This document shows positions 1-64,000 of a DNA stretch of 64,000 nucleotides, piece after piece (position 1 is the first letter of the stretch; the number at the start of each line of letters is the position of its first letter). The stretch is from Carcharhinus longimanus (taxonomy: Eukaryota). The notes beneath the pieces were generated by a model. The model did no database searches and had not been told where the DNA came from. It was given only the letters and a program-made list of their open reading frames with translations. Both the position numbers and the translations under genes were made by a program. The stretch is taken from the NCBI GenBank assembly GCA_030264375.1, contig JASCQW010000130.1:13300281-13364280 (forward strand), written 5' to 3'.

Positions 1-1184
1 TAATAGTTTAAAATCATAATTACATGTCTTAATCTCTTTCTGCATTTATACATCTGTAAACCATTTGTCTCATTACCTTATTAACTTTGTTTTTAGAATC
101 ATTTAACTCTTTACTGGTAATACTGTGTATTCTGTCTAAAATCCTAGCAGCTGATTAATAACTTCCCCTTTCAGCTGTGGAATGAATTAAGAAAGGAAAA
201 TTTGGAGATAAGCTACTATCATCCAGCAAGAACCCTTCTTTGCTCTTGTCAACTCAGTTTCTCACTATGTACAAAGCGGAGGACAACATATTAACATCTG
301 AACTCACTTAGAAAGTATTCAATCTGAAACTGTTGAATCTCCTCTTCCAACCAATTGCAGAACAGCAATCAACAAGCAGTAGAACAGTCCACACACAGCT
401 AACAGAGGAATGGAAGGTAATGTTCAAACAGTACAGCACTATGGGTAGACTGTCCAACCAGTAAGAAATAAACAATAACTTAAACCTTTGGATTGTTAGA
501 GATTGGGAGAAACACGTCAGGACCCTGTGGAAGTCCTGACACACAGATGTGTGGAAATTGTCCAGGAACTTTAAATTTCTAATGGACTGAATCCCTACTG
601 TCTGGGACCTTCCAGGAATATCTCTGACCCTGAGCTCAGGCTGGAGATTTGGTTAGATGAAAGNNNNNNNNNNTAGACAGTTTTAAACCTGGTCTAACAG
701 CTAGGTAACTCCACAGCTGACTCTCCTCAATCACCTCAACCAACTATACCTCCGACCCAACCCAACCCAACTACCTCTCTAACCATCCCACTACCCCACT
801 GCACCCACTTGCACACCCCACCCGCTACTTGCCTATCTACCCATCTCTCTGGTTGCAGATCACTTGTGCCCAGTGACTGATGTGCAGATTATGCCTGTAT
901 GCCACCATCTAAAGTAATGCAGTATCAATATCTGAGCTGGTGTCTGAGATTGAGAGAACAAATTATAGTGTTTCACCATTCATCTTCAGTTACTTGTTCC
1001 ACTTGGACTTGCATTCCTGAACTATAGGAACGATAGGAAAAAGACACAAGAGTAAGCTTGTGATGAGAAAATGGGACTGGGGTGGGGCGGGGGAGGCGTC
1101 AGGAAGCATGCTAATGCCGTCTAAAACTTCTAAATCAAAAGAGATTGCGGGATGATGAGAGAGTGGGAAGTGGGTTAAGTAGGA

Positions 1185-1345
1185 ACATACCCTCACCGTT
1201 AACAACTCCAACCCGGCCACAGCTGAGGTCTTCGCCACTCTAACAATGATGAGCACCATCTTCTCTATGAAGGCGAGGTCATGCAGCTCTGACTGGTCCC
1301 TATCGATCAGATATTGCCTCCTATGGATGTGCATCACTTTGTCTA
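1185..1345 (-). pseudogene. Possible degraded exon 2 of a Harbinger Myb/SANT-like gene
   Basis: Acceptor-like ctcttgtag precedes DKVMHIHRRQ..ELHDLAFIEKMVL, which resembles the second Myb exon at 60245 (DKLTHNKHE..LTQFEDRALDL). Confidence 0.3.
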
Positions 1346-1359
1346 CAAGAGGGAGAAGT

Positions 1360-1768
1360 TTTTTTAAAATTTTCATTTGTTCAAGGGATGCAGACATTGT
1401 TGGTATGGCCGACATTTGTTGCCAATCCCTAATTGCCCTTGAACTAAGATCTTGCTAGGCCATTTCAGAGGACAATTAAGATTCAACCACATTACTGTGG
1501 ATCTAGAGTCACATGTAAGCCAGATTGGATGAGGATGGCAGATTTTCTTCCCTGAAGGGCGTGAGTGAATCAAATGTTTTTTATTTGCAACAATTGATGA
1601 CAGTTTCATGGTCACCATCACTGATACTAGCTTTCAGTTCCAGAATGTTTCATTAAGTGAATTTTAGATTCCACCAGTGGCCGTGGTGGGATTTGGACTC
1701 ATGTTCCAAGAGCAGCAGCCTAGGTCTCTGGATTACTATTCCAGTAAAATTACAACTACACCACTGTG
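1360..1768 (-). mobile_element. tRNA-derived SINE with LINE-shared 3' tail (family A)
   Basis: Reverse complement gives a tRNA-like head and the tail caagggcaattagggattggcaacaaatg plus an A-rich end. Same family at 7290, 22430, 46450, 48325. Confidence 0.8.
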
Positions 1769-2378
1769 TTAGTTCACATTCTACATATGATTACATAGTT
1801 ACAAAGCATTTCAGTCATTCTTTTGCGCACGAGGATCTATATGGGAACCAAGACCAAAGGTGGTCCTGTTGTCCCACCTCACCAGAGTAACACGCCTTAC
1901 TTGTGACTTAGCAGGCACCTAATCAGGGCTTGTGGCCTGAAGCGCTTTAGCTCAGGAAAATGTGTAGAAATGGAGGCAGAAGACCTGACTTTATGGGGAT
2001 AGGTGAAATGGAGGTTTTGGGACAGGGGCAGAAGGTCAGGTGAAGGTACAGACCTCTGAGATGGAAATAATTTGGAACCTGGTAGAGAAAAATTGAGCAA
2101 ATTGTATGGGGGGAAGTCAGGAACTTAGGGGCAGAAGCCTGTAACTCAGGGTGAAGGGCGATGAGCATGGCGTAGGAGCGGGGGAAGGGGGGGTAGAAGG
2201 TCTCAAGCTGGGAACTTGGGAGGAACGAGAAAGACCTGGAACTCGGCAGTTGGAGACAGTCTGGAAATTGGGCAGAGGAAGGTCAAGAACTGTTGGGCGT
2301 AGGGAAAGAAAATATTCCAGGTCTAAGCAGGAGAAGGGGAAGTTGGATGAGAGGGAGAAAGTGATTCAGCTGGAAGGT

Positions 2379-2690
2379 GGGGCAACACACAGTGGCACAG
2401 TGGTTAGCACTGCTACCTCACAACGCCAGGGACCCGGGTTCAATTCCCAGCTTGGGTCACTGTCTGTGCAGAGTCTGCACATTCTCCCCATGTCTGTATG
2501 GGTTTCCTCTGCATGGTCCATTTCCTTCCACAGTCTGAATGATGTGCTGATTAGGTGCATTGGCCTTGTTAAATTCTCACTCAGTTACCCAAACATAAGC
2601 CAAACATATGGCGACTAGGGGTAAACAATAATTTCATTGCATCATTAATGTAAGCCTACTTGCGATACTAATAAATAAACTTAAACTTAA
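2379..2690 (+). mobile_element. tRNA-derived V-SINE/HE1-like SINE (ataaataaactt tail subfamily)
   Basis: A box tggcacagtggttagc, B box ggttcaattccc, central ttccacagtctgaatgatgtgc, tail gtaagcctacttg..actaataaataaacttaaac. Confidence 0.9.
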
Positions 2691-2909
2691 AGATGTGATC
2701 CCTGTTCTCCCCTGCTTTGTTACACATGGATCACGTTCTCCACCCAAACATTATCTCCACCCCTATACATCAATGTCATGTTACCATGTCCTCCAGTTCC
2801 TCCTTTCCTGTTCCTGGACATTGATTGAGANNNNNNNNNNNNNNNNNNNNNNNNNNNNNNNNNNNNNNNNNNNNNNNNNNNNNNNNNNNNNNNNNNNNNN
2901 NNNNNNNNN

Positions 2910-2985
2910 GGCGGGGCAGGCTCGAAGGGCCAGATGGCCTACTCCTGCTCCTATTTCTTATGTTCTTATGTTCTTATGTTCTTAA
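2910..2985 (+). mobile_element. CR1 LINE 3' end
   Basis: ggcctactcctgctcctat followed by the (ttcttatg)n octamer tail typical of CR1. Confidence 0.8.
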
Positions 2986-3029
2986 AACACTGACCAAGTC
3001 AGGGTGCATTCTCAGGAAGAAAAAGAGTT

Positions 3030-3125
3030 AACATTTCACATTCTGATGAAAGGTCAACAACCTGAACCTTCTGCTTCTCCCTCTTTACATGCTGCATGTT
3101 TTCAGCATTTTACATTATGTCATTT
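3030..3125 (+). mobile_element. Penelope-like pLTR fragment with degenerate hammerhead core
   Basis: tctgatgaaaggtcaacaacctgaac followed by the gctgcatgttttcagcatttt motif seen in other copies. Confidence 0.55.
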
Positions 3126-3559
3126 AACTGTTGATTTGGAGACATTTGACCAGGTATGCCCTATGGTCCTTGGTCGCTATTCTGCTTTTCCAAGGTGACC
3201 CATAACATTAACAGGTAGATGGCATTATCATGGCTGCACTGCAACATTGTCAATCAGGGAGTCTCTGGCTATTCCTTATGTTAGTTGATACATTTGCGGT
3301 ATCCTCCACATTGAGCCACTTCCCTATTGCTGATGGATTGAATCAATGGAAATAATCTTGCATTTTTTTTTAAAGAGGAGTGTGCGATAAACTCACCAAC
3401 TGTTACTAGGGGATGGATAGTCAGCACAATGTCCGTGATGTGAAAACATTTATAGCCAATGATCCAGAATGGATATCTTGAAAAGTGTGTGTTAATAATT
3501 GAAAGTTACAACGGATACATGAATGGTAAATTATGTTTAGCTTGTTCAAGTTCTTCGAT

Positions 3560-4640
3560 GGCACAATGGAGAGAATAGATCAGCATAGTGCAGTTGGTGT
3601 TGTGAATGTGGACTTTGAAAACGAGTTTGGTAAACACCACAAAGTAGATGGTTAGCAAAATTAAATCCTGCCAAGGTATTAACAAGTTGCATAAATGCAA
3701 AATTGGCTAAGGGACAGAAGTGGAGAGTAGCAGCGAATAACTGTTTTTAAAGGCATAATTGCAGAGTTTGTTAGTGACGCAAAACCCATAAATGTAGTAA
3801 GTTGTGAGGAAGAAAAGAGAGTTAGTAGACAGACTGGTGAAATGGGCTGAAAAAGTGCAGATAAAATTTAATGCTCAGAAATATGAAGTGATTAGTTCTC
3901 GAAATGAAGACGGTAAGGAAGATAAGAGAGTGTGAAGGGGGAAAACACAAGGAAAGGAGCAGGATAATGTGACACTTGGCAGACAGTGCAAAAAATAATA
4001 AGCCCCGACACGTAGCAGAGAGTTGGACTAAGAGCAGAATATATCTGTATAAGGAAATGGCTAGTGCAGCTTCAGTAATTCAATCGCAGGACCATGAAAG
4101 AGAGCAGTCAGCGATTACCTAGGTATAAAGATTCTCTTTATTGTTCCAGGCAACCATGCAATATGACTCACAAGAGGAAGCATAGGGCAAGGACAGTGGA
4201 CAGATAGGCCTTAAAAATAACACAGAAGTAGAAGTCCTGATAAAACCTCAGGAGACAGACAAACCACAGAGATTGTGAGGCCCAGGAATCACAAAATACA
4301 AGAACATGACCTAAGTTTGCAGTACGGAGAAAAGGGAAGGATTGATTCTTGATTGACGCATGGTTTATTCTCAAGTATTGTTGCATGTAACCATTGTTAC
4401 ACAAAAGTGTGTAAATGCGTTTCTTTGAACTATAATCGGCAGAGTGTTTCTGAGCTTGACTTGGAAAGGCCTCTCCTGCAAGCATGTGGTATAAGCTTGA
4501 ATAAATTCACCTTGCTACTTTCCACTTAGCTCTAAAGGCTCAATCTGTTAAGGATCCTCCATCAATAAGAAGGATGAAGAGAAGAAATATAAACCAAATG
4601 ATGCAATAGTAAAAGGGAGGTGCCAGAACTGAGTGACCAT
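3560..4640 (+). mobile_element. CR1 LINE RT fragments interrupted by a solo LTR
   Basis: Degraded gtggactttgaaaa..tttggtaa (VDFxKAFD-like) and aaatgggctgaaaaagtgcagataaaatttaatg; CR1-like sequence resumes near 4575. Confidence 0.6.
3931..4566 (+). mobile_element. Solo LTR (ERV/LTR-retrotransposon-like)
   Basis: Starts TGTGAAGGGG, has TATA-like tataat near 4431 and AATAAA near 4500, ends near ..ccatCA. Layout resembles the LTR at 22686. Confidence 0.55.
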
Positions 4641-6475
4641 TGGTGTATTATCCAAGTCTTTGAACTTCAATCCTGATCCAATGAGGAGCGTGGAAGAGAA
4701 TGTCAGGAACAGCATTGGGTGAACCTGTAAATGAGATACCAATCTGAACTAGTGGTTACTGTACAGTACTACATGAGTGCTGAAGCATTGAATTTGCTGG
4801 ACAGCAAGAGGCCTTTCAGCCTCACACACCTATGCCAGCTCTTTGAAAAACCTGTCCAATTTGGCTGCACTCAATGCTGACATGCATGTGGTATTATACC
4901 TCTTTAATCCGTGACATCATTGCAAACAATGGAGGTCAGAACACCACTCATTCCCCAGTGTAAGACTTATCTTCTCCACTTAGCTTCTTATTTTCTTTTT
5001 GGATTTTGGAGCGAGACAGGGCTGTTTTGTTCAGAACAAACACTGTACCCACTTCTGACTAGGTAATTTCCTTTAGTTCAATGTTCTCTACGGCAGGCAT
5101 CCATTTCAAACAAGTGAGCATGTATATGGAGACCTCAAACTCCCTTTGACATGCCATTGAGCAGATTTTCACGTTGCCGTTTCTGAAGCTACTGAAACAC
5201 CTGCACCAGCCACAAGGATTAAAAATGGGTTGGGAAATTGGCTGGTTCCCTTCTGGCGATGTGATCCTTCTCATCCAATTTTTCTCAATGCTCTGTGAAC
5301 CGCCTGATTCAATATGCCCAAGTTTGGAACACACAAAAACTGCACCAATTTCTTAAAAAAAAATACTAAGTATGTTTCACCTAAGCTCAAATTCTGCACT
5401 GGATTTCTGTGCAAGTGTGGATGCTGGTGGCCATCTTGTGTTGACGGATTAAGTTGTCCAATTTATTCCCAGAGCTTAGTTTTTTTCCCCATAATCCTGC
5501 ATGTAAGTCCTCTTGATGCCCATGTACACCCACACTGGCACCCCAGACATATATGTGAGGACCTTGCACACAGCACGCACATACATGCACATCTCACAAA
5601 TACATACTGTAAGTACAGGGGCATCCGCACAGAAATGCACACGTACCCCACTCACATCTGGATGCCCCACATACCTATGCCTCCTGTACACGTGCAATTT
5701 TGCACACACTGATTGATTTAAATCTTTACCACGCTGCTGCCACATTAATACCTCTGAAATCCAAAGGCCATTGAATACTTGTATTTATTGTTTTCCATTT
5801 CCTATTCTAGTGAATGTGCTGGGGTAAAATTGGAACCCTAACCTTGTTCTCTTCATTCTGAATTGATTTTTTTTATCACATACAGAAGGGAGTTAAAAAA
5901 AATTCAAATCTCAAAAGAAATAACTAACCCAATAATTAAAGTATAGAGTCTTTCATCTCATCTGCCAAGGACGGCTATAATTGCAATTGCAGGATATTAG
6001 ATAACAGTGGATCTTCATAAAGCTAACTACAGCTCCACTTTGTGCATTCTACCATATCACTGTTCTCACATGATTTGCATCTTCCTCAGTTTTGCTGTTC
6101 AGTCGCTATGAGCTCCAAAGGTTGCTTGCCTCTTGACAATTGCAGGCTCAAATTACAAATTCCAGACACGTAGTTGTCCTGTCCACTAGTCAGAATTCTC
6201 AACCAAGTCACTTGTTGTAAATAAACATGAGCATGTTTCTGAGTGATGTGCCTGTCATAGTTGAATAGCTGAAAATGAGTGAAAGACATGGGAGTGAGCT
6301 TTGCTGCAGTGCTAAGTGTGTGAGGGTGAAATGAAGCTATGAGTGTGACATTTAATTGTGGTTGATAGATGAGTGAAGGAAGAATGCTGAATGGAACTGT
6401 GTGAGGCTAGTGCTTTATTTGCAAGGATGTGTAATTTGAAGAAGTATTCACTGACCATGAGTACTCATGTGAGGT

Positions 6476-7030
6476 CAAAAAGGACAAAGAAAAGTACAGT
6501 ACAGGAACAGGTCCTTCAGCCCTCCAAGCTTGTGCCGATTATGATGCCCTTACTCGGGTCGTTTCCCTCTAGTCCCTCCCTATTCATGTACCCATCCAGA
6601 TGCCTCTTGAATGTTGCTAATGTGCCCACTTCCACCACTTCCTCTGTTAGCATGTTCCAGGCAAGCACCACTCTCTGCATGAGAAACTTTCCCTGCACCT
6701 CTCCCTTACACTTTCCCTCTTTCAACTTGAACCTGTGCCCCTTGTAATTTACTCTTCCATCCTTGACTGTCCATCCACTCTGCTTATGCCTCTCATGATT
6801 TTGTAGACCTCTGTCAGGTCTCCCCTCAGCCTCCACCTTTCCAGTGAAAACAATCATAGTTTATTCAATCTCTCCTCATAGTCAACACCCTCAAGACCAG
6901 GCAACATCCTGGTGAACTTTCTTTACACTCCCTCCAAAGTTTCCAATCCTTCTGCTAATGTGGTGATCAGAACTACACGCAATACATAAAATGTGGCCTA
7001 ACCAAGGTTTTATATTATCATTAAACTTCT
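6476..7030 (-). mobile_element. CR1 LINE 3' fragment (ORF2 C-terminus and 3' UTR)
   Basis: ORF 6516-6857 contains GHRFKLKEGKCKGEVQGKFLMQRVVLAWNML..TFKRHLDGYM, the CR1 ORF2 C-terminal signature. Confidence 0.9.
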
Positions 7031-7360
7031 TAAAATTCAAGCACTTGAGACTTGACTCTTAGTGTTGACCTGCATAACTATCTGTTCCCAATGTGTTCTT
7101 GTTTTCTATCTGGTGGGAGCTCTTAACCCCTGTGAATCCTCCCCACTGTATATCTTCTGCACTAAGGTCTCCAGTGCTGCATCTGAGAGTCTTTCTGTCT
7201 TGATGCACCATAGTCACTCTCCTTGCAGGCTGGGCACTCTTCCTCAGCCACTTTCAGCACCTAGTGCAGCCAGAATGCAGCTCCCCTTAAGTGGGGAAGG
7301 GAGAAGGTTGTATAGTCACTGGACAAGTAATCCAGAGGTCAAGGCAAATGTTCTAGGGAT

Positions 7361-7690
7361 AATGAAAACAGAAAATGAAATAAAAATTCAGCACGTCTGG
7401 CAACATCTGTGGAGAGAAAACAAAAACACCATTTCAAGTCCTTATGACTTGGATTTGAAACATTGGATGAGATTTTACAGCCTCACTTGTCCCAAAATCC
7501 CACCCAAGGTCAACCAACCTTCCCATGGTTTGCCCCTTGCCCGCTCCAATTCCCATGGAGGGTGGGACGGTAAAATTCCAGCCATTAACTCTGCTTTCTC
7601 TGTCCATAGATGCTGCCACACCTGCTCAATTCTTACATTTTCTGTTTTTATTTTAGAGTTCCAGCATCCTTAGTGTTTTGTTTTATTTTA
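7361..7690. mobile_element. Inverted pair of Penelope-like pLTR fragments
   Basis: cagcacgtctggcaacatctgtggagag (minus) and ctctgtccatagatgctgccacacctgctc (plus) are reverse complements of one family. Confidence 0.7.
7465..7583. mobile_element. PIF/Harbinger-type MITE
   Basis: Imperfect TIRs ggatgagattttac / gtaaaattccagcc; 3-bp TSD att at 7462-7464 and 7584-7586. Confidence 0.75.
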
Positions 7691-7967
7691 ATGTTCTGGG
7701 GATAAAGGTTCAGATCTGACCACAGCAGCTGGTGGAATATAAGTTCAATTAATAACCATGAATTAAAAAGCTAGCCTCAGTAATGGTGACAATGAAACAA
7801 GCCATTGTCAAATGTAAAAACACATCTGACTCACTACTGTCCTTTAAGGAAGGAAATCTACCATCCTTGCCCAGTCTGGCCTAAATGTGACTCCAGACCC
7901 ATAGCAATGTGGTTGACTTTTAACTACCTTCTGGAATGGTCCAGCAAGCACTCAGGTCAAGGGAATT

Positions 7968-8190
7968 GGCCTTTTGGCTAAGATCAAACATCAGATAAAG
8001 CCCAAGATGGGATGCAATGCCTTATCTTGTCAGCTTGGATCTTGTTTGTCTCTCTTGTTGGGACCATGAATTGGATTCAATTAGAGTTTCAATTTGGCTT
8101 TTGGAGCAAGCAGTGAATGGATTTGGGTTTGCCCGGTCCGTTCTGATCATTGGTTTTGTAACTTTAAGCGTGGAGTAAAAAAATAAAATA
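7968..8190 (+). mobile_element. U2 snRNA-derived retroposon (SINE-like), copy 1
   Basis: ggccttttggctaagatcaa matches the vertebrate U2 5' region exactly; the rest is collinear with the remainder of U2; ends in an A-rich tail aaaaaaataaaata. Confidence 0.85.
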
Positions 8191-8967
8191 GGTATGGATA
8201 ACAAATATTGGCCTTGTCAAATCCCATGAAAAAAAATTTAAAAAAGAGATGCAAGCTGATCTTAAGTAGCATGGGCTAGCTTTCAGTGGTGCCAGCCTCA
8301 AATAAATATGGTTCCCTTACTAGAAAGCAGAAATGCAACAGCACATTTAGCACTATGCTGCTCAGAACTATTATTAAAATCAGCAAGAACCTGACCTTTA
8401 TGTGCTGTCTGCATCACAATGAATAGGTACAGTTTAATGACACATCACAGTCCCCTTGTTCATTTCAGGAACTGCACCAATTGCGTCCCTCCACCTTGGG
8501 CTTTTCAGCCTAGAAAAGAAGGTGATTTTATCAAGATCCATAAGATAGTAAATGAGGTGGAACAGGCAAATGCTACTGTAAAGAAAAATACCAAAGTAAT
8601 ACATTGAAAAGAAGCTGATTTTAAGACAATAAGAATGGAACTAGGGAAATAACCCAGAAAATGTTACTGACAAAGAAGCAGAACAGGAGTGGGAAACATT
8701 TGAAACAGAGATTAATGAAATCAAGGAGAAATGCATTCTACTAAAGTACGCAAAAAAAGCAACAATGCCATACTAAGGATGAATTAAAAAATAGGGCAAC
8801 ATTAAAGCTAAATAAATGGCATTCAGTAAAAAAAGACAACAGTGTAGAGGACACAGAAAGGAAAAACCATAAATCAGGATAGGGAAAGTGCAACTGAGAG
8901 ATGCACACAATAAACTCACGTGTAATATCCACGAAATGACAGAAACATTAAATAATTACTTTGCCTC

Positions 8968-9798
8968 TGTCAAGCCTGGCCATGTATCTTTTATTAGATA
9001 AGGGAAAGAAAATTAATTACAACATCCCAGGTATGGTAGGCAGTATCAAGTCACTGGCAAATACCAAATTGCGTATTGACATAGGTATTGATACCTGCTA
9101 GGAAATTTGGGAAGTTAATGAAGTTAATAGTTGAACTTGAGAGGAAAAGAAAGTAACAAACAAATAACAAGACCAGCGGGAAACTGGAGGAATAATGAGA
9201 AATAATTTACCCTGTAACAAGATTAACAGGCTTCTAGAGAAATCGAGGTATGAATTGCTATGTCAGAAAAAGCATCTATCAGAGATCAATGGAACTAAAG
9301 AAATGATAACTCATAAAAGCAAGACATTTGAGAGATGCAGACAGCCCAATCCATAGGGCGGAATATCAAAGAAACTGAACAATTTAACTGCTAGCATCTT
9401 CACTGGGGAAGGAGGCTAATTTTCCATAAAATAGTCAGGCAGAGGCTTATTCCATCTAACATTTAGAACCACAGTAAATTGCAGATAATTTCCTCCAAAA
9501 GACACAGCTTCATGCCTTTGCTGAACCAGGAAAAGACGTGTCGTCAGACTTGGTCATCTAAACTGTTTTGTGTGGTAACTCTTGTGTGGATTTGACTTAT
9601 AATACCATTTTTTTTACTTTAATAAATACACTTTATTGCTTGTTTATACAATGGCTGCACTGATTCCTCACTGAGTTGTATAAGATTCCTCACGATATTC
9701 CAAACAAATATGCACCACTAAGAATCAGTTCTTCAAGTTACTCTTCGGGGTTTTGAGACACTCTCGCAGATAGTGTCAGTGGGATTCTTAATAATACA
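8968..9798 (+). mobile_element. Probable solo LTR
   Basis: TG start directly after a CR1-like fragment, TATA-like tataat near 9598, AATAAA near 9621, CA end. No clear TSD. Confidence 0.45.
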
Positions 9799-10714
9799 TC
9801 ACAGCCATATGTGGAATTTGCAAATCTCTGTTTAAGGATGGGTCAACATGTGTAATTTCCAGACATCCCTAGCTCCATGTTTTATACTGGACAAGAGCAA
9901 AGATCAAAACTCAATTACCAACCATCAGCTTCCAATTGTATCGCTATGGCCTCCCCATCCAAACTAGACTGTGTTAGATGTTTTAACGCCATAGACTCTA
10001 ATTAAAGCTAGTTTCAGGACCAGCACCCTTACTACAATTATTACCTCAGGGCCGAGCAAAACCCAGCAGAACTATCAGTCATCAGCCAGTTTGAGAATCT
10101 GACTCTGAAACTAACTGCAACTCACCAAGCAGCCAAAGCATTTAACCTGCTCCCATTGGGAACCAAGCCCAGAAACCTTGCAATCAGAAACCCAAGAAAC
10201 CTTGCAATCTGCTGTGAATCCTTCACTTTGCAAGACCTGCACTTCAAATTTGAATCATCAAACCCATTCAAGAAGCCACATGGGAGACCAGAAATCATAA
10301 ATCAGTGCCTGAGTTAACTGTAATCTGTAAAGGTGCACCATGTTTATCTATATTGTGTTTTTGTGTGTGAGTAATGAACATGTGATGTTGTGCTACTTCA
10401 GGATTTTTGTGAGACTAAATAACCTTGTCAATTTTAAACTCAGAAAAGGTTGCTGCTGAATTGTTCAATTTGAACTTACTGTTTAAGGGTAAGAAAAGAA
10501 AGTAGGGTGGTATGTAATCCTTCTGGAACCATCCAAAGTTTGTGGCTTAAATCACATTTTTGAATCATTTCTAGTGCTCGGCAATTGCCCAGAGGGAGTT
10601 TGTGCTGCTGGGCAATTGCCCTGGAAAACGTTAACCTGTGACGTCCTGAGAGGGAATCCCCAGTGCATCTAGGGGGTAACCGCCCAATCCAACACTGGGG
10701 GGCCTGGAGGTTAC

Positions 10715-11750
10715 AGCCAAATATATTTGCTTTTCCAAAAAAGCCTTCGATAAGGTGGACACGTAGGCTGAGATTTTACTGCCACGCTCGCCCCAATGCT
10801 GGAAAATCCTGCCTGAGGTCAATGGACTTTTGCATGGTCTATGTCTCACCCACTATGATTCCCATGGCAAGCGGAATGGGAAAATTCTGCCTGTGTGGTG
10901 CCTGGTGCAAGTAGCAGAATGGATAGCAAGTGACTAATTAATACAGAGGAGGACTGCACTGAAATAAAGGAAAACATTAATTAACTTGCAACAAGGATAT
11001 GTAATTGGCAAATGAACTTCGATGTAGATAAGTGTGAAGTTGTACATTTTGGAAGGAAGAATAAGAAGACCACTTACTACCAAAAAAAAATGACTGTCTA
11101 AATGGGAAAGAGAAATCAGTGGTTCTGGGAGGACAGATAGGCAAATCACCAATGGTTAAAATGACTTTAAAAATGCAAACAGTGCCCTGAGGTTCATTTC
11201 TGATGGGGTAAAATTGAGATGTGGACAAATTGTGAAGAACTTGTATAGAGGTTTGGTGAGACCATGCCTCTGATCTCCATATTACAGAAGGAGCACACTG
11301 GCGAAGGTGCAATAATAATTTGCTAGAATGATAACTAGTTTATGTCTAGGAAGAAAAATTGAACGGCTGGGGCATTTTACCCTACAAAAGAGAAGCCTTT
11401 GGGGTAGCCTGATAGACGTTTTTTAAGATTATGAAAGAGTTTGATATGAGAGATATAGTGAAGATGTTTCCACTTGTGGGCAAGAACAGAACAAGGAGCC
11501 ATAAATATAAGATAGTCACAAATCAATCCATGAGGGAATTTGAAATAAACTCTTTACCCAGAAACTGATTTAGAAAACTGGTACTCATTACCTCAATGAG
11601 TAGTGGTGATGAATAGCATTGATGTGATTAGATGAGGGAGAGACAAAGAGCAATATATATTGCTGATCTAGATAAGAATGTTTTGGGGAGGTGTATGTGA
11701 AGCATGGACCTGATGGGCCAAGCGGCCTATGTCTGACCTGTAAATACTCA
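10715..11750 (+). mobile_element. Degraded CR1 LINE
   Basis: ttccaaaaaagccttcgataaggtg (FQKAFDKV), gataagtgtgaagttgtacattttggaagg (DKCEVVHFG) and a 3' UTR-like end. Confidence 0.8.
10766..10892. mobile_element. Harbinger-type MITE
   Basis: ggctgagattttac...gggaaaattctgcct; body similar to the 51785-51899 copy. Confidence 0.75.
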
Positions 11751-12719
11751 ATAATGTATTAAAACGAATCAAACTGACAGTAAGACATGTCATCATAGTT
11801 CAAACAAGTAGAAGCAAAATTTGGTCCTCGGATCATGAATGTAATCCTTTCACAAAGGATGATTAAAACTTGCTATGGACTCCCAGTTAGAGTGGTATGG
11901 GTAAAATCCTAGGGATATTTCAAGCAGTGACTGGATGCTGCAACGCTGGAGAGGAGCAGTGTAGAATTTTTCTTGTTTATTGGATTAAGAGGGACAGAAT
12001 GACTTTCTTCAATCTGCGAATATCTTATGATCTTTTTGATTGGAGCTATCGACATCTTATGCCAGATTTGACACAAAGATTGGTGCATATTAGTGTGATG
12101 CTGGATGTATGTAACAAAAAAGATTAGATGTCCAGGAACAGTAATTGAAAGTCTGTGACATGATTACTGATATTAAGGAGAGATTGTTACAATTATCTTG
12201 GCTGACATCCTAGTTTGGTTGCTATGGCAATGAAATATAATTTCTTGTCAGTACCTATATAACTGGCTGTCTGTCTGTCTATTTATCCCATTAACTCTGT
12301 CTTCTACCTCTAACCAGTGCAAGTACAGGAGTAGCCAAGCAGAGAACTAAGGGTACAGTTGCACAAATCTTGAGAAGTGGGAAATCAAGTTGACAATGCT
12401 TTCAAAAATAATATGGGATCCAAGGTTATTTAAATAAGGGCACACAGTACAAAACCGAACAGGTAGTTTTGAACCTGTACAAAATTATTGGTTAAATGAC
12501 ATTTAGAACACAATGCTCTTTTTTCATTCTTTACTTTAGGAAAGGTGTCAAGGAAATGGCAAGTGGGCAGAAAAATTTCACTAAGATGCTACCAGGAATC
12601 CAAAGATAGACCAGAGGAAATAATCTTTTCATAAAAACATTAAAGATTAAGAAAATATCTGATAATAGGATTTTAAATTATGAGTAACTTTGGTAAGGTA
12701 AATTGGGAAAATGTGTCAG

Positions 12720-13015
12720 TAACGGTGGCACAGTGGTTAGCACTGCTGCCTCACAGCATCAGGGACCCGAGTTCAATTTCCAGCTTGGGTGACTGTGCTG
12801 AGTTTGCACACTCTCCTGTGTTTGTGTGGGTTTCCACCAGACGCTCCGGTTTCCTCTCACAGTCTGAGAGATGTGCTGGTTTGGTGCACTGGCCATGCTA
12901 AATCCTCCCTCGGAACAGGCAGCAGAGTGTGGGTGACTAGGGGATTTTCACAATAACTTCATTGCAGCGTTAATGTGAGCCTACTTGTGACACTAATAAA
13001 TAAACTTTAAAAAAA
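12720..13015 (+). mobile_element. tRNA-derived V-SINE/HE1-like SINE
   Basis: cggtggcacagtggttagcactgctgcctcacagc head and ataaataaacttt tail. Confidence 0.9.
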
Positions 13016-13089
13016 AGCTTAAACTTGAGGACTTAATTTGAAGAACATCACTAGCATCACCAAGAGAGATTGGAATTTTTTTTCACATC

Positions 13090-13235
13090 AGAGTGTTCAT
13101 AAACCATAAACGCCGGAAGTCTACCACCTCACCTGTCACGGAAGTGGAGAAGGCTAGGGATCAAAAACGGAAATCTCCATTGATCTCGGATGGGAATTTC
13201 TGGTCTCGCTCGAGCGAGGTCATAAAACCCCACCC
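13090..13235. mobile_element. Harbinger-type MITE
   Basis: Reverse-orientation relative of the 7465/10766 family (ccattgatctcggatgggaatttc). Confidence 0.55.
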
Positions 13236-13237
13236 AT

Positions 13238-13660
13238 AGGGCAGAATCTTATGACCTCATTGTGCCCATTTTGCGGCGGGAAAATGTCATAAAATCAGAC
13301 GTGATGTGACTTGTAGGAATGGTGCCCATTTTTGCACCCATTCCCAGTCCTGGCNNNNNNNNNNGGGGGGGGGGGGGGGTGGGGGTGGGGGGGGGGCGGG
13401 GGGGGGGTGGGGGGGTGGGGGGGGGGGGCACCAGGTCCTGAGATTTCAGTCCTGGGCCAGCTAATAATATGTAAAATAGATTAAAATGAACATTTAAATG
13501 AAATATGCAGCTCCATGCCAATTTCTGGCGTGGAGCTGACTGTGCTGGAAACCTGGTTGCCGGAGATGCACAGAAGGCATGGCACCAATTGGGGAGCCCA
13601 TGTAACGGCCTCCACTCGAGTCTCCCAGCCGACTGTGCAATAAAGCAGTGCAGCGGGCTG
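13238..13660 (+). mobile_element. Harbinger-derived element end with poly-G tract
   Basis: gggcagaatcttatgacc..ttttgcggcgggaaaatgtc..cccattccca is homologous to the terminus at 40987; G-run at 13364-13428 follows a gap. Confidence 0.6.
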
Positions 13661-13669
13661 GAAGAATCC

Positions 13670-14685
13670 CCCCAACATCTTTTGCTCAGATCCGCTGTCA
13701 GTGCGCAGACTGATTAACATCTATGACCAGTTCGACGTGGCCTTGGAAGCTAAGGTAAATCACAGCAAGAGTGGGACCACGTTCTTTGCGAACCAACAGA
13801 TTGGTCCTTCATTATCAGGTCAGACTGCCTAGGGATCTCATTTAGATGAACTATGTATTATATATAACCTGGAAGGCGGTAGTATCTGTGGTTTTAAAAA
13901 TCTGGGCATGTAGGAGTGATGTTCCCTCTCCAGTGTGGGTAAGAACCTGGCCATCAGGTGTGAGGCACTCTCGGTGTTGCTGTTATCGATGTTGCAAGTT
14001 TGCCCCGTTCATCACTCCCACGCTGCAGCAATCACTCAAGCCATTGTCCACTTTACCTGGAAGTCAAAAATAGATTGGAATGTGATGGACAAACATCTGG
14101 ATAAAGGGGGAGAAATGTGCCCAACATCGCCCTCACACTTTGTATGCAGCTACATCAAGCTGTACATTGATCCTCGGTACGCAAACATCTGGACTGAGGT
14201 TTTACCTGTCCCCGGTGTTACAAAGGATGGGTAAAGCCACACTCCCGTGGGAGTTGGGCAGAGAAACACCTTTGACCACTAGTCCATCAGACAGTACTCT
14301 GCACATAATGTCCTTAGAGGCCTTACAGGAAAAGGAGATGATGCATCCTGTCAGATGGTTCCCTCAGCAGATTGTCAAGGTCATTTGGCAGAATGCCTCA
14401 TTGTCAGAACTTTCAAACAAGCAAAGAACGAGCTTGGCAGTGGTGAGAAATGCTCTCCCTATCAAATCCCTCCTGGAGTCTCACGCCATCCACATATTGC
14501 CTTCGTGGTGGCTGTGGAAGAGATGAGATTGTTAGCCACCTCCTTGTGGACTGTGCCTTTGCAAAAAAATTCTAGGGAAAGATGCAGTGGTTTTTGTCGA
14601 TGTTTATCCTGAGCAGCTCTGTAACACAGCACTCTGATCCATGGGCTGTTCCCAGGGATGCAAACTGACTGCAGCTGGAGGATGT
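13670..14685 (+). mobile_element. Tx1/L1-clade LINE ORF2 remnant
   Basis: Frameshifted peptides IYDQFDVALEAKVNHSKS, GKNLAIRCEALSVLL and AITQAIVHFTWKSKIDW..LDKGG resemble the Tx1 ORF2 post-RT region. Confidence 0.8.
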
Positions 14686-15083
14686 NNNNNNNNNNNNNNN
14701 NNNNNNNNNNNNNNNNNNNNNNNNNNNNNNNNNNNNNNNNNNNNNNNNNNNNNNNNNNNNNNNNNNNNNNNNNNNNNNNNNNNNNNNNNNNNNNNNNNNN
14801 NNNNNNNNNNNNNNNNNNNNNNNNNNNNNNNNNNNNNNNNNNNNNNNNNNNNNNNNNNNNNNNNNNNNNNNNNNNNNNNNNNNNNNNNNNNNNNNNNNNN
14901 NNNNNNNNNNNNNNNNNNNNNNNNNNNNNNNNNNNNNNNNNNNNNNNNNNNNNNNNNNNNNNNNNNNNNNNNNNNNNNNNNNNNNNNNNNNNNNNNNNNN
15001 NNNNNNNNNNNNNNNNNNNNNNNNNNNNNNNNNNNNNNNNNNNNNNNNNNNNNNNNNNNNNNNNNNNNNNNNNNNNNNNNNNN

Positions 15084-16050
15084 CAAACCCCATTCACATC
15101 AGTAATTTTAATAGTTTTAGAAGAAGGATGGAACACACATCACCATTCAGAGATAGGGAAAGAAGGTCGGATGAGACAGTAAAGGGAATGTTTTCTTTAA
15201 CCGTACTGACATTTTTCTTATCTACGCCTTTTAAAAATCTTGAATACTCCAATAAGAAAAATCCTGGGGTTTTTTGTGCAAGTATTCTCACTTGATCCAC
15301 GTAGACACTTTGAATATCATTCCCTATTTTGTCGTGAACATTTTGAAATGTTTTGTAATCTTATTTCAGACATTTTATGAATAAGGTATATTTTTGTAAA
15401 ACAAAATCCTCATGCAAAAAAAGCTGCAGCAAGAGTTTCAGGAAGGTTTGGTTTGAAGGTAAAAGACAGTATTTGGAGAAACAGGACAGAGAGAGGGCTC
15501 AGAGGTTTTCAGGTGTGGCGCTGGATATGAAATGGGATCGATATGGAAATGAGCAGAGATGCCAATCCAAATTCTCCAGTGTCACGTGGCCCCCTACTGC
15601 TGCCAGTGGGAACAGAGAGTGTGACACTCAGCTAAATCTCCATTCACAGCGGCAGGACCCGAGAATCCCAGCCGTGGGCAATGTCGGAGAATCCCATCCG
15701 CCATGTTTCCATTAGAAGGCCAGGAGATGTCATAATTTTCTGTCTTGTGGACTCACATAAATTTATCAAACCATGCCAAAATCAAATTGTGTGATGGGAA
15801 GGGTCATAAATGTCAATGAAATTGTGAGTCACACACAAACCCCATTCACATCAATGATGTTAATAATTTTAGGAGAGGGATTGGATGCATATCTCTATTC
15901 AGAGATTTGGAAAGAAGTTCAGATGAGACTGTAGAGGAAATTTTTTTTTAATCTGTACTTACATTTTCCTTGGCTATGCCTTTTAAAAACCTTGAATACT
16001 CCAATAAGAAAAGATCCTGTGTTTTCTCTGATGTAAGCATTCTCACTTTC
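15084..16050 (-). repeat. Two diverged copies of one ~215-bp CR1-like segment (15084-15295 and 15836-16050)
   Basis: Both begin caaacccattcacatca and share ccttttaaaaa..ttgaatactccaataagaaaa. Confidence 0.75.
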
Positions 16051-16499
16051 TGCCACACCTCTTCACAAATCAGCCTGGCTACCAATTCAGTTTCTCTCCG
16101 CTGAATTTATTCCTCATAATAGAACAACCAGAATTGTGCCTAACAGGTGGATTACAAAGTACCACTTTGTATAAACTCAGAATCACACCCTAAAACTGTG
16201 GTTTATTCCTGTGCTATACAAAATACTATTTACTTACTTTATTGCTGCTTCATACTGTACTGATGGCTCTTTGATCTGCTCCCCAGTGCTATCAATTCCC
16301 CACCTACATTCTATCCCGTAAAGTAATATAATTTATCTATACGTACTCTGTTTATTATCCATTCCCAGTTTTAGTGCTTTACATCAGTCTACTTAAAATA
16401 CACGTTAAGTTTTAAGTATATTAAGATTTTGTAAAACTTTTTTAAGTACATTAAGTTTTTGTAAAACACAAATAAGCTTTGTCCAGCCAGGTCCTTCTA

Positions 16500-16760
16500 T
16501 ATTTGTTTAAAGTTTATTTATTAATGTCACAAGGAAGCTTACATTAACTCTGCAATGAAGTTACTGTGAAAATCTCCTAGTCGCACACTTTGGCCTCTGT
16601 TTGGATACACTGAACGAGATTTTAGCATGGCCAATGCACCTAACCAGCACATCTTTTGGACAGGGGAGAGGAAACCCATGCAGACATGGGGAGAACATAC
16701 AAGCTGGGAATTGAACCCTGGTCCCTGGCAGTGCTAATGACTGTGCCACCGCACCACCCA
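16500..16760 (-). mobile_element. V-SINE/HE1-like SINE
   Basis: aaagtttatttatt..ttacattaac..tgaagttactgtgaaa tail and gtgctaatgactgtgccacc head in reverse. Confidence 0.85.
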
Positions 16761-18189
16761 TCATTTGATGAAGTTAAATGGCAGGGAGTGGTGAAAGATT
16801 CAAGAAAAAGCAAGGTAGGGCTGGCAGGGAGCTTGGTGATCAGTAATTGGAATTGCAAAATGTTTGACAGTGAGTGTGAAGCAGACTGTTGGGAAATATG
16901 TAAAGAGCTAGATAAGTTGATAAGGGGGAGGTGATGAAGGAAAAGTTACAGAAGAAAGTGAAAACAAAACATTTGAGAAATGTGGAAGGGAGTTTCAGAG
17001 TTTAGGTGTTTTGGATATTTCAGAATGTATAAGTTTGGGAGGGGTTGTTTATAAGTGTGGAGTAAGTTAAAAAAGGATGTTTCTCAGATAGGGGATTGGG
17101 TATGGAGTGTCAATTTTTGACCATTGGAAACACATTCCGAGAACTGGGAATAGTGAATGGCGATATAATGGGAGGAGCATTTTGGACTGTTGAAAAGGAT
17201 AGTGTTGTGATATTGGAGATGGAATTAATGTTGTTAATATTTTTGGTACTGGAGACTCTTCTGCGATCTGTAGCTAGTGAAGAAGGACAGTGCTAATATT
17301 GAGGTATGTAGGTGCAGAAATGTTCAGATAGTGGAAGCACATGTCACAGGAAGAGAGCTCTGAGATGTGTAGGTCCCAGGAAATAGGACCCTGGCTCCTC
17401 CAGGCTACCACATTCAAAACCCACTCTTGAAGAGCAGCAGGCCTCATGCTCACAGATCAAAGGATTTCCCTTCCCTATGCTGCCAGGTCCAAGACCTACT
17501 GTTTGAGGCCTCTTGAATTCCTGTCTATGACTCTCGTGTTTCCAGGCTCTGGGAATTTCCCCTTCCTGTCTAAAACCTCATCCCTATAGTGCTGGAAAAC
17601 AAACACCACGTTTCAAATGCTATGGAGTCTGCCAACTTCAGAGAAGGTTTCTGAGGCCCTGGAACGATTCCCAAGATTTAGTGCCATATGCAGTTGGAAG
17701 CCAAGAGCTGATAGCGCATGGCTAGGACTTCAGGGAAGTCTACCCAGTAGCCGAGCAGCAAGAGTAAGTGGGGCAGAGAATTACTGCACTCCCTCAGTCT
17801 GATCTGCCTACTTGGTGTTCCCTTCCAGAATGTGGTTATCACATCCCATTGCACTTCCCAATTCAATTTCCATTTACCCCTGTTCTGCTCACTCATGTCA
17901 GCCATTACTGTTCCATGATTCCAGATGCAAAAGTAGCAATTTTAGAGCTGGCACTGGAGAGTAGAGCTAGAAGATAATGGTGATAGTGAGAGCATAAAGT
18001 TAAACAGTGGGGCTGAGGAGATTCAAAAGGAGGCTTTCAGTCTTCATCTAACCGGAACCTTTTTCCACTCTTCCTGTACCCATGTCCGTGACCCAGCCTT
18101 TCCTACTTGTCCATACCTCTCCTCATCCTGTCCTCTTGATATTTTACATACCTGAGCCATATCCCTCTCAGCTCAGCTTTCCCTTATCT

Positions 18190-18640
18190 TCACCATAAGA
18201 CCATAAGGAGGTGAATTAGTCCTTTTGACCCATCGAGTCTGCTCCGCCATTCAATCATGGCTAATATGACTTTCATCCTCATTCTTCTGCCTTCTTCCCA
18301 ATGACCTGGCTTCCATAGCCCTCTGTGGCAATGAGTTCCACAGATTCATCACCCTCTGGTTGAAGAAATTCTCCTCATCTTAGTTTTAAAGGAGCGTCCC
18401 TTCACTCTGAGGTTGTACCCTCAAGTTCTAGTCTCTCCCATTAGAGGAAACATCCTGTCCTCATCCACTCTATCTCAGCCTCTCAGTATTCTGTAAGTCT
18501 CAATTAGAAGATCCCCCCTCATTCTTCTAAGCTCCATTGAGTACAGGCCGCAAACTCCTCATATGACAAACTTTTCATTCCTGGGCTCATTCTTATGAAA
18601 CTCCTCTGGACCCCCTCCAAGGCCATCACACCCTTTCCAT
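18190..18640 (-). mobile_element. CR1 LINE 3' fragment
   Basis: ccataagaccataag tail and ALEGVQRSFIRMSPGMKSLSYEE in ORF 18519-18713. Confidence 0.85.
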
Positions 18641-18927
18641 CATCTTTTCTTTGACGAATCCCCTCCCTCATTATCTTATACTTTCCTTCTTGGCTTTCCC
18701 TATTCCATTTCAATTCTTTACCATTGCCATCCCCCCACTTCTCAGTTCTACTTTACCCCCATCCACATCTGAAAACTGTCATGTCCCAGGACATTCTGAA
18801 TTTCAAGCTAATTGTTAGATTTTAAATACTGACCGTAAAATACTGAAAAAGATGACTGCCCGCTGATCACAGAAGCTGAACAAACACCACAGTGCCAGCA
18901 GGCAGGTTTGCTGGCCCATGTTTAAAG

Positions 18928-19150
18928 GTTCATAGAATTCTACAGTGCAGAAGGAGGGCATGCAGCCCTTTAAGTCTGCACCAAACACAATCTCACCCAA
19001 ACCCTATCCCCATAACCCCATGCATTTACCCTAGCCAGTCCCCCTGATACTAAGGGGCAAGTTTAGCATGGCCAATCCACATAAACCTCACACCTTTGGA
19101 CTGTGGGAGGGATCCGGAGCACCCGGAGGAAAGAAAACTGGAGCACCTAG
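18928..19150 (-). mobile_element. HE1-like SINE 3' part
   Basis: catagaattctacagtgcagaaggagg tail and tttagcatggccaatccac V-domain-like core. Confidence 0.85.
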
Positions 19151-19369
19151 AGATTCCTCTAGTTAAAAAAAATCACCAACGGAGTAACTGGAACACCAGG
19201 ATGGTGATGGGCAGGCTTGTGCTGAGCTTAGCGGGATACCAGGTACTGTGACCAGAGACCCAAACACAGTCCAGAGAGATTGGGGGAACAAGAAAGAGCC
19301 AGCAAAATACTGGCCAGGCTGAGGAAGTCTGATACAGATGATAGAGTGAATAAAGATTAAGGAGATAGA

Positions 19370-19665
19370 ACAGTGGCACAATGGCTAGCACTGCTGCCTC
19401 ACATTGCCTGGACCCGGGTTCGATTCTTGCATTGGGTAACTGTCTGAGTGGAGTTTGCACATTCTCCCCGTGTCTGCATGGATTTCCTCTGGGTGCTCCG
19501 GTTTCCTCCCACATTCTAAAGATGTGCAGGTTAGGTGAATTGGCCATGGTAACTGCGTAGGGTTATGGGATAAGGTGAGGGGTGGGCCTGTATAAGATGC
19601 TTTCTCAGAGAGTCATGCAGAGATGGGTCGAATGGCCTCCTTCTGCACTGTAGAGATTCAATGGA
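19370..19665 (+). mobile_element. HE1-like SINE with CR1-type tail
   Basis: tRNA head, ggtttcctcccacattctaaagatgtgcagg core, aatggcctccttctgcactgtag tail. Confidence 0.9.
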
Positions 19666-20108
19666 TAGAAGAAAGTTCATAGAATTTTCCAGAGACCAGC
19701 AAAGGATCGACCAAGATAAATTGGGGCAGGATACAACTCATAACAGTTAAAGTAGCCAAACCCATGTCAGTAAAGTTTAAAAAAAGCCCAGGAAAGATGT
19801 GTAGAATTTGAAAAGAACGAAGAGGTTGAACCAGAGATCTGGTTTACAGACACCTTCTATCAGGATTTAAACAGGACAAGGAAAATCCCCAAACAAATAG
19901 CATAGAGTGAGGAAAATGTCTCACTCAGTCTCACAGAGACACAGCAGGAGCTAGTCAGCCACTTGTTGGCAGCAGTGTCTCAAAGGACAGACTGTGGACA
20001 AACCCAAATTCCCACAGTAACTGAAGTCAATAACTTGTAAGATGAATTGTGCTTGTGAGAGCCACACGGGAAATACAAGTGCAGCTAACGTAGGAACATC
20101 CACTAAAC

Positions 20109-20825
20109 CAGGGGTTCCCAAACTGGGGTCCATGGAACCTGGGGGATCTCTGAAGCATCTCCAAGGGAGCCACATGACCAGCAAACACATTTGAAAAGCA
20201 GGGGGAGGGGTTCGGCCCTCAGAAAAGAGCAGGTGGGCGATGTGGGGATGTTGAGGCCTCTCGAAAAGAGCTGTGGGGAGGTTGGCCCTTGGAGAGAAGG
20301 GTATATATGTGTGTGAGTGTGTGTGTGAGAGAGAGTGGGGTGAGAGTGTGTGTGTGTGAGAGAGAGCAAAGTGAGAAATGTGAGTATGTTTGTGAATACT
20401 AGAGAGATGTGAATGTATGCAAGGGAGCAGGAACTGTTTATATCCATTAAAATAATCAGCTTCCAACATCATTCCTCCCATTAAAAATGACAGAACATAA
20501 AACTTAATTTTTTTTAATTAGAGGACTTTTTAATTGGGTACCACATCTAGGAGTTAATGTGAGAGGGCAATGGGAGGATGGCTTGGTGGGGGTGAATGTG
20601 TGGAAGCCTTATAGCTGGTGATGGTATGTGTAACTATGTGCTTCTTCCTAATTCTAATATATACGTGGAAATAGATGGAAAAGACTGGTTTACATTTGAT
20701 TTCTATGTTTGTACCTATTACGCAGCAAAAAAGTACTGTCAACATTATAGGAATGTTTTGGGTTCCCTGATGCTCTTAGGAAGTCACTAGTGATTCCGTG
20801 GCTTAAAAAAATTTGGAAAACCCTA
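20109..20825. mobile_element. hAT non-autonomous DNA transposon
   Basis: TIRs caggggttcccaaact / atttggaaaacccta; 8-bp TSD cactaaac (20101-20108) and aactaaac (20826-20833). Confidence 0.8.
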
Positions 20826-21899
20826 AACTAAACTGACACAGGAGCAGGTAAAAAGCTTAAATCCACTTGAACCCAGCAGTTCAATGTCCAATGATGATAA
20901 GATGCAGGATCTGAGGGAGAAAACCTAAACACTTAACATTAGCTTAAAAACAATACACTCCACACTATCACCCTCAATATAACAATCATTAGTGGATCAG
21001 AACAAAACTGATCAGGCTCATGGGCTGTGGAAGGCCTCTTATTACTGTGTAATGACTTCCCACACACGGTGGAGGTGAAAGGTGAGTCTGAAGTTAAAGA
21101 GATAAGAGTTTTGCGGTTACCACAACAAAACAGGCAAGGGTATTTGCATATGACAGACTGGGACAGGGAACTCAGGCCATCGAAAACTGTCTCCTCCCCA
21201 GAAATCATCATGGAGTCTGAACATTCCCCAAAGCTAAATGAGACTCCCCCAAACCTGTCCCAACATTGATTCCACCTGAGAACCAACATTTTGGAAATTC
21301 AACTGCAGGAACTCTTGCGGCCTACTGAGAATAATTTACTTTACCAGACTTGCACTTCAACTTTAAAGCATCGTCTCAATCTAAGAAATTGCAGAACTGC
21401 CAAGAAAGACACTGAAGTAATTGTAGGTTGCAACTGTATCTTTACCTGTATCTAATATTTGTGTCTGTCTGAATGTGTATGTGTGAAGTGAATGAGTGAG
21501 ACGTCTTGTTTAAATTCAAGAGCAAGTGCGTGATAATAAATAAACTTTATTTTTAAAGTCACAAAAGCTTGCTGCTGGAAATGATTTAATTCAGATATTC
21601 CTCCTGAAGGTAAGATAAGTCACTTTACTCATATAATGATACTCATCACAGACAGTGAAATTATGCACCCTCTCCTTTCCTTCTCCCCTTCTCCTCATAG
21701 GACCAGGGACCTGGGTTCGAAACCTGCCTTGGTCACTGTCTATATGGAGTTTGCACATTCTCCCCTTGTCTGTGGTGAAGTACATTATTTCACTTAGAGT
21801 AGAATGTCACTCTTTGAGGCTAGAAAATCTAATTGCTCTTAAGTAAACATGAAGCTCATGGAGAAATCAATAGATAAAGCACATTCATAAAGCATACTT

Positions 21900-21995
21900 T
21901 ATGAACAGTATGCTTTGCCGGTATAGCCCGCAAGAAGCAATACTTTTCACTGTTAACCAATACACGTGACAATAAATCACCTCAAATCAAATCAA
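21900..21995 (+). mobile_element. Rex1/Babar LINE 3' tail fragment
   Basis: atgaacagtatgc..aatacttttcactgt..gacaataaatca matches 36853-36932. Confidence 0.7.
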
Positions 21996-22429
21996 GCACA
22001 TAAATTCCAACTGTAACACATTCAACTGGATTCAGTTGCTAAAATTCCTACTTCTGTGTTGGAAAGTCTTCGATTCAAGCTTCTGATACACAAACCTTGT
22101 CTTTAATTTGTCCTTAAACATGAGCACTGCCCTCAAGGTTAGCATTCATTACTCACACTTGATTGACTTGAGATGGTGGAGGTGGGCCACCTTTGTTGAA
22201 CTACTCCAGTCTATGTGGTGTAGGGACACCCACATTGTTGTGCTTTAGGCTTGTACTTCCTTGTTATTTCTAGTCACACTCGGTTTCAATTTATATATCC
22301 CCTTATCTGTTGCTGTTCTATGAATTTAAAACACGATCAAATTGGCATGAATTATAAACATTTACAAATGTGATACCTGATATGAAACGTTGGTGCCGAA
22401 TTTACCATGGGGGTTTTCATCTTGGATTA

Positions 22430-22685
22430 GTAGATGGGGTTTTTTTTATTTGTTTGTGGGATATGGGTGTCACTGGCTGGCCAGCGTTTATTGCCCATCC
22501 CTAGTTGTCCTTGAAGCTGAGTGGGGCTTGCTAGACTATTTCAGAGGTTAGTTAAAAGTCAACAACATTGCTTTGGCTCTGGAGTCACATGCAGGCCAGA
22601 CTGGGTAAGGATGGCAGATTTCCTTCCCTAAAGGACATTGGTGAATTAGGTGGGTTTTTCCAAAAATCGACAATGGTTTTGTGGT
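22430..22685 (-). mobile_element. Family A SINE, part left of the LTR insertion
   Basis: Matches the 46450-46810 copy up to caatggttttgtggt and resumes at 27713. Confidence 0.85.
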
Positions 22686-23306
22686 TGTAAGGGGAAGCTG
22701 ATGCAATTTTTGAGAAAGCGGGCTGACAGAGCGGGAAATCGAGAAGTGAAATATGCTGTATAAACGCTTTGCAGGGGCAGGTGCTTAAAAACAAGTATGA
22801 AATCAGTTGCTCGCAGTCAAAGTAGTCATGGGTTGGGTATGATAAAGAAACGGTTACTGCGAACCATAAAAAGGGAGGAATAGGCGCCAAAGATAGAACA
22901 AGGGAAGAGAGATGTAGGCGGGTGAAGCTAGCTGAGCAGTTCACGATAAGGAAGCGCGGCGCGGGAGCCAATTAACAAGGGAAGGGAGATGTATGATAAA
23001 CTGCATAGGCATATAAAGCAGAATCATGTATTGTGTGTGTGTGTGTACCTGCGGGACTGCACCCTTTCTTGCAAGATTGAATAAACTGACGTAGAATGAC
23101 TCCGCCGTGTCTTTGATTTCAAGAGCAGGGGGGGAAAGGGAAGTGGGATCGGTGTCCCCAGAGGTGTCTCTTTGGATGGGCTCGACGGTTGAAACCTAAC
23201 GGTGACAACTAAGCCGATCGAGTTCCCCCCCAAGGATTGAGTCAGTTGCTCGGGTGTAATCCATACAAACTGACTGGCCTCGGGTTGGGTACCTCCTACT
23301 TCTCAC
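22686..23306 (+). mobile_element. Relatively young solo LTR
   Basis: TGTAAGGGG start, tataaa near 23013, AATAAA near 23080, CpG-rich, ends ..cttctcaCA. Confidence 0.75.
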
Positions 23307-23324
23307 ACAAAAGCTACTGTATAA

Positions 23325-23760
23325 ACTGCATAATGGGGATGGATAATCACAGAGCAAAAAAGCATTTAACATGTTTAGGCGAACGTACCATCTCCACCAA
23401 TCGTTGCATATTTCAACCCATTGTCGGAAACATATGTTACAAGAGATGAGTCAGGAAACGTAATTGGATCTGTACACTCTCAGTGTTTTGAAGGAAGCAA
23501 ATGACCACTTGCGTATGGGTCACACCCAACGTTCAAAACTGAAAACAAATACTCTACTGGAAAGCATGAAGCACTAGCCTACATCGCTACTAAGTGAACA
23601 TTGGAACATGTATCTCTACAGTAGAAAGTTCACTCTCCGCACAGATCACTAAATGCTGACTACACTGTTAGCCACATCAGAATGTATTCATCAGCCTACA
23701 CATATCTACAGAAGATCAGATTGTTTTCATCAGGACACCTTTGTGTTGAAGGTTCAGGTA
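23325..23760 (+). mobile_element. Gypsy/Ty3 pol RNase H relic
   Basis: Frameshifted PPIVAYFNP, YVTRDESGNVIGSVHSQ, KYSTGKHEALA and EHWNMYLYSRKFTLRTDH match the Gypsy RNase H motifs TDAS, YSxxExEALA and FTLRTDH. Confidence 0.85.
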
Positions 23761-24809
23761 TCTCACAGATTTTACACAACCAATGACATGCTTAACCATA
23801 CAACTATCACAGACAGTATTAGCAATAACAAAGCAGTTTGCAATAGTGAGGACTATGCAATCGCAGTGATTTCATGTTTTTGTTACTTACATGGCCATTT
23901 TTGTTAAATGCTGACCTGCTGGCCAGTTTTTCAGCTTCAGAAGATTTATTATTTCATGGTGTTATTCAAATACAAATATAGATGATTTAACAGTTAAATG
24001 GAAAAGTAAAGTTTTCTGTGGATAAAAGAAAGGCAATAATCTCCTGGTCTGTGAATAGCAATGTCAGTACAATAAGCGACACCAAAGACAAATGTCCCCA
24101 CAAAATTTAATTATTTACTTCAGTAATGTATCTGTAAATGACATGTTTAATTCTTGTGATGTGAGAAAAACACACCTTTGTAACCTTAATATTGACTAAA
24201 ATTGTCAAATAATTCCTTCTCTTTTTCTCATTTCAGTTGAAACTTTGGCAAGAATTGATATGAAGTACAGAGATGGGGTGAACTTTCAAATTATGACTTT
24301 GTATCTTCAATATGTCATGACGTTGATGTGATTAAATATGAATTTTATCTTTCATTTGCAGAAAGTTAACGGACTATTCTCCATAAATGTTTCTTGGCCT
24401 GAGAGGTAATGACATTTTCTCTTTCTGTGCAGCCTCAAATCCAATAAACTTTTCCTCAACACATACAGAAATAAATGCTACAGCCCTTATGGTGGGAAAA
24501 AACCTCACTTACGTGTTAGTCTGACAACAAAAGTTCTGGAATAAATAACCAGCTTTATAAAAAGGAGCAAATAACAAAGCCTATATATAAGAATCAATAG
24601 TACTGAGAAACACCACATTAGTCAATATGGCGAATTGTTTCAAAAACAGTGTCAAGTTCAATGCCTGTTTTTCTCAATTGATAATTCTGCTAAATACGTG
24701 TCCAACTCACTCTTCAGATTACTGACATTATCAACAGCAGTCACCTACCTGGGCAGCACTTTTCAAACATTCAGCTCCATATGATTTTGCCTTTTAGAAA
24801 AAAGTTAAA

Positions 24810-25405
24810 AAATTAAAGTTTATTTATTAGTCACATGTAAGGCTTACATTAACACTGCAATTAAGGTATTGTGAAATTCCCCTAGTCACCACAGTCAGTG
24901 TCTTTTCAGGTCAATGCACCTAGTCAGCATATCTTTCAGTCTGTGGGACGAAATTGGAGCACCTGGAGGAAACCCATGCAGACATGGGGAGAACGTGCAA
25001 ACTCTACACAGACAGTAACCCAAGCCCTGAATTGAACCCAGATCCATGGCACTGTGAGGCAGCAGTGCTAACTACTGTGCCACCATGCCACCCACATAAA
25101 AGCATGTAACCACATTGCTAAGTTTTAAGTTTATTTATTAGTAACAAAAGTAGGCTTGCATTAACACTTCAATGAAGTTACTGTGAAAATCCCCTAGTCA
25201 CCACATTCCAGTGCCTGTCTGGGTACACTGAGGGAGAATTTAGCATGGCCAATGCACCTAACCAGCACGTCTTTAGACTGTGGGAGGAGACTGGAGGAAA
25301 CCCATGCAGAATTGGGGAGAATGTGCAGACTCCGCACAGGTAGTAACCCAAACTAGAAATCAAACCCAGGTCTTTGGCACTGTGCTAACCACTGTGCCAC
25401 CATCA
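24810..25405 (-). mobile_element. Two adjacent V-SINE/HE1-like SINEs (24810-25095 and 25120-25405)
   Basis: Each has the aaagtttatttattag tail and gtgcta..actgtgccacc head in reverse. Confidence 0.9.
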
Positions 25406-26354
25406 CATTGCTGCATCTCAAATAAGTCCCGTGTTCTAAAGTTAAAACAACTTTTCAGTCAACCATTCTAGCTATTAATACCCTTTGTGGAAGACTATTT
25501 CTCTTGAATGTGCCCTTCATTAGTTTTGTGTTAGTGTTAGATTCATTTTGGCTGAGCTTTTGCTATCTGGTCAATTATTGTTTGAGTGTCTGTAATAGAG
25601 TTTTTTGAAATTCTCTGTCTACCAAACACTCCTACAACTATTGACTCAGAAAACTCTTACATTTGTTTTTACTGACAGAAATAGAATACCGCTGGACCAG
25701 AAAAGAAAGGTAAATACTCAATTGTTATTATTATGAATGTTTAAGGAGAACTGAATTATGTTTGGATTCAGAAGGTATTGGAACAATGTGTGCCCAAATA
25801 CCAAGCCTAAATTAACTGGGGCAAAATACACAAATGGTGGTAATGGGAAATAAGGAAGTGTACTTTATTGCTGCATGAGTACAAAGTGAGCAACGGCAAA
25901 TTGTCAGCCTGTTTTACAATCCACACAATTCTCTTTGGAAGGTTGAGGAAAGGTTATTCACCTTTCAAAGCTCATCTTTCTGATCTCCAGATGCACATGA
26001 AGTGTTCCTAAAGCTTTACCTCCACGATTGGAAGGTTTAAGGAGACCAAAAATAGAATGGTAAGATATAAATCAGACATGTTGCCTACAAAACTACCCAC
26101 TGAATGGCTAGACTTTAAAAGCCAAAATAAATGGCTGTCAAAACATATGGAATATCCTGAAACACACTTTTAAAGATACAATATCTTCTTTCAAATCTTT
26201 ATGATGTAATATTTAATCAATGGGAATTCTTAAGGACCTTTTTTTAACCTGAGGTTCTCTTAAGGAGAATTGGGCAGACTGCGTAATCCAGAAGTCAGAT
26301 TTCACTCTATTTTTTCTTGTTCTTGTATTTATCTACACATTTCCAGTTTTAAAG

Positions 26355-26542
26355 ATTTTAAAGTTTTTAAAGTTTATTTATTAGTATCATAAGTAAGGCT
26401 TACATTAACACTGCAGTGAAGTTACTGTGAAATTCCCCTAGATGCCACATGCCGGCGCCTGTCCAGGTCAATGAACCTAACCAGCATGTCTTTCAGACTA
26501 TGGGAGGAAACTGGAGCACCCAGAGGAAACCCACGCAGACAT
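26355..26542 (-). mobile_element. V-SINE/HE1-like SINE 3' fragment
   Basis: Same tail plus the gggaggaaactggagcacc core. Confidence 0.85.
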
Positions 26543-26811
26543 TGGGTTTTGTACATGGAGAGAAGGGCAAGAGGTCTTGCAGAAAATGAGAACTTCAAAT
26601 TAAATTTTATTCTCATTTAGTTTTAGTTGGAAGAGTATGAAGAAATCTATGTAAAGAAATCCAACCATAATTAGGGGTTATAAGGTGTGTAGAGTTACTA
26701 GCTTAAAAAATTAAAAATGGTTTAAAATGCTATTCTCCTTGCATGTGGAAACTTGTCTTTACTTACAGCAATAAGAACATCCTTGATAAAGGAGATATAC
26801 ATTCAAAATTC

Positions 26812-27533
26812 AGTGGGTGGGGCCTATTCCTGCTGCAGAGGCTGGCAGCATAGCGCTGAGTGGGCCACTATACATGCACTGATCGGTCAGCACCAAGATT
26901 GGCACATGCAGAGTGGCCCCGCACTGCCGGCCTCCCAGTTGCAACTTCCACATTGCCATCCATGTGACCACCCCCATGGCCTGACCACTGGCCCCTGAGC
27001 ATGCCTGGGGCCAGCCTCGATCAATCCTCCGCCCGCAATGCCGGCCTTCTGCCCTCCATGGCCAGATCGTTGGCCTCCCCATGAATGCTTGGGGCCAACC
27101 TCAACCACCCCACAACCTCAAACTCCCCCTTGATAGTGTAGGACCCACCCCACCGTGTTGACCACCCCCAACCCACAGACCCATTCCCCCCCGGCAGACT
27201 GTCCCCCAACCCAAGGGCCAGTGCTGATCACTAACCTCCTTCCCTGCCCCTCCAATTCCAACTGCAGAGTAGCAGCAGGATCCCCATCCCCACCAATCGT
27301 TCCCAGAGGCTCACCCCATTAGGCCTCGTCTGCATTTGGCCATGTCCCTACGGCACTGTTCTATGCCTGGTGGGCAGTGCCAAACTGCCCCCTGAGCATT
27401 GGCACTTGGGCATCTCAGAGGCACTGGCTGGCACTGCCAGGGTGCCAATGCCCAGGGGCAGACTCCCCCCCCCCCCACCCCCAAACGCTTTGAGGCACCC
27501 CAATTGCCCTCTCTTCACTCCAGCAGGGCCGGG
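26812..27533. mobile_element. GC-rich non-autonomous DNA transposon fragment
   Basis: Contains ggcactgcc/ggcagtgcc motifs shared with 28837-30083; truncated by a gap. Confidence 0.5.
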
Positions 27534-27633
27534 NNNNNNNNNNNNNNNNNNNNNNNNNNNNNNNNNNNNNNNNNNNNNNNNNNNNNNNNNNNNNNNNNNN
27601 NNNNNNNNNNNNNNNNNNNNNNNNNNNNNNNNN

Positions 27634-27712
27634 CCCAAGGATTGAGTCAGTTGCTCGGGTGTAATCCATACAAACTGACTGGCCTCAGAGAGGGAACCGC
27701 CCACATCTCGCA
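27634..27712 (+). mobile_element. 3' end of an LTR of the 22686 family
   Basis: cccaaggattgagtcagttgctcgggtgtaatccatacaaactgactggcctc is identical to ~23229-23281; ends ..tctcgCA followed by cgtggt. Confidence 0.85.
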
Positions 27713-27937
27713 CGTGGTCATCAGCAGATTCTTAATTCCTGGTTTTTATTGAATTCAAAGTCCACCATCTGCCATGGCGGTATTGGGTGGCGTGGACAAG
27801 TTGAGCCGAAGGGCCTGTTTCCACGCTATAATCCTCTATGATTCTATGACTCTATTCAAACCTGGGTCACCAGCGCATTAGTTGAGTTTCTGGATTAATA
27901 GTCTCGCGATAATACCATTAGGCCATCACCTCCCCTA
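27713..27937 (-). mobile_element. Family A SINE, part right of the LTR insertion (with a short CR1 tail insert)
   Basis: gtggtcatcagcagattcttaattcc continues the SINE broken at 22685; a ctatgattctatg tail lies at 27785-27855. Confidence 0.8.
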
Positions 27938-28059
27938 TTTTATACGGTGAAGTACATTATTTTACTTGGGGTAGAATGTCACTGTTTAAGGCTAGAAAGT
28001 CTAATAGCTCTCAAGTAAACATTGAGCTCATGGAGAAATCAGTTAAGAGGTTGTTGCTA

Positions 28060-28380
28060 TTAATGGTTAGCACTGGTGCCTCACAGGGCCAGGGACCTGG
28101 GTTCGATTCCTGCCTTGGGTCCCAGTCTACGTGGAGTTTGCATATTCTCCCCGCGTCTGCATGGGAGGGTGCTCCAGTTTCCTTCCCCAGTCCACAGAAG
28201 TGTAGATTAGGTGGATTGGTCATGCTAATTTGTCGCTTTGTGTCCCAAGATGTGAAGGTTAGAGGGGTAAATATCCGGGGTTCTAGAGATAGGGCCTGGA
28301 TGGGATGCTGTGTTGGAGAGTCAGCACAAATGTGATGGGCTGAATGGCCTCCTTCTGCACTGTGGTGATTCTATGATTGT
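28060..28380 (+). mobile_element. HE1-like SINE
   Basis: tggttagcactggtgcctcacag head and ggcctccttctgcactgt..ttctatga tail. Confidence 0.9.
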
Positions 28381-28836
28381 ATTCCACAATTTATCAGTTT
28401 GGAAGTTGCAGGCATTCTCTTCCAATATTTAGTATTTGTGGAGACTTGTGTTATTTTTAGTGTGACACACCACTGAGTGTTCTTGTCGAAAGTGTGATAA
28501 AGAAGTATAATAGGCAGGAAGTAAAGTCCAGATATATCGTCGTTATAAATACTGTTAGTGGATAGCCCATATCATTCTTATGGTGAATCAGATGATTATT
28601 GTGCTATGGTTTTAAGCCTCGAAGCAGCTGTCACGTTCTACCCCCTTGACATGAACACAACAAAAAGCATCACAATTGAAACCGTAGTCAGAATCACAAC
28701 TGAATAATAAAATGTGAGTAAATGATTTAAGTGCACATAGAATTTAGTAGCATCCACGTATGGATTAATATTACCTAAAACATCCAAACTTCATTAAACC
28801 TTGCTTGAGCTCACTGAGATTTAACTGAAACATGGA

Positions 28837-30083
28837 GGGCAATTCTCCCATCGTGACGCACAACTTTTCTGGTGGGTTGGGGTGGGAGGTTCTCATCACT
28901 GGCCTTGTTCTGGGATTTGTGTGTGCGCCGGAAACATATGCGCATCTCCCAGAGCCAGCGAACAGTCGCCAGTCAGATCGCTCTGGAAACCGATGGGAAG
29001 GCAGATAAGTAATTTGAATCTTTTTAAACTGTTGTAAAAATATATTTAGAAGGTCTTTATCGGGAACTTTCAGGTCCTGATCGAATCTCCAATCCTGCCA
29101 AGAGTGCTTCAATCCAGCGGAGTTCAGACTAACTCCCCGCGTCTGGAAACCCTGCCGGAATGAAGGGGAGGCAATCGGGGCCCCTCCCCTGGGATCAGGT
29201 GGCAGGGGTGTGGTGCCCCCAGGGCACTGCCCAAAGGGCAAAGTGCCAATGCCTGGGGACACCTTGGCACTGCCCACCAAGCATTGGGCAGTGCCAAGGG
29301 AGAAGGGGGCTCAACTTGGCAGGGTCTAGGGGCAATCGGTGGGATTGGGAGGGGCTCCCACTGCCACCCTGCAGATAGGATTGATTTGAGCTCACGGGAG
29401 AGCAGCAATTGGGGCGGGCTGGGAGGAGGGGTGGTCTGCCCATGGGCAGAGGTCTGACCCTAGGGGGGAGGGGATCAGCAGAGTGGAGGGGGGAGTCTGC
29501 CGGGGTGAGGGGGCGGGAGGTCGCCACTGCTCGGGGGTGGAAGGGGTGGTGGACTGTGCACCAGAGCGCTCCGGGACGGTGAGGAGCTGTCAGGGCTGGC
29601 CCAGGAATTGTTGTGAGGGCCACAGTTAGGCCATGGGGTGGGGGGGGTGGCTGGAGGGACAGCATTGCAATGGTCCCGGGCTGGCCAGCGATTGAGCTGG
29701 CCAGCAAACAGGGAGACTGACAGATCAGGACCACTGCACGTGCACAGAGTTCCAGAGTTATCAGACTTCGGCGCAAATAGCACCCTCCCTCCACCGCCGC
29801 TTCTCCCCCCCCCCCCCGGNNNNNNNNNNNNNNNNNNNNNNNNNNNNNNNNNNNNNNNNNNNNNNNNNNNNNNNNNNNNNNNNNNNNNNNNNNNNNNNNG
29901 GCGCAAATAGCACCCTCCCTCCACCTCCGCTTCTCCCCACCCCCCCAGGTTTTTAATGAGATTCCCGACTAGGACTTTTGCAGTGCACAGAGTGGGAGAT
30001 TCAGGTGAGAAGGTGAACTGACAAAACAGTCAGGATTTAGAACAGTTTTCCCGCCAGTTCAGCACTTCTGGGTGAATCACGGC
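28837..30083. mobile_element. GC-rich non-autonomous DNA transposon (Harbinger-like termini)
   Basis: gggcaattctccca ... tgggtgaatcacggcc imperfect TIRs; interior has ggcactgccc motifs. Confidence 0.6.
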
Positions 30084-30837
30084 CACGCTTGCTAAAAGAT
30101 CAGTGCGTTTTGCGCGAGATTGTTCTGGTGGCCGTTTCCATACTGACTTTAACACAGAATGATCGAAATGAAAAGTTCTGACATTGGATTGTGGCCATGG
30201 AATTTTGCTGATGCTTATGGATGTGATGTGCCTTCCAGAAGGAGACCATGACCCTGTTTAACGAGACACAGATTTACATCTCTTAGATGCTCAAATAGCT
30301 TGTTTACCTTCTGATGAATTTGAAACCAGTGAAGATGTACATCAACCATATACCAACTGAAGAAACAAGCAGCAGTATGAGTTGATATAATTTGTATCCA
30401 TGTTAGTATCTATTAAAACTGCAGAGCTGTTCCAGCATTGTAGTGTGACTGAACTTCATAATCCCAATTATCTGGATTACCAATCTTGATCATTACAATG
30501 TGAAATTTAGGGAGGAATCATAAGCAGGTTGCTTATAAAGTTAGTAACCTCTGATTCTGTCCCATCACAAGACATTATGGCAGTAATTTCAGGTACACTT
30601 GACGCACCTCTCATAAAGAGATTGGTCATTGGAATCGATCACCTTCTGTTCTAATGCAGCAGCCCCTTAGGACTGCAATATTAGTGAATTTCTATGGAAA
30701 CATGTGCCAGAGCTTTCCAATAAAGACATTTTTGGGACATGACATTCTGTACCGAAATTCATTTCGTCTCAATCCCATCAGACCTTTGGAACTTGGTCTA
30801 AGTTAACACAATTTTGCTAGGTTCCTAGTGGTATAGT

Positions 30838-30985
30838 TCACCATTGCTCTCCCCATGGCAGTGCCTTAACCAATTGGAGTTGCTCTGCCGACCAATGAAC
30901 ACCCTTTTCTCCTGTGATTGTTTGAAATTTGGCATTCCTGCATTTGTCCTGATCAGTGCAAATGAAAATTTTGCAACAGCCAGCC
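30838..30985 (+). mobile_element. Penelope-like pLTR fragment (second family) with degenerate hammerhead
   Basis: ccaat..cacccttttctcc..tttgaaatttggcattc..gtcctgatcagtgcaaatgaaa has a CTGATGA/GAAA-like core with substitutions. Confidence 0.45.
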
Positions 30986-32844
30986 TTTAGTTGGCCAGCC
31001 AATATGAAATGGTGCGTGCTTGACATTCTTGGGTGGAAACAGAGAACAGGGTTGCTCTGGTCCCACCCATTATGCATGTCGAATAAGAACGAAACTCAGG
31101 CCCAGAGATAGCTTGGGAAATGAGTACAAGGGCAGGATCCTAATATTGCAATGTCCTCCAAACCTTCCATTTTTATCATTTCACTTCCACTTAAAGCAAA
31201 CAGTTAAATTATAATACTAAACATAGTAACTGTACACAAGACATAGATCAAGATTATGACAGAACTAAACATTTGCACACATTCCTGTAATTGATGACTT
31301 TTATTGAATTTTATCTCGGTATAAATAGTTAAATGATTAATACTGCCACGCCCAGTTCTGCTCAAAAACAATTTGAACTTCTTTGTCCAGCATTCTTTGG
31401 ATATCATTTCTCAAGGTTATACTTTCACTTTTGTATAGTGCTGTTGATCACACGTAACAAATAGGCATCTTCTTATAACTAGCTTGATTCTGCGACTGTT
31501 CACAAACACCTCCGCAATGCCAAATTCCTGTTACTGTCATCTTCTGTTTAACTTTTTTGTTACTTTACTTTCTTTTGGCTATTAGATAATGTAGGTAGAA
31601 AATTTGAATGACTTGTTCCAATTTCAGGTTAGCAATCTCAGGGTTATTTTGGAAGCACTCTTCTTTTCTGAAAGTATTGTTTCTGGTTTTCCCAGCAGAA
31701 GTAACTATGAAAGTGATGACAATATGGACAGCAGGACTGAAATTCCATCGATGTGGAATCAGCTAGCTCAGTTCACTGCCTCAGTACCACCAACACTAGA
31801 ATGTCAGAATAGAGCTAGTATGCAACATTGTTCCCTAGCCACATAGAGATGGAAACAGTTTTAGACAGGCCATGTAGCTATTGAAACATTTGTAGCTGTA
31901 TTTTTCAATTGATTTTTTTTGGGTAGGGGTATGGGATGTGGCGCAGGTTTTAGGTTTGGCTTTTTGCTGTAAGATTTCTAATTATACATTCTCACTCATC
32001 AACAAGGCGGAGTATGGATTTCCCTTTCTAGAATGTCCATTCCATCTATCTTATTTGACAAAGAAAGGAGCGCAGGGAAGCAAAAGCAGAATATACGAAA
32101 ATCTCAGTAGGTCTGACAACTTTGGTAGAGAGAGAACAGAGTTAACATTTTGAGTCTGGATGACCCTTTGTCACAGCAAAGCTGGTTAAGGATTATAGAA
32201 AGTTTTAAGCAAAAAAGCAGACAGCTTTATTATTAGATGTCCAACGTACAGACTTGAATTTCCTAACTGCCAACCACCTGGGGAAACCCTGAGCAGTGAT
32301 TATGTGACCATCAAACTTAACTTAAATGTGCAACCTTAAACCTATCTTCTCTGTCCCTCCTTGGTGTCTGATATCACTTTGTGGTTCTTTTCCTGCTGTG
32401 TTGCTACAAGGATTTACAAACAAGGAAGTTGGTCATTGCACCCACACTGTAACCATTGCATTGTCTGAAGAAATGGACGGTTCAATGCTACATTAGTCAT
32501 CTGTCTGAATTTCCACTTACTTGGCTCAGTGTCAAATTTTGTTCGATGATCACTGCTGTGAAGCATCTTGGGATTTTTTCCAATGCTAAAAAACTCACTG
32601 AAATACTAACTGTTGGTGTTGAATGCCAGTTTAGATGCAAAAGTAACATTATTATAAGTAAAGTCCAGATTGATTGCGATTGTGATTTTGATGTGTTAGT
32701 TTTTCCAATATAAAGTAATTAACACAAATAGTAAAATATACCCCTTAAATGATTATGGAGCTGACCCCGACATTTTTCGGGAGTTCCATCAGTCTGACAT
32801 TGTAAAACTAATATATACATATGATTAGTGTACATTCGGACATA

Positions 32845-33805
32845 CAGACATACGAATTAGGAGCAGGAATAGGCCGTTCAACTGCTCAAGCCTGCTTTTC
32901 CTGTCATCATGGCTGATCTGGTTATGGCTTCAATAGCGTTATCCTGCCCACACATTTTCCCTTTAATTCTCTTGTTAGTCAAGAATCAATCTACTTCTAT
33001 CTTAAAAATATTCAATGACTCTACCTTGATCAATCTTTGGGGAGAGAGATTTCCAAACATTCATGGCCCTCTGAGAGAAACAATTTCTCCTTATCTCCAT
33101 CTTAAATGAGAGACCCCTTTGGGAGATTTTTCCAGCAACTATTGCAATCGAGAATGGAGAACTTTGCTCACAAGCAAATCTCCATCTACTGCAGTGGGAG
33201 CAAAGATTCCCATTGGTGTGAATGAACCAGAAAATTCCAGCCCTCATTTTTAAATGGTGTCCCCTAATTCTGGTGTTTCCTAAAAGGAAACATCTTTTCA
33301 GTATTTTAAATGTTATTTAAAAGACAAAATTGTACCATCTGTCCTGCTAACTCATTCCAGATACTCACCACCCTCTGTGTGAGAAGATTACCCATCTGGA
33401 CCCTTCTGTGTTCCTCCCCTTTCACCTTAAACCTATGTCCTCTAATTTTAGACTTGCCTATTTTTGGGAAAAGATATTGACTATCCAGCTGATCTATGAT
33501 CCTCATTATTTATAGACCTCTATAAGATCACCGCTAAACTTCCTAAGATCCAGGGGAAAAAGTCCCAGCCTATCCAGCTTCTCCTGACAACTCAAACCAC
33601 CAAGTCCAAGTAGCATCCTAGTAAATCTTTTCTGCACTCTTTCTAGTTTAATAATATCTTTTCCATAATAGGGTGACCAGAACCATACACAGTATTCCAA
33701 GTGAGGCCTTACCAATGTCTTGTACAATTTCAACACATCCCAACTCCTGTATTTAATGTTCTGACCAATGAAACCAAGCATGCCGAATGCCTTCTTCACC
33801 ACTCT
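32845..33805 (-). mobile_element. CR1 LINE fragments (two subfamilies) with a MITE at ~33119-33243
   Basis: ORF 33506-33802 reads LYKTLVRPHLEYCVWFWSPYY..LERVQKRFTRML; ORF 33306-33506 reads RGHRFKV..TQRVVSIWN. Confidence 0.92.
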
Positions 33806-34639
33806 GATACTTTAGTTTTTTTTTCTGTTTCAAGTATTTGCTGAATTAGNNNNNNNNNNNNNNNNNNNNNNNNNNNNNNNNNNNNNNNNNNNNNNNNNNN
33901 NNNNNNNNNNNNNNNNNNNNNNNNNNNNNNNNNNNNNNNNNNNNNNNNNTGTTTCAAGTATTTGCTGAATTAGTGCCTATTAACAGATTTTATTTTAATT
34001 TAGGTTTCATAGCCATTCAGCTTTTTATTTCCTCCTAACTTAGATTGGAAAGTTTGTCAGCTTTCTTCCTGTTATCCTTCTGTAGAAGAAGTTGTCGGCT
34101 TTAGATCCACAGGCATCATGTGAGCACTATGGATGTACCTACACCACATGGCCTACAGCGCTTCAAGAAGGCAGACAACTGCGACCTTCTCAAGGGCGGT
34201 TAAGGATGTGGGCAAGAAATTCTGGCCTAGCCAGCAACACCCACACCCAGTGAAAGAATAAACAAAAAAATAACCAATATTTACATGTATGTTTTAGCAG
34301 TGAGTGTTAGCAGAATGTTTAATCCCAGGCTTGTCGTATTCAAAATAAATGCTGCCCTTGCCTCGCACCCACAAGCAATTCTGACGGCAACATGTCTGCT
34401 ATAAGCTGGTGACTAGGCTTATCATGGTATACACTATTCACATAGATGTGAAAACAGGTAGCATCTCATAGGAAACTGCCAGGGTAAACCTACTTGGATG
34501 GTTGTTGTTCGTGCAAGTTCCATTTAATATGAGATTAGTGCAAGAAAATGGCACTGAGGTGGAAAATAAGTCATGTCAATTTGTGTGGGGGAGTAGGCTT
34601 GAGGGGCCAAGTGGCCTACTACTATTTTCTATATTCCTG

Positions 34640-35090
34640 TGTTCTTAACCTGTTCCACGTTTACTTCTGGTCCTCCCAAACTCTGACCTTCCAGTTTTAT
34701 CATCGTTGAATATGCATAGTTACTGGACCCACATTGCAGCTGGAATTTACCATTATAATCCTGGGCAAACTCACTCCCTATGCAGAATCCTCTCCTCCAA
34801 CCTTCTCCAACTCCAAACTCTCTGTTCCTCTGACTCTGACCTGTTGTATATGTTCCTTCCCCTTCTCTGCTAATCCTGCCACTGGCAGCCATGACCTCAA
34901 ATGCTTAGAATTTTGGAATTCTCTCCACTATCCCAACTCACATATCTTCTTTAAACTCCTCCTTGAAACCTAACTCTCTAAAGAAGCTCTTTGTTACCCC
35001 TTCCAATATCTCATTCTCTAGCTCAATATGAATCTACTTTGGACACTTTTCTCACTTATAGATGCTATATAAATGCAAGTTATTGTTGAT
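34640..35090 (+). mobile_element. L2 LINE 3' end
   Basis: tggaattctctcc..ctccttgaaacctaactctct..gatgctatataaatgcaagttattgttg is an L2-type terminus. Confidence 0.7.
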
Positions 35091-35962
35091 TTGCAAACGG
35101 CTGCACTGTGGCTTGGAGCAGGATTTCCCTGGGATCAAGGGCACTGGGGGGATGGGGAGGGGGGTGGAAATCCCACCTCCCAAGAGCAGCTGACAAATGA
35201 GAGCCCAGCAACTGTGCATTGCAAGCAGCACATCTGGGAGCAGTGGTAGCTGCTGGCAATGTACCCAACAGGGTAAGATCAGTGAGAGATCCAGGCTACA
35301 GGTGAGTGGGGTGTGTGATGGGGGTAGCGGGATGGGGGCTGCTGGCTAGGAGAGGCAGCAGGTCAGAAGAAAGGGCATGGAGATGGTTTTCGTCATCTCA
35401 AGGCTTGGCCCCTCAATCAAACACTGAGTGTATTTGGACAAGGGTTCCCCATGGAAGCTGGCAAGAAAGCATAATAGGGTTTGCTTTTCAAGTTCCCCAC
35501 ATGGCAATTGCCCTGCTTGAGCTGGCTGAATATAAGCTGTGGCTAGTTGGGGCTCTGAAGTGGAGATTAATTGCCCACTCAAGGGCCTCAATTGGCAGTG
35601 GGGCAGCAAGGCTGCCTATCAGCCTTCCTATCCCAGGGTTAATCAAGGTGGAGGTAGGAAGACAGTGTCATCCTCACTCTCTAGCCTTTTTAAATGTCAC
35701 CTCATCACCAAACTCAACTTGCCAGAGGGCATTAAGTCCTACCCACCACCTGTATTGATAGCCCTCATATGTTGAATTAGGAAACAGTTATTGATTGCAG
35801 TAAAAATTGCTGTTTGGGAGCTGCCTATCTCTTGTGCTGCCTCCCATCTGTCTACCTTGTAGATGGATAACTGAAGTCTCCAACCACTATTACATTCCTT
35901 TCATTAGCTACCTTACTGGTTCGGTATCACAGCTATGGATCCTCTCCCACCTACCTCTAGAG

Positions 35963-36437
35963 TAATGATGGGCAATCTAGGCTAGTGAGTGGGCCACACG
36001 AGTTGCCCTCCTTCATCGCAGTGGACCACAAGAATGAAATTGGGCTTGTTCACTGACTGTGATCCTTGAATAAGATTGAATACGTTTAATGTGTGCCGAA
36101 TATTTCATAAAGAGTTATAGAAAATGCTTAATCATTTATATATTAATGGAACTATCATCAATTTCAAATAGTAGTAACAAAATAACTATTTACACCTTGG
36201 GGTGCACGACTTTCACAGTCAGTGTTGGTTGCAATCAGCACGCACCTCATAATCACTTGCCCTTGCTTTACATGCATATCACTTCAGTTATACTGGTAGG
36301 AAAATACTACATGAGCAGAAATCAGCAGAATGTGACAACCCTGCACGTGGGCAACAATCAACAAAATATCTCATGGGCCGCATTCAGAATCCTGATGGGC
36401 TGCATGTGGCCTCTGGGCTGTAAAATGCCCACTGCTG
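35963..36437. mobile_element. hAT-Charlie-like non-autonomous transposon
   Basis: TIRs taatgatgggca / tgcccactgctg; 8-bp TSD ctctagag and atctagag, matching the NTCTAGAN Charlie target preference. Confidence 0.8.
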
Positions 36438-36514
36438 ATCTAGAGCATAATCTTAGATGAACACTTGCATTTCTATTCATTCTACTTCCATCCACTTCCA
36501 TCACTTTCAGTATT

Positions 36515-36935
36515 AACCCAAGACCATAAAAACTACAAAAGGTCATGAATGTAACCCAATCCATCACACCGAACAGCCTCCCACCCACTGACTCTGTCTA
36601 TATTTTCCACTGCCTCGGCGAAGTAGCCAGCATAGTTAAGGACCCCACGCATCCTGGACATTCTCTCTTCCACCTTCCTCCATCAGGAAAAATATATGAA
36701 AGTCTGATGTCACGTACTAACTGAGTCAAGAACAGCTTCTTCCTTGCTGCCAACAAACAGTTGAATGGACCCATCTTGCATTAAGTTGATCTTTCTCTAC
36801 ACCTTAGCTATGACTGTAACACTAAATTTTGCACTCTCTCATTTCCTTCCCTATGAACAGTATGCTTTTTCTGTGTAGCACAAGAAACAATACTTTTCAC
36901 TGTATACTAATACACATGACAATAATAAATCAAAA
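36515..36935 (+). mobile_element. Rex1/Babar LINE 3' end
   Basis: Encodes IVKDPTHPGHSLFHLPPSG and KNSFF, the Rex1 C-terminal signature, followed by an AATAAA-containing tail. Confidence 0.85.
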
Positions 36936-37907
36936 AGATTTGTGTTTCATTTATATTNNNNNNNNNNNNNNNNNNNNNNNNNNNNNNNNNNNNNNNNNNN
37001 NNNNNNNNNNNNNNNNNNNNNNNNNNNNNNNNNNNNNNNNNNNNNNNNNNNNNNNNNNNNNNNNNNNNNNNNNNNNNNNNNNNNNNNNNNNNNNNNNNNN
37101 NNNNNNNNNNNNNNNNNNNNNNNNNNNNNNNNNNNNNNNNNNNNNNNNNNNNNNNNNNNNNNNNNNNNNNNNNNNNNNNNNNNNNNNNNNNNNNNNNNNN
37201 NNNNNNNNNNNNNNNNNNNNNNNNNNNNNNNNNNNNNNNNGACACAACAACCTCCCCCCCGCCCCCCCACCCCAGAAACATCTCTGAGGAAAACCTGAGC
37301 CTCAGTCGAACTTGAAATAGCATATGGTGATAGGTACTGACTGGAGACATCTTGAGATCTGGTGTGAGTGGTCCTGCAGGAAGGGAGCTGCATTCTGTGA
37401 GGGTCTCCCAATCAACTTTAAAAAACATTGACAGAAGTCTTAGAGGACCATGGACTTACATCATTTAACCTAGGCTTTCTACCAGTGTTGGTGCAAGAAC
37501 CATGTGAAATTTTTAATCCAGATACTTATCGTTAAAAAAGCATGCATTCACAAATTTAATAAGCTCAGGGCATGACAGCAGTTGCGCATTTACAGTTAAA
37601 ATATTATACTCAAAGCAATGATAAAACCTTTTATATCTTCAAAGTCTCTTAATGCTGTCTTTAGGAGTTAGGGCAGCAAGGCGTGTTCTATAGGTAGTGT
37701 TGAATTTATATTCCCTGTTGCTGAATCTTAAAGAGCTGCAGTGATGTGTGGGTGAGTAGGTAAAGAATGCTGAATTGCCAAAGTGCCTTTAATTGTGGTT
37801 GTTATTTTGTGACAATGAGGTGTTTATCACAATAAACTATATCAAGGAATAGAGATGAAATTGTCTGTTGTGCTTTCTGCAAGAGCTGTCATTCTCCTAA
37901 TAGGTAA

Positions 37908-40602
37908 CATGGTGTCCTGTCTCTTTAAAGGACAAACTCTCAAGACAGGGTGGATAGTCAGAGGCTTTTTCCCAGGGTGGAAGTGTCAATTACAAGGGGA
38001 CACAGACCCAAGGTGTGAGGGAAAATGTTTAAGGAAGATGTGCGGGGAAAGTTTTTAACACAGAGGGTGGTAGGTGCCAGAGGAGGTGGTGGAAGCAGGC
38101 ACATTAGCAAGATTTAAGGGGCATCTGGATGGGTACATGAATAGGGAGGGAATAGAGGGGATACAGACCGAGTCAGGGCGGAAGGTATTCTTTTAGTTTA
38201 GTTAGGGCATCATGATTGGCACAGGCTTGGAGGGCCAAAAGGTAACTGCGCTGTGCTTTTCTTTGTTCTCTCAGAGGGTCATGTGATGCACTCGACCAAT
38301 CGGGTCAGTGCACTTGAATCCTGGAGGTGAGCGCAGGTTTTTCTTGCCAATTAGGAGCGTGCAGTCATGGAGCCTGATAGCCTTTATATCACTTTCTGTA
38401 AATAGTTACTTTATAAACTGTTCATTCATTAATCTACTTGTTGGTCACCCATCATTTCCAGATACTACATTTAGCGACAGGGATCAATCAGAGTGCCTTT
38501 CTACTGCACAGAACTCAGGAGAGCAGACCTTATATGGAAAGCTTTTTCAAGCAAACATATGCAGCAGTATGTGAGTGTCAAAATGCCCTTTTTTGGGAAA
38601 CTAGGCCCATTTGACCCTAACATGGAACAGTGGGTGCAGTATGTCGAACACCTACACTATATTTTTGAAGCCAATGAAATTGGGGTTGGGGGACAGAAGT
38701 GATGGGTAATCCCATTAACAGTCTGACTTCTCCAGTTGCCCCCAAATCGAAAATATTCGAGGAGCTTATGGAATTAGTCAAGGATCATTATCACCTGAAG
38801 TTCTCGGTGATAATGCAGCGATACAGATTTAATTCGAACAGGTCTGCACTCAATGACACGTTGAGAGACAGGCTAGTTTGTAGCGTTAACAACACAACCA
38901 TATAAAATAAATATTAGCAGAGGTCATCCGAGCTATAGAGTATGACCTCTGAACATCAGTAAGAAGCCTTTAAACAGGTTAAACTAGCTTTGTTGTCATC
39001 CAGTTTCTTCATTAATTTTGACCCCTCAAAAGAAATCATTCTTCCTTGCAACGTGTTTTTATTGCATAAGATGGAAGGTAGTACAGAAAGGCCTAATCAC
39101 CTACATCTCGAAGAACTGGCCGATGTAGAAAAAGCTTATTCCCAAATTGAGAAAGAGGGATTAGGTGTCATCTTCAGAGTGAAGGAGTCCCATCAGTAAG
39201 TTTATACCCAGCATTTCACAGTTGTCACAGTGGTTATTGGGCCTAGTTAAGTGGGAGGGGAGGGGAAAGGCCATTCCTCATGTACTTTTAGGAGGGGTTC
39301 AATCAATGTTACTCATGTCAAATACAGCAAAAATTGATGTCTGTAGCCCTATTGCACTGTTGGAAGTGGTCAGGTCGACCAAAACACTTCAGTTTTGCGG
39401 GCTCATTCATGGGCACCATGTTCCTGCTCACAATAGATGTGCGTATCAAGTGGTTGGACATAAACAAAATGAAATCCACAACCTCATCAACAGTGGTTGA
39501 GAAATAACGACAAGCATTCTCCACTCATGTGTTGCTGAGATGTTAGTATCTGATAAAGGGACTGCTTTCTCCATGAAGAGTTCCAACATTTCATAAGAAC
39601 CAACAGCATTCACTGCATTCGTACTGCTCCCTAACACACTGCTTCAAATGGATTAGCTGAGACAGACATCTAAACACTCTACAAACCAAACTGATCCATT
39701 TCCTGATTGTCTCTGGAGAAACACCTCATGTATTACACCTTCTGACTTTCTAATGGGCAGACATATTGGAACAAGGTTGGATCTTATTTTTCCAAATTTG
39801 AAGGGGAGGTTGATGGCAAAATAGTATTGAAGAAGCATCTCGAATTGATAAAAACAGAAAGGGTCTTTGAGATGGATGCCTTGATAAATGTAAAGAATTA
39901 TGGTGCTGGTCCAAATTGGAACCCTGGAACTGTTGTGTCCTGAACAGACCCAGCATCATATGAAACTCTTATCCAAGGGAAAAGGATAAAAAGAAAACAC
40001 CAGGACCATCTGAGAAGGAGAGAATCGCACACAGGACTAGTGGGACAGCCTGTCTCCAGTATGTCTGTCAATTAAATTGCTCCTGATGAAAGTAATACAT
40101 CAGCAAGCTACCCTGAGGAACAGCCAAGTAATGTTCCCGTGGGAACTGGAGAGGGTATCTGCACGGCTGCACTTTCACAAGCCTAGAATCCACTCACTGA
40201 GGTTCAAACCAAAGTTACCTCTACCACCAGAGCACCTGCCAGTGAATTACGATGCTCCCAAAGGATCAGGAAGTCCCTGGACTCACTTTCCTGTGTTTCA
40301 GTTTCACTTGTTGAATAATATTGTAAATAGTTCAATTGTTATTGAATGTGTTAATTGGGAACTTAAAGAGAGAGGGTTATGGTAGTTATCCCTTTAAGGG
40401 GCAAGCTTCTGGAGGGTCATTTGGGCACTTGGGATGAAGCACGCAAATCCTAGAGCTAAGCATGGGTTTCCCTTGCCAGCTCGGAGTTTGGAGCCATGGA
40501 ATACGGTAATGTTTATATCACTCTCTGTACACAGTTACTCAACTTAATAAGCAGTTCATTTGTTAACCTACTTGATAGTCACTGTCTTTGCAAGATACTA
40601 CA
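37908..40602 (+). mobile_element. Internally deleted Gypsy LTR retrotransposon
   Basis: LTRs at ~37908-38469 (CR1 insert 37945-38268) and ~40378-40602 both end gatactaCA. PBS-like tttagcgacagg at 38470; PPT aaagagagaggg; gag MPFFGKLGPFDPNMEQWVQYVE; RNase H AYSQIEKEGLGVIF; integrase relics. Confidence 0.9.
37945..38268 (+). mobile_element. CR1 3' fragment inserted in the Gypsy 5' LTR
   Basis: Same subfamily as 6476-7030 (tttaaggggcatctggatgggtacatgaataggga). Confidence 0.85.
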
Positions 40603-42093
40603 TGTGACTTAGAGTTTAACCGGTGATTAATAGGGAGATTGTGATACAGCTTCTCCTGCAGGGTAGTAGTGCTGTTGAGTAACCCTGTTGTCATGGTTAG
40701 GACATTTGTTATATATTAAACATGCAAAGTAGGGCATCAGCAACTTTGCATGGAGCTCAGTTGAGATTGCCCCGAAATCATCACTTACTCCGATATAGAG
40801 GTCATGAAGTTCCAGTTACTTGCAAAATGCTGAATGCATTTAGATGGAGCTACAGTAGCATGAAACTTGCACTTAGATAATGCTGTTAATATCCCCCGGT
40901 GGGGATAAATGGTGAGCCTGGGAGAGAAGCGATTGAAGGCTAGACCATAAAGGTGGGTTTTGAGAATGCTTCCAAAGTGTAGATATGGGGCAGGATTTTA
41001 CGACTTTGTCACACCTGTTTTGCGGCAGGAAAAAGTCGTAACATTGGTTGTGCTGCAAATAGCAGGAATGACTCCCGTTTTCATACCCATTCCCAAAAAC
41101 TTGGCACAATTGGGACCGCGTCCAAAACGTCTCGGGGGGTCTATGGGGCGGGCGGGGAAAGGTGTGTGGCTGGCGGGGGTNNNNNNNNNNNNNNNNNNNN
41201 NNNNNNNNNNNNNNNNNNNNNNNNNNNNNNNNNNNNNNNNNNNNNNNNNNNNNNNNNNNNNNNNNNNNNNNNNNNNNNNNNNNNNNNNNNNNNNNNNNNN
41301 NNNNNNNNNNNNNNNNNNNNNNNNNNNNNNNNNNNNNNNNNNNNNNNNNNNNNNNNNNNNNNNNNNNNNNNNNNNNNNNNNNNNNNNNNNNNNNNNNNNN
41401 NNNNNNNNNNNNNNNNNNNNNNNNNNNNNNNNNNNNNNNNNNNNNNNNNNNNNNNNNNNNNNNNNNNNNNNNNNNNNNNNNNNNNNNNNNNNNNNNNNNN
41501 NNNNNNNNNNNNNNNNNNNNNNNNNNNNNNNNNNNNNNNNNNNNNNNNNNNNNNNNNNNNNNNNNNNNNNNNNNNNNNNNNNNNNNNNNNNNNNNNNNNN
41601 NNNNNNNNNNNNNNNNNNNNNNNNNNNNNNNNNNNNNNNNNNNNNNNNNNNNNNNNNNNNNNNNNNNNNNNNNNNNNNNNNNNNNNNNNNNNNNNNNNNN
41701 NNNNNNNNNNNNNNNNNNNNNNNNNNNNNNNNNNNNNNNNNNNNNNNNNNNNNNNNNNNNNNNNNNNNNNNNNNNNNNNNNNNNNNNNNNNNNNNNNNNN
41801 NNNNNNNNNNNNNNNNNNNNNNNNNNNNNNNNNNNNNNNNNNNNNNNNNNNNNNNNNNNNNNNNNNNNNNNNNNNNNNNNNNNNNNNNNNNNNNNNNNNN
41901 NNNNNNNNNNNNNNNNNNNNNNNNNNNNNNNNNNNNNNNNNNNNNNNNNNNNNNNNNNNNNNNNNNNNNNNNNNNNNNNNNNNNNNNNNNNNNNNNNNNN
42001 NNNNNNNNNNNNNNNNNNNNNNNNNNNNNNNNNNNNNNNNNNNNNNNNNNNNNNNNNNNNNNNNNNNNNNNNNNNNNNNNNNNNNNNNNNNNN

Positions 42094-42345
42094 TGTGTGT
42101 TTCTGGGGGGTGTGTGGGGGGGTATGGAGAGTGTGTGTTTCTGGGGGGTGTGTGGGGGGTATGGGGAGTGTGTGTTTCTGGGGGGTGTGTGGTGGGTATG
42201 GAGAGTGTGTGTTTCTGGGGGGTGTGTGGGGGGTATGGGGAATGTGTGTTGCTGGGGGGTGTGTGGGGGGTATGGGGAATGTGTGTTTCTGGGGGGTGTG
42301 TGGGGGAGTATGGGGAGTGTGTGTTGCTGAACATCTATGGGGGGT
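42094..42345 (+). repeat. ~40-bp G-rich minisatellite
   Basis: About six copies of gtgtgtgtttctggggggtgtgtgggggtatggggag, adjoining the 41181-42093 gap. Confidence 0.9.
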
Positions 42346-42707
42346 TGTGAGTCTGGGGGCTGTGGCGGGAGGGTGGGTTACGGGAATTGTGAGTTTCTGG
42401 GCTGTGGTGAGCAGAGTTCTTTAACATCTCCATCTGTTTTTGCCGTTCCTCAAAGCCACCCTCTCTGCAGATTGACGAAATGGCTTTTGCCATGAGACCA
42501 ATTGATCTTGCAGTTCTTTTGGTTGTTGCTGGAGCTGAGGAGGAGGAGCGGCAGGAAGAATTGCGGGCAGAGATGGCCCAGGCCTTCCCAGTCCAGGAGG
42601 AGAGGGAGACAGCCGGCAGAGGCTGTCATTTGCCCCAAGGGGGCGGGCAGGAGAAGGAGGGAGTGGGGACCCTGGCAGGTCTGCACATGGGTATCCTTTG
42701 AGCAACT

Positions 42708-43060
42708 ATATTGTAGGACCCTGCCAGAGCAGTCAAGGCACCTGAGCCACATTTTGAGGAGGCCTTGCAATCTGGGCTCCTCCTCAAAGACCTCCAGGAT
42801 ATCTGGACTCCTCCATATAAAACTGTCATGCACGCTGCCGGGGTATCTGGCACAGAGGTGCAGGATATTCAGCTGATGGTCACACACCAACTGCACATGT
42901 ATTGAAAGGAAGCCCTTTCTGTTGATGAATATTTTCACTGGGATCCTGATGGCGATGTGGCTGCAGTCTATAGTGCCCTGCACCTTTGGCATCCCCATAA
43001 TGGCTGCGAATCCTGCAGTCCACGCTTCCTGCTGGGCCTGGCCCAAGTCCAATTGGGGGG
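42708..43060 (-). pseudogene. Harbinger DDE transposase fragment (HARBI1-like)
   Basis: GFAAIMGMPKVQGTIDCSHIAI..FINRKGFLSIHVQLVCDHQLNILHLCARYPGSVHDSFI contains the GxIDCxH, NRKG and PGSxHD motifs. Confidence 0.95.
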
Positions 43061-43584
43061 CGGGGAGAAGGGGTCCGCTGCCACTCTGCCTGAGATCAAT
43101 GAGGGAAGGGGGTTCTGCTGCCACTTTACCTGAGATCACTGAGGAGGGAAGGGGGATCCCCTGCCACTCTGCCTGTGATCGCTGAGGGGGAAGGGTGGGT
43201 CTGCTGCCACACTGCCTGAGATCAGTATGGGTGGCGGAGGGGGGATAAAGGCGTCAGTAATGTTGTAAGGGTGGGGAAATGTCAGTGGGGGTCAGGGGGA
43301 AGCATTAGCCGGCCTGGGAGCAATGTGGCAGGGGAGCTGCATTCTATCACTTTTTTTCTGCGCATGCGCAGTCGGAGGCACCAATCGGAGCTGCAGGATT
43401 TTGGGCGCGTTAAGCCTCGTCCACACGCTTGTGCAGCACAATTCGGAATTGCTGATATTTGTTCAAGCAAAGTGCATATGGGGGTGCCTGAGAATGGGTC
43501 TAAAAGTCGGATCTGAAACAGTTTCAAGTCCGCCCAGCACTTAGAATCAAAATGGTAAAATAGGGCCCAATGTCTCATTCAGAA

Positions 43585-44133
43585 GAAACTTCTACTGTAT
43601 TCTGACTAATCAGACATTGATTTAAATCTCACATTGTCTTTTGTCAATATCTATAGCTTTTTCTTCCTCACCTGTTCAGCTCCCCGGTGAGATTGCAAAG
43701 ATATACCTTGTCACCTTCACCATTGTTCTGCTGGTGTTCCTTAATGCCTTCACCAGGAACTACGGCCACCTTTGGCTGCAGATGTGTTAAACCCTGTCCA
43801 TTGAATAGATCCATCCTCCCCAACCAGATTTTTGGGCTGAGATACAACATAAAACATTACAGGCAGCCAGCACCTCTCTCTAATAGCTGCTGCTGCATGA
43901 AATCCCACCTTCTGGTCATGGAGAACTCCCAGCTTGTCACATGGTATGTGCCTCAATATTCTGCCATTGAACCTTCCTCACATTATTGAGTAAGTCCTGC
44001 TCATTTGGTAACCACCAGAACCTCGGCCAACAGTCCTGATGGTACAGAGCTGGGATCACGTTACTAGCTCCATTGTTAAGTGGATGAAGACACAGGACAG
44101 GGTGATATAGAGATGTGAAATTGGACTGAGGTG
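43585..44133 (-). mobile_element. Degraded non-LTR (CR1/L2-group) ORF2 fragment
   Basis: Resembles the LINE family represented at 49140-50310; no clean motif was translated. Confidence 0.45.
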
Positions 44134-44228
44134 GGCACATTAAGAAGTCTCACAACTCCAGGTTAAAGTCCAACAGCTTTATTTGGAATCACTAGAGCTT
44201 TTGGAGCATTGCTCCTTCATCAGGTGAA
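44134..44228 (-). mobile_element. Penelope pLTR fragment with mutated hammerhead
   Basis: Reverse complement cacctgatgaaggagcaatgctccaaaagc..ttccaaataaagctgttggactttaacctgg is the same family as 63870-63993, with GAAA changed to AAAA. Confidence 0.85.
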
Positions 44229-44589
44229 CACGTGCTGTACGTCCCTGTGTGTTCTGGCGCTGGACATGTTAATGGGCTGACTTTTCAGTTGAGGATATTT
44301 CAATTTACAGAGCATGTGCAAGTCACAAATAGAATGTGGAATGTGGACAGGTCGAACTAAACAGCCAAGTTCCGTCTCAACTTACTTGATGAATGCTTAC
44401 TGGCAACTGGGAAGAGAGTTTTAGAGGCAGTATAGCCGCCTGTTGTTCTACATTTATCAGTAGAACTGGTGAGGCTGCATCTTCCAACTGTAGCTTACAA
44501 AGAAAAACATAATAAATGGTACCGAAAATCTGGAAACAATAAATACAGGGGCAGGAAAAGGAGTCAGTTAATTATCTATGCTGCCTTGG

Positions 44590-45885
44590 TTTCCACTGTG
44601 GCTTAGTGGTAGCACCTTCACTCTGAGTCAAAATGTTATGGGTTTGAGTCCCTTCACCTGAGCATAAATATCTAGGTTGACACTCCAGTCTAACATTGAG
44701 AGAGCGTTGCACTGTCAAAGGTGATACCTTTGAGATGCTAAACTCTGCTTGCCCTCTCAGGTGGACATAATAGATCCCATGGCACTCTTTGAAGGAGAGC
44801 AAAGGAGTTAGGCCTCGCCAGTGTTTAGGCCTGGAACAACATTGCAAACACAGATGCAAACACAAAATACCACAGATGCTGGAAAACTGAAATAAAAACA
44901 AAACTTGCTGGAGATACGTAGCAGTATCTATGGAGAGAAAAATAGGATTAGCGTTTCAGGTCAGTAATCGTTCATTAGGTGTTGGAAAAGTTAGAAACAC
45001 AATAGGTCTAAGCATGTGAAAAAGAGGGCTTTGAGTGGGCAAAGGAGCAAAGGGAAAATCAGTGGTAGGATGGATCGAAATTCTCTTGTCTTGCCCATTG
45101 TGGGAATCATAGGAACAGAGGAATTAGGAGCAGAAGTGGGCAAATTCAGCTCTTGGAGCCTATTCTGCCATACAATCAGTTCATGGCTGATCTCTCCCTG
45201 GTCTCATTGTTCCCCATATCCCCTTAACCTATTTTATCAGAAATATAGCTATCTCCCTCTTGAAACCATTCAATGATTCAGACTTCTCGCCCTATGGAGC
45301 AGCGAGTTCCACAAATTCACTAGCCTCTGTAGGAAGTAATTCCTCCTTATCGCAGTGTTAAATCCACAGCCTCTCAATCTATACCTCTTGTTCTAGAATC
45401 TTGGTGGGTGAGACTGAAATCAGCAGACCATTTAAAGTCCGTTACGCTTGGGCAGGAATTTCCTGTCTTGGGATGCACACAGCTGGAGAATCCCACCCAT
45501 GAAGTGATTCACTGTGCTGGCAGCTCACAGTGTGGCCCTTGCCTGCTTCTGGTTGCCTGCCATTTTCATTCTCCACCTCTCTGTCCTGCTGAACCTATTG
45601 TCCTCAGCTCCCTGCAGCATTTCACTGAGACTCAACATAAACCCAAGGTTCAACATCTCATCTTGTTATGATTTTTCACACCACAGATGCTGCCTGACCT
45701 CCTGCATGTTTCCATCATTTTCCGTTTTTATCACAAAATTAGATTATGTGCTCATTACACATCGGTATTAGTGGGAGTTTGCTGTGTGCAATTTGGCTGA
45801 TGTGTTTCCTACGCTACAATAGTAACTACACTTCCAATGTAATCCCTTGGCCGTAAAGCACTTTGGGATGTCCTGAGGTGCAATC
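44590..45885 (+). mobile_element. DeuSINE/SacSINE-like SINE split by nested insertions
   Basis: Head gtggtagcaccttcactctgagtca..agatcccatggcact at 44590-44810; Deu-like gtgggagtttgctgtgtgcaatttggctg and gtaaagcactttgggatgtcctgagg at 45740-45885; Penelope, MITE and CR1 pieces lie between. Confidence 0.7.
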
Positions 45886-46449
45886 TAAGCTTGCGTCTGT
45901 CTGTCTGTTTTGACCCAATTGGTAGGACAAGGTTGTGGTTTCAAGCTATGGTGCAAGGTTTGAGAATGTAATCTGGATTGACAAAGCAGTGAATTCTGAG
46001 AGTGTGTCAGAGATGCTATCCTTCAAATGAAACCCTGCAGCTAGATTAACACTTTTCAAGGGATAACAGGGAGGTGTCCTTAAAACGTGTACATTTCGTC
46101 CAACACCATGAAAAACAAATGACCTCATGAGTCGTGGGATCATCCTATGTACAACATCATTGCTACATTTGCTGACATTGCTGCCACGTCTGTTTAGAAA
46201 TCAGTTCATCCAATGGAGCGTGTAAAGATATATCTGCAAGCTTTATTGGGTACTTCATCAAGTTAAGCTGCCTTAGTAACCGTCCAATGTTAAAAAAAAA
46301 TGTATAATTTTGAGACAGGTATTATTAGTTAGGAATGCATTTACAAAAGAGCAATGTGTTAATTATTTTAACTTATAAATAAAAGTAATCTGTTTCTTTA
46401 TGAGGTAAAAGTCTTCAGATTTGTTTTTCAGAACTAATTTTCCAGTTCT

Positions 46450-46812
46450 TATTTTTTTTTAATTCATCTGTGGGACATGGGCATCGTGGCTAGGCCAGAA
46501 TTTATTGTCCATCCCGATTTGCCCTTGGAGGGCAGTTGAGAGTCAACCACATTGCTATGGTCTGGAGTCACATGCATAAGCCAGACCAGGTAAGGATGGC
46601 AGATTTCCTTCCCTAAAGGATATTAATGAATCAGATGGGTTTTTTCCGACAATCGACAATGGTTTCATAGTCGCCTGTAGATTCTTAAATCCAGATTTTT
46701 TTTATTGAATTTGAATTCCAACATCTGCCATGGTGGGAATTGAACCCAGGTGCCCAGAACATTAGCCGAGTTTCCGGATTAATAATCTGGTGCCACTAGG
46801 TCATCAGCTCCC
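46450..46812 (-). mobile_element. Family A tRNA SINE, near full length
   Basis: T-rich tail, ccagaccaggtaaggatggcagatttccttccct core, ggtgggaattgaacccagg B box in reverse. Confidence 0.9.
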
Positions 46813-47509
46813 CAGTTCTAGCTCTTTTTCAAAGACAACTATTCTTCCTTGGCTCCTCACTGACCAGCACATTATATTGAAAGTCTAACTTGGTCACTTA
46901 CAGCATAAGGGTGTCCCAATTAGGTCAAACTTCTCTGACCTCCCCTGCGGCTGGGATTCTCCAGTCCCACTACAGTGAATGGAGATTTGACTGAGTGTCA
47001 AATTCTCTGTTCTTACTGGCAGAGAATTCTGTCCTTAATCTTATTGATTCAGCAATATAACTCAGTATTCTGTTTATTACCTGCTGCACTGCAATGACTG
47101 CATTGTTGGCTAATTTGACATTGTTCACCAAGTAAATATATGACTGCCATTTTTCTCCCATTTTGTAAGTCTTCGCTACATTGAGTTTCATCTGCTGTAC
47201 TTTGCTTATTTTCATAAGTTAGCCACATCTGCAGGGAATTCTTTAACTAACTAATAAGACTTTACTTTTCCCCGCCCATTCAGAGTTTGGCCTTTCCAGA
47301 GTACCCAACACATATGGACATTTGGCACAATGTCAGTGTCTTATAGACAGGTTCAAATCCCCTGTTTAATATGAAGAATTTAATTTTTATGAAACAAAAT
47401 CTGACTTCTTTCTCTCTCTGTAATAACGCACTTAGTGTTATTGGGGAGAAAGCACTTAAAATGTGAAGACAAAAATGAATCCTCAAAAAACATCAACTAG
47501 ACAATAGAT

Positions 47510-47652
47510 TTAAAGTAAAAGTAAAGTTTATTTATTAGTCACAAGTAAAGCTTACATTAAGATTGTAATTAAGTTACTGTGAAATTCCCCTATTCACCAC
47601 AGACTGGCACCTGTTTGGGTCAATGCGCCTAACCAGCACGTCTTTCAGACTT
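47510..47652 (-). mobile_element. V-SINE/HE1-like SINE 3' fragment
   Basis: aaagtttatttattagtcacaagt tail. Confidence 0.85.
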
Positions 47653-48324
47653 TCAACTTCCCTTCAACTGAATTGGTTCAGGTTTTTAAGACCTTTTGTA
47701 ATTGAGTCCATTTCCTAGAAGAGTGGTAATTGCACAAATGACAGAATTTGAGATTTCTGCTGTGTGAAACTTAATTTTATGAGGATCTCCTAGATTTGGA
47801 GGTTTCAGGGGAAAGGGCAGAGGGAGAGAGGGAATGGCCAAGCAAGATTTTATAACACCAAAAAAAATTGTTTCTGTGGTGAAATAAGTCCTCAGAGAAG
47901 TAAGTCCCTTCACCAGATTTCCTTTATTTACAAGATCCAACAGCACTATAGAGTGCGCTCAGTATGCAGTCTACATCCCTAGTGGCAGAGGGACTGACAC
48001 TCCTGTACAGAGCATGGGGCTCCCTGATTAAATCATTAATTTGGCCCTTAATCAGAGAGTTCATATTCAAGCAGGTCGACCTCAATTAAAATCATTACAA
48101 GTAAGAAATATACATGTTGAATGACATTCAAACACAGACTTGTAATTGCAAGTTCTCAACAAAAATCTAATCAGTGGATTGACACAATCAAATCTAAATT
48201 AGAAAGTGAAGACCAGACACCGTAGGTGGAGAAGTGCAGCCACAGTTCCGGCCAAGTCTCACTCAGGAAACATTCAGGAAAAATATTTTGCCATTGCATG
48301 TAACTGAGATTTCTTCCTTTAAGG

Positions 48325-48660
48325 GGAGGCAGTGGTGTAGTGGTATTGTCGCTCGATTAGTATTGCAGAGGCCAGGTTCTGGGGACCTGGGTTTGAACCC
48401 TACCATGGCAAATGGTGAAATTTGAATTCAATAAAAAATCTGGAATTAAAAGTCTAATGATGACCACGAAGCGATTGTTGCAAAAATCCAATGGTTCACT
48501 AAAGTCCATTAGGGAAGGAAATCTACCATCCTGACCTGGTCTAGCCGACAAGTCAGTTCAGATCCACAGCAATGTGATTGATTCTTAAATGTCTACAAGG
48601 ATAGGCAATAAATGTTGCTCCAGCCAGTAATGCCTACGTCGCATGAATGGATATGAAAAC
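48325..48660 (+). mobile_element. Family A tRNA SINE
   Basis: cagtggtgtagtggtatt head, agggaaggaaatctaccatcct core, ggcaataaatg tail. Confidence 0.85.
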
Positions 48661-49139
48661 AGCTCAGTGAATGCTTTATAACTTGTATCTTGTAACCTTA
48701 TTGACATAGGTCCAGTCAGTCAATCAGTGCTGGGAGAATTATAAGTGGCACTGTAACTGTTCATGTTGAGACATTTTGCACACTTACATTCTACTCCTGT
48801 TGTAGAGCTCACCTCATTAAGCACTTGCAGAATCAAACAATGGTTTCTCACAAGGAGGGCTGGAGTAATTCCTTTGACATTTTGAATTTGGGCAGATTGG
48901 TTACCAGAGAAACAATGTACCATTTAACCTAGACACTCTCACCTGGAGTGTCAAAGCATTCAGACCAGATAAACAAATATTTTTCTGTTTCAGTTTCACA
49001 GGCCTTTTACGTAATAACAGGGCATAAAATGTTGATTGTACTCCCTCCATAATAATTAACTACAAAGTTTCAATTAAGTCAGAGTTCACATCGCTGTCTG
49101 ATAATTGTAAAATGTTTAAACAAGGAAGTATTTTTCATA

Positions 49140-50310
49140 ATGGGATACATTCCAATATTTAAGCGTTTCCACAAACAAGCCCATCCTCAATGGTGACAGA
49201 GCCCAGCACATCAGTGAAAAAGACAAGGCTGAAGCACTTTTGCAACCATCTTCAGCCAGAAGCATCAGGTAGATAATGCATCTCAACTTCCATCAGCAAC
49301 ACGGATACCAGACGGCAGCCAATTTGATTCACTCCACATGATATCAAGGAACAACTCAAAGCACGGGGCAAAGGCTGTAGGCCCTACACTATCCCAGCAA
49401 CAGTATTTAAAATGTCTACTCCAGAACTAACCTTTGTGTTACTGTCTATGCAGAGTTTCCACATTCTCCCCGTGTCTGTGTGGGTTTCATCCGGGTGCCC
49501 CAGTTTCCTCTCATGTTTTGAAAGATTACTGGTTAGGTACATTGACCTGAACAGGCGCTGGAATGTGGTGACCAGGGGGTTTTCACAGTAACTTCATTGC
49601 TGTGTTAATGTAAGCCTTACTTGTGACTAATAAATAAACTTTAAACTTTAACTTTTCCCCTTGACATTCATTGGGATTCCATTGCTGAATCGGTCACCAT
49701 CTTGGGGCCCACCATTCATCAGAAGCCATATAAATACTTTGGCAACAAGAACAGGTGAAAGGCTGGAAATTCAGTGATGAGTAGCTCAATTCCTGCCTCT
49801 CCAAAAGCCCGTATATCACCCAACAAGGCACAAGTCAAGAGTCTGGTGTATATTCTCCACTGTCCAGATGCTTGAATATCCAACAACTTGTCAAGAAGCT
49901 CAACATCTGCGAGGACAAAACAATCTGCTTAATTGGCACAACATTCACAACTTTAATTATGCTTTCCTTCTATGACTGCCTCCCAGTGGCAACACTATAT
50001 TCCACCTAAAAGATGCACTGCAGCAATTTGTCAAACCTTCTCTTATGGCACCTTCTCAACACACAACCTCCACCATCTAGCACAAAGACAATTGACGCAC
50101 TGGAACACCACCATCTGCAAGTTCCTCCTCATGCCAAGCACCATCCTGATTTGGAATTATAATGCTGTTCCTTCATGGCCAATTGGGCCAAAATCCTCCA
50201 ACTCCCTTCCTTACAGCTCTGTGAATGTACCTACACAAAATGGATTGCAGTAGATTGAGAAGGCAGCTTACCACCATCGTCTCAATCTTCTCAAGGACAA
50301 TTGGGGTTTG
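49140..50310 (+). mobile_element. CR1/L2-group LINE relic (probable partner of family A SINEs) with a SINE insert at 49435-49655
   Basis: Degraded RT-region sequence ends gaaggcagcttaccaccatc..ttctcaaggacaattggg, the 3' tail shared with family A SINEs and with 34120-34270. Confidence 0.7.
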
Positions 50311-50809
50311 GGGCAGCATTGGGGGCAGTGGGTGCGGGGGGGGGTCGGGGGTGGTGGTGGGGTGGCACAATTGTGTCCAACAATGTTCTCAGTACATGAA
50401 AGCTATTCACATCAGTAGAACCTCTGTTTGTCTGAGTTGGATTATTGCGATGCTTCTTTTAGGTCACATTGCACTGAGCTGGAACCAGATGATTTAAGCG
50501 TTTGTAAGCAAGTACTATGATGTGGGGGTTCCAAGAATACAAAGGGTGATTCAAGGGTTTAATCAGCTAGAATCATCTGCATTTCCTGTTGCTTGTTTAA
50601 TTAGCCTCACCTTAATCTTGGAACCTACCGTGACAGGCACCATGAATGGACCAAGGTGATCGGTTAATCATCACCCTACAGAGCTCCAAATCTCTCCGCT
50701 TTGCAGGTTGATTTATTGACTCTCGTAGAAGTTTGACTCATTATCGGATATAATATTATAATAATATATAATAATAAGGGAGCATCTCAATGCCAGCTTT
50801 GGGTGTTGG

Positions 50810-50880
50810 TCTGCTGGTGTGGTGGTTAGTATCCAGCGCTCTCCTTGTCCCTGTGCGGGTTGGGTTACTGGTCACCAAGG
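50810..50880 (+). pseudogene. Degenerate tRNA-Glu(CTC)-like sequence
   Basis: tggtgtggtggttagtatccagcgctctc..cgggttgggttactggtca aligns to recalled vertebrate tRNA-Glu TGGTCTAGTGGTTAGGATTCGGCGCTCTC..CGGGTTCGATTCCCGGTCA. Confidence 0.6.
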
Positions 50881-50892
50881 AGTCTTTAGCCA

Positions 50893-50962
50893 GTATTTGC
50901 GGCCTAGTGGTTAAGGTGATGGATTGGGATTTTCTAACTGGAATTCAAATCCTGCCAGATGC
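50893..50962 (+). pseudogene. Degenerate tRNA-Ser-like sequence
   Basis: ggcctagtggttaaggtgatggatt..ttcaaatcctgcc aligns to recalled tRNA-Ser GGCCGAGTGGTTAAGGCGATGGACT..TTCGAATCCTGCC. Confidence 0.6.
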
Positions 50963-51575
50963 ATTTCTTATCATTGCTCATTCTGGCCAGCTGCAGACAG
51001 AATTTACCTGGATTAGCCATTAGTCATTGCGGGGGTGGGGAGACAATGGCATAGTGGTATTGTCAGCAGACTGGTAATCTAGAAACCAAGGGTAATGCCC
51101 CAGGTTCAAGCCCCCCCTCCCCCACAAGGGTAAGAAGACAGTGGCCTACTGGTCACTGGGCTAGTAATGCTCTGAGGCCTCAGTTCCCACATGGCAGCTA
51201 CTTTAGTTTAAATTCAACAAATAAATCTGGAATATAAAATTCTGGTCTGCTTCAATAACATTCAGGAGATATTCCTTTTTGGACACTCAACATGTGAAAT
51301 GATGAGGAACTCTGTCTTTTTAGAATCTTTGACTCAAGAAAAATGAAATTTTCAGAATATAGCAATAGAAATGGGCCATGAAGCCCTTAAACCTGCTCCA
51401 TCATTCAATTCGATCATTGTTGAATTATACCTCAAATCAGTTTATTCATTAGTTCCTTTTATTACCCTTTGCCACAAAATCAGTCTTGAAAGCTCTAATT
51501 GTCCCAGCGTTCACAACCTTTTTTTGAAATAAATGCAGAGTAAAACTGGGCAGCATTTTAAAAAATTCATTTAAA

Positions 51576-51927
51576 TTTATTTTAAACATTTTACTCCATT
51601 CTTAAAGTTACAAAGCCAATGCTCAGAATGGGCCAGGCAAGCCTGAATCCATTCCTTGCATGCTCCAAACACCCAATTCAAAATTCAATTGAATCCAATT
51701 CAAGGTTCCCACAAGAGAGACCAACAAGATCCAAGCTGACAAGAGAAGGCACTGTACCCCATCTTGGGCTTGATCTGATGCTTGGGGCAGGATTTTCCAG
51801 CCATGCTCACCCCAAGACGGGAAAATCCTGCCCGAGGTTAAAAGACCTTTGCACGATCTGCCCCACCCGTTATGATTCCCATGTCGGAAAATTCTGCCTT
51901 TGATCTTAGCCAAAAGGCTGAAACATG
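51576..51927 (-). mobile_element. U2 snRNA-derived retroposon (SINE-like), copy 2
   Basis: Reverse complement atgtttcagccttttggctaagatcaa-[MITE]-gcatcagatcaagcccaagatggg...ctttaagaatggagtaaaa is collinear with 7968-8190. Confidence 0.85.
51785..51899. mobile_element. Harbinger-type MITE inside the U2-derived element
   Basis: TIRs gggcaggattttcc / ggaaaattctgcct; 3-bp TSD ttg at 51782-51784 and 51900-51902; copy 1 shows the empty site. Confidence 0.9.
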
Positions 51928-51937
51928 CAGCCAATTA

Positions 51938-52230
51938 TGGTGGCACAGTGGCACAATGGTACTGCTGCCTTATAGTGCTAAGGACCCAGGTTCAATTCTG
52001 GCCTTGGGTGACTGTCTGTGTTGAAGTTTTACATCCCCCCCGCTCAAGGCGGCTGCAGGGGTTTCCTCCCACACTCCAAAGATATGCAGGTTAGAATGAT
52101 TGGCCACGCTAAATTGCCTCTTAGTGTTGGAGGGATTTGTAGGATAGATTAGTGGGATAGGGCCTGGGTGGGATTGTGGTCGATGCAGATCGATGGGCTG
52201 AATGGCCTCTTTCTACACTGTAAGGTCCTA
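51938..52230 (+). mobile_element. HE1-like SINE
   Basis: tRNA head, ggtttcctcccacactccaaagatatgcagg core, aatggcctcttt..cactgt tail. Confidence 0.85.
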
Positions 52231-52574
52231 TTGTTCAATTCGATCCTTTTNNNNNNNNNNNNNNNNNNNNNNNNNNNNNNNNNNNNNNNNNNNNNNNNNN
52301 NNNNNNNNNNNNNNNNNNNNNNNNNNNNNNNNNNNNNNNNNNNNNNNAAAGGACTGTATGGTGACCAAATGAAGTTCTTGGGGTTAAGGCTGTAGGTGAA
52401 TTTTCTTCCTCCTCAGGAACTTCTTTAAAGTCCCAAAGAGCTGCCCACCCAGTGTAATTTGGTTGCTGCAAGGAAAAATAACAGAAAAGCAAGATCATTG
52501 GAAGAAATAAAATTCAAAATGAAAGTCCTGCAAGCAAAAACAATCAAGCCTAATCAGCAATAAAACTTAATGCC

Positions 52575-53102
52575 CCAATACTGTGTCCAGTTCTGGTCAC
52601 ACTACTATAGAAAGGATATTATTAAACTAGAAAGAGGGCAGAAAAGATTTACTAAGATGCTACTGGGACTTGATGGTTTGAGTTATAAGGAGAGGCTGGA
52701 TAGACTGGGACTTTTCTCAACATAGAAGACTGAGGGGTGATCTTACAGAGGTCTATGAAATAATGAGGGGCATCGATCAGCTAGATAGTCATTATGTTTT
52801 CCCAAAGGTAGGGGAGTCCAGAACTAGAGGGCATAGGTTTAAGGTGAGAGAGATACAAAAGTGTCCAGAGGGCAATTTTTTTCACACAGAAGGTGGTGCG
52901 TGTCTGGAACAAGCTGCCAGTAGTAGAAGCGGGTACAATTTTGTCTTTTAAAAAGCATTTAGACAGTTACATGGGTAAGATGGGTAGAGGGATATAGGCC
53001 AATTGCAGGCAATTGGGATTCGTTTAAGTGTTTAAAAAAAGGGCAGCATGGACAAGTTGGGCCAATGGGCCTGTTTCCATGCCGTAAACCTCTATGACTT
53101 TA
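52575..53102 (+). mobile_element. CR1 LINE 3' fragment
   Basis: YCVQFWSHYYRKDIIKLER.. and RTRGHRFKVR; ctatgact tail. Another CR1 tail lies at 53370-53600. Confidence 0.9.
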
Positions 53103-54949
53103 TAATCAAAATAAAGAAAGCATTCATTTGTTAAGAATCAAACCTTTATGGGGCAATCCAATGTCACAATGCTGCATTTCATATCGGTACCAATTCCATT
53201 AGTGAAAAACCAGTTGAATCCGGTTTGGGATTAATTGGCATAATTTTTGAAGGTCTAGTGATATTTGTGCTGATCACCAATGATGAATATAAATATGTAT
53301 TTATATATGCATTATATAGAAATTTCTTATCTATATATATATTTATCAAATATTTCTAATCTACAAAGTACTCTCAGAAGATGGTGGGAATCTGGAATGC
53401 ACTGCCTGGGAAGGTAGCGGAGGCCAGAAATCTTATAACCTTTAAAAAATATTTGGATGAGTAATTGAAACATCATAACATTCAAAGACATGGGGTAAGT
53501 GCTGGAAACTGGGATTAGTACAACATTCGTGCTAGATATTGCTGCTGCAGACTCAATGGGCTGAAAGGCCTTTTCTGTGTTGTATACCTCGATGACCCTA
53601 TGAATGTGCATTGACCTATGGCTTTTATTTTGTGATCTGCACACTCCATTCCCTCCCTTCCTCTGCTCCTTCCCTTGAAGCCTAATGCTCTAGAAGATTC
53701 TCATAACATTAGGGTTCACACAGCAGAGCTCTCAAATTCTGTCATTTATGCAGTTCCCGCTCTTCTAAGTAATGGACTCATTACAAAGGATCTTAAAGAA
53801 ACTGAAATGGTTAAGTACAAGGGGAGGTGTGTAGCATTTGACAAGGCGCACAGGATTTTCCAGTCTCCCAGTCAATTATCAGACCAAAATGCCAAGAGTT
53901 GTCACTGAGCTATACAACCATCTATAATTACAGCATTTGTTTGGTAATGCTGATATAAATAACCTTGGTCCATTAAGCTGCAGTAGATTTACTTTAGGCA
54001 AGGACACAAGAGTACTGACACTTTTATTTTTATTTCAGAACAACAGGTGGATAGATGTGTTCAAACCTCAGTGTTTATCCTAAATAATATGCCACCTGTA
54101 ATACGTAACGAAGTTCATTCAGATCTGTCATATCTGCAATCTGCTTTCCAATTACAGTGACTGCCATTAAAGAATTAACTTCACATTTCAATGGTTGTAT
54201 TGCATCGCTTGAATCACCTCCATTGGCTATACCAACATTTGGACTCAAGATACATGTGATAAGGGCCATTCTACTATCATGCACCCAATTTAAATGGGTG
54301 TGGTAAATACTGGAAGCGCCCTTCAGCCCCTATAAAATATGTGATGCAATGTCGGTTTTGCCAAGCGTTTTTTATGAGTGTTTGGTAATAAACAAGGTGA
54401 TAAAAGAAAACATTCTGGAAATACTCAGCCGTTATGGCAACATCTGTTGAGAGAACAATACTTGGCAGAGGATGATGGACAGAACTCCAATTCCAAGAAT
54501 CAATCTCGTCAACTTTTGTTGCACAATTTCAAAGGCAGGTATATCCTTTCTTAAATAAGAAGAAAGAAAGTGTATGCTGTACTCCGAGTTACGGCCTTGA
54601 GAAAGCTGCACATAAATGAAGCAAGACATTCTTTCTTTGACAAAGGCTACAATGCTTTTTGTCTTCCGATTTGTTTGTTGTACCTGTAGGTTCTTGCATT
54701 GTCTGCAAGGGCCTTCAAATCCCCAATACAAACATTTAATATCTTTCATTATCTAAAAAATAATTTACTTCATTTTTCCTGTCAAAGTAAATAATTTCAT
54801 TTTTCCCCACCTTATAATCCAGCTGTCATTTTCTTGTCTAATCACTTAACTGGTCCAAATCTCTTGCTTCAGTTACCTGATTTTTTTTAACTCCCACCCT
54901 ACTCTGACTTTTAACCTCAGCAGCCCACACTGCTCTGATAAAATGTAAC

Positions 54950-55305
54950 AGAATCCATAGGAGAAAGGAGGCTATTCAGACCATTGAGTCTACACCCACT
55001 CTCAGAAACAGTATCCCACTCAGGCCCTCCCCTCTTCCCTATCCCCGTAACCCCACATATTTACCATGGTTAATCCACCAGATCTACACATTTTTTGGAC
55101 ATTACGGGGAAAGTGAGCATGACTAACCTACCTAACCTGCATATCTTTGGATTGTAGGCAGAAACCGGAGCACCCAAAGGAAACCCACACAGACATGGGG
55201 AGAATGTACAAATTTCGCACAGACAGTCACCCAAGACTGGAATCGAACCCAGATCCCTAGTACTGTGAGGCAGCATTGCTAACCACTATGCCACTGCGCT
55301 GCCCA
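54950..55305 (-). mobile_element. HE1-like SINE
   Basis: Reverse complement of the full head, core and tail. Confidence 0.9.
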
Positions 55306-55306
55306 C

Positions 55307-55770
55307 AGAGACGCAAGAAACAGGACATTGCCTTTCAATAAGACAGTTTACAGCCTTCCGGACTCAACATTGAATTCAACTATTACAGATCCATAACCAT
55401 GGCTCCAAATCTTTCAGACAGCAGCTTCTGGTAATGATTTTGCTGTCACTATGTACAGCCTTTTGTTTCTTTATCTGTCTCATTTCCTTTCGCCTTCCAT
55501 CATCATCCCATTGGACATTTTATTTCTCCTAACTTCCACCCAGCACGGGCTGTTTTTCTGTTGTCCTTCACGTTCCCCCTCGTTGCTCCATCCTACCTTG
55601 CTTTGCTGCTATCCTCATTAAAACCTATTGGATCTTCAGTATTTGCGTGCTCTGATTAAGGCCAATGACTCAGGATATTATTTTTTCTCTACAGTTGCTG
55701 CCTGACCTGTTGAGTATTTGCATCACTTTCTGGTTTTGTTGCCCATACAGCATCCACAGCAATTTTCTTT
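55307..55770 (+). mobile_element. Penelope-like element 3' fragment
   Basis: ttacagccttccggactcaacattgaattcaac encodes LQPSGLNIEFN, typical of the Penelope GIY-YIG C-terminus, followed by pLTR-like ctctacagttgctgcctgacctgttgagtattt. Confidence 0.75.
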
Positions 55771-55919
55771 TGACTAAACCGAGAGTGCCAATTGACCAAC
55801 AATAGTCCACTTACACTGAAGGTGAAATTTACCTTTGTGCACTATTAAGATACCTCAATATACACAAGAGCTCGTGAAAACCTGTCTCTATAATTTTAGC
55901 ATTGGTATGAGTTACTTTA

Positions 55920-56115
55920 GGACAGCACCGTGGTTCGTACTGCTGCCTCACAATGCCAGGCATCCGGGTTCAATTCTGGACTGGATGTCTCTCTGCGAGG
56001 AGTTTGCAGATTCTCCCCATGTCTGTGTGGTTTTTCGCCGGGTGATGTGATTCCCTCCCACAGTCTAAAGATGTGCAGGTTGGGTGGATTGGCCCGGCTA
56101 AATTGCCCCTTAGTT
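55920..56115 (+). mobile_element. HE1-like SINE 5' part
   Basis: ggacagcaccgtggttcgtactgctgcctcaca head and V-domain-like core. Confidence 0.8.
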
Positions 56116-57099
56116 TGCTTGTGGCATACTGCCCCTCAAGCTATAAGCCCCTGGTAGACAGACTAGCGACCTATTCCAGGAAGATTTATCTACAAAAACA
56201 GATGAAAATCTGACCCATGGACTGTCAAGTTGTGGAAAGGTAGAGAGTTGAATTATTTTGCATGCAGCATTTTTCATGAATTATTTATAATTGCGGGTGG
56301 GGGTGTTAGTGGTGAGTCCAATGTCAGGACCAAGACTGAGGATGGGATTTTCTAGCCGTGCCCACTGCCAGGATCATCCAATCCCACCAAAAATCTGGCT
56401 GTGCTATCGAATCTCCCCTGGTGGGTCAGCCATGACAGAGATGGATAATCCAAGCCTGAGACTTCCCTAAGAGGGATCTTCCCTTTGCTCCAAGCTCGGG
56501 TTCAGTTCGGGCGTATCTCAGAATTTGCATTACATTCATTTAGCATCAGTGTGAAATCAAAAATAGCACAAATGCGAGCTGGATCTCTGTGTTGGTGATT
56601 GGCAAAAGAACCAAAGACAACCTAAGGAATAATTTTTTTACACAGCGAGTGTTAGGATCTGGAAGGCACTGCAAATGTAATGAAAGCAGATTCATCAATG
56701 CTTTTCCAAAGAGATTTGGATCATTATTTGAAAAGGAAGGGGCTATGGGGAAAAGGTAGGGGAATAGGACTCAGTAGGTTGCTTTCGTAGAGAAGAAGCA
56801 ATGACATGACAGGCTTACATGTGTGAGGGAGTAAACAGTGTAGATCTATTGTGACCAAAGGAATGTTTCAGGGAGATGTAGACTGCGATGGTAGATAAAG
56901 TTCTGGTGATTACTGTTTTTCATTGGGCTAATGTATTTAGAGATAAGATCACAGAACATCCCCAACATTACTTTTAACTGATTGATACACGCTGATTTGA
57001 GCTGCCTATTTTTCCTTCTTGCCCTCTTTCAGGCTACAAGTTAACTTTGTGTTTCTAAAGTTTAGGTTTTCCTTTCTCTGTATATCTAAATTATACATG

Positions 57100-57437
57100 A
57101 TATAGAATCCCTACAGTGCAGAAAGTGACCATTTGACGCATCGAGTCTGCTTCGACTCTGACAGAGCATCTTACCCAGACTAGCTCCATCCCTATAACCC
57201 CACGCATTTACCCCATTAATCACCCTAACCTACATATTCAGGACACTCAGGGACAATTTTACCATGGCCAATCCACCGAACCTCACGTCTTTGGACTGTT
57301 GGAGGAAACCAGAGCACCCAAAGGAAACTCATGCAAACACGAAGTGAACGTGCAGACTTCACACAGTCACCCAAGGCCAGAATCGAACCCAGGTCCCTGG
57401 AGGTGTTAGGTAGCTGTGCTAACCATTGTGCAACCAG
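57100..57437 (-). mobile_element. HE1-like SINE
   Basis: atagaatccctacagtgcagaa tail through gtgctaaccattgtgc head. Confidence 0.88.
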
Positions 57438-58422
57438 TCACTAATGATTTTTCAACAGCTATGGCTCAGTATTCATCTTAATTTGCAAAGATGGCTGAAT
57501 ATCTCTGTCAACACGAAGACTGCATGTTTCTCAGAATTAAGGTGCGGGAAATGAGTCTCATCGTAACCCCTATCAGGAGTGACTGTAAATGAATATTGGT
57601 AACAGCCAGTGCTCCATTTTCTTTCTGTGACTTGTTTCTTGGAGCTGGGATATAGTGAAGACATTGTAGCCACTCCCAGAGTATTCTGCATTCATCTGCA
57701 CTAGCCTGTTCCCCTGGCCCAATACCATCTCTGTGTCTGTGCCATGCAGTGATGTGGAGTTTGATCACTGCACACGCTTTGACCCATCCAGAAGATGGGA
57801 AGAAAAATATATATCTAGATCAACCTGGCTACCTCCACTTGAAGGCAGTGGTGTTCCAGAGGACATGGGATGAGTTAGGAAAGCACTCAAGGCCCTTGTT
57901 GACCACTCCATGACTAATTTAAATGTGGGGTAGAAAAGTTACCAACTTTTCTAAGAAAGACTCACAGTGATACCTTCCATAGTTGTTAAGGCACCCAGAG
58001 ATATAGCAAGAGATAATCATCTCCCAGAGGACAATAATGTTCCCAAAGACATTGAAGCCTTCACGTCAGGGGCATAGAGGGACCCGAACTGATGGAAAAC
58101 CATGCATAGCCATCGCCATGCAGAATTGCAAGAGGACCAGACGGAGATAACCATCCCTTTTAAAATGATCCAAAACCCGCATCCAGTCTATAGCCTTGGA
58201 TCCTTTTCCAGCCTCAATGTAGGAGAGATCCTTGCCAGTAGGCCATCTTCCTGCCTTCTTGACCCAGAGAGGCTGGCCCAAGTTCAGGGGCCAACTGCCC
58301 GCCTGCTGCTGTGCACCAGAAGCAGAAGCCAAAACTCTCCACTTGTGTTGGTCCCCAAGTGGGCAATGAGTTGGAATTCCCTACAGAGGTCAAGGTTATT
58401 AGAATGTAACCAGTGACAACTT

Positions 58423-58670
58423 TGTATTGGATGTAATGTGACCAATGGTAACAAGCTGTAAGGGTCAGCTGACCCAGTAACACATGGAACCAATGATGTA
58501 ATAGTCAGCTGACCAGCTGACTCACTATAAATAAGAACCTGTTTGGAATTGTGAGGAGCTTGGATTGGCCCAGGACATGGCCCCAAGTTTGGAATAATGA
58601 AGTTTATTTATTAAACTCTTTCTTTGATTTATAAGTTGGAGTAAGTTTTGTTATATTTTTATTGTCTACA
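58423..58670 (+). mobile_element. Possible short solo LTR
   Basis: TG...CA, tataaa near 58526, attaaa near 58610; no TSD match found. Confidence 0.4.
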
Positions 58671-59759
58671 TTTGAAGAGTTCCTTCAGAAGAAACAAAGG
58701 TTCCTTTAAAACACTCCACTTTCCTGACCCTCAGCCAAACCCCTGAGTCTGAACTCCTGTACCCACAGATTACCAGAGTGGACAGGCTGGAGCTGGCCAG
58801 GACAAAAGCAGCTCACCCTATGATACCAGGGCCTGGCACCCACAGAGCGAGATGTCCAGCATTCCCCTGAGGTCGTCCAGATTAGCTTCACCATCACTCG
58901 CCCTCTGAGTGCTAATCAGCCTGCAAAAGCGCCCGACCCTTTTTGAGATAAAGGTTATTTCACTGCAGATGCTGGAATCTGAAACACAAACAGAAAATGC
59001 TGGAAAATCTCGGCACCGGACAGTATCGCTCTTTCGCTCTCTCTCCACAGATGCTGTCAGACTTGCTGAGATCCTTTTTGAAGTTATTTAGTCAGAAGAT
59101 TGGAATGCCTGAGCCCCAACCGAGGGAAATTGGAATTCTACCACCGAAATGATTTCACCATGCAGCAGGGAAGCACGATTGCCCCATTAGTTGTGTGCCT
59201 AAGGTGCCAGTATAAATGAAAGAACCCACATATATTACTTCCTATTCTTCCTCCCCTATGACCACATAAAAAAAATGAAATGGAATGAAATTCATTTAAC
59301 TTTTCTCCAACAGGAAAGAAATGTCCCATCTAGAAGACAGGAAGGAAAATACATCTTTACCTCAACCTGGCCAATTTATAAAATTATTGTTGTTTTCAAA
59401 ACGGACAAAAGCTTCCTCTTGCCATGTCTGCCCTGCCATGATTCTTACCAGAGGAATCTCAAAACTTCAGAAACCAGCAAGGACCTCGTTATCTTTAAGG
59501 CCATCTGCAAAATCTCACCAAAAAATAGCATTATTGTTTGGGGTGTAAAAAATGGGGTGTTTCCTGTTAACGGAGCCAGTGCATTTTTGGCACAAGTTTT
59601 ATGCCTCATGAGCAGTAATTTCTTTGCCTATAAGTGTCATGTCGCACTTGCAGAGTGCGCCCTCTGACTCACCCACCCTGTCATGAATTAACTGCTGTAA
59701 GCACTGGGGAACTCCATATAAACGGCTCCCCAGCACTTGTTCCACAACGACTGCAAGGG

Positions 59760-60400
59760 ATGACAGTCAGGAAAGCATCATCACACTTTGCAGAGGGGGC
59801 CCTCACCAGGACGCTGGATGGAGTGCAGCAGAGGAGGGATACAGTCTATCCTCTGCTCCAGGAGAAGGTCTTCCAGCAGGGTGACCACCCCCCACCTAGG
59901 ATGCTTTGGCAGCCCCGCTCAGTACAAGTGCGTTCCAGAAGAGGATGGGGCAGCAGTGTGGAAAGAAGATGAATGATCTTCTTTGCTCAGGCAGTCTCCC
60001 TCATCCTCATGCACCCCTGGTATCCCCAACTCACTCTCTCACCCAGCCAGCTCATGGGTTGCCAACGCCAAGTGCTCCCCCCATCCTGCCCCCACCCCAG
60101 CCGCCTCACTCGCACAATCACCATGTTGTAGCTGCTATGTTCCTCGCATTCCAGCTCCCACCCAAGCCCTACACCTGCCACACCTCATCACCATCTTAAA
60201 TGTCCACACTTCCATTGACACTCTCCCTCTCTGTGTCACTGCAGGACAAACTCACCCACAACAAGCATGAATGGGCATAGAAAGCTGGAGACCTGGGCTG
60301 AGAACCCTCACACAGTTTGAGGATCGAGCCCTCGACCTATCCAGGGAGGAGGAAGAACCTGCCTGTGCTGCTGGTGGTGCTGGGCAGCAGAGAAACATGA
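59760..60400 (+). pseudogene. Harbinger Myb/SANT-like gene relic (two exons)
   Basis: TATA catataaa near 59716, ATG at 59760, MTVRKASSHFAEGALTRTLDGVQQRRDTVYP..QCGKKMNDL; acceptor ctgcag at 60244, then DKLTHNKHE..LTQFEDRALDL; AATAAA at 60709. Confidence 0.8.
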
Positions 60401-60829
60401 GGATCCTCAAGACATTCTACCATTCCTCAAATCCCAAGTAGTAATCAATGTTCCCTCCGTACTCCCTGTAATGCATTGATGCCATGTCCTTTCTCTTGCA
60501 AGCCAGCAAGTGGAACAGGCCGGACCATCCTCATGCCCCCAGGGTCATCTCAGGTAACAGTAGGCTGCCTCTACCTCAGCTATGGATCCTGGAGAAGGAC
60601 AGAGACATGGGGGAGGGTGAGGAAGATTAAGGAGTGATAGGCATCTAGCTGGCACGGGTGGTAGTAGGCACTAGTGTAGTGAGGTTAGCACTGTAAATAG
60701 TTACAAGTAATAAATCACTCTGTACACTCACAGAGACTGTAATCTGTCATTTCATGCCACCAAATTCGGTGGACCCACACACACACCCAATGCTTCATTC
60801 CTGTGGAGTGTGAGAATGGCTGTGCTATG

Positions 60830-61260
60830 TTTCTCCCACATTGATTGAGAGTGAAGAAGACCTACTGCAAGCAATGCCGCCATCCTCAACTTCCTCCTCA
60901 TCCGAGAAGACCCAGCACTCAACCATCTCCTCCAGGTCTAGGTTGTCTCCCCTCTGCAGTGCCAGGTTGTGGAGAGCACAGCAGACCGTAACAATATAGG
61001 AGACTTTCTGGGATTTGTATTGTAGAGCACCCCCACTAACCGATCCAGGCACTGGAAACTCATTTTCAATAGTCCAATCACTGCTCCACTAACGTGTGTT
61101 GAAGTGTGAGACTCATTGCATCGAGTCTCCGCTGGTGTTTGTGGTCTCTGCTCAGGCGTCATCAGCCACCTTCTGAGTGGGTACCCATTGGCCCTGAGGA
61201 ACCATCCCTCAAAGAGGGTGCCCTGCAGATGAGGGGCAGGCTGGGCCCAAAGCTGTTGCA
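60830..61260 (-). pseudogene. Harbinger transposase C-terminal relic
   Basis: GYPLRRWLMTP..PQTPAETRCNESH..IGLLKMSFQCLD, GGALQY and CCALHNLALQRG motifs. Confidence 0.92.
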
Positions 61261-61264
61261 GGAC

Positions 61265-61650
61265 CAGCACCATGGCTACTGGGAGACATTATCGGTAAAG
61301 AATCTTTCTCTTCTCTGAACAGCTCAAGTGCTCTCTCCTCAAAGGGAGTGAGCTTCTGAGAACTGGTAGGAGCTCTCAACGCGCCCATTCATGAGTATTA
61401 TGGTGGAACTTTTTCTGTAATGAGACAGATGAGGAGAATAGGTGGGATTCTTGCCTATTCAGATGGTGATGAGGTGTGTTATGCTTGGACGTCGATGTGT
61501 TTGTGGACACAAGACATTCTGCCTCTGCCTCACACCATCAGGAGTCTGGTCAGGGCTCCCTCTGAGAAACATAGTGTTCGCTTCCTTGAAGCCTTCCCTC
61601 AAATGGATCTGGAATAAGTGCTGGGGAGGCATTTAGATAGAGCTCCCTAC
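61265..61650 (-). pseudogene. Second, inverted Harbinger Myb/SANT-like gene relic
   Basis: Reverse complement ctccccagcacttattcca matches 59726-59744; encodes RKRTLCFSEGALTRL..GVRQRQNVL and LTPFEERALEL. Confidence 0.8.
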
Positions 61651-62199
61651 TGATTGCAGAGATGAAGTTGACCCGGGGCGAGCGAATCAGAGGGAAGCCA
61701 TCATACCGGGAAAATAAATTTGTTAATGAGGTTTAAAATCCTGTGTGAAGATAGCAGGATTCACGCTGATTTTCTTACCAGAACCATTGCTTAGCCAAAT
61801 TCTGGTAAGACTCCCCCCATAAAAAATTATGGCAAAATTTCATCCTCTGTCTTTTAACCATTTCACTACCTAACAGCAAAAAGAGCTCTATCCAGGTAAA
61901 TTCCCTGGTCCCAAACTACACTGTGTGCTACTGGGAACATCGGGACACCTGCATCAGTGTCAGTTGGACTAATTCACTCTGTGTGCCTTATTCCATTATG
62001 TAAGCTCTCGTTTTCAGAAGGACAGACCACTCTGCAATTTCAGTCTACTAACTTCAGAACAAATGTACCATGAGACCTTTGATCCTGGAGTCATATGAAA
62101 CCATAACTTTTATTTTTATTGTGGTCTTGCTTTGTATCCCTCTTTTTACCCTTTTTGCTCTTTTGCTGTATTAGTGCAAACATGTTGCAACATGCCATA

Positions 62200-62290
62200 C
62201 TGCATGTGCGTGTGTGTGTGTGTGTGTATGTTTGTGTGTGTATCAATGAATGAATATGTATGTGTGAGTGTATGTGTGTCTGTGTATATA
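62200..62290 (+). repeat. (TG)n-rich microsatellite
   Basis: Interrupted tgtgtg runs. Confidence 0.8.
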
Positions 62291-62364
62291 AAACAAACCT
62301 ACCCTCTTATTTTATCTTATTTTGTGTTTGCTGTGGGGTTATTAATAAAGATTAAAAATTAATG

Positions 62365-62700
62365 CCTAGTTGAGTTTTTTGAAAATGGGACTGAACACAT
62401 TGACGAAGGAAGGGTGGTGGATGTGGTTTACATGGACTTCAGCAAGGCATTTGATAAGGTCCCCCATGCAAGACTTCTTGAGAAGGTGAGAGGNNNNNNN
62501 NNNNNNNNNNNNNNNNNNNNNNNNNNNNNNNNNNNNNNNNNNNNNNNNNNNNNNNNNNNNNNNNNNNNNNNNNNNNNNNNNNNNNNNNNNNNNATTGGGA
62601 GTTACAGATAGTTCTATGGCTTGGTAGGTATGGATGTGATCGGCACAACTTGTGGGCCGAAGGGCCTGTTAGTGCTGTAGTGTTCTATGTTCTATGTTCT
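62365..62700 (+). mobile_element. CR1 LINE (RT segment, gap, 3' tail)
   Basis: VDVVYMDFSKAFDKVPH, then a (ttctatg)n tail. Confidence 0.92.
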
Positions 62701-63869
62701 AAGAATCAGATCGTTCAAACTGAAGAGTTGGGGAAAACAACCATCAGTTATAGAAAGGTAAATAAAAATAGAAACAAATAAAAGTAAAAAAAAGTAAAAC
62801 TGTTTACCAATGTGTAGTGAGAGAAGAAATCAGGCTATTTAAATTATTTTCCCTTCTGTCAGTTAAAAATCTCACAATATTCCCTGGCCTGGAATGTTGT
62901 CTTTTTCCACAGGGTTGGGATTCTCAGTGCAGTTTGCAAGAAGTGCAGGTGCAGATGTGAACTGGTGAGGAGGCCTGTCTTGGCTCTTGGCAACAGTTCT
63001 TGGTCTCCTCACATTGGTGAAAGACTCCTCAACCTCACCCTCAAACCCCCATTTCTCCCACTCCTCCTTGCCGTCCAAATCCCTCCTTCATAACCCCCCA
63101 TGTATGCTCCAAAATGATGGGTCAGGAGGAACATGATTTTTAGTGACTGGAACAGATCAAGCCTCCAGCGTCTAGAGCCAGATTACAAAATTTGTTAATA
63201 ATGATCATTTCAAAACATAACAATCTTTTAAAAAGTTACTTCTTTTGTGTAAACCTTTCAGCTCAGTTCCCTCATTGGAGATGCTGCTGTCAAATGTGTA
63301 AGTATGCAACAGTGACATCTACTGTGCAACCCAAGCATGGAGGACTTCATCAAAGATAAAATCTAGAAAGATAGATCAGCAGGACAAATAAAAGTGCTTG
63401 TAAGACTTATACTTAAAAGAAGTAACCATTTTGTACAAGATTTTTGACATCCTATTGAAATATACATGCAAATGTTTGATGTGCAGAGTCAGGTTATTTC
63501 CATTCCGGGGCTAGATGCTAATGGAGTCAGGCCCACTGCCCTGGGAAGAGTGTGGAGGCAGCCACAGGGGCTGCAGAGTGCTGAGGCAGGCTGCTAAAAG
63601 GCCCATCTCTGTACCCTGTGACTTCATCCCAGTTATAATAAAAACAGTAGGACTTTCTAGACCTCATCCCAAAGCAGCAGATATCGAGAGAATAAGGGAG
63701 AAGGAGGATGCCATCGAGTTCTTAACTTACCCAAATCTGGGTAAGGTTTGTGACCAAAATCACAAAGGCCAGGTTTTGGATAAAAGCACTTCATTGCCCC
63801 CACCCGTCTTCTCTTGTGGAGACTGTAAATAGAAGAATGAGAAAAAACAGGAGCCATATCAATAAGAGT

Positions 63870-63993
63870 AATATTCCAATGTATCATTATCTTAAAATTG
63901 TATCTTTGCCTGTGTACGCCGTGTTTGTGAACCCACCTCTCCACTTACCTGATGAAGGAGCAGTGCTCCGAAAGCTCGTGATTCAAAATAAAG
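63870..63993 (+). mobile_element. Penelope pLTR fragment
   Basis: cacttacctgatgaaggagcagtgctccgaaagctcgtgattcaaaataaa. Confidence 0.85.
63940..63988 (+). ncRNA. Minimal hammerhead ribozyme-like motif
   Basis: Core CTGATGA at 63949-63955, stem II ggagc/gctcc, GAAA at 63970-63973; stems I and III are short or uncertain. Confidence 0.65.
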
Positions 63994-64000
63994 TCCAAAT

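Follow-up and report, generated by a model that had tools for sequence, protein, structure and literature searches.

The element at positions 7966-8189 of the forward strand of the window, by which we mean the whole 64-kb stretch of shark DNA analysed here, is confirmed as one copy of a dispersed, ~215-nt, non-coding retroposon family (family A) whose sequence is built on U2 snRNA. Family A arose by retroposition from a succession of remodelled masters, and its sister family, family B, shares an insertion site in U2 genes with a LINE. The explanation we favour, with fair confidence, is that family A is an apparently extinct U2-derived shark retroposon that was copied by a Keno-like Tx1 LINE and whose masters were probably transcribed from the upstream promoter of a U2 gene. 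Its two parts differ in strength: judged from the sequences, mobilisation of family A by Tx1 machinery is likely, and promoter borrowing from U2 genes is a suggestion we rate slightly short of even.

The window copies and their setting

A first-pass annotation, made from the letters of the window alone, had described copy 1 as opening with an exact U2 20-mer, and this 20-mer does equal nt 11-30 of the best U2 gene in the same genome (locus L031), which served as our reference U2 (Table 1). Its placement of the stem II region (8026-8044), a gtctc/gggac pair (8048-8052 and 8060-8064), the Sm-site region (8095-8108) and the tail (8177-8189) also held, as did the loss of the branch-point motif, GTAGTA being missing from both window copies. 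Of the 3' stems that it took to be kept, stem III survives and stem IV is broken. No clear target-site duplication flanks copy 1. The second copy, reported in the opposite orientation with different flanks, is real: it lies on the minus strand (51918-51589), is 85% identical to copy 1 over 196 nt, has unrelated flanks, and is split just after GATCAA by a 113-bp insert with 13-bp inverted ends that had gone unmentioned. Decayed Harbinger-like transposase fragments, recognised by eye, lie elsewhere in the window (42450-43253 and 60938-61288), and the insert may be a MITE related to them. Neither window copy is recognised by the Rfam U2 model: the suggested cmsearch with RF00004 gave as its best result in the window a 16-nt match of 11.3 bits (E 6.4), against a bar of >46 bits, and an Rfam scan of the window returned no family at the gathering cut-off.

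Table 1. Features of the two family A copies and of their surroundings in the window.
Feature	Position	Strand	Basis
Body of copy 1 of family A (young subfamily), derived from U2 and truncated 5' at ~U2 nt 9	7966-8176	+	Alignment; 92.9% identity to 30-copy majority
U2 nt 11-30, stem I head, equal to the genome's own U2	7968-7987	+	Match to L031
24-nt insert: a further two repeats, diverged, of the 12-mer at U2 nt 25-36	7988-8011	+	Three recognisable 12-mer units in older copies; 2-unit forms occur
What remains of U2 stem IIa (degraded) and of stem IIb (still pairing)	8026-8064	+	Alignment, folding
Second insert (~18 nt, repeats of Sm-site region) and altered Sm site	8071-8108	+	Alignment, folding
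Stem III remnant and 3' end from U2 ~nt 150-185, loop IV deleted	8103-8176	+	Older copies against U2
AGTAAA hexamer and A-rich tail	8174-8189	+	Column profile of 98 copies
Abundant host repeat, insertion site of copy 1; resumes at ~8190-8245	7689-7965		Self-BLAST; contigs skipping 7948-8189
Second family A copy, with head at 51918-51899, body at 51784-51589 and tail as far as ~51575	51575-51918	-	Self-BLAST, alignment
113-bp MITE-like insertion within copy 2, 13-bp terminal inverted repeats	51786-51898		Related sequence at 10772-10895

Copy number, dispersal and age of family A

The genome is a shark's and not a crocodilian's: a haemoglobin alpha exon matches PDB chain 1gcv_A at 58 of 70 positions (128 bits) and reaches 122 bits with 3mkb_A, vs at most 60 bits per domain for every other entry, and the beta exon likewise places these entries at the top; the two entries come from a houndshark and the mako, and 1cg5 from a stingray. 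Nucleotide searches of the genome (a 2.68-Gb, short-read-style assembly in which the U2 genes themselves lie on small contigs) returned 3,812 and 4,284 first-look candidates, counts that are biased upwards and include family B; the best 40 candidates of each search showed 85-91% identity, the self match apart. The copy count that the first-pass annotation had proposed as a check thus goes well past two: exact matches to two motifs 5-45 nt apart numbered 240 + 96 = 336, with 0 in the backwards control, and, since both motifs are intact in only 13 of the 42 best copies examined, they set a floor of ~1,100 family A copies. Per-site identities of 0.90-0.92 raise the estimate to 2,700-4,700, and we place the family at ~1,100 copies at least and likely at 2,000-5,000.

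From a sample of 125 loci, left after dropping 19 duplicate loci, 98 are near full length. The shared insertions extend beyond the two window copies, 30 of the 30 top copies being alike in their internal changes and their ends while lying in unrelated flanks. Both A-tails and target-site duplications (8-14 bp), for which a search had been advised, were found among the 98 copies: a duplication score of at least 8 was reached by 25 of them vs 3.3% of 1,500 mismatched pairs, and a score of at least 10 by 11 vs 0.1% of mismatched pairs. No common target motif at the duplications of these copies was obvious by eye, nor was a target preference detected, flank sharing amounting to 30/98 vs 31/98 in control DNA 1 kb away, and the Mariner-N4-like preference that is a trait of crocodilian SINEU was not seen in family A. 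Two family A copies 1.2 kb apart (L137/L138, G000:C32:19138255-19142526) are inverted with partly shared flanks, a local inverted duplication.

The 98 copies fall into an older subfamily (21 copies, 87% identical to their own majority), which is nearer to U2, and a younger one (77 copies, 90% to their own majority, maximum 95.4%). With 2-unit and 3-unit heads and an older, more U2-like subfamily, the family is the product of several successive masters; the earlier proposal of one remodelled U2-derived master holds as to retroposition, as opposed to independent pseudogenes, and needs refining as to a single source. A search for a master locus with a PSE and a 3' box found none, and a near-majority query retrieved no young copy or master, its best non-self matches being 90-91% identical among the 40 of 4,284 candidates that were scored. 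Family A is apparently extinct in this genome.

Part of the element is present in 21 sequencing runs from 10 studies, of which 4 runs were examined. One contig of X19 (organism G) runs from 7910 to 8900, crossing the element and reaching unique flank, and differs from the window by 67 letters plus 31 gap letters; the same insertion is thus shared with another organism at ~93% identity and predates a split of ~7% divergence. For organism D, 1,922 Mb of raw reads gave a depth of 206-2,028 per bin over the element vs 0-2.4 over the unique flank, suggesting roughly a thousand copies or more there. Joints matching the internal repeat of family B were seen in X22, X1 and X19; X1, whose flanks are identical to those of the window, was left out of the count of independent sources. 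X20, whose nature as RNA is a guess, holds pieces of copies, mostly within longer contigs and together with host repeats.

Anatomy relative to U2

The 30-copy majority scores 112 against U2, vs 24 ± 6 in 500 shuffles (maximum 46.5), in agreement with the collinearity first proposed, and still scores 81 vs 21 ± 5 (maximum 43.5) once its head is removed. The family follows the U2 of its own genome from nt 1 to ~185, with 30 of 31 positions identical over the head (U2 1-31) in the young majority, body segments at 21/34, 21/29, 15/18 and 31/47, and most of the body 60-72% identical. The two insertions that had been noticed in both window copies are indeed common to them, with the correction that they are tandem repeats of U2's own sequence and not foreign DNA: as read from the older subfamily, the first adds U2 nt 25-36 twice more and the second repeats the Sm-site region. 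The 3' end, also in the older subfamily, is U2 ~nt 150-185 minus 8 nt of loop IV. L277, a two-unit copy, has U2 nt 39-55 still intact. According to the 98-copy column profile, the family ends in GGAGT, A5, T5 and A5-6, and a hexamer resembling a poly(A) signal (AGTAAA, AATAAA or ATTAAA) stands at the end of 54 of the 98 copies.

Several other U2 loci of the genome are of note. L046-L048 carry, on three small contigs, a U2 variant without nt ~160-191 within a larger repeated unit; derivation of the family A 3' end from the downstream flank of the U2 gene, considered for these variant loci, was dropped because older copies align to U2 nt ~168-185, minus loop IV. L032:490-920 contains a U2 gene ~130 nt downstream of an apparent U5 gene (by eye), with a flanking 15-nt satellite. 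L033, a small AT-rich contig with a divergent U2 and the start of a histone H3 gene, may be a contaminant. Dispersed full-length U2 retrocopies with ~38 nt of the gene's 3' flank (L035-L039, L041-L044, L049) have duplications and no poly(A) tail, and were probably reverse-transcribed from 3'-extended pre-U2.

The existence of such ordinary retrocopies with duplications (L035-L049), and the failure of Rfam to score the element, are what could be said for family A being a set of independent U2 processed pseudogenes or a chance similarity. Set against an alignment far above shuffles and non-U2 changes common to all copies, that reading has a negligible probability; independent U2 pseudogenes are ruled out by the shared diagnostic changes.

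More thought is due to the conserved pairing. In stems I, IIb and III, 17 of 18 pairs persist in the old majority and 16 of 18 in the young one despite ~28% divergence, the two majorities fold with z of -2.9 and -3.9 and one real copy with z -2.8, and the young majority has an Sm-like GATTTTGA in its duplicated unit, all of which might suggest that a functional variant U2 snRNA gene served as master, its product an snRNP and perhaps regulatory, with the copies as its processed pseudogenes. Yet the features of a U2 snRNA gene, namely the GUAGUA branch-point motif, stem IIa, the Sm site and stem-loop IV, are not retained by family A: in the majorities GTAGTA is absent, stem IIa decayed and stem-loop IV broken, and the old majority lacks an Sm consensus. 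Moreover, most kept pairs are G-U wobbles, which transitions give by chance, no near-majority locus emerged among the 40 of 4,284 candidates scored, the copy number is far above the 48 scored U2 matches, and the body keeps rearranging, as in family B. A functional variant gene as master is accordingly improbable, and family A RNA would not have functioned as a splicing U2.

Transcription as a conventional Pol III SINE, from A- and B-box-like motifs in the U2 head and the repeated 12-mer, is less probable still in our estimation. The head and second unit do resemble the A- and B-box consensus by eye, but a mere 18 nt separates the motifs, and the young majority has, at nt 15, 129 and 141, T4-T5 runs of the kind that terminates vertebrate Pol III. 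Pol III is unlikely because of these internal runs; family A thus lacks the classical SINE arrangement of A and B boxes at workable spacing free of an internal terminator, and the 64-kb window holds no tRNA gene.

Sister family B

The U2 17-mer that ends at nt 36 is present 1,326 times, and ~94 of the 100 occurrences listed continue, by eye, into the body of family B. In this ~300-nt family U2 1-40 is followed by a 70-nt piece, then by a second U2-like head, a doubled family A segment and a shortened end; the family is represented by loci L165-L206 and L222-L251 and by at least 1,200 copies, many of them broken by assembly gaps. Young copies are 95.5% identical to their majority (n = 30), and family B is younger than family A. 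In old family B copies the 70-nt piece is identical to U4 nt 21-47 at 22 of 27 positions, a level reached by 2 of 1,000 shuffles and seen in 8 of 12 testable copies; the U4 similarity of the young body on its own is not significant (30/1,000 shuffles). Family B also carries a U4 Sm-like stretch, and a U4-derived segment is, on these alignments, probable. AATAAA lies 14 nt ahead of the A-tail in old copies. Two old copies (L242, L246) have a different, non-U2 5' head before the U4-like piece, and L274 is a copy with U2 14-58 in front and U2 39-45 behind its tail.

The U2 nt 39 site and Tx1-type LINEs

Among 40 genome matches to U2 nt 39-55, 5 have an A-run directly before nt 39. The junctions are family B ends at L279 and L286 (both with their 5' ends hidden by assembly gaps), LINE ends at L262 and L278, and a bare A-run within U2 at L261. 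Family B and a Tx1-type LINE thus share U2 nt 39, and U2 was found as the 5' or 3' flank of family A in 0 of 98 copies. In the accessible part of PMC4640811, U2 nt 39 is the published 3' junction of Utopia, stated to be identical to that of Keno.

The 3' end of the LINE reads GAATAAAGTATATTTTTG-A(n), and a 3' end built on this Tx1/L1-type pattern also occurs in the window (15372-15400). U2-headed elements closed by the end of the U2-site LINE, their heads given as U2 1-56, occur at L266, where U2(13-56) precedes it and the element has a 13-bp duplication at a non-U2 site, and at L284. At L263 a U2 head is joined to an ORF1 with ZCCHC3-type RNA-binding domains and a zinc knuckle, as expected for Tx1; L261 contains a zf-RVT fragment, and Pfam gave no match for its RT-side fragment. 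From domain content and insertion site, as opposed to a reverse-transcriptase tree, the U2-site LINE is likely Tx1/Keno-like. L263:546-1560 also shows a second head, like the repeated unit of family A, joined to a LINE 5' UTR. At L261/L262 (G000:C32:64138343-64141809) both of two adjoining U2 genes are interrupted at nt 38/39 and have LINE fragments to either side; the locus is a probable Keno-invaded U2 array.

A possible route through U2 genes

The following course of events could account for family A. Stem-loop IV would have been lost from a copy of a U2 gene, and this copy would have acquired an end of the form AATAAA/AGTAAA-T5-A(n), similar to the 3' end of Tx1, such that its Pol II transcript would become polyadenylated and a substrate for the Tx1 reverse transcriptase. 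The Tx1 enzyme would cut U2 genes at nt 38/39, so that insertions may gain a U2 promoter and head: new copies could land behind the U2 promoter, and a copy so placed would emerge with a fresh U2 head, promoter and head being both renewed. The likeness of the family A tail to the Tx1 end amounts to ~20 AT-rich bases only, and no upstream DNA beyond a common repeat was found to be common to A or B copies and 10 U2-gene-like loci. Extra U2 heads end at nt 52-58, and the family A repeat unit ends at nt 36.

The same retroposon and Tx1 partner might instead have relied on masters read through from arbitrary host promoters, with U2 heads added by template switching onto U2 snRNA (Kojima's model), as proposed for SINEU-2 in the available text of PMC4494074. 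An extra U2 5' piece on 4 of 61 family B heads, with 3' flanks that are not U2, fits this proposal, as do tailless U2 5' fragments ending at nt 57-62 that occur alone, and the search found no PSE flank in common. Free tailless U2 retrocopies end in the same region as the extra heads (several of 30 loci, with a search pattern that forces ends of at least 55), so that template switching explains heads without a U2 promoter. It does not predict, however, that family B copies and the ends of LINEs should lie precisely at U2 nt 39, and read-through would be expected to leave shared 5' extensions; none was seen, 104 of 125 loci starting within U2 nt 1-16 (19 at nt 1) in a sample biased to head-bearing copies. 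We regard read-through with template switching as unlikely, if worth keeping in mind, and prefer transcription from the U2 promoter. A wider proposal, which we advance tentatively, is that sharks may have hosted a long radiation of snRNA-built SINEs (U2-only family A, U2 + U4 family B) riding a Keno-like LINE into U2 genes for promoter and fresh head.

Relation to known elements and significance

With a U2-derived head, a non-coding length below 500 bp, an A-tail, a structure shared at high copy number and 8-14-bp target-site duplications (~10 bp being typical of SINEU), family A is best read as a SINEU that probably arose independently, SINEU-3 being compared by its description and independence being judged from structure and lineage. 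As far as the accessible text of PMC4494074 goes, crocodilian SINEU-3 (~1,600 copies, ~89% to consensus) resembles family A in being short, poly(A)-tailed and U2-only, with a shared internal rearrangement, oligo-T inside and an inferred Tx1 partner, and has an internal ~50-nt deletion, a 40-nt non-U2 3' end and 90% of its copies flanking Mariner-N4_AMi. Family A, unlike SINEU-3, retains U2 sequence as far as ~nt 185, has grown through tandem repeats, shows no transposon target and has a shark host. The first-pass view of an element U2-derived over its whole length stands as to derivation and falls as to novelty, since SINEU-3, on the portion of PMC4494074 available, is a precedent for a wholly U2-derived design. 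SINEU-1 and SINEU-2, as described in the same text, resemble family B in recurrent addition of a 5' snRNA head and partial duplication; in family B, by contrast, the added piece is U4-like and not U1, and copies lie at the U2 Keno site.

The U2-targeting non-LTR retrotransposons Keno (Tx1 clade) and Utopia have a 3' junction at nt 39, like the ends found here, and the 20-bp duplications of reptile Utopia match U2 39-58 before the LINE fragment in L261 (PMC4640811, accessible part); as autonomous LINEs they correspond to the proposed partner of family A and not to family A itself. Tx1-11_Crp is a U2-headed Tx1 LINE, like L263, L266 and L284, but is crocodilian and targets Mariner-N4 (PMC4494074, available text). 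Tailless or processed U2 pseudogenes, as presented in the accessible part of PMC5322556, share U2 sequence and target-site duplications with family A and differ in being independent canonical copies without shared remodelling.

The accessible text of PMC4494074 places SINEU in crocodilians only, with none outside, and leaves open how they are transcribed without an internal promoter, and those parts of PMC5381603, PMC5499810, PMC5786205, PMC7245038 and PMC8143547 that are available contain no mention of a shark SINEU. No snRNA-derived SINE from a cartilaginous fish was found in the open literature, a scope outside which lie subscription journals, Repbase Reports, Dfam, SINEBase and the supplements of shark genome papers; it is possible, if on balance doubtful, that a family A consensus has already been deposited in a repeat database.

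Since both the class and the U2-only design had been published, the novelty lies in the shark lineage and in a link to the Keno site that can be tested. The probably independent shark origin implies that snRNA-derived SINEs recur, and with the probable U4 segment a further RNA joins those exploited by SINEU-like elements. Families A and B add thousands of U2-like matches to shark snRNA annotation and are potential presence/absence markers for shark phylogeny. The occurrence of family B at the Keno site beside U2-headed Tx1 LINEs makes the promoter question testable in long-read shark genomes, and, if the wider proposal is true, riding U2 genes would be a general answer to how SINEU are transcribed.
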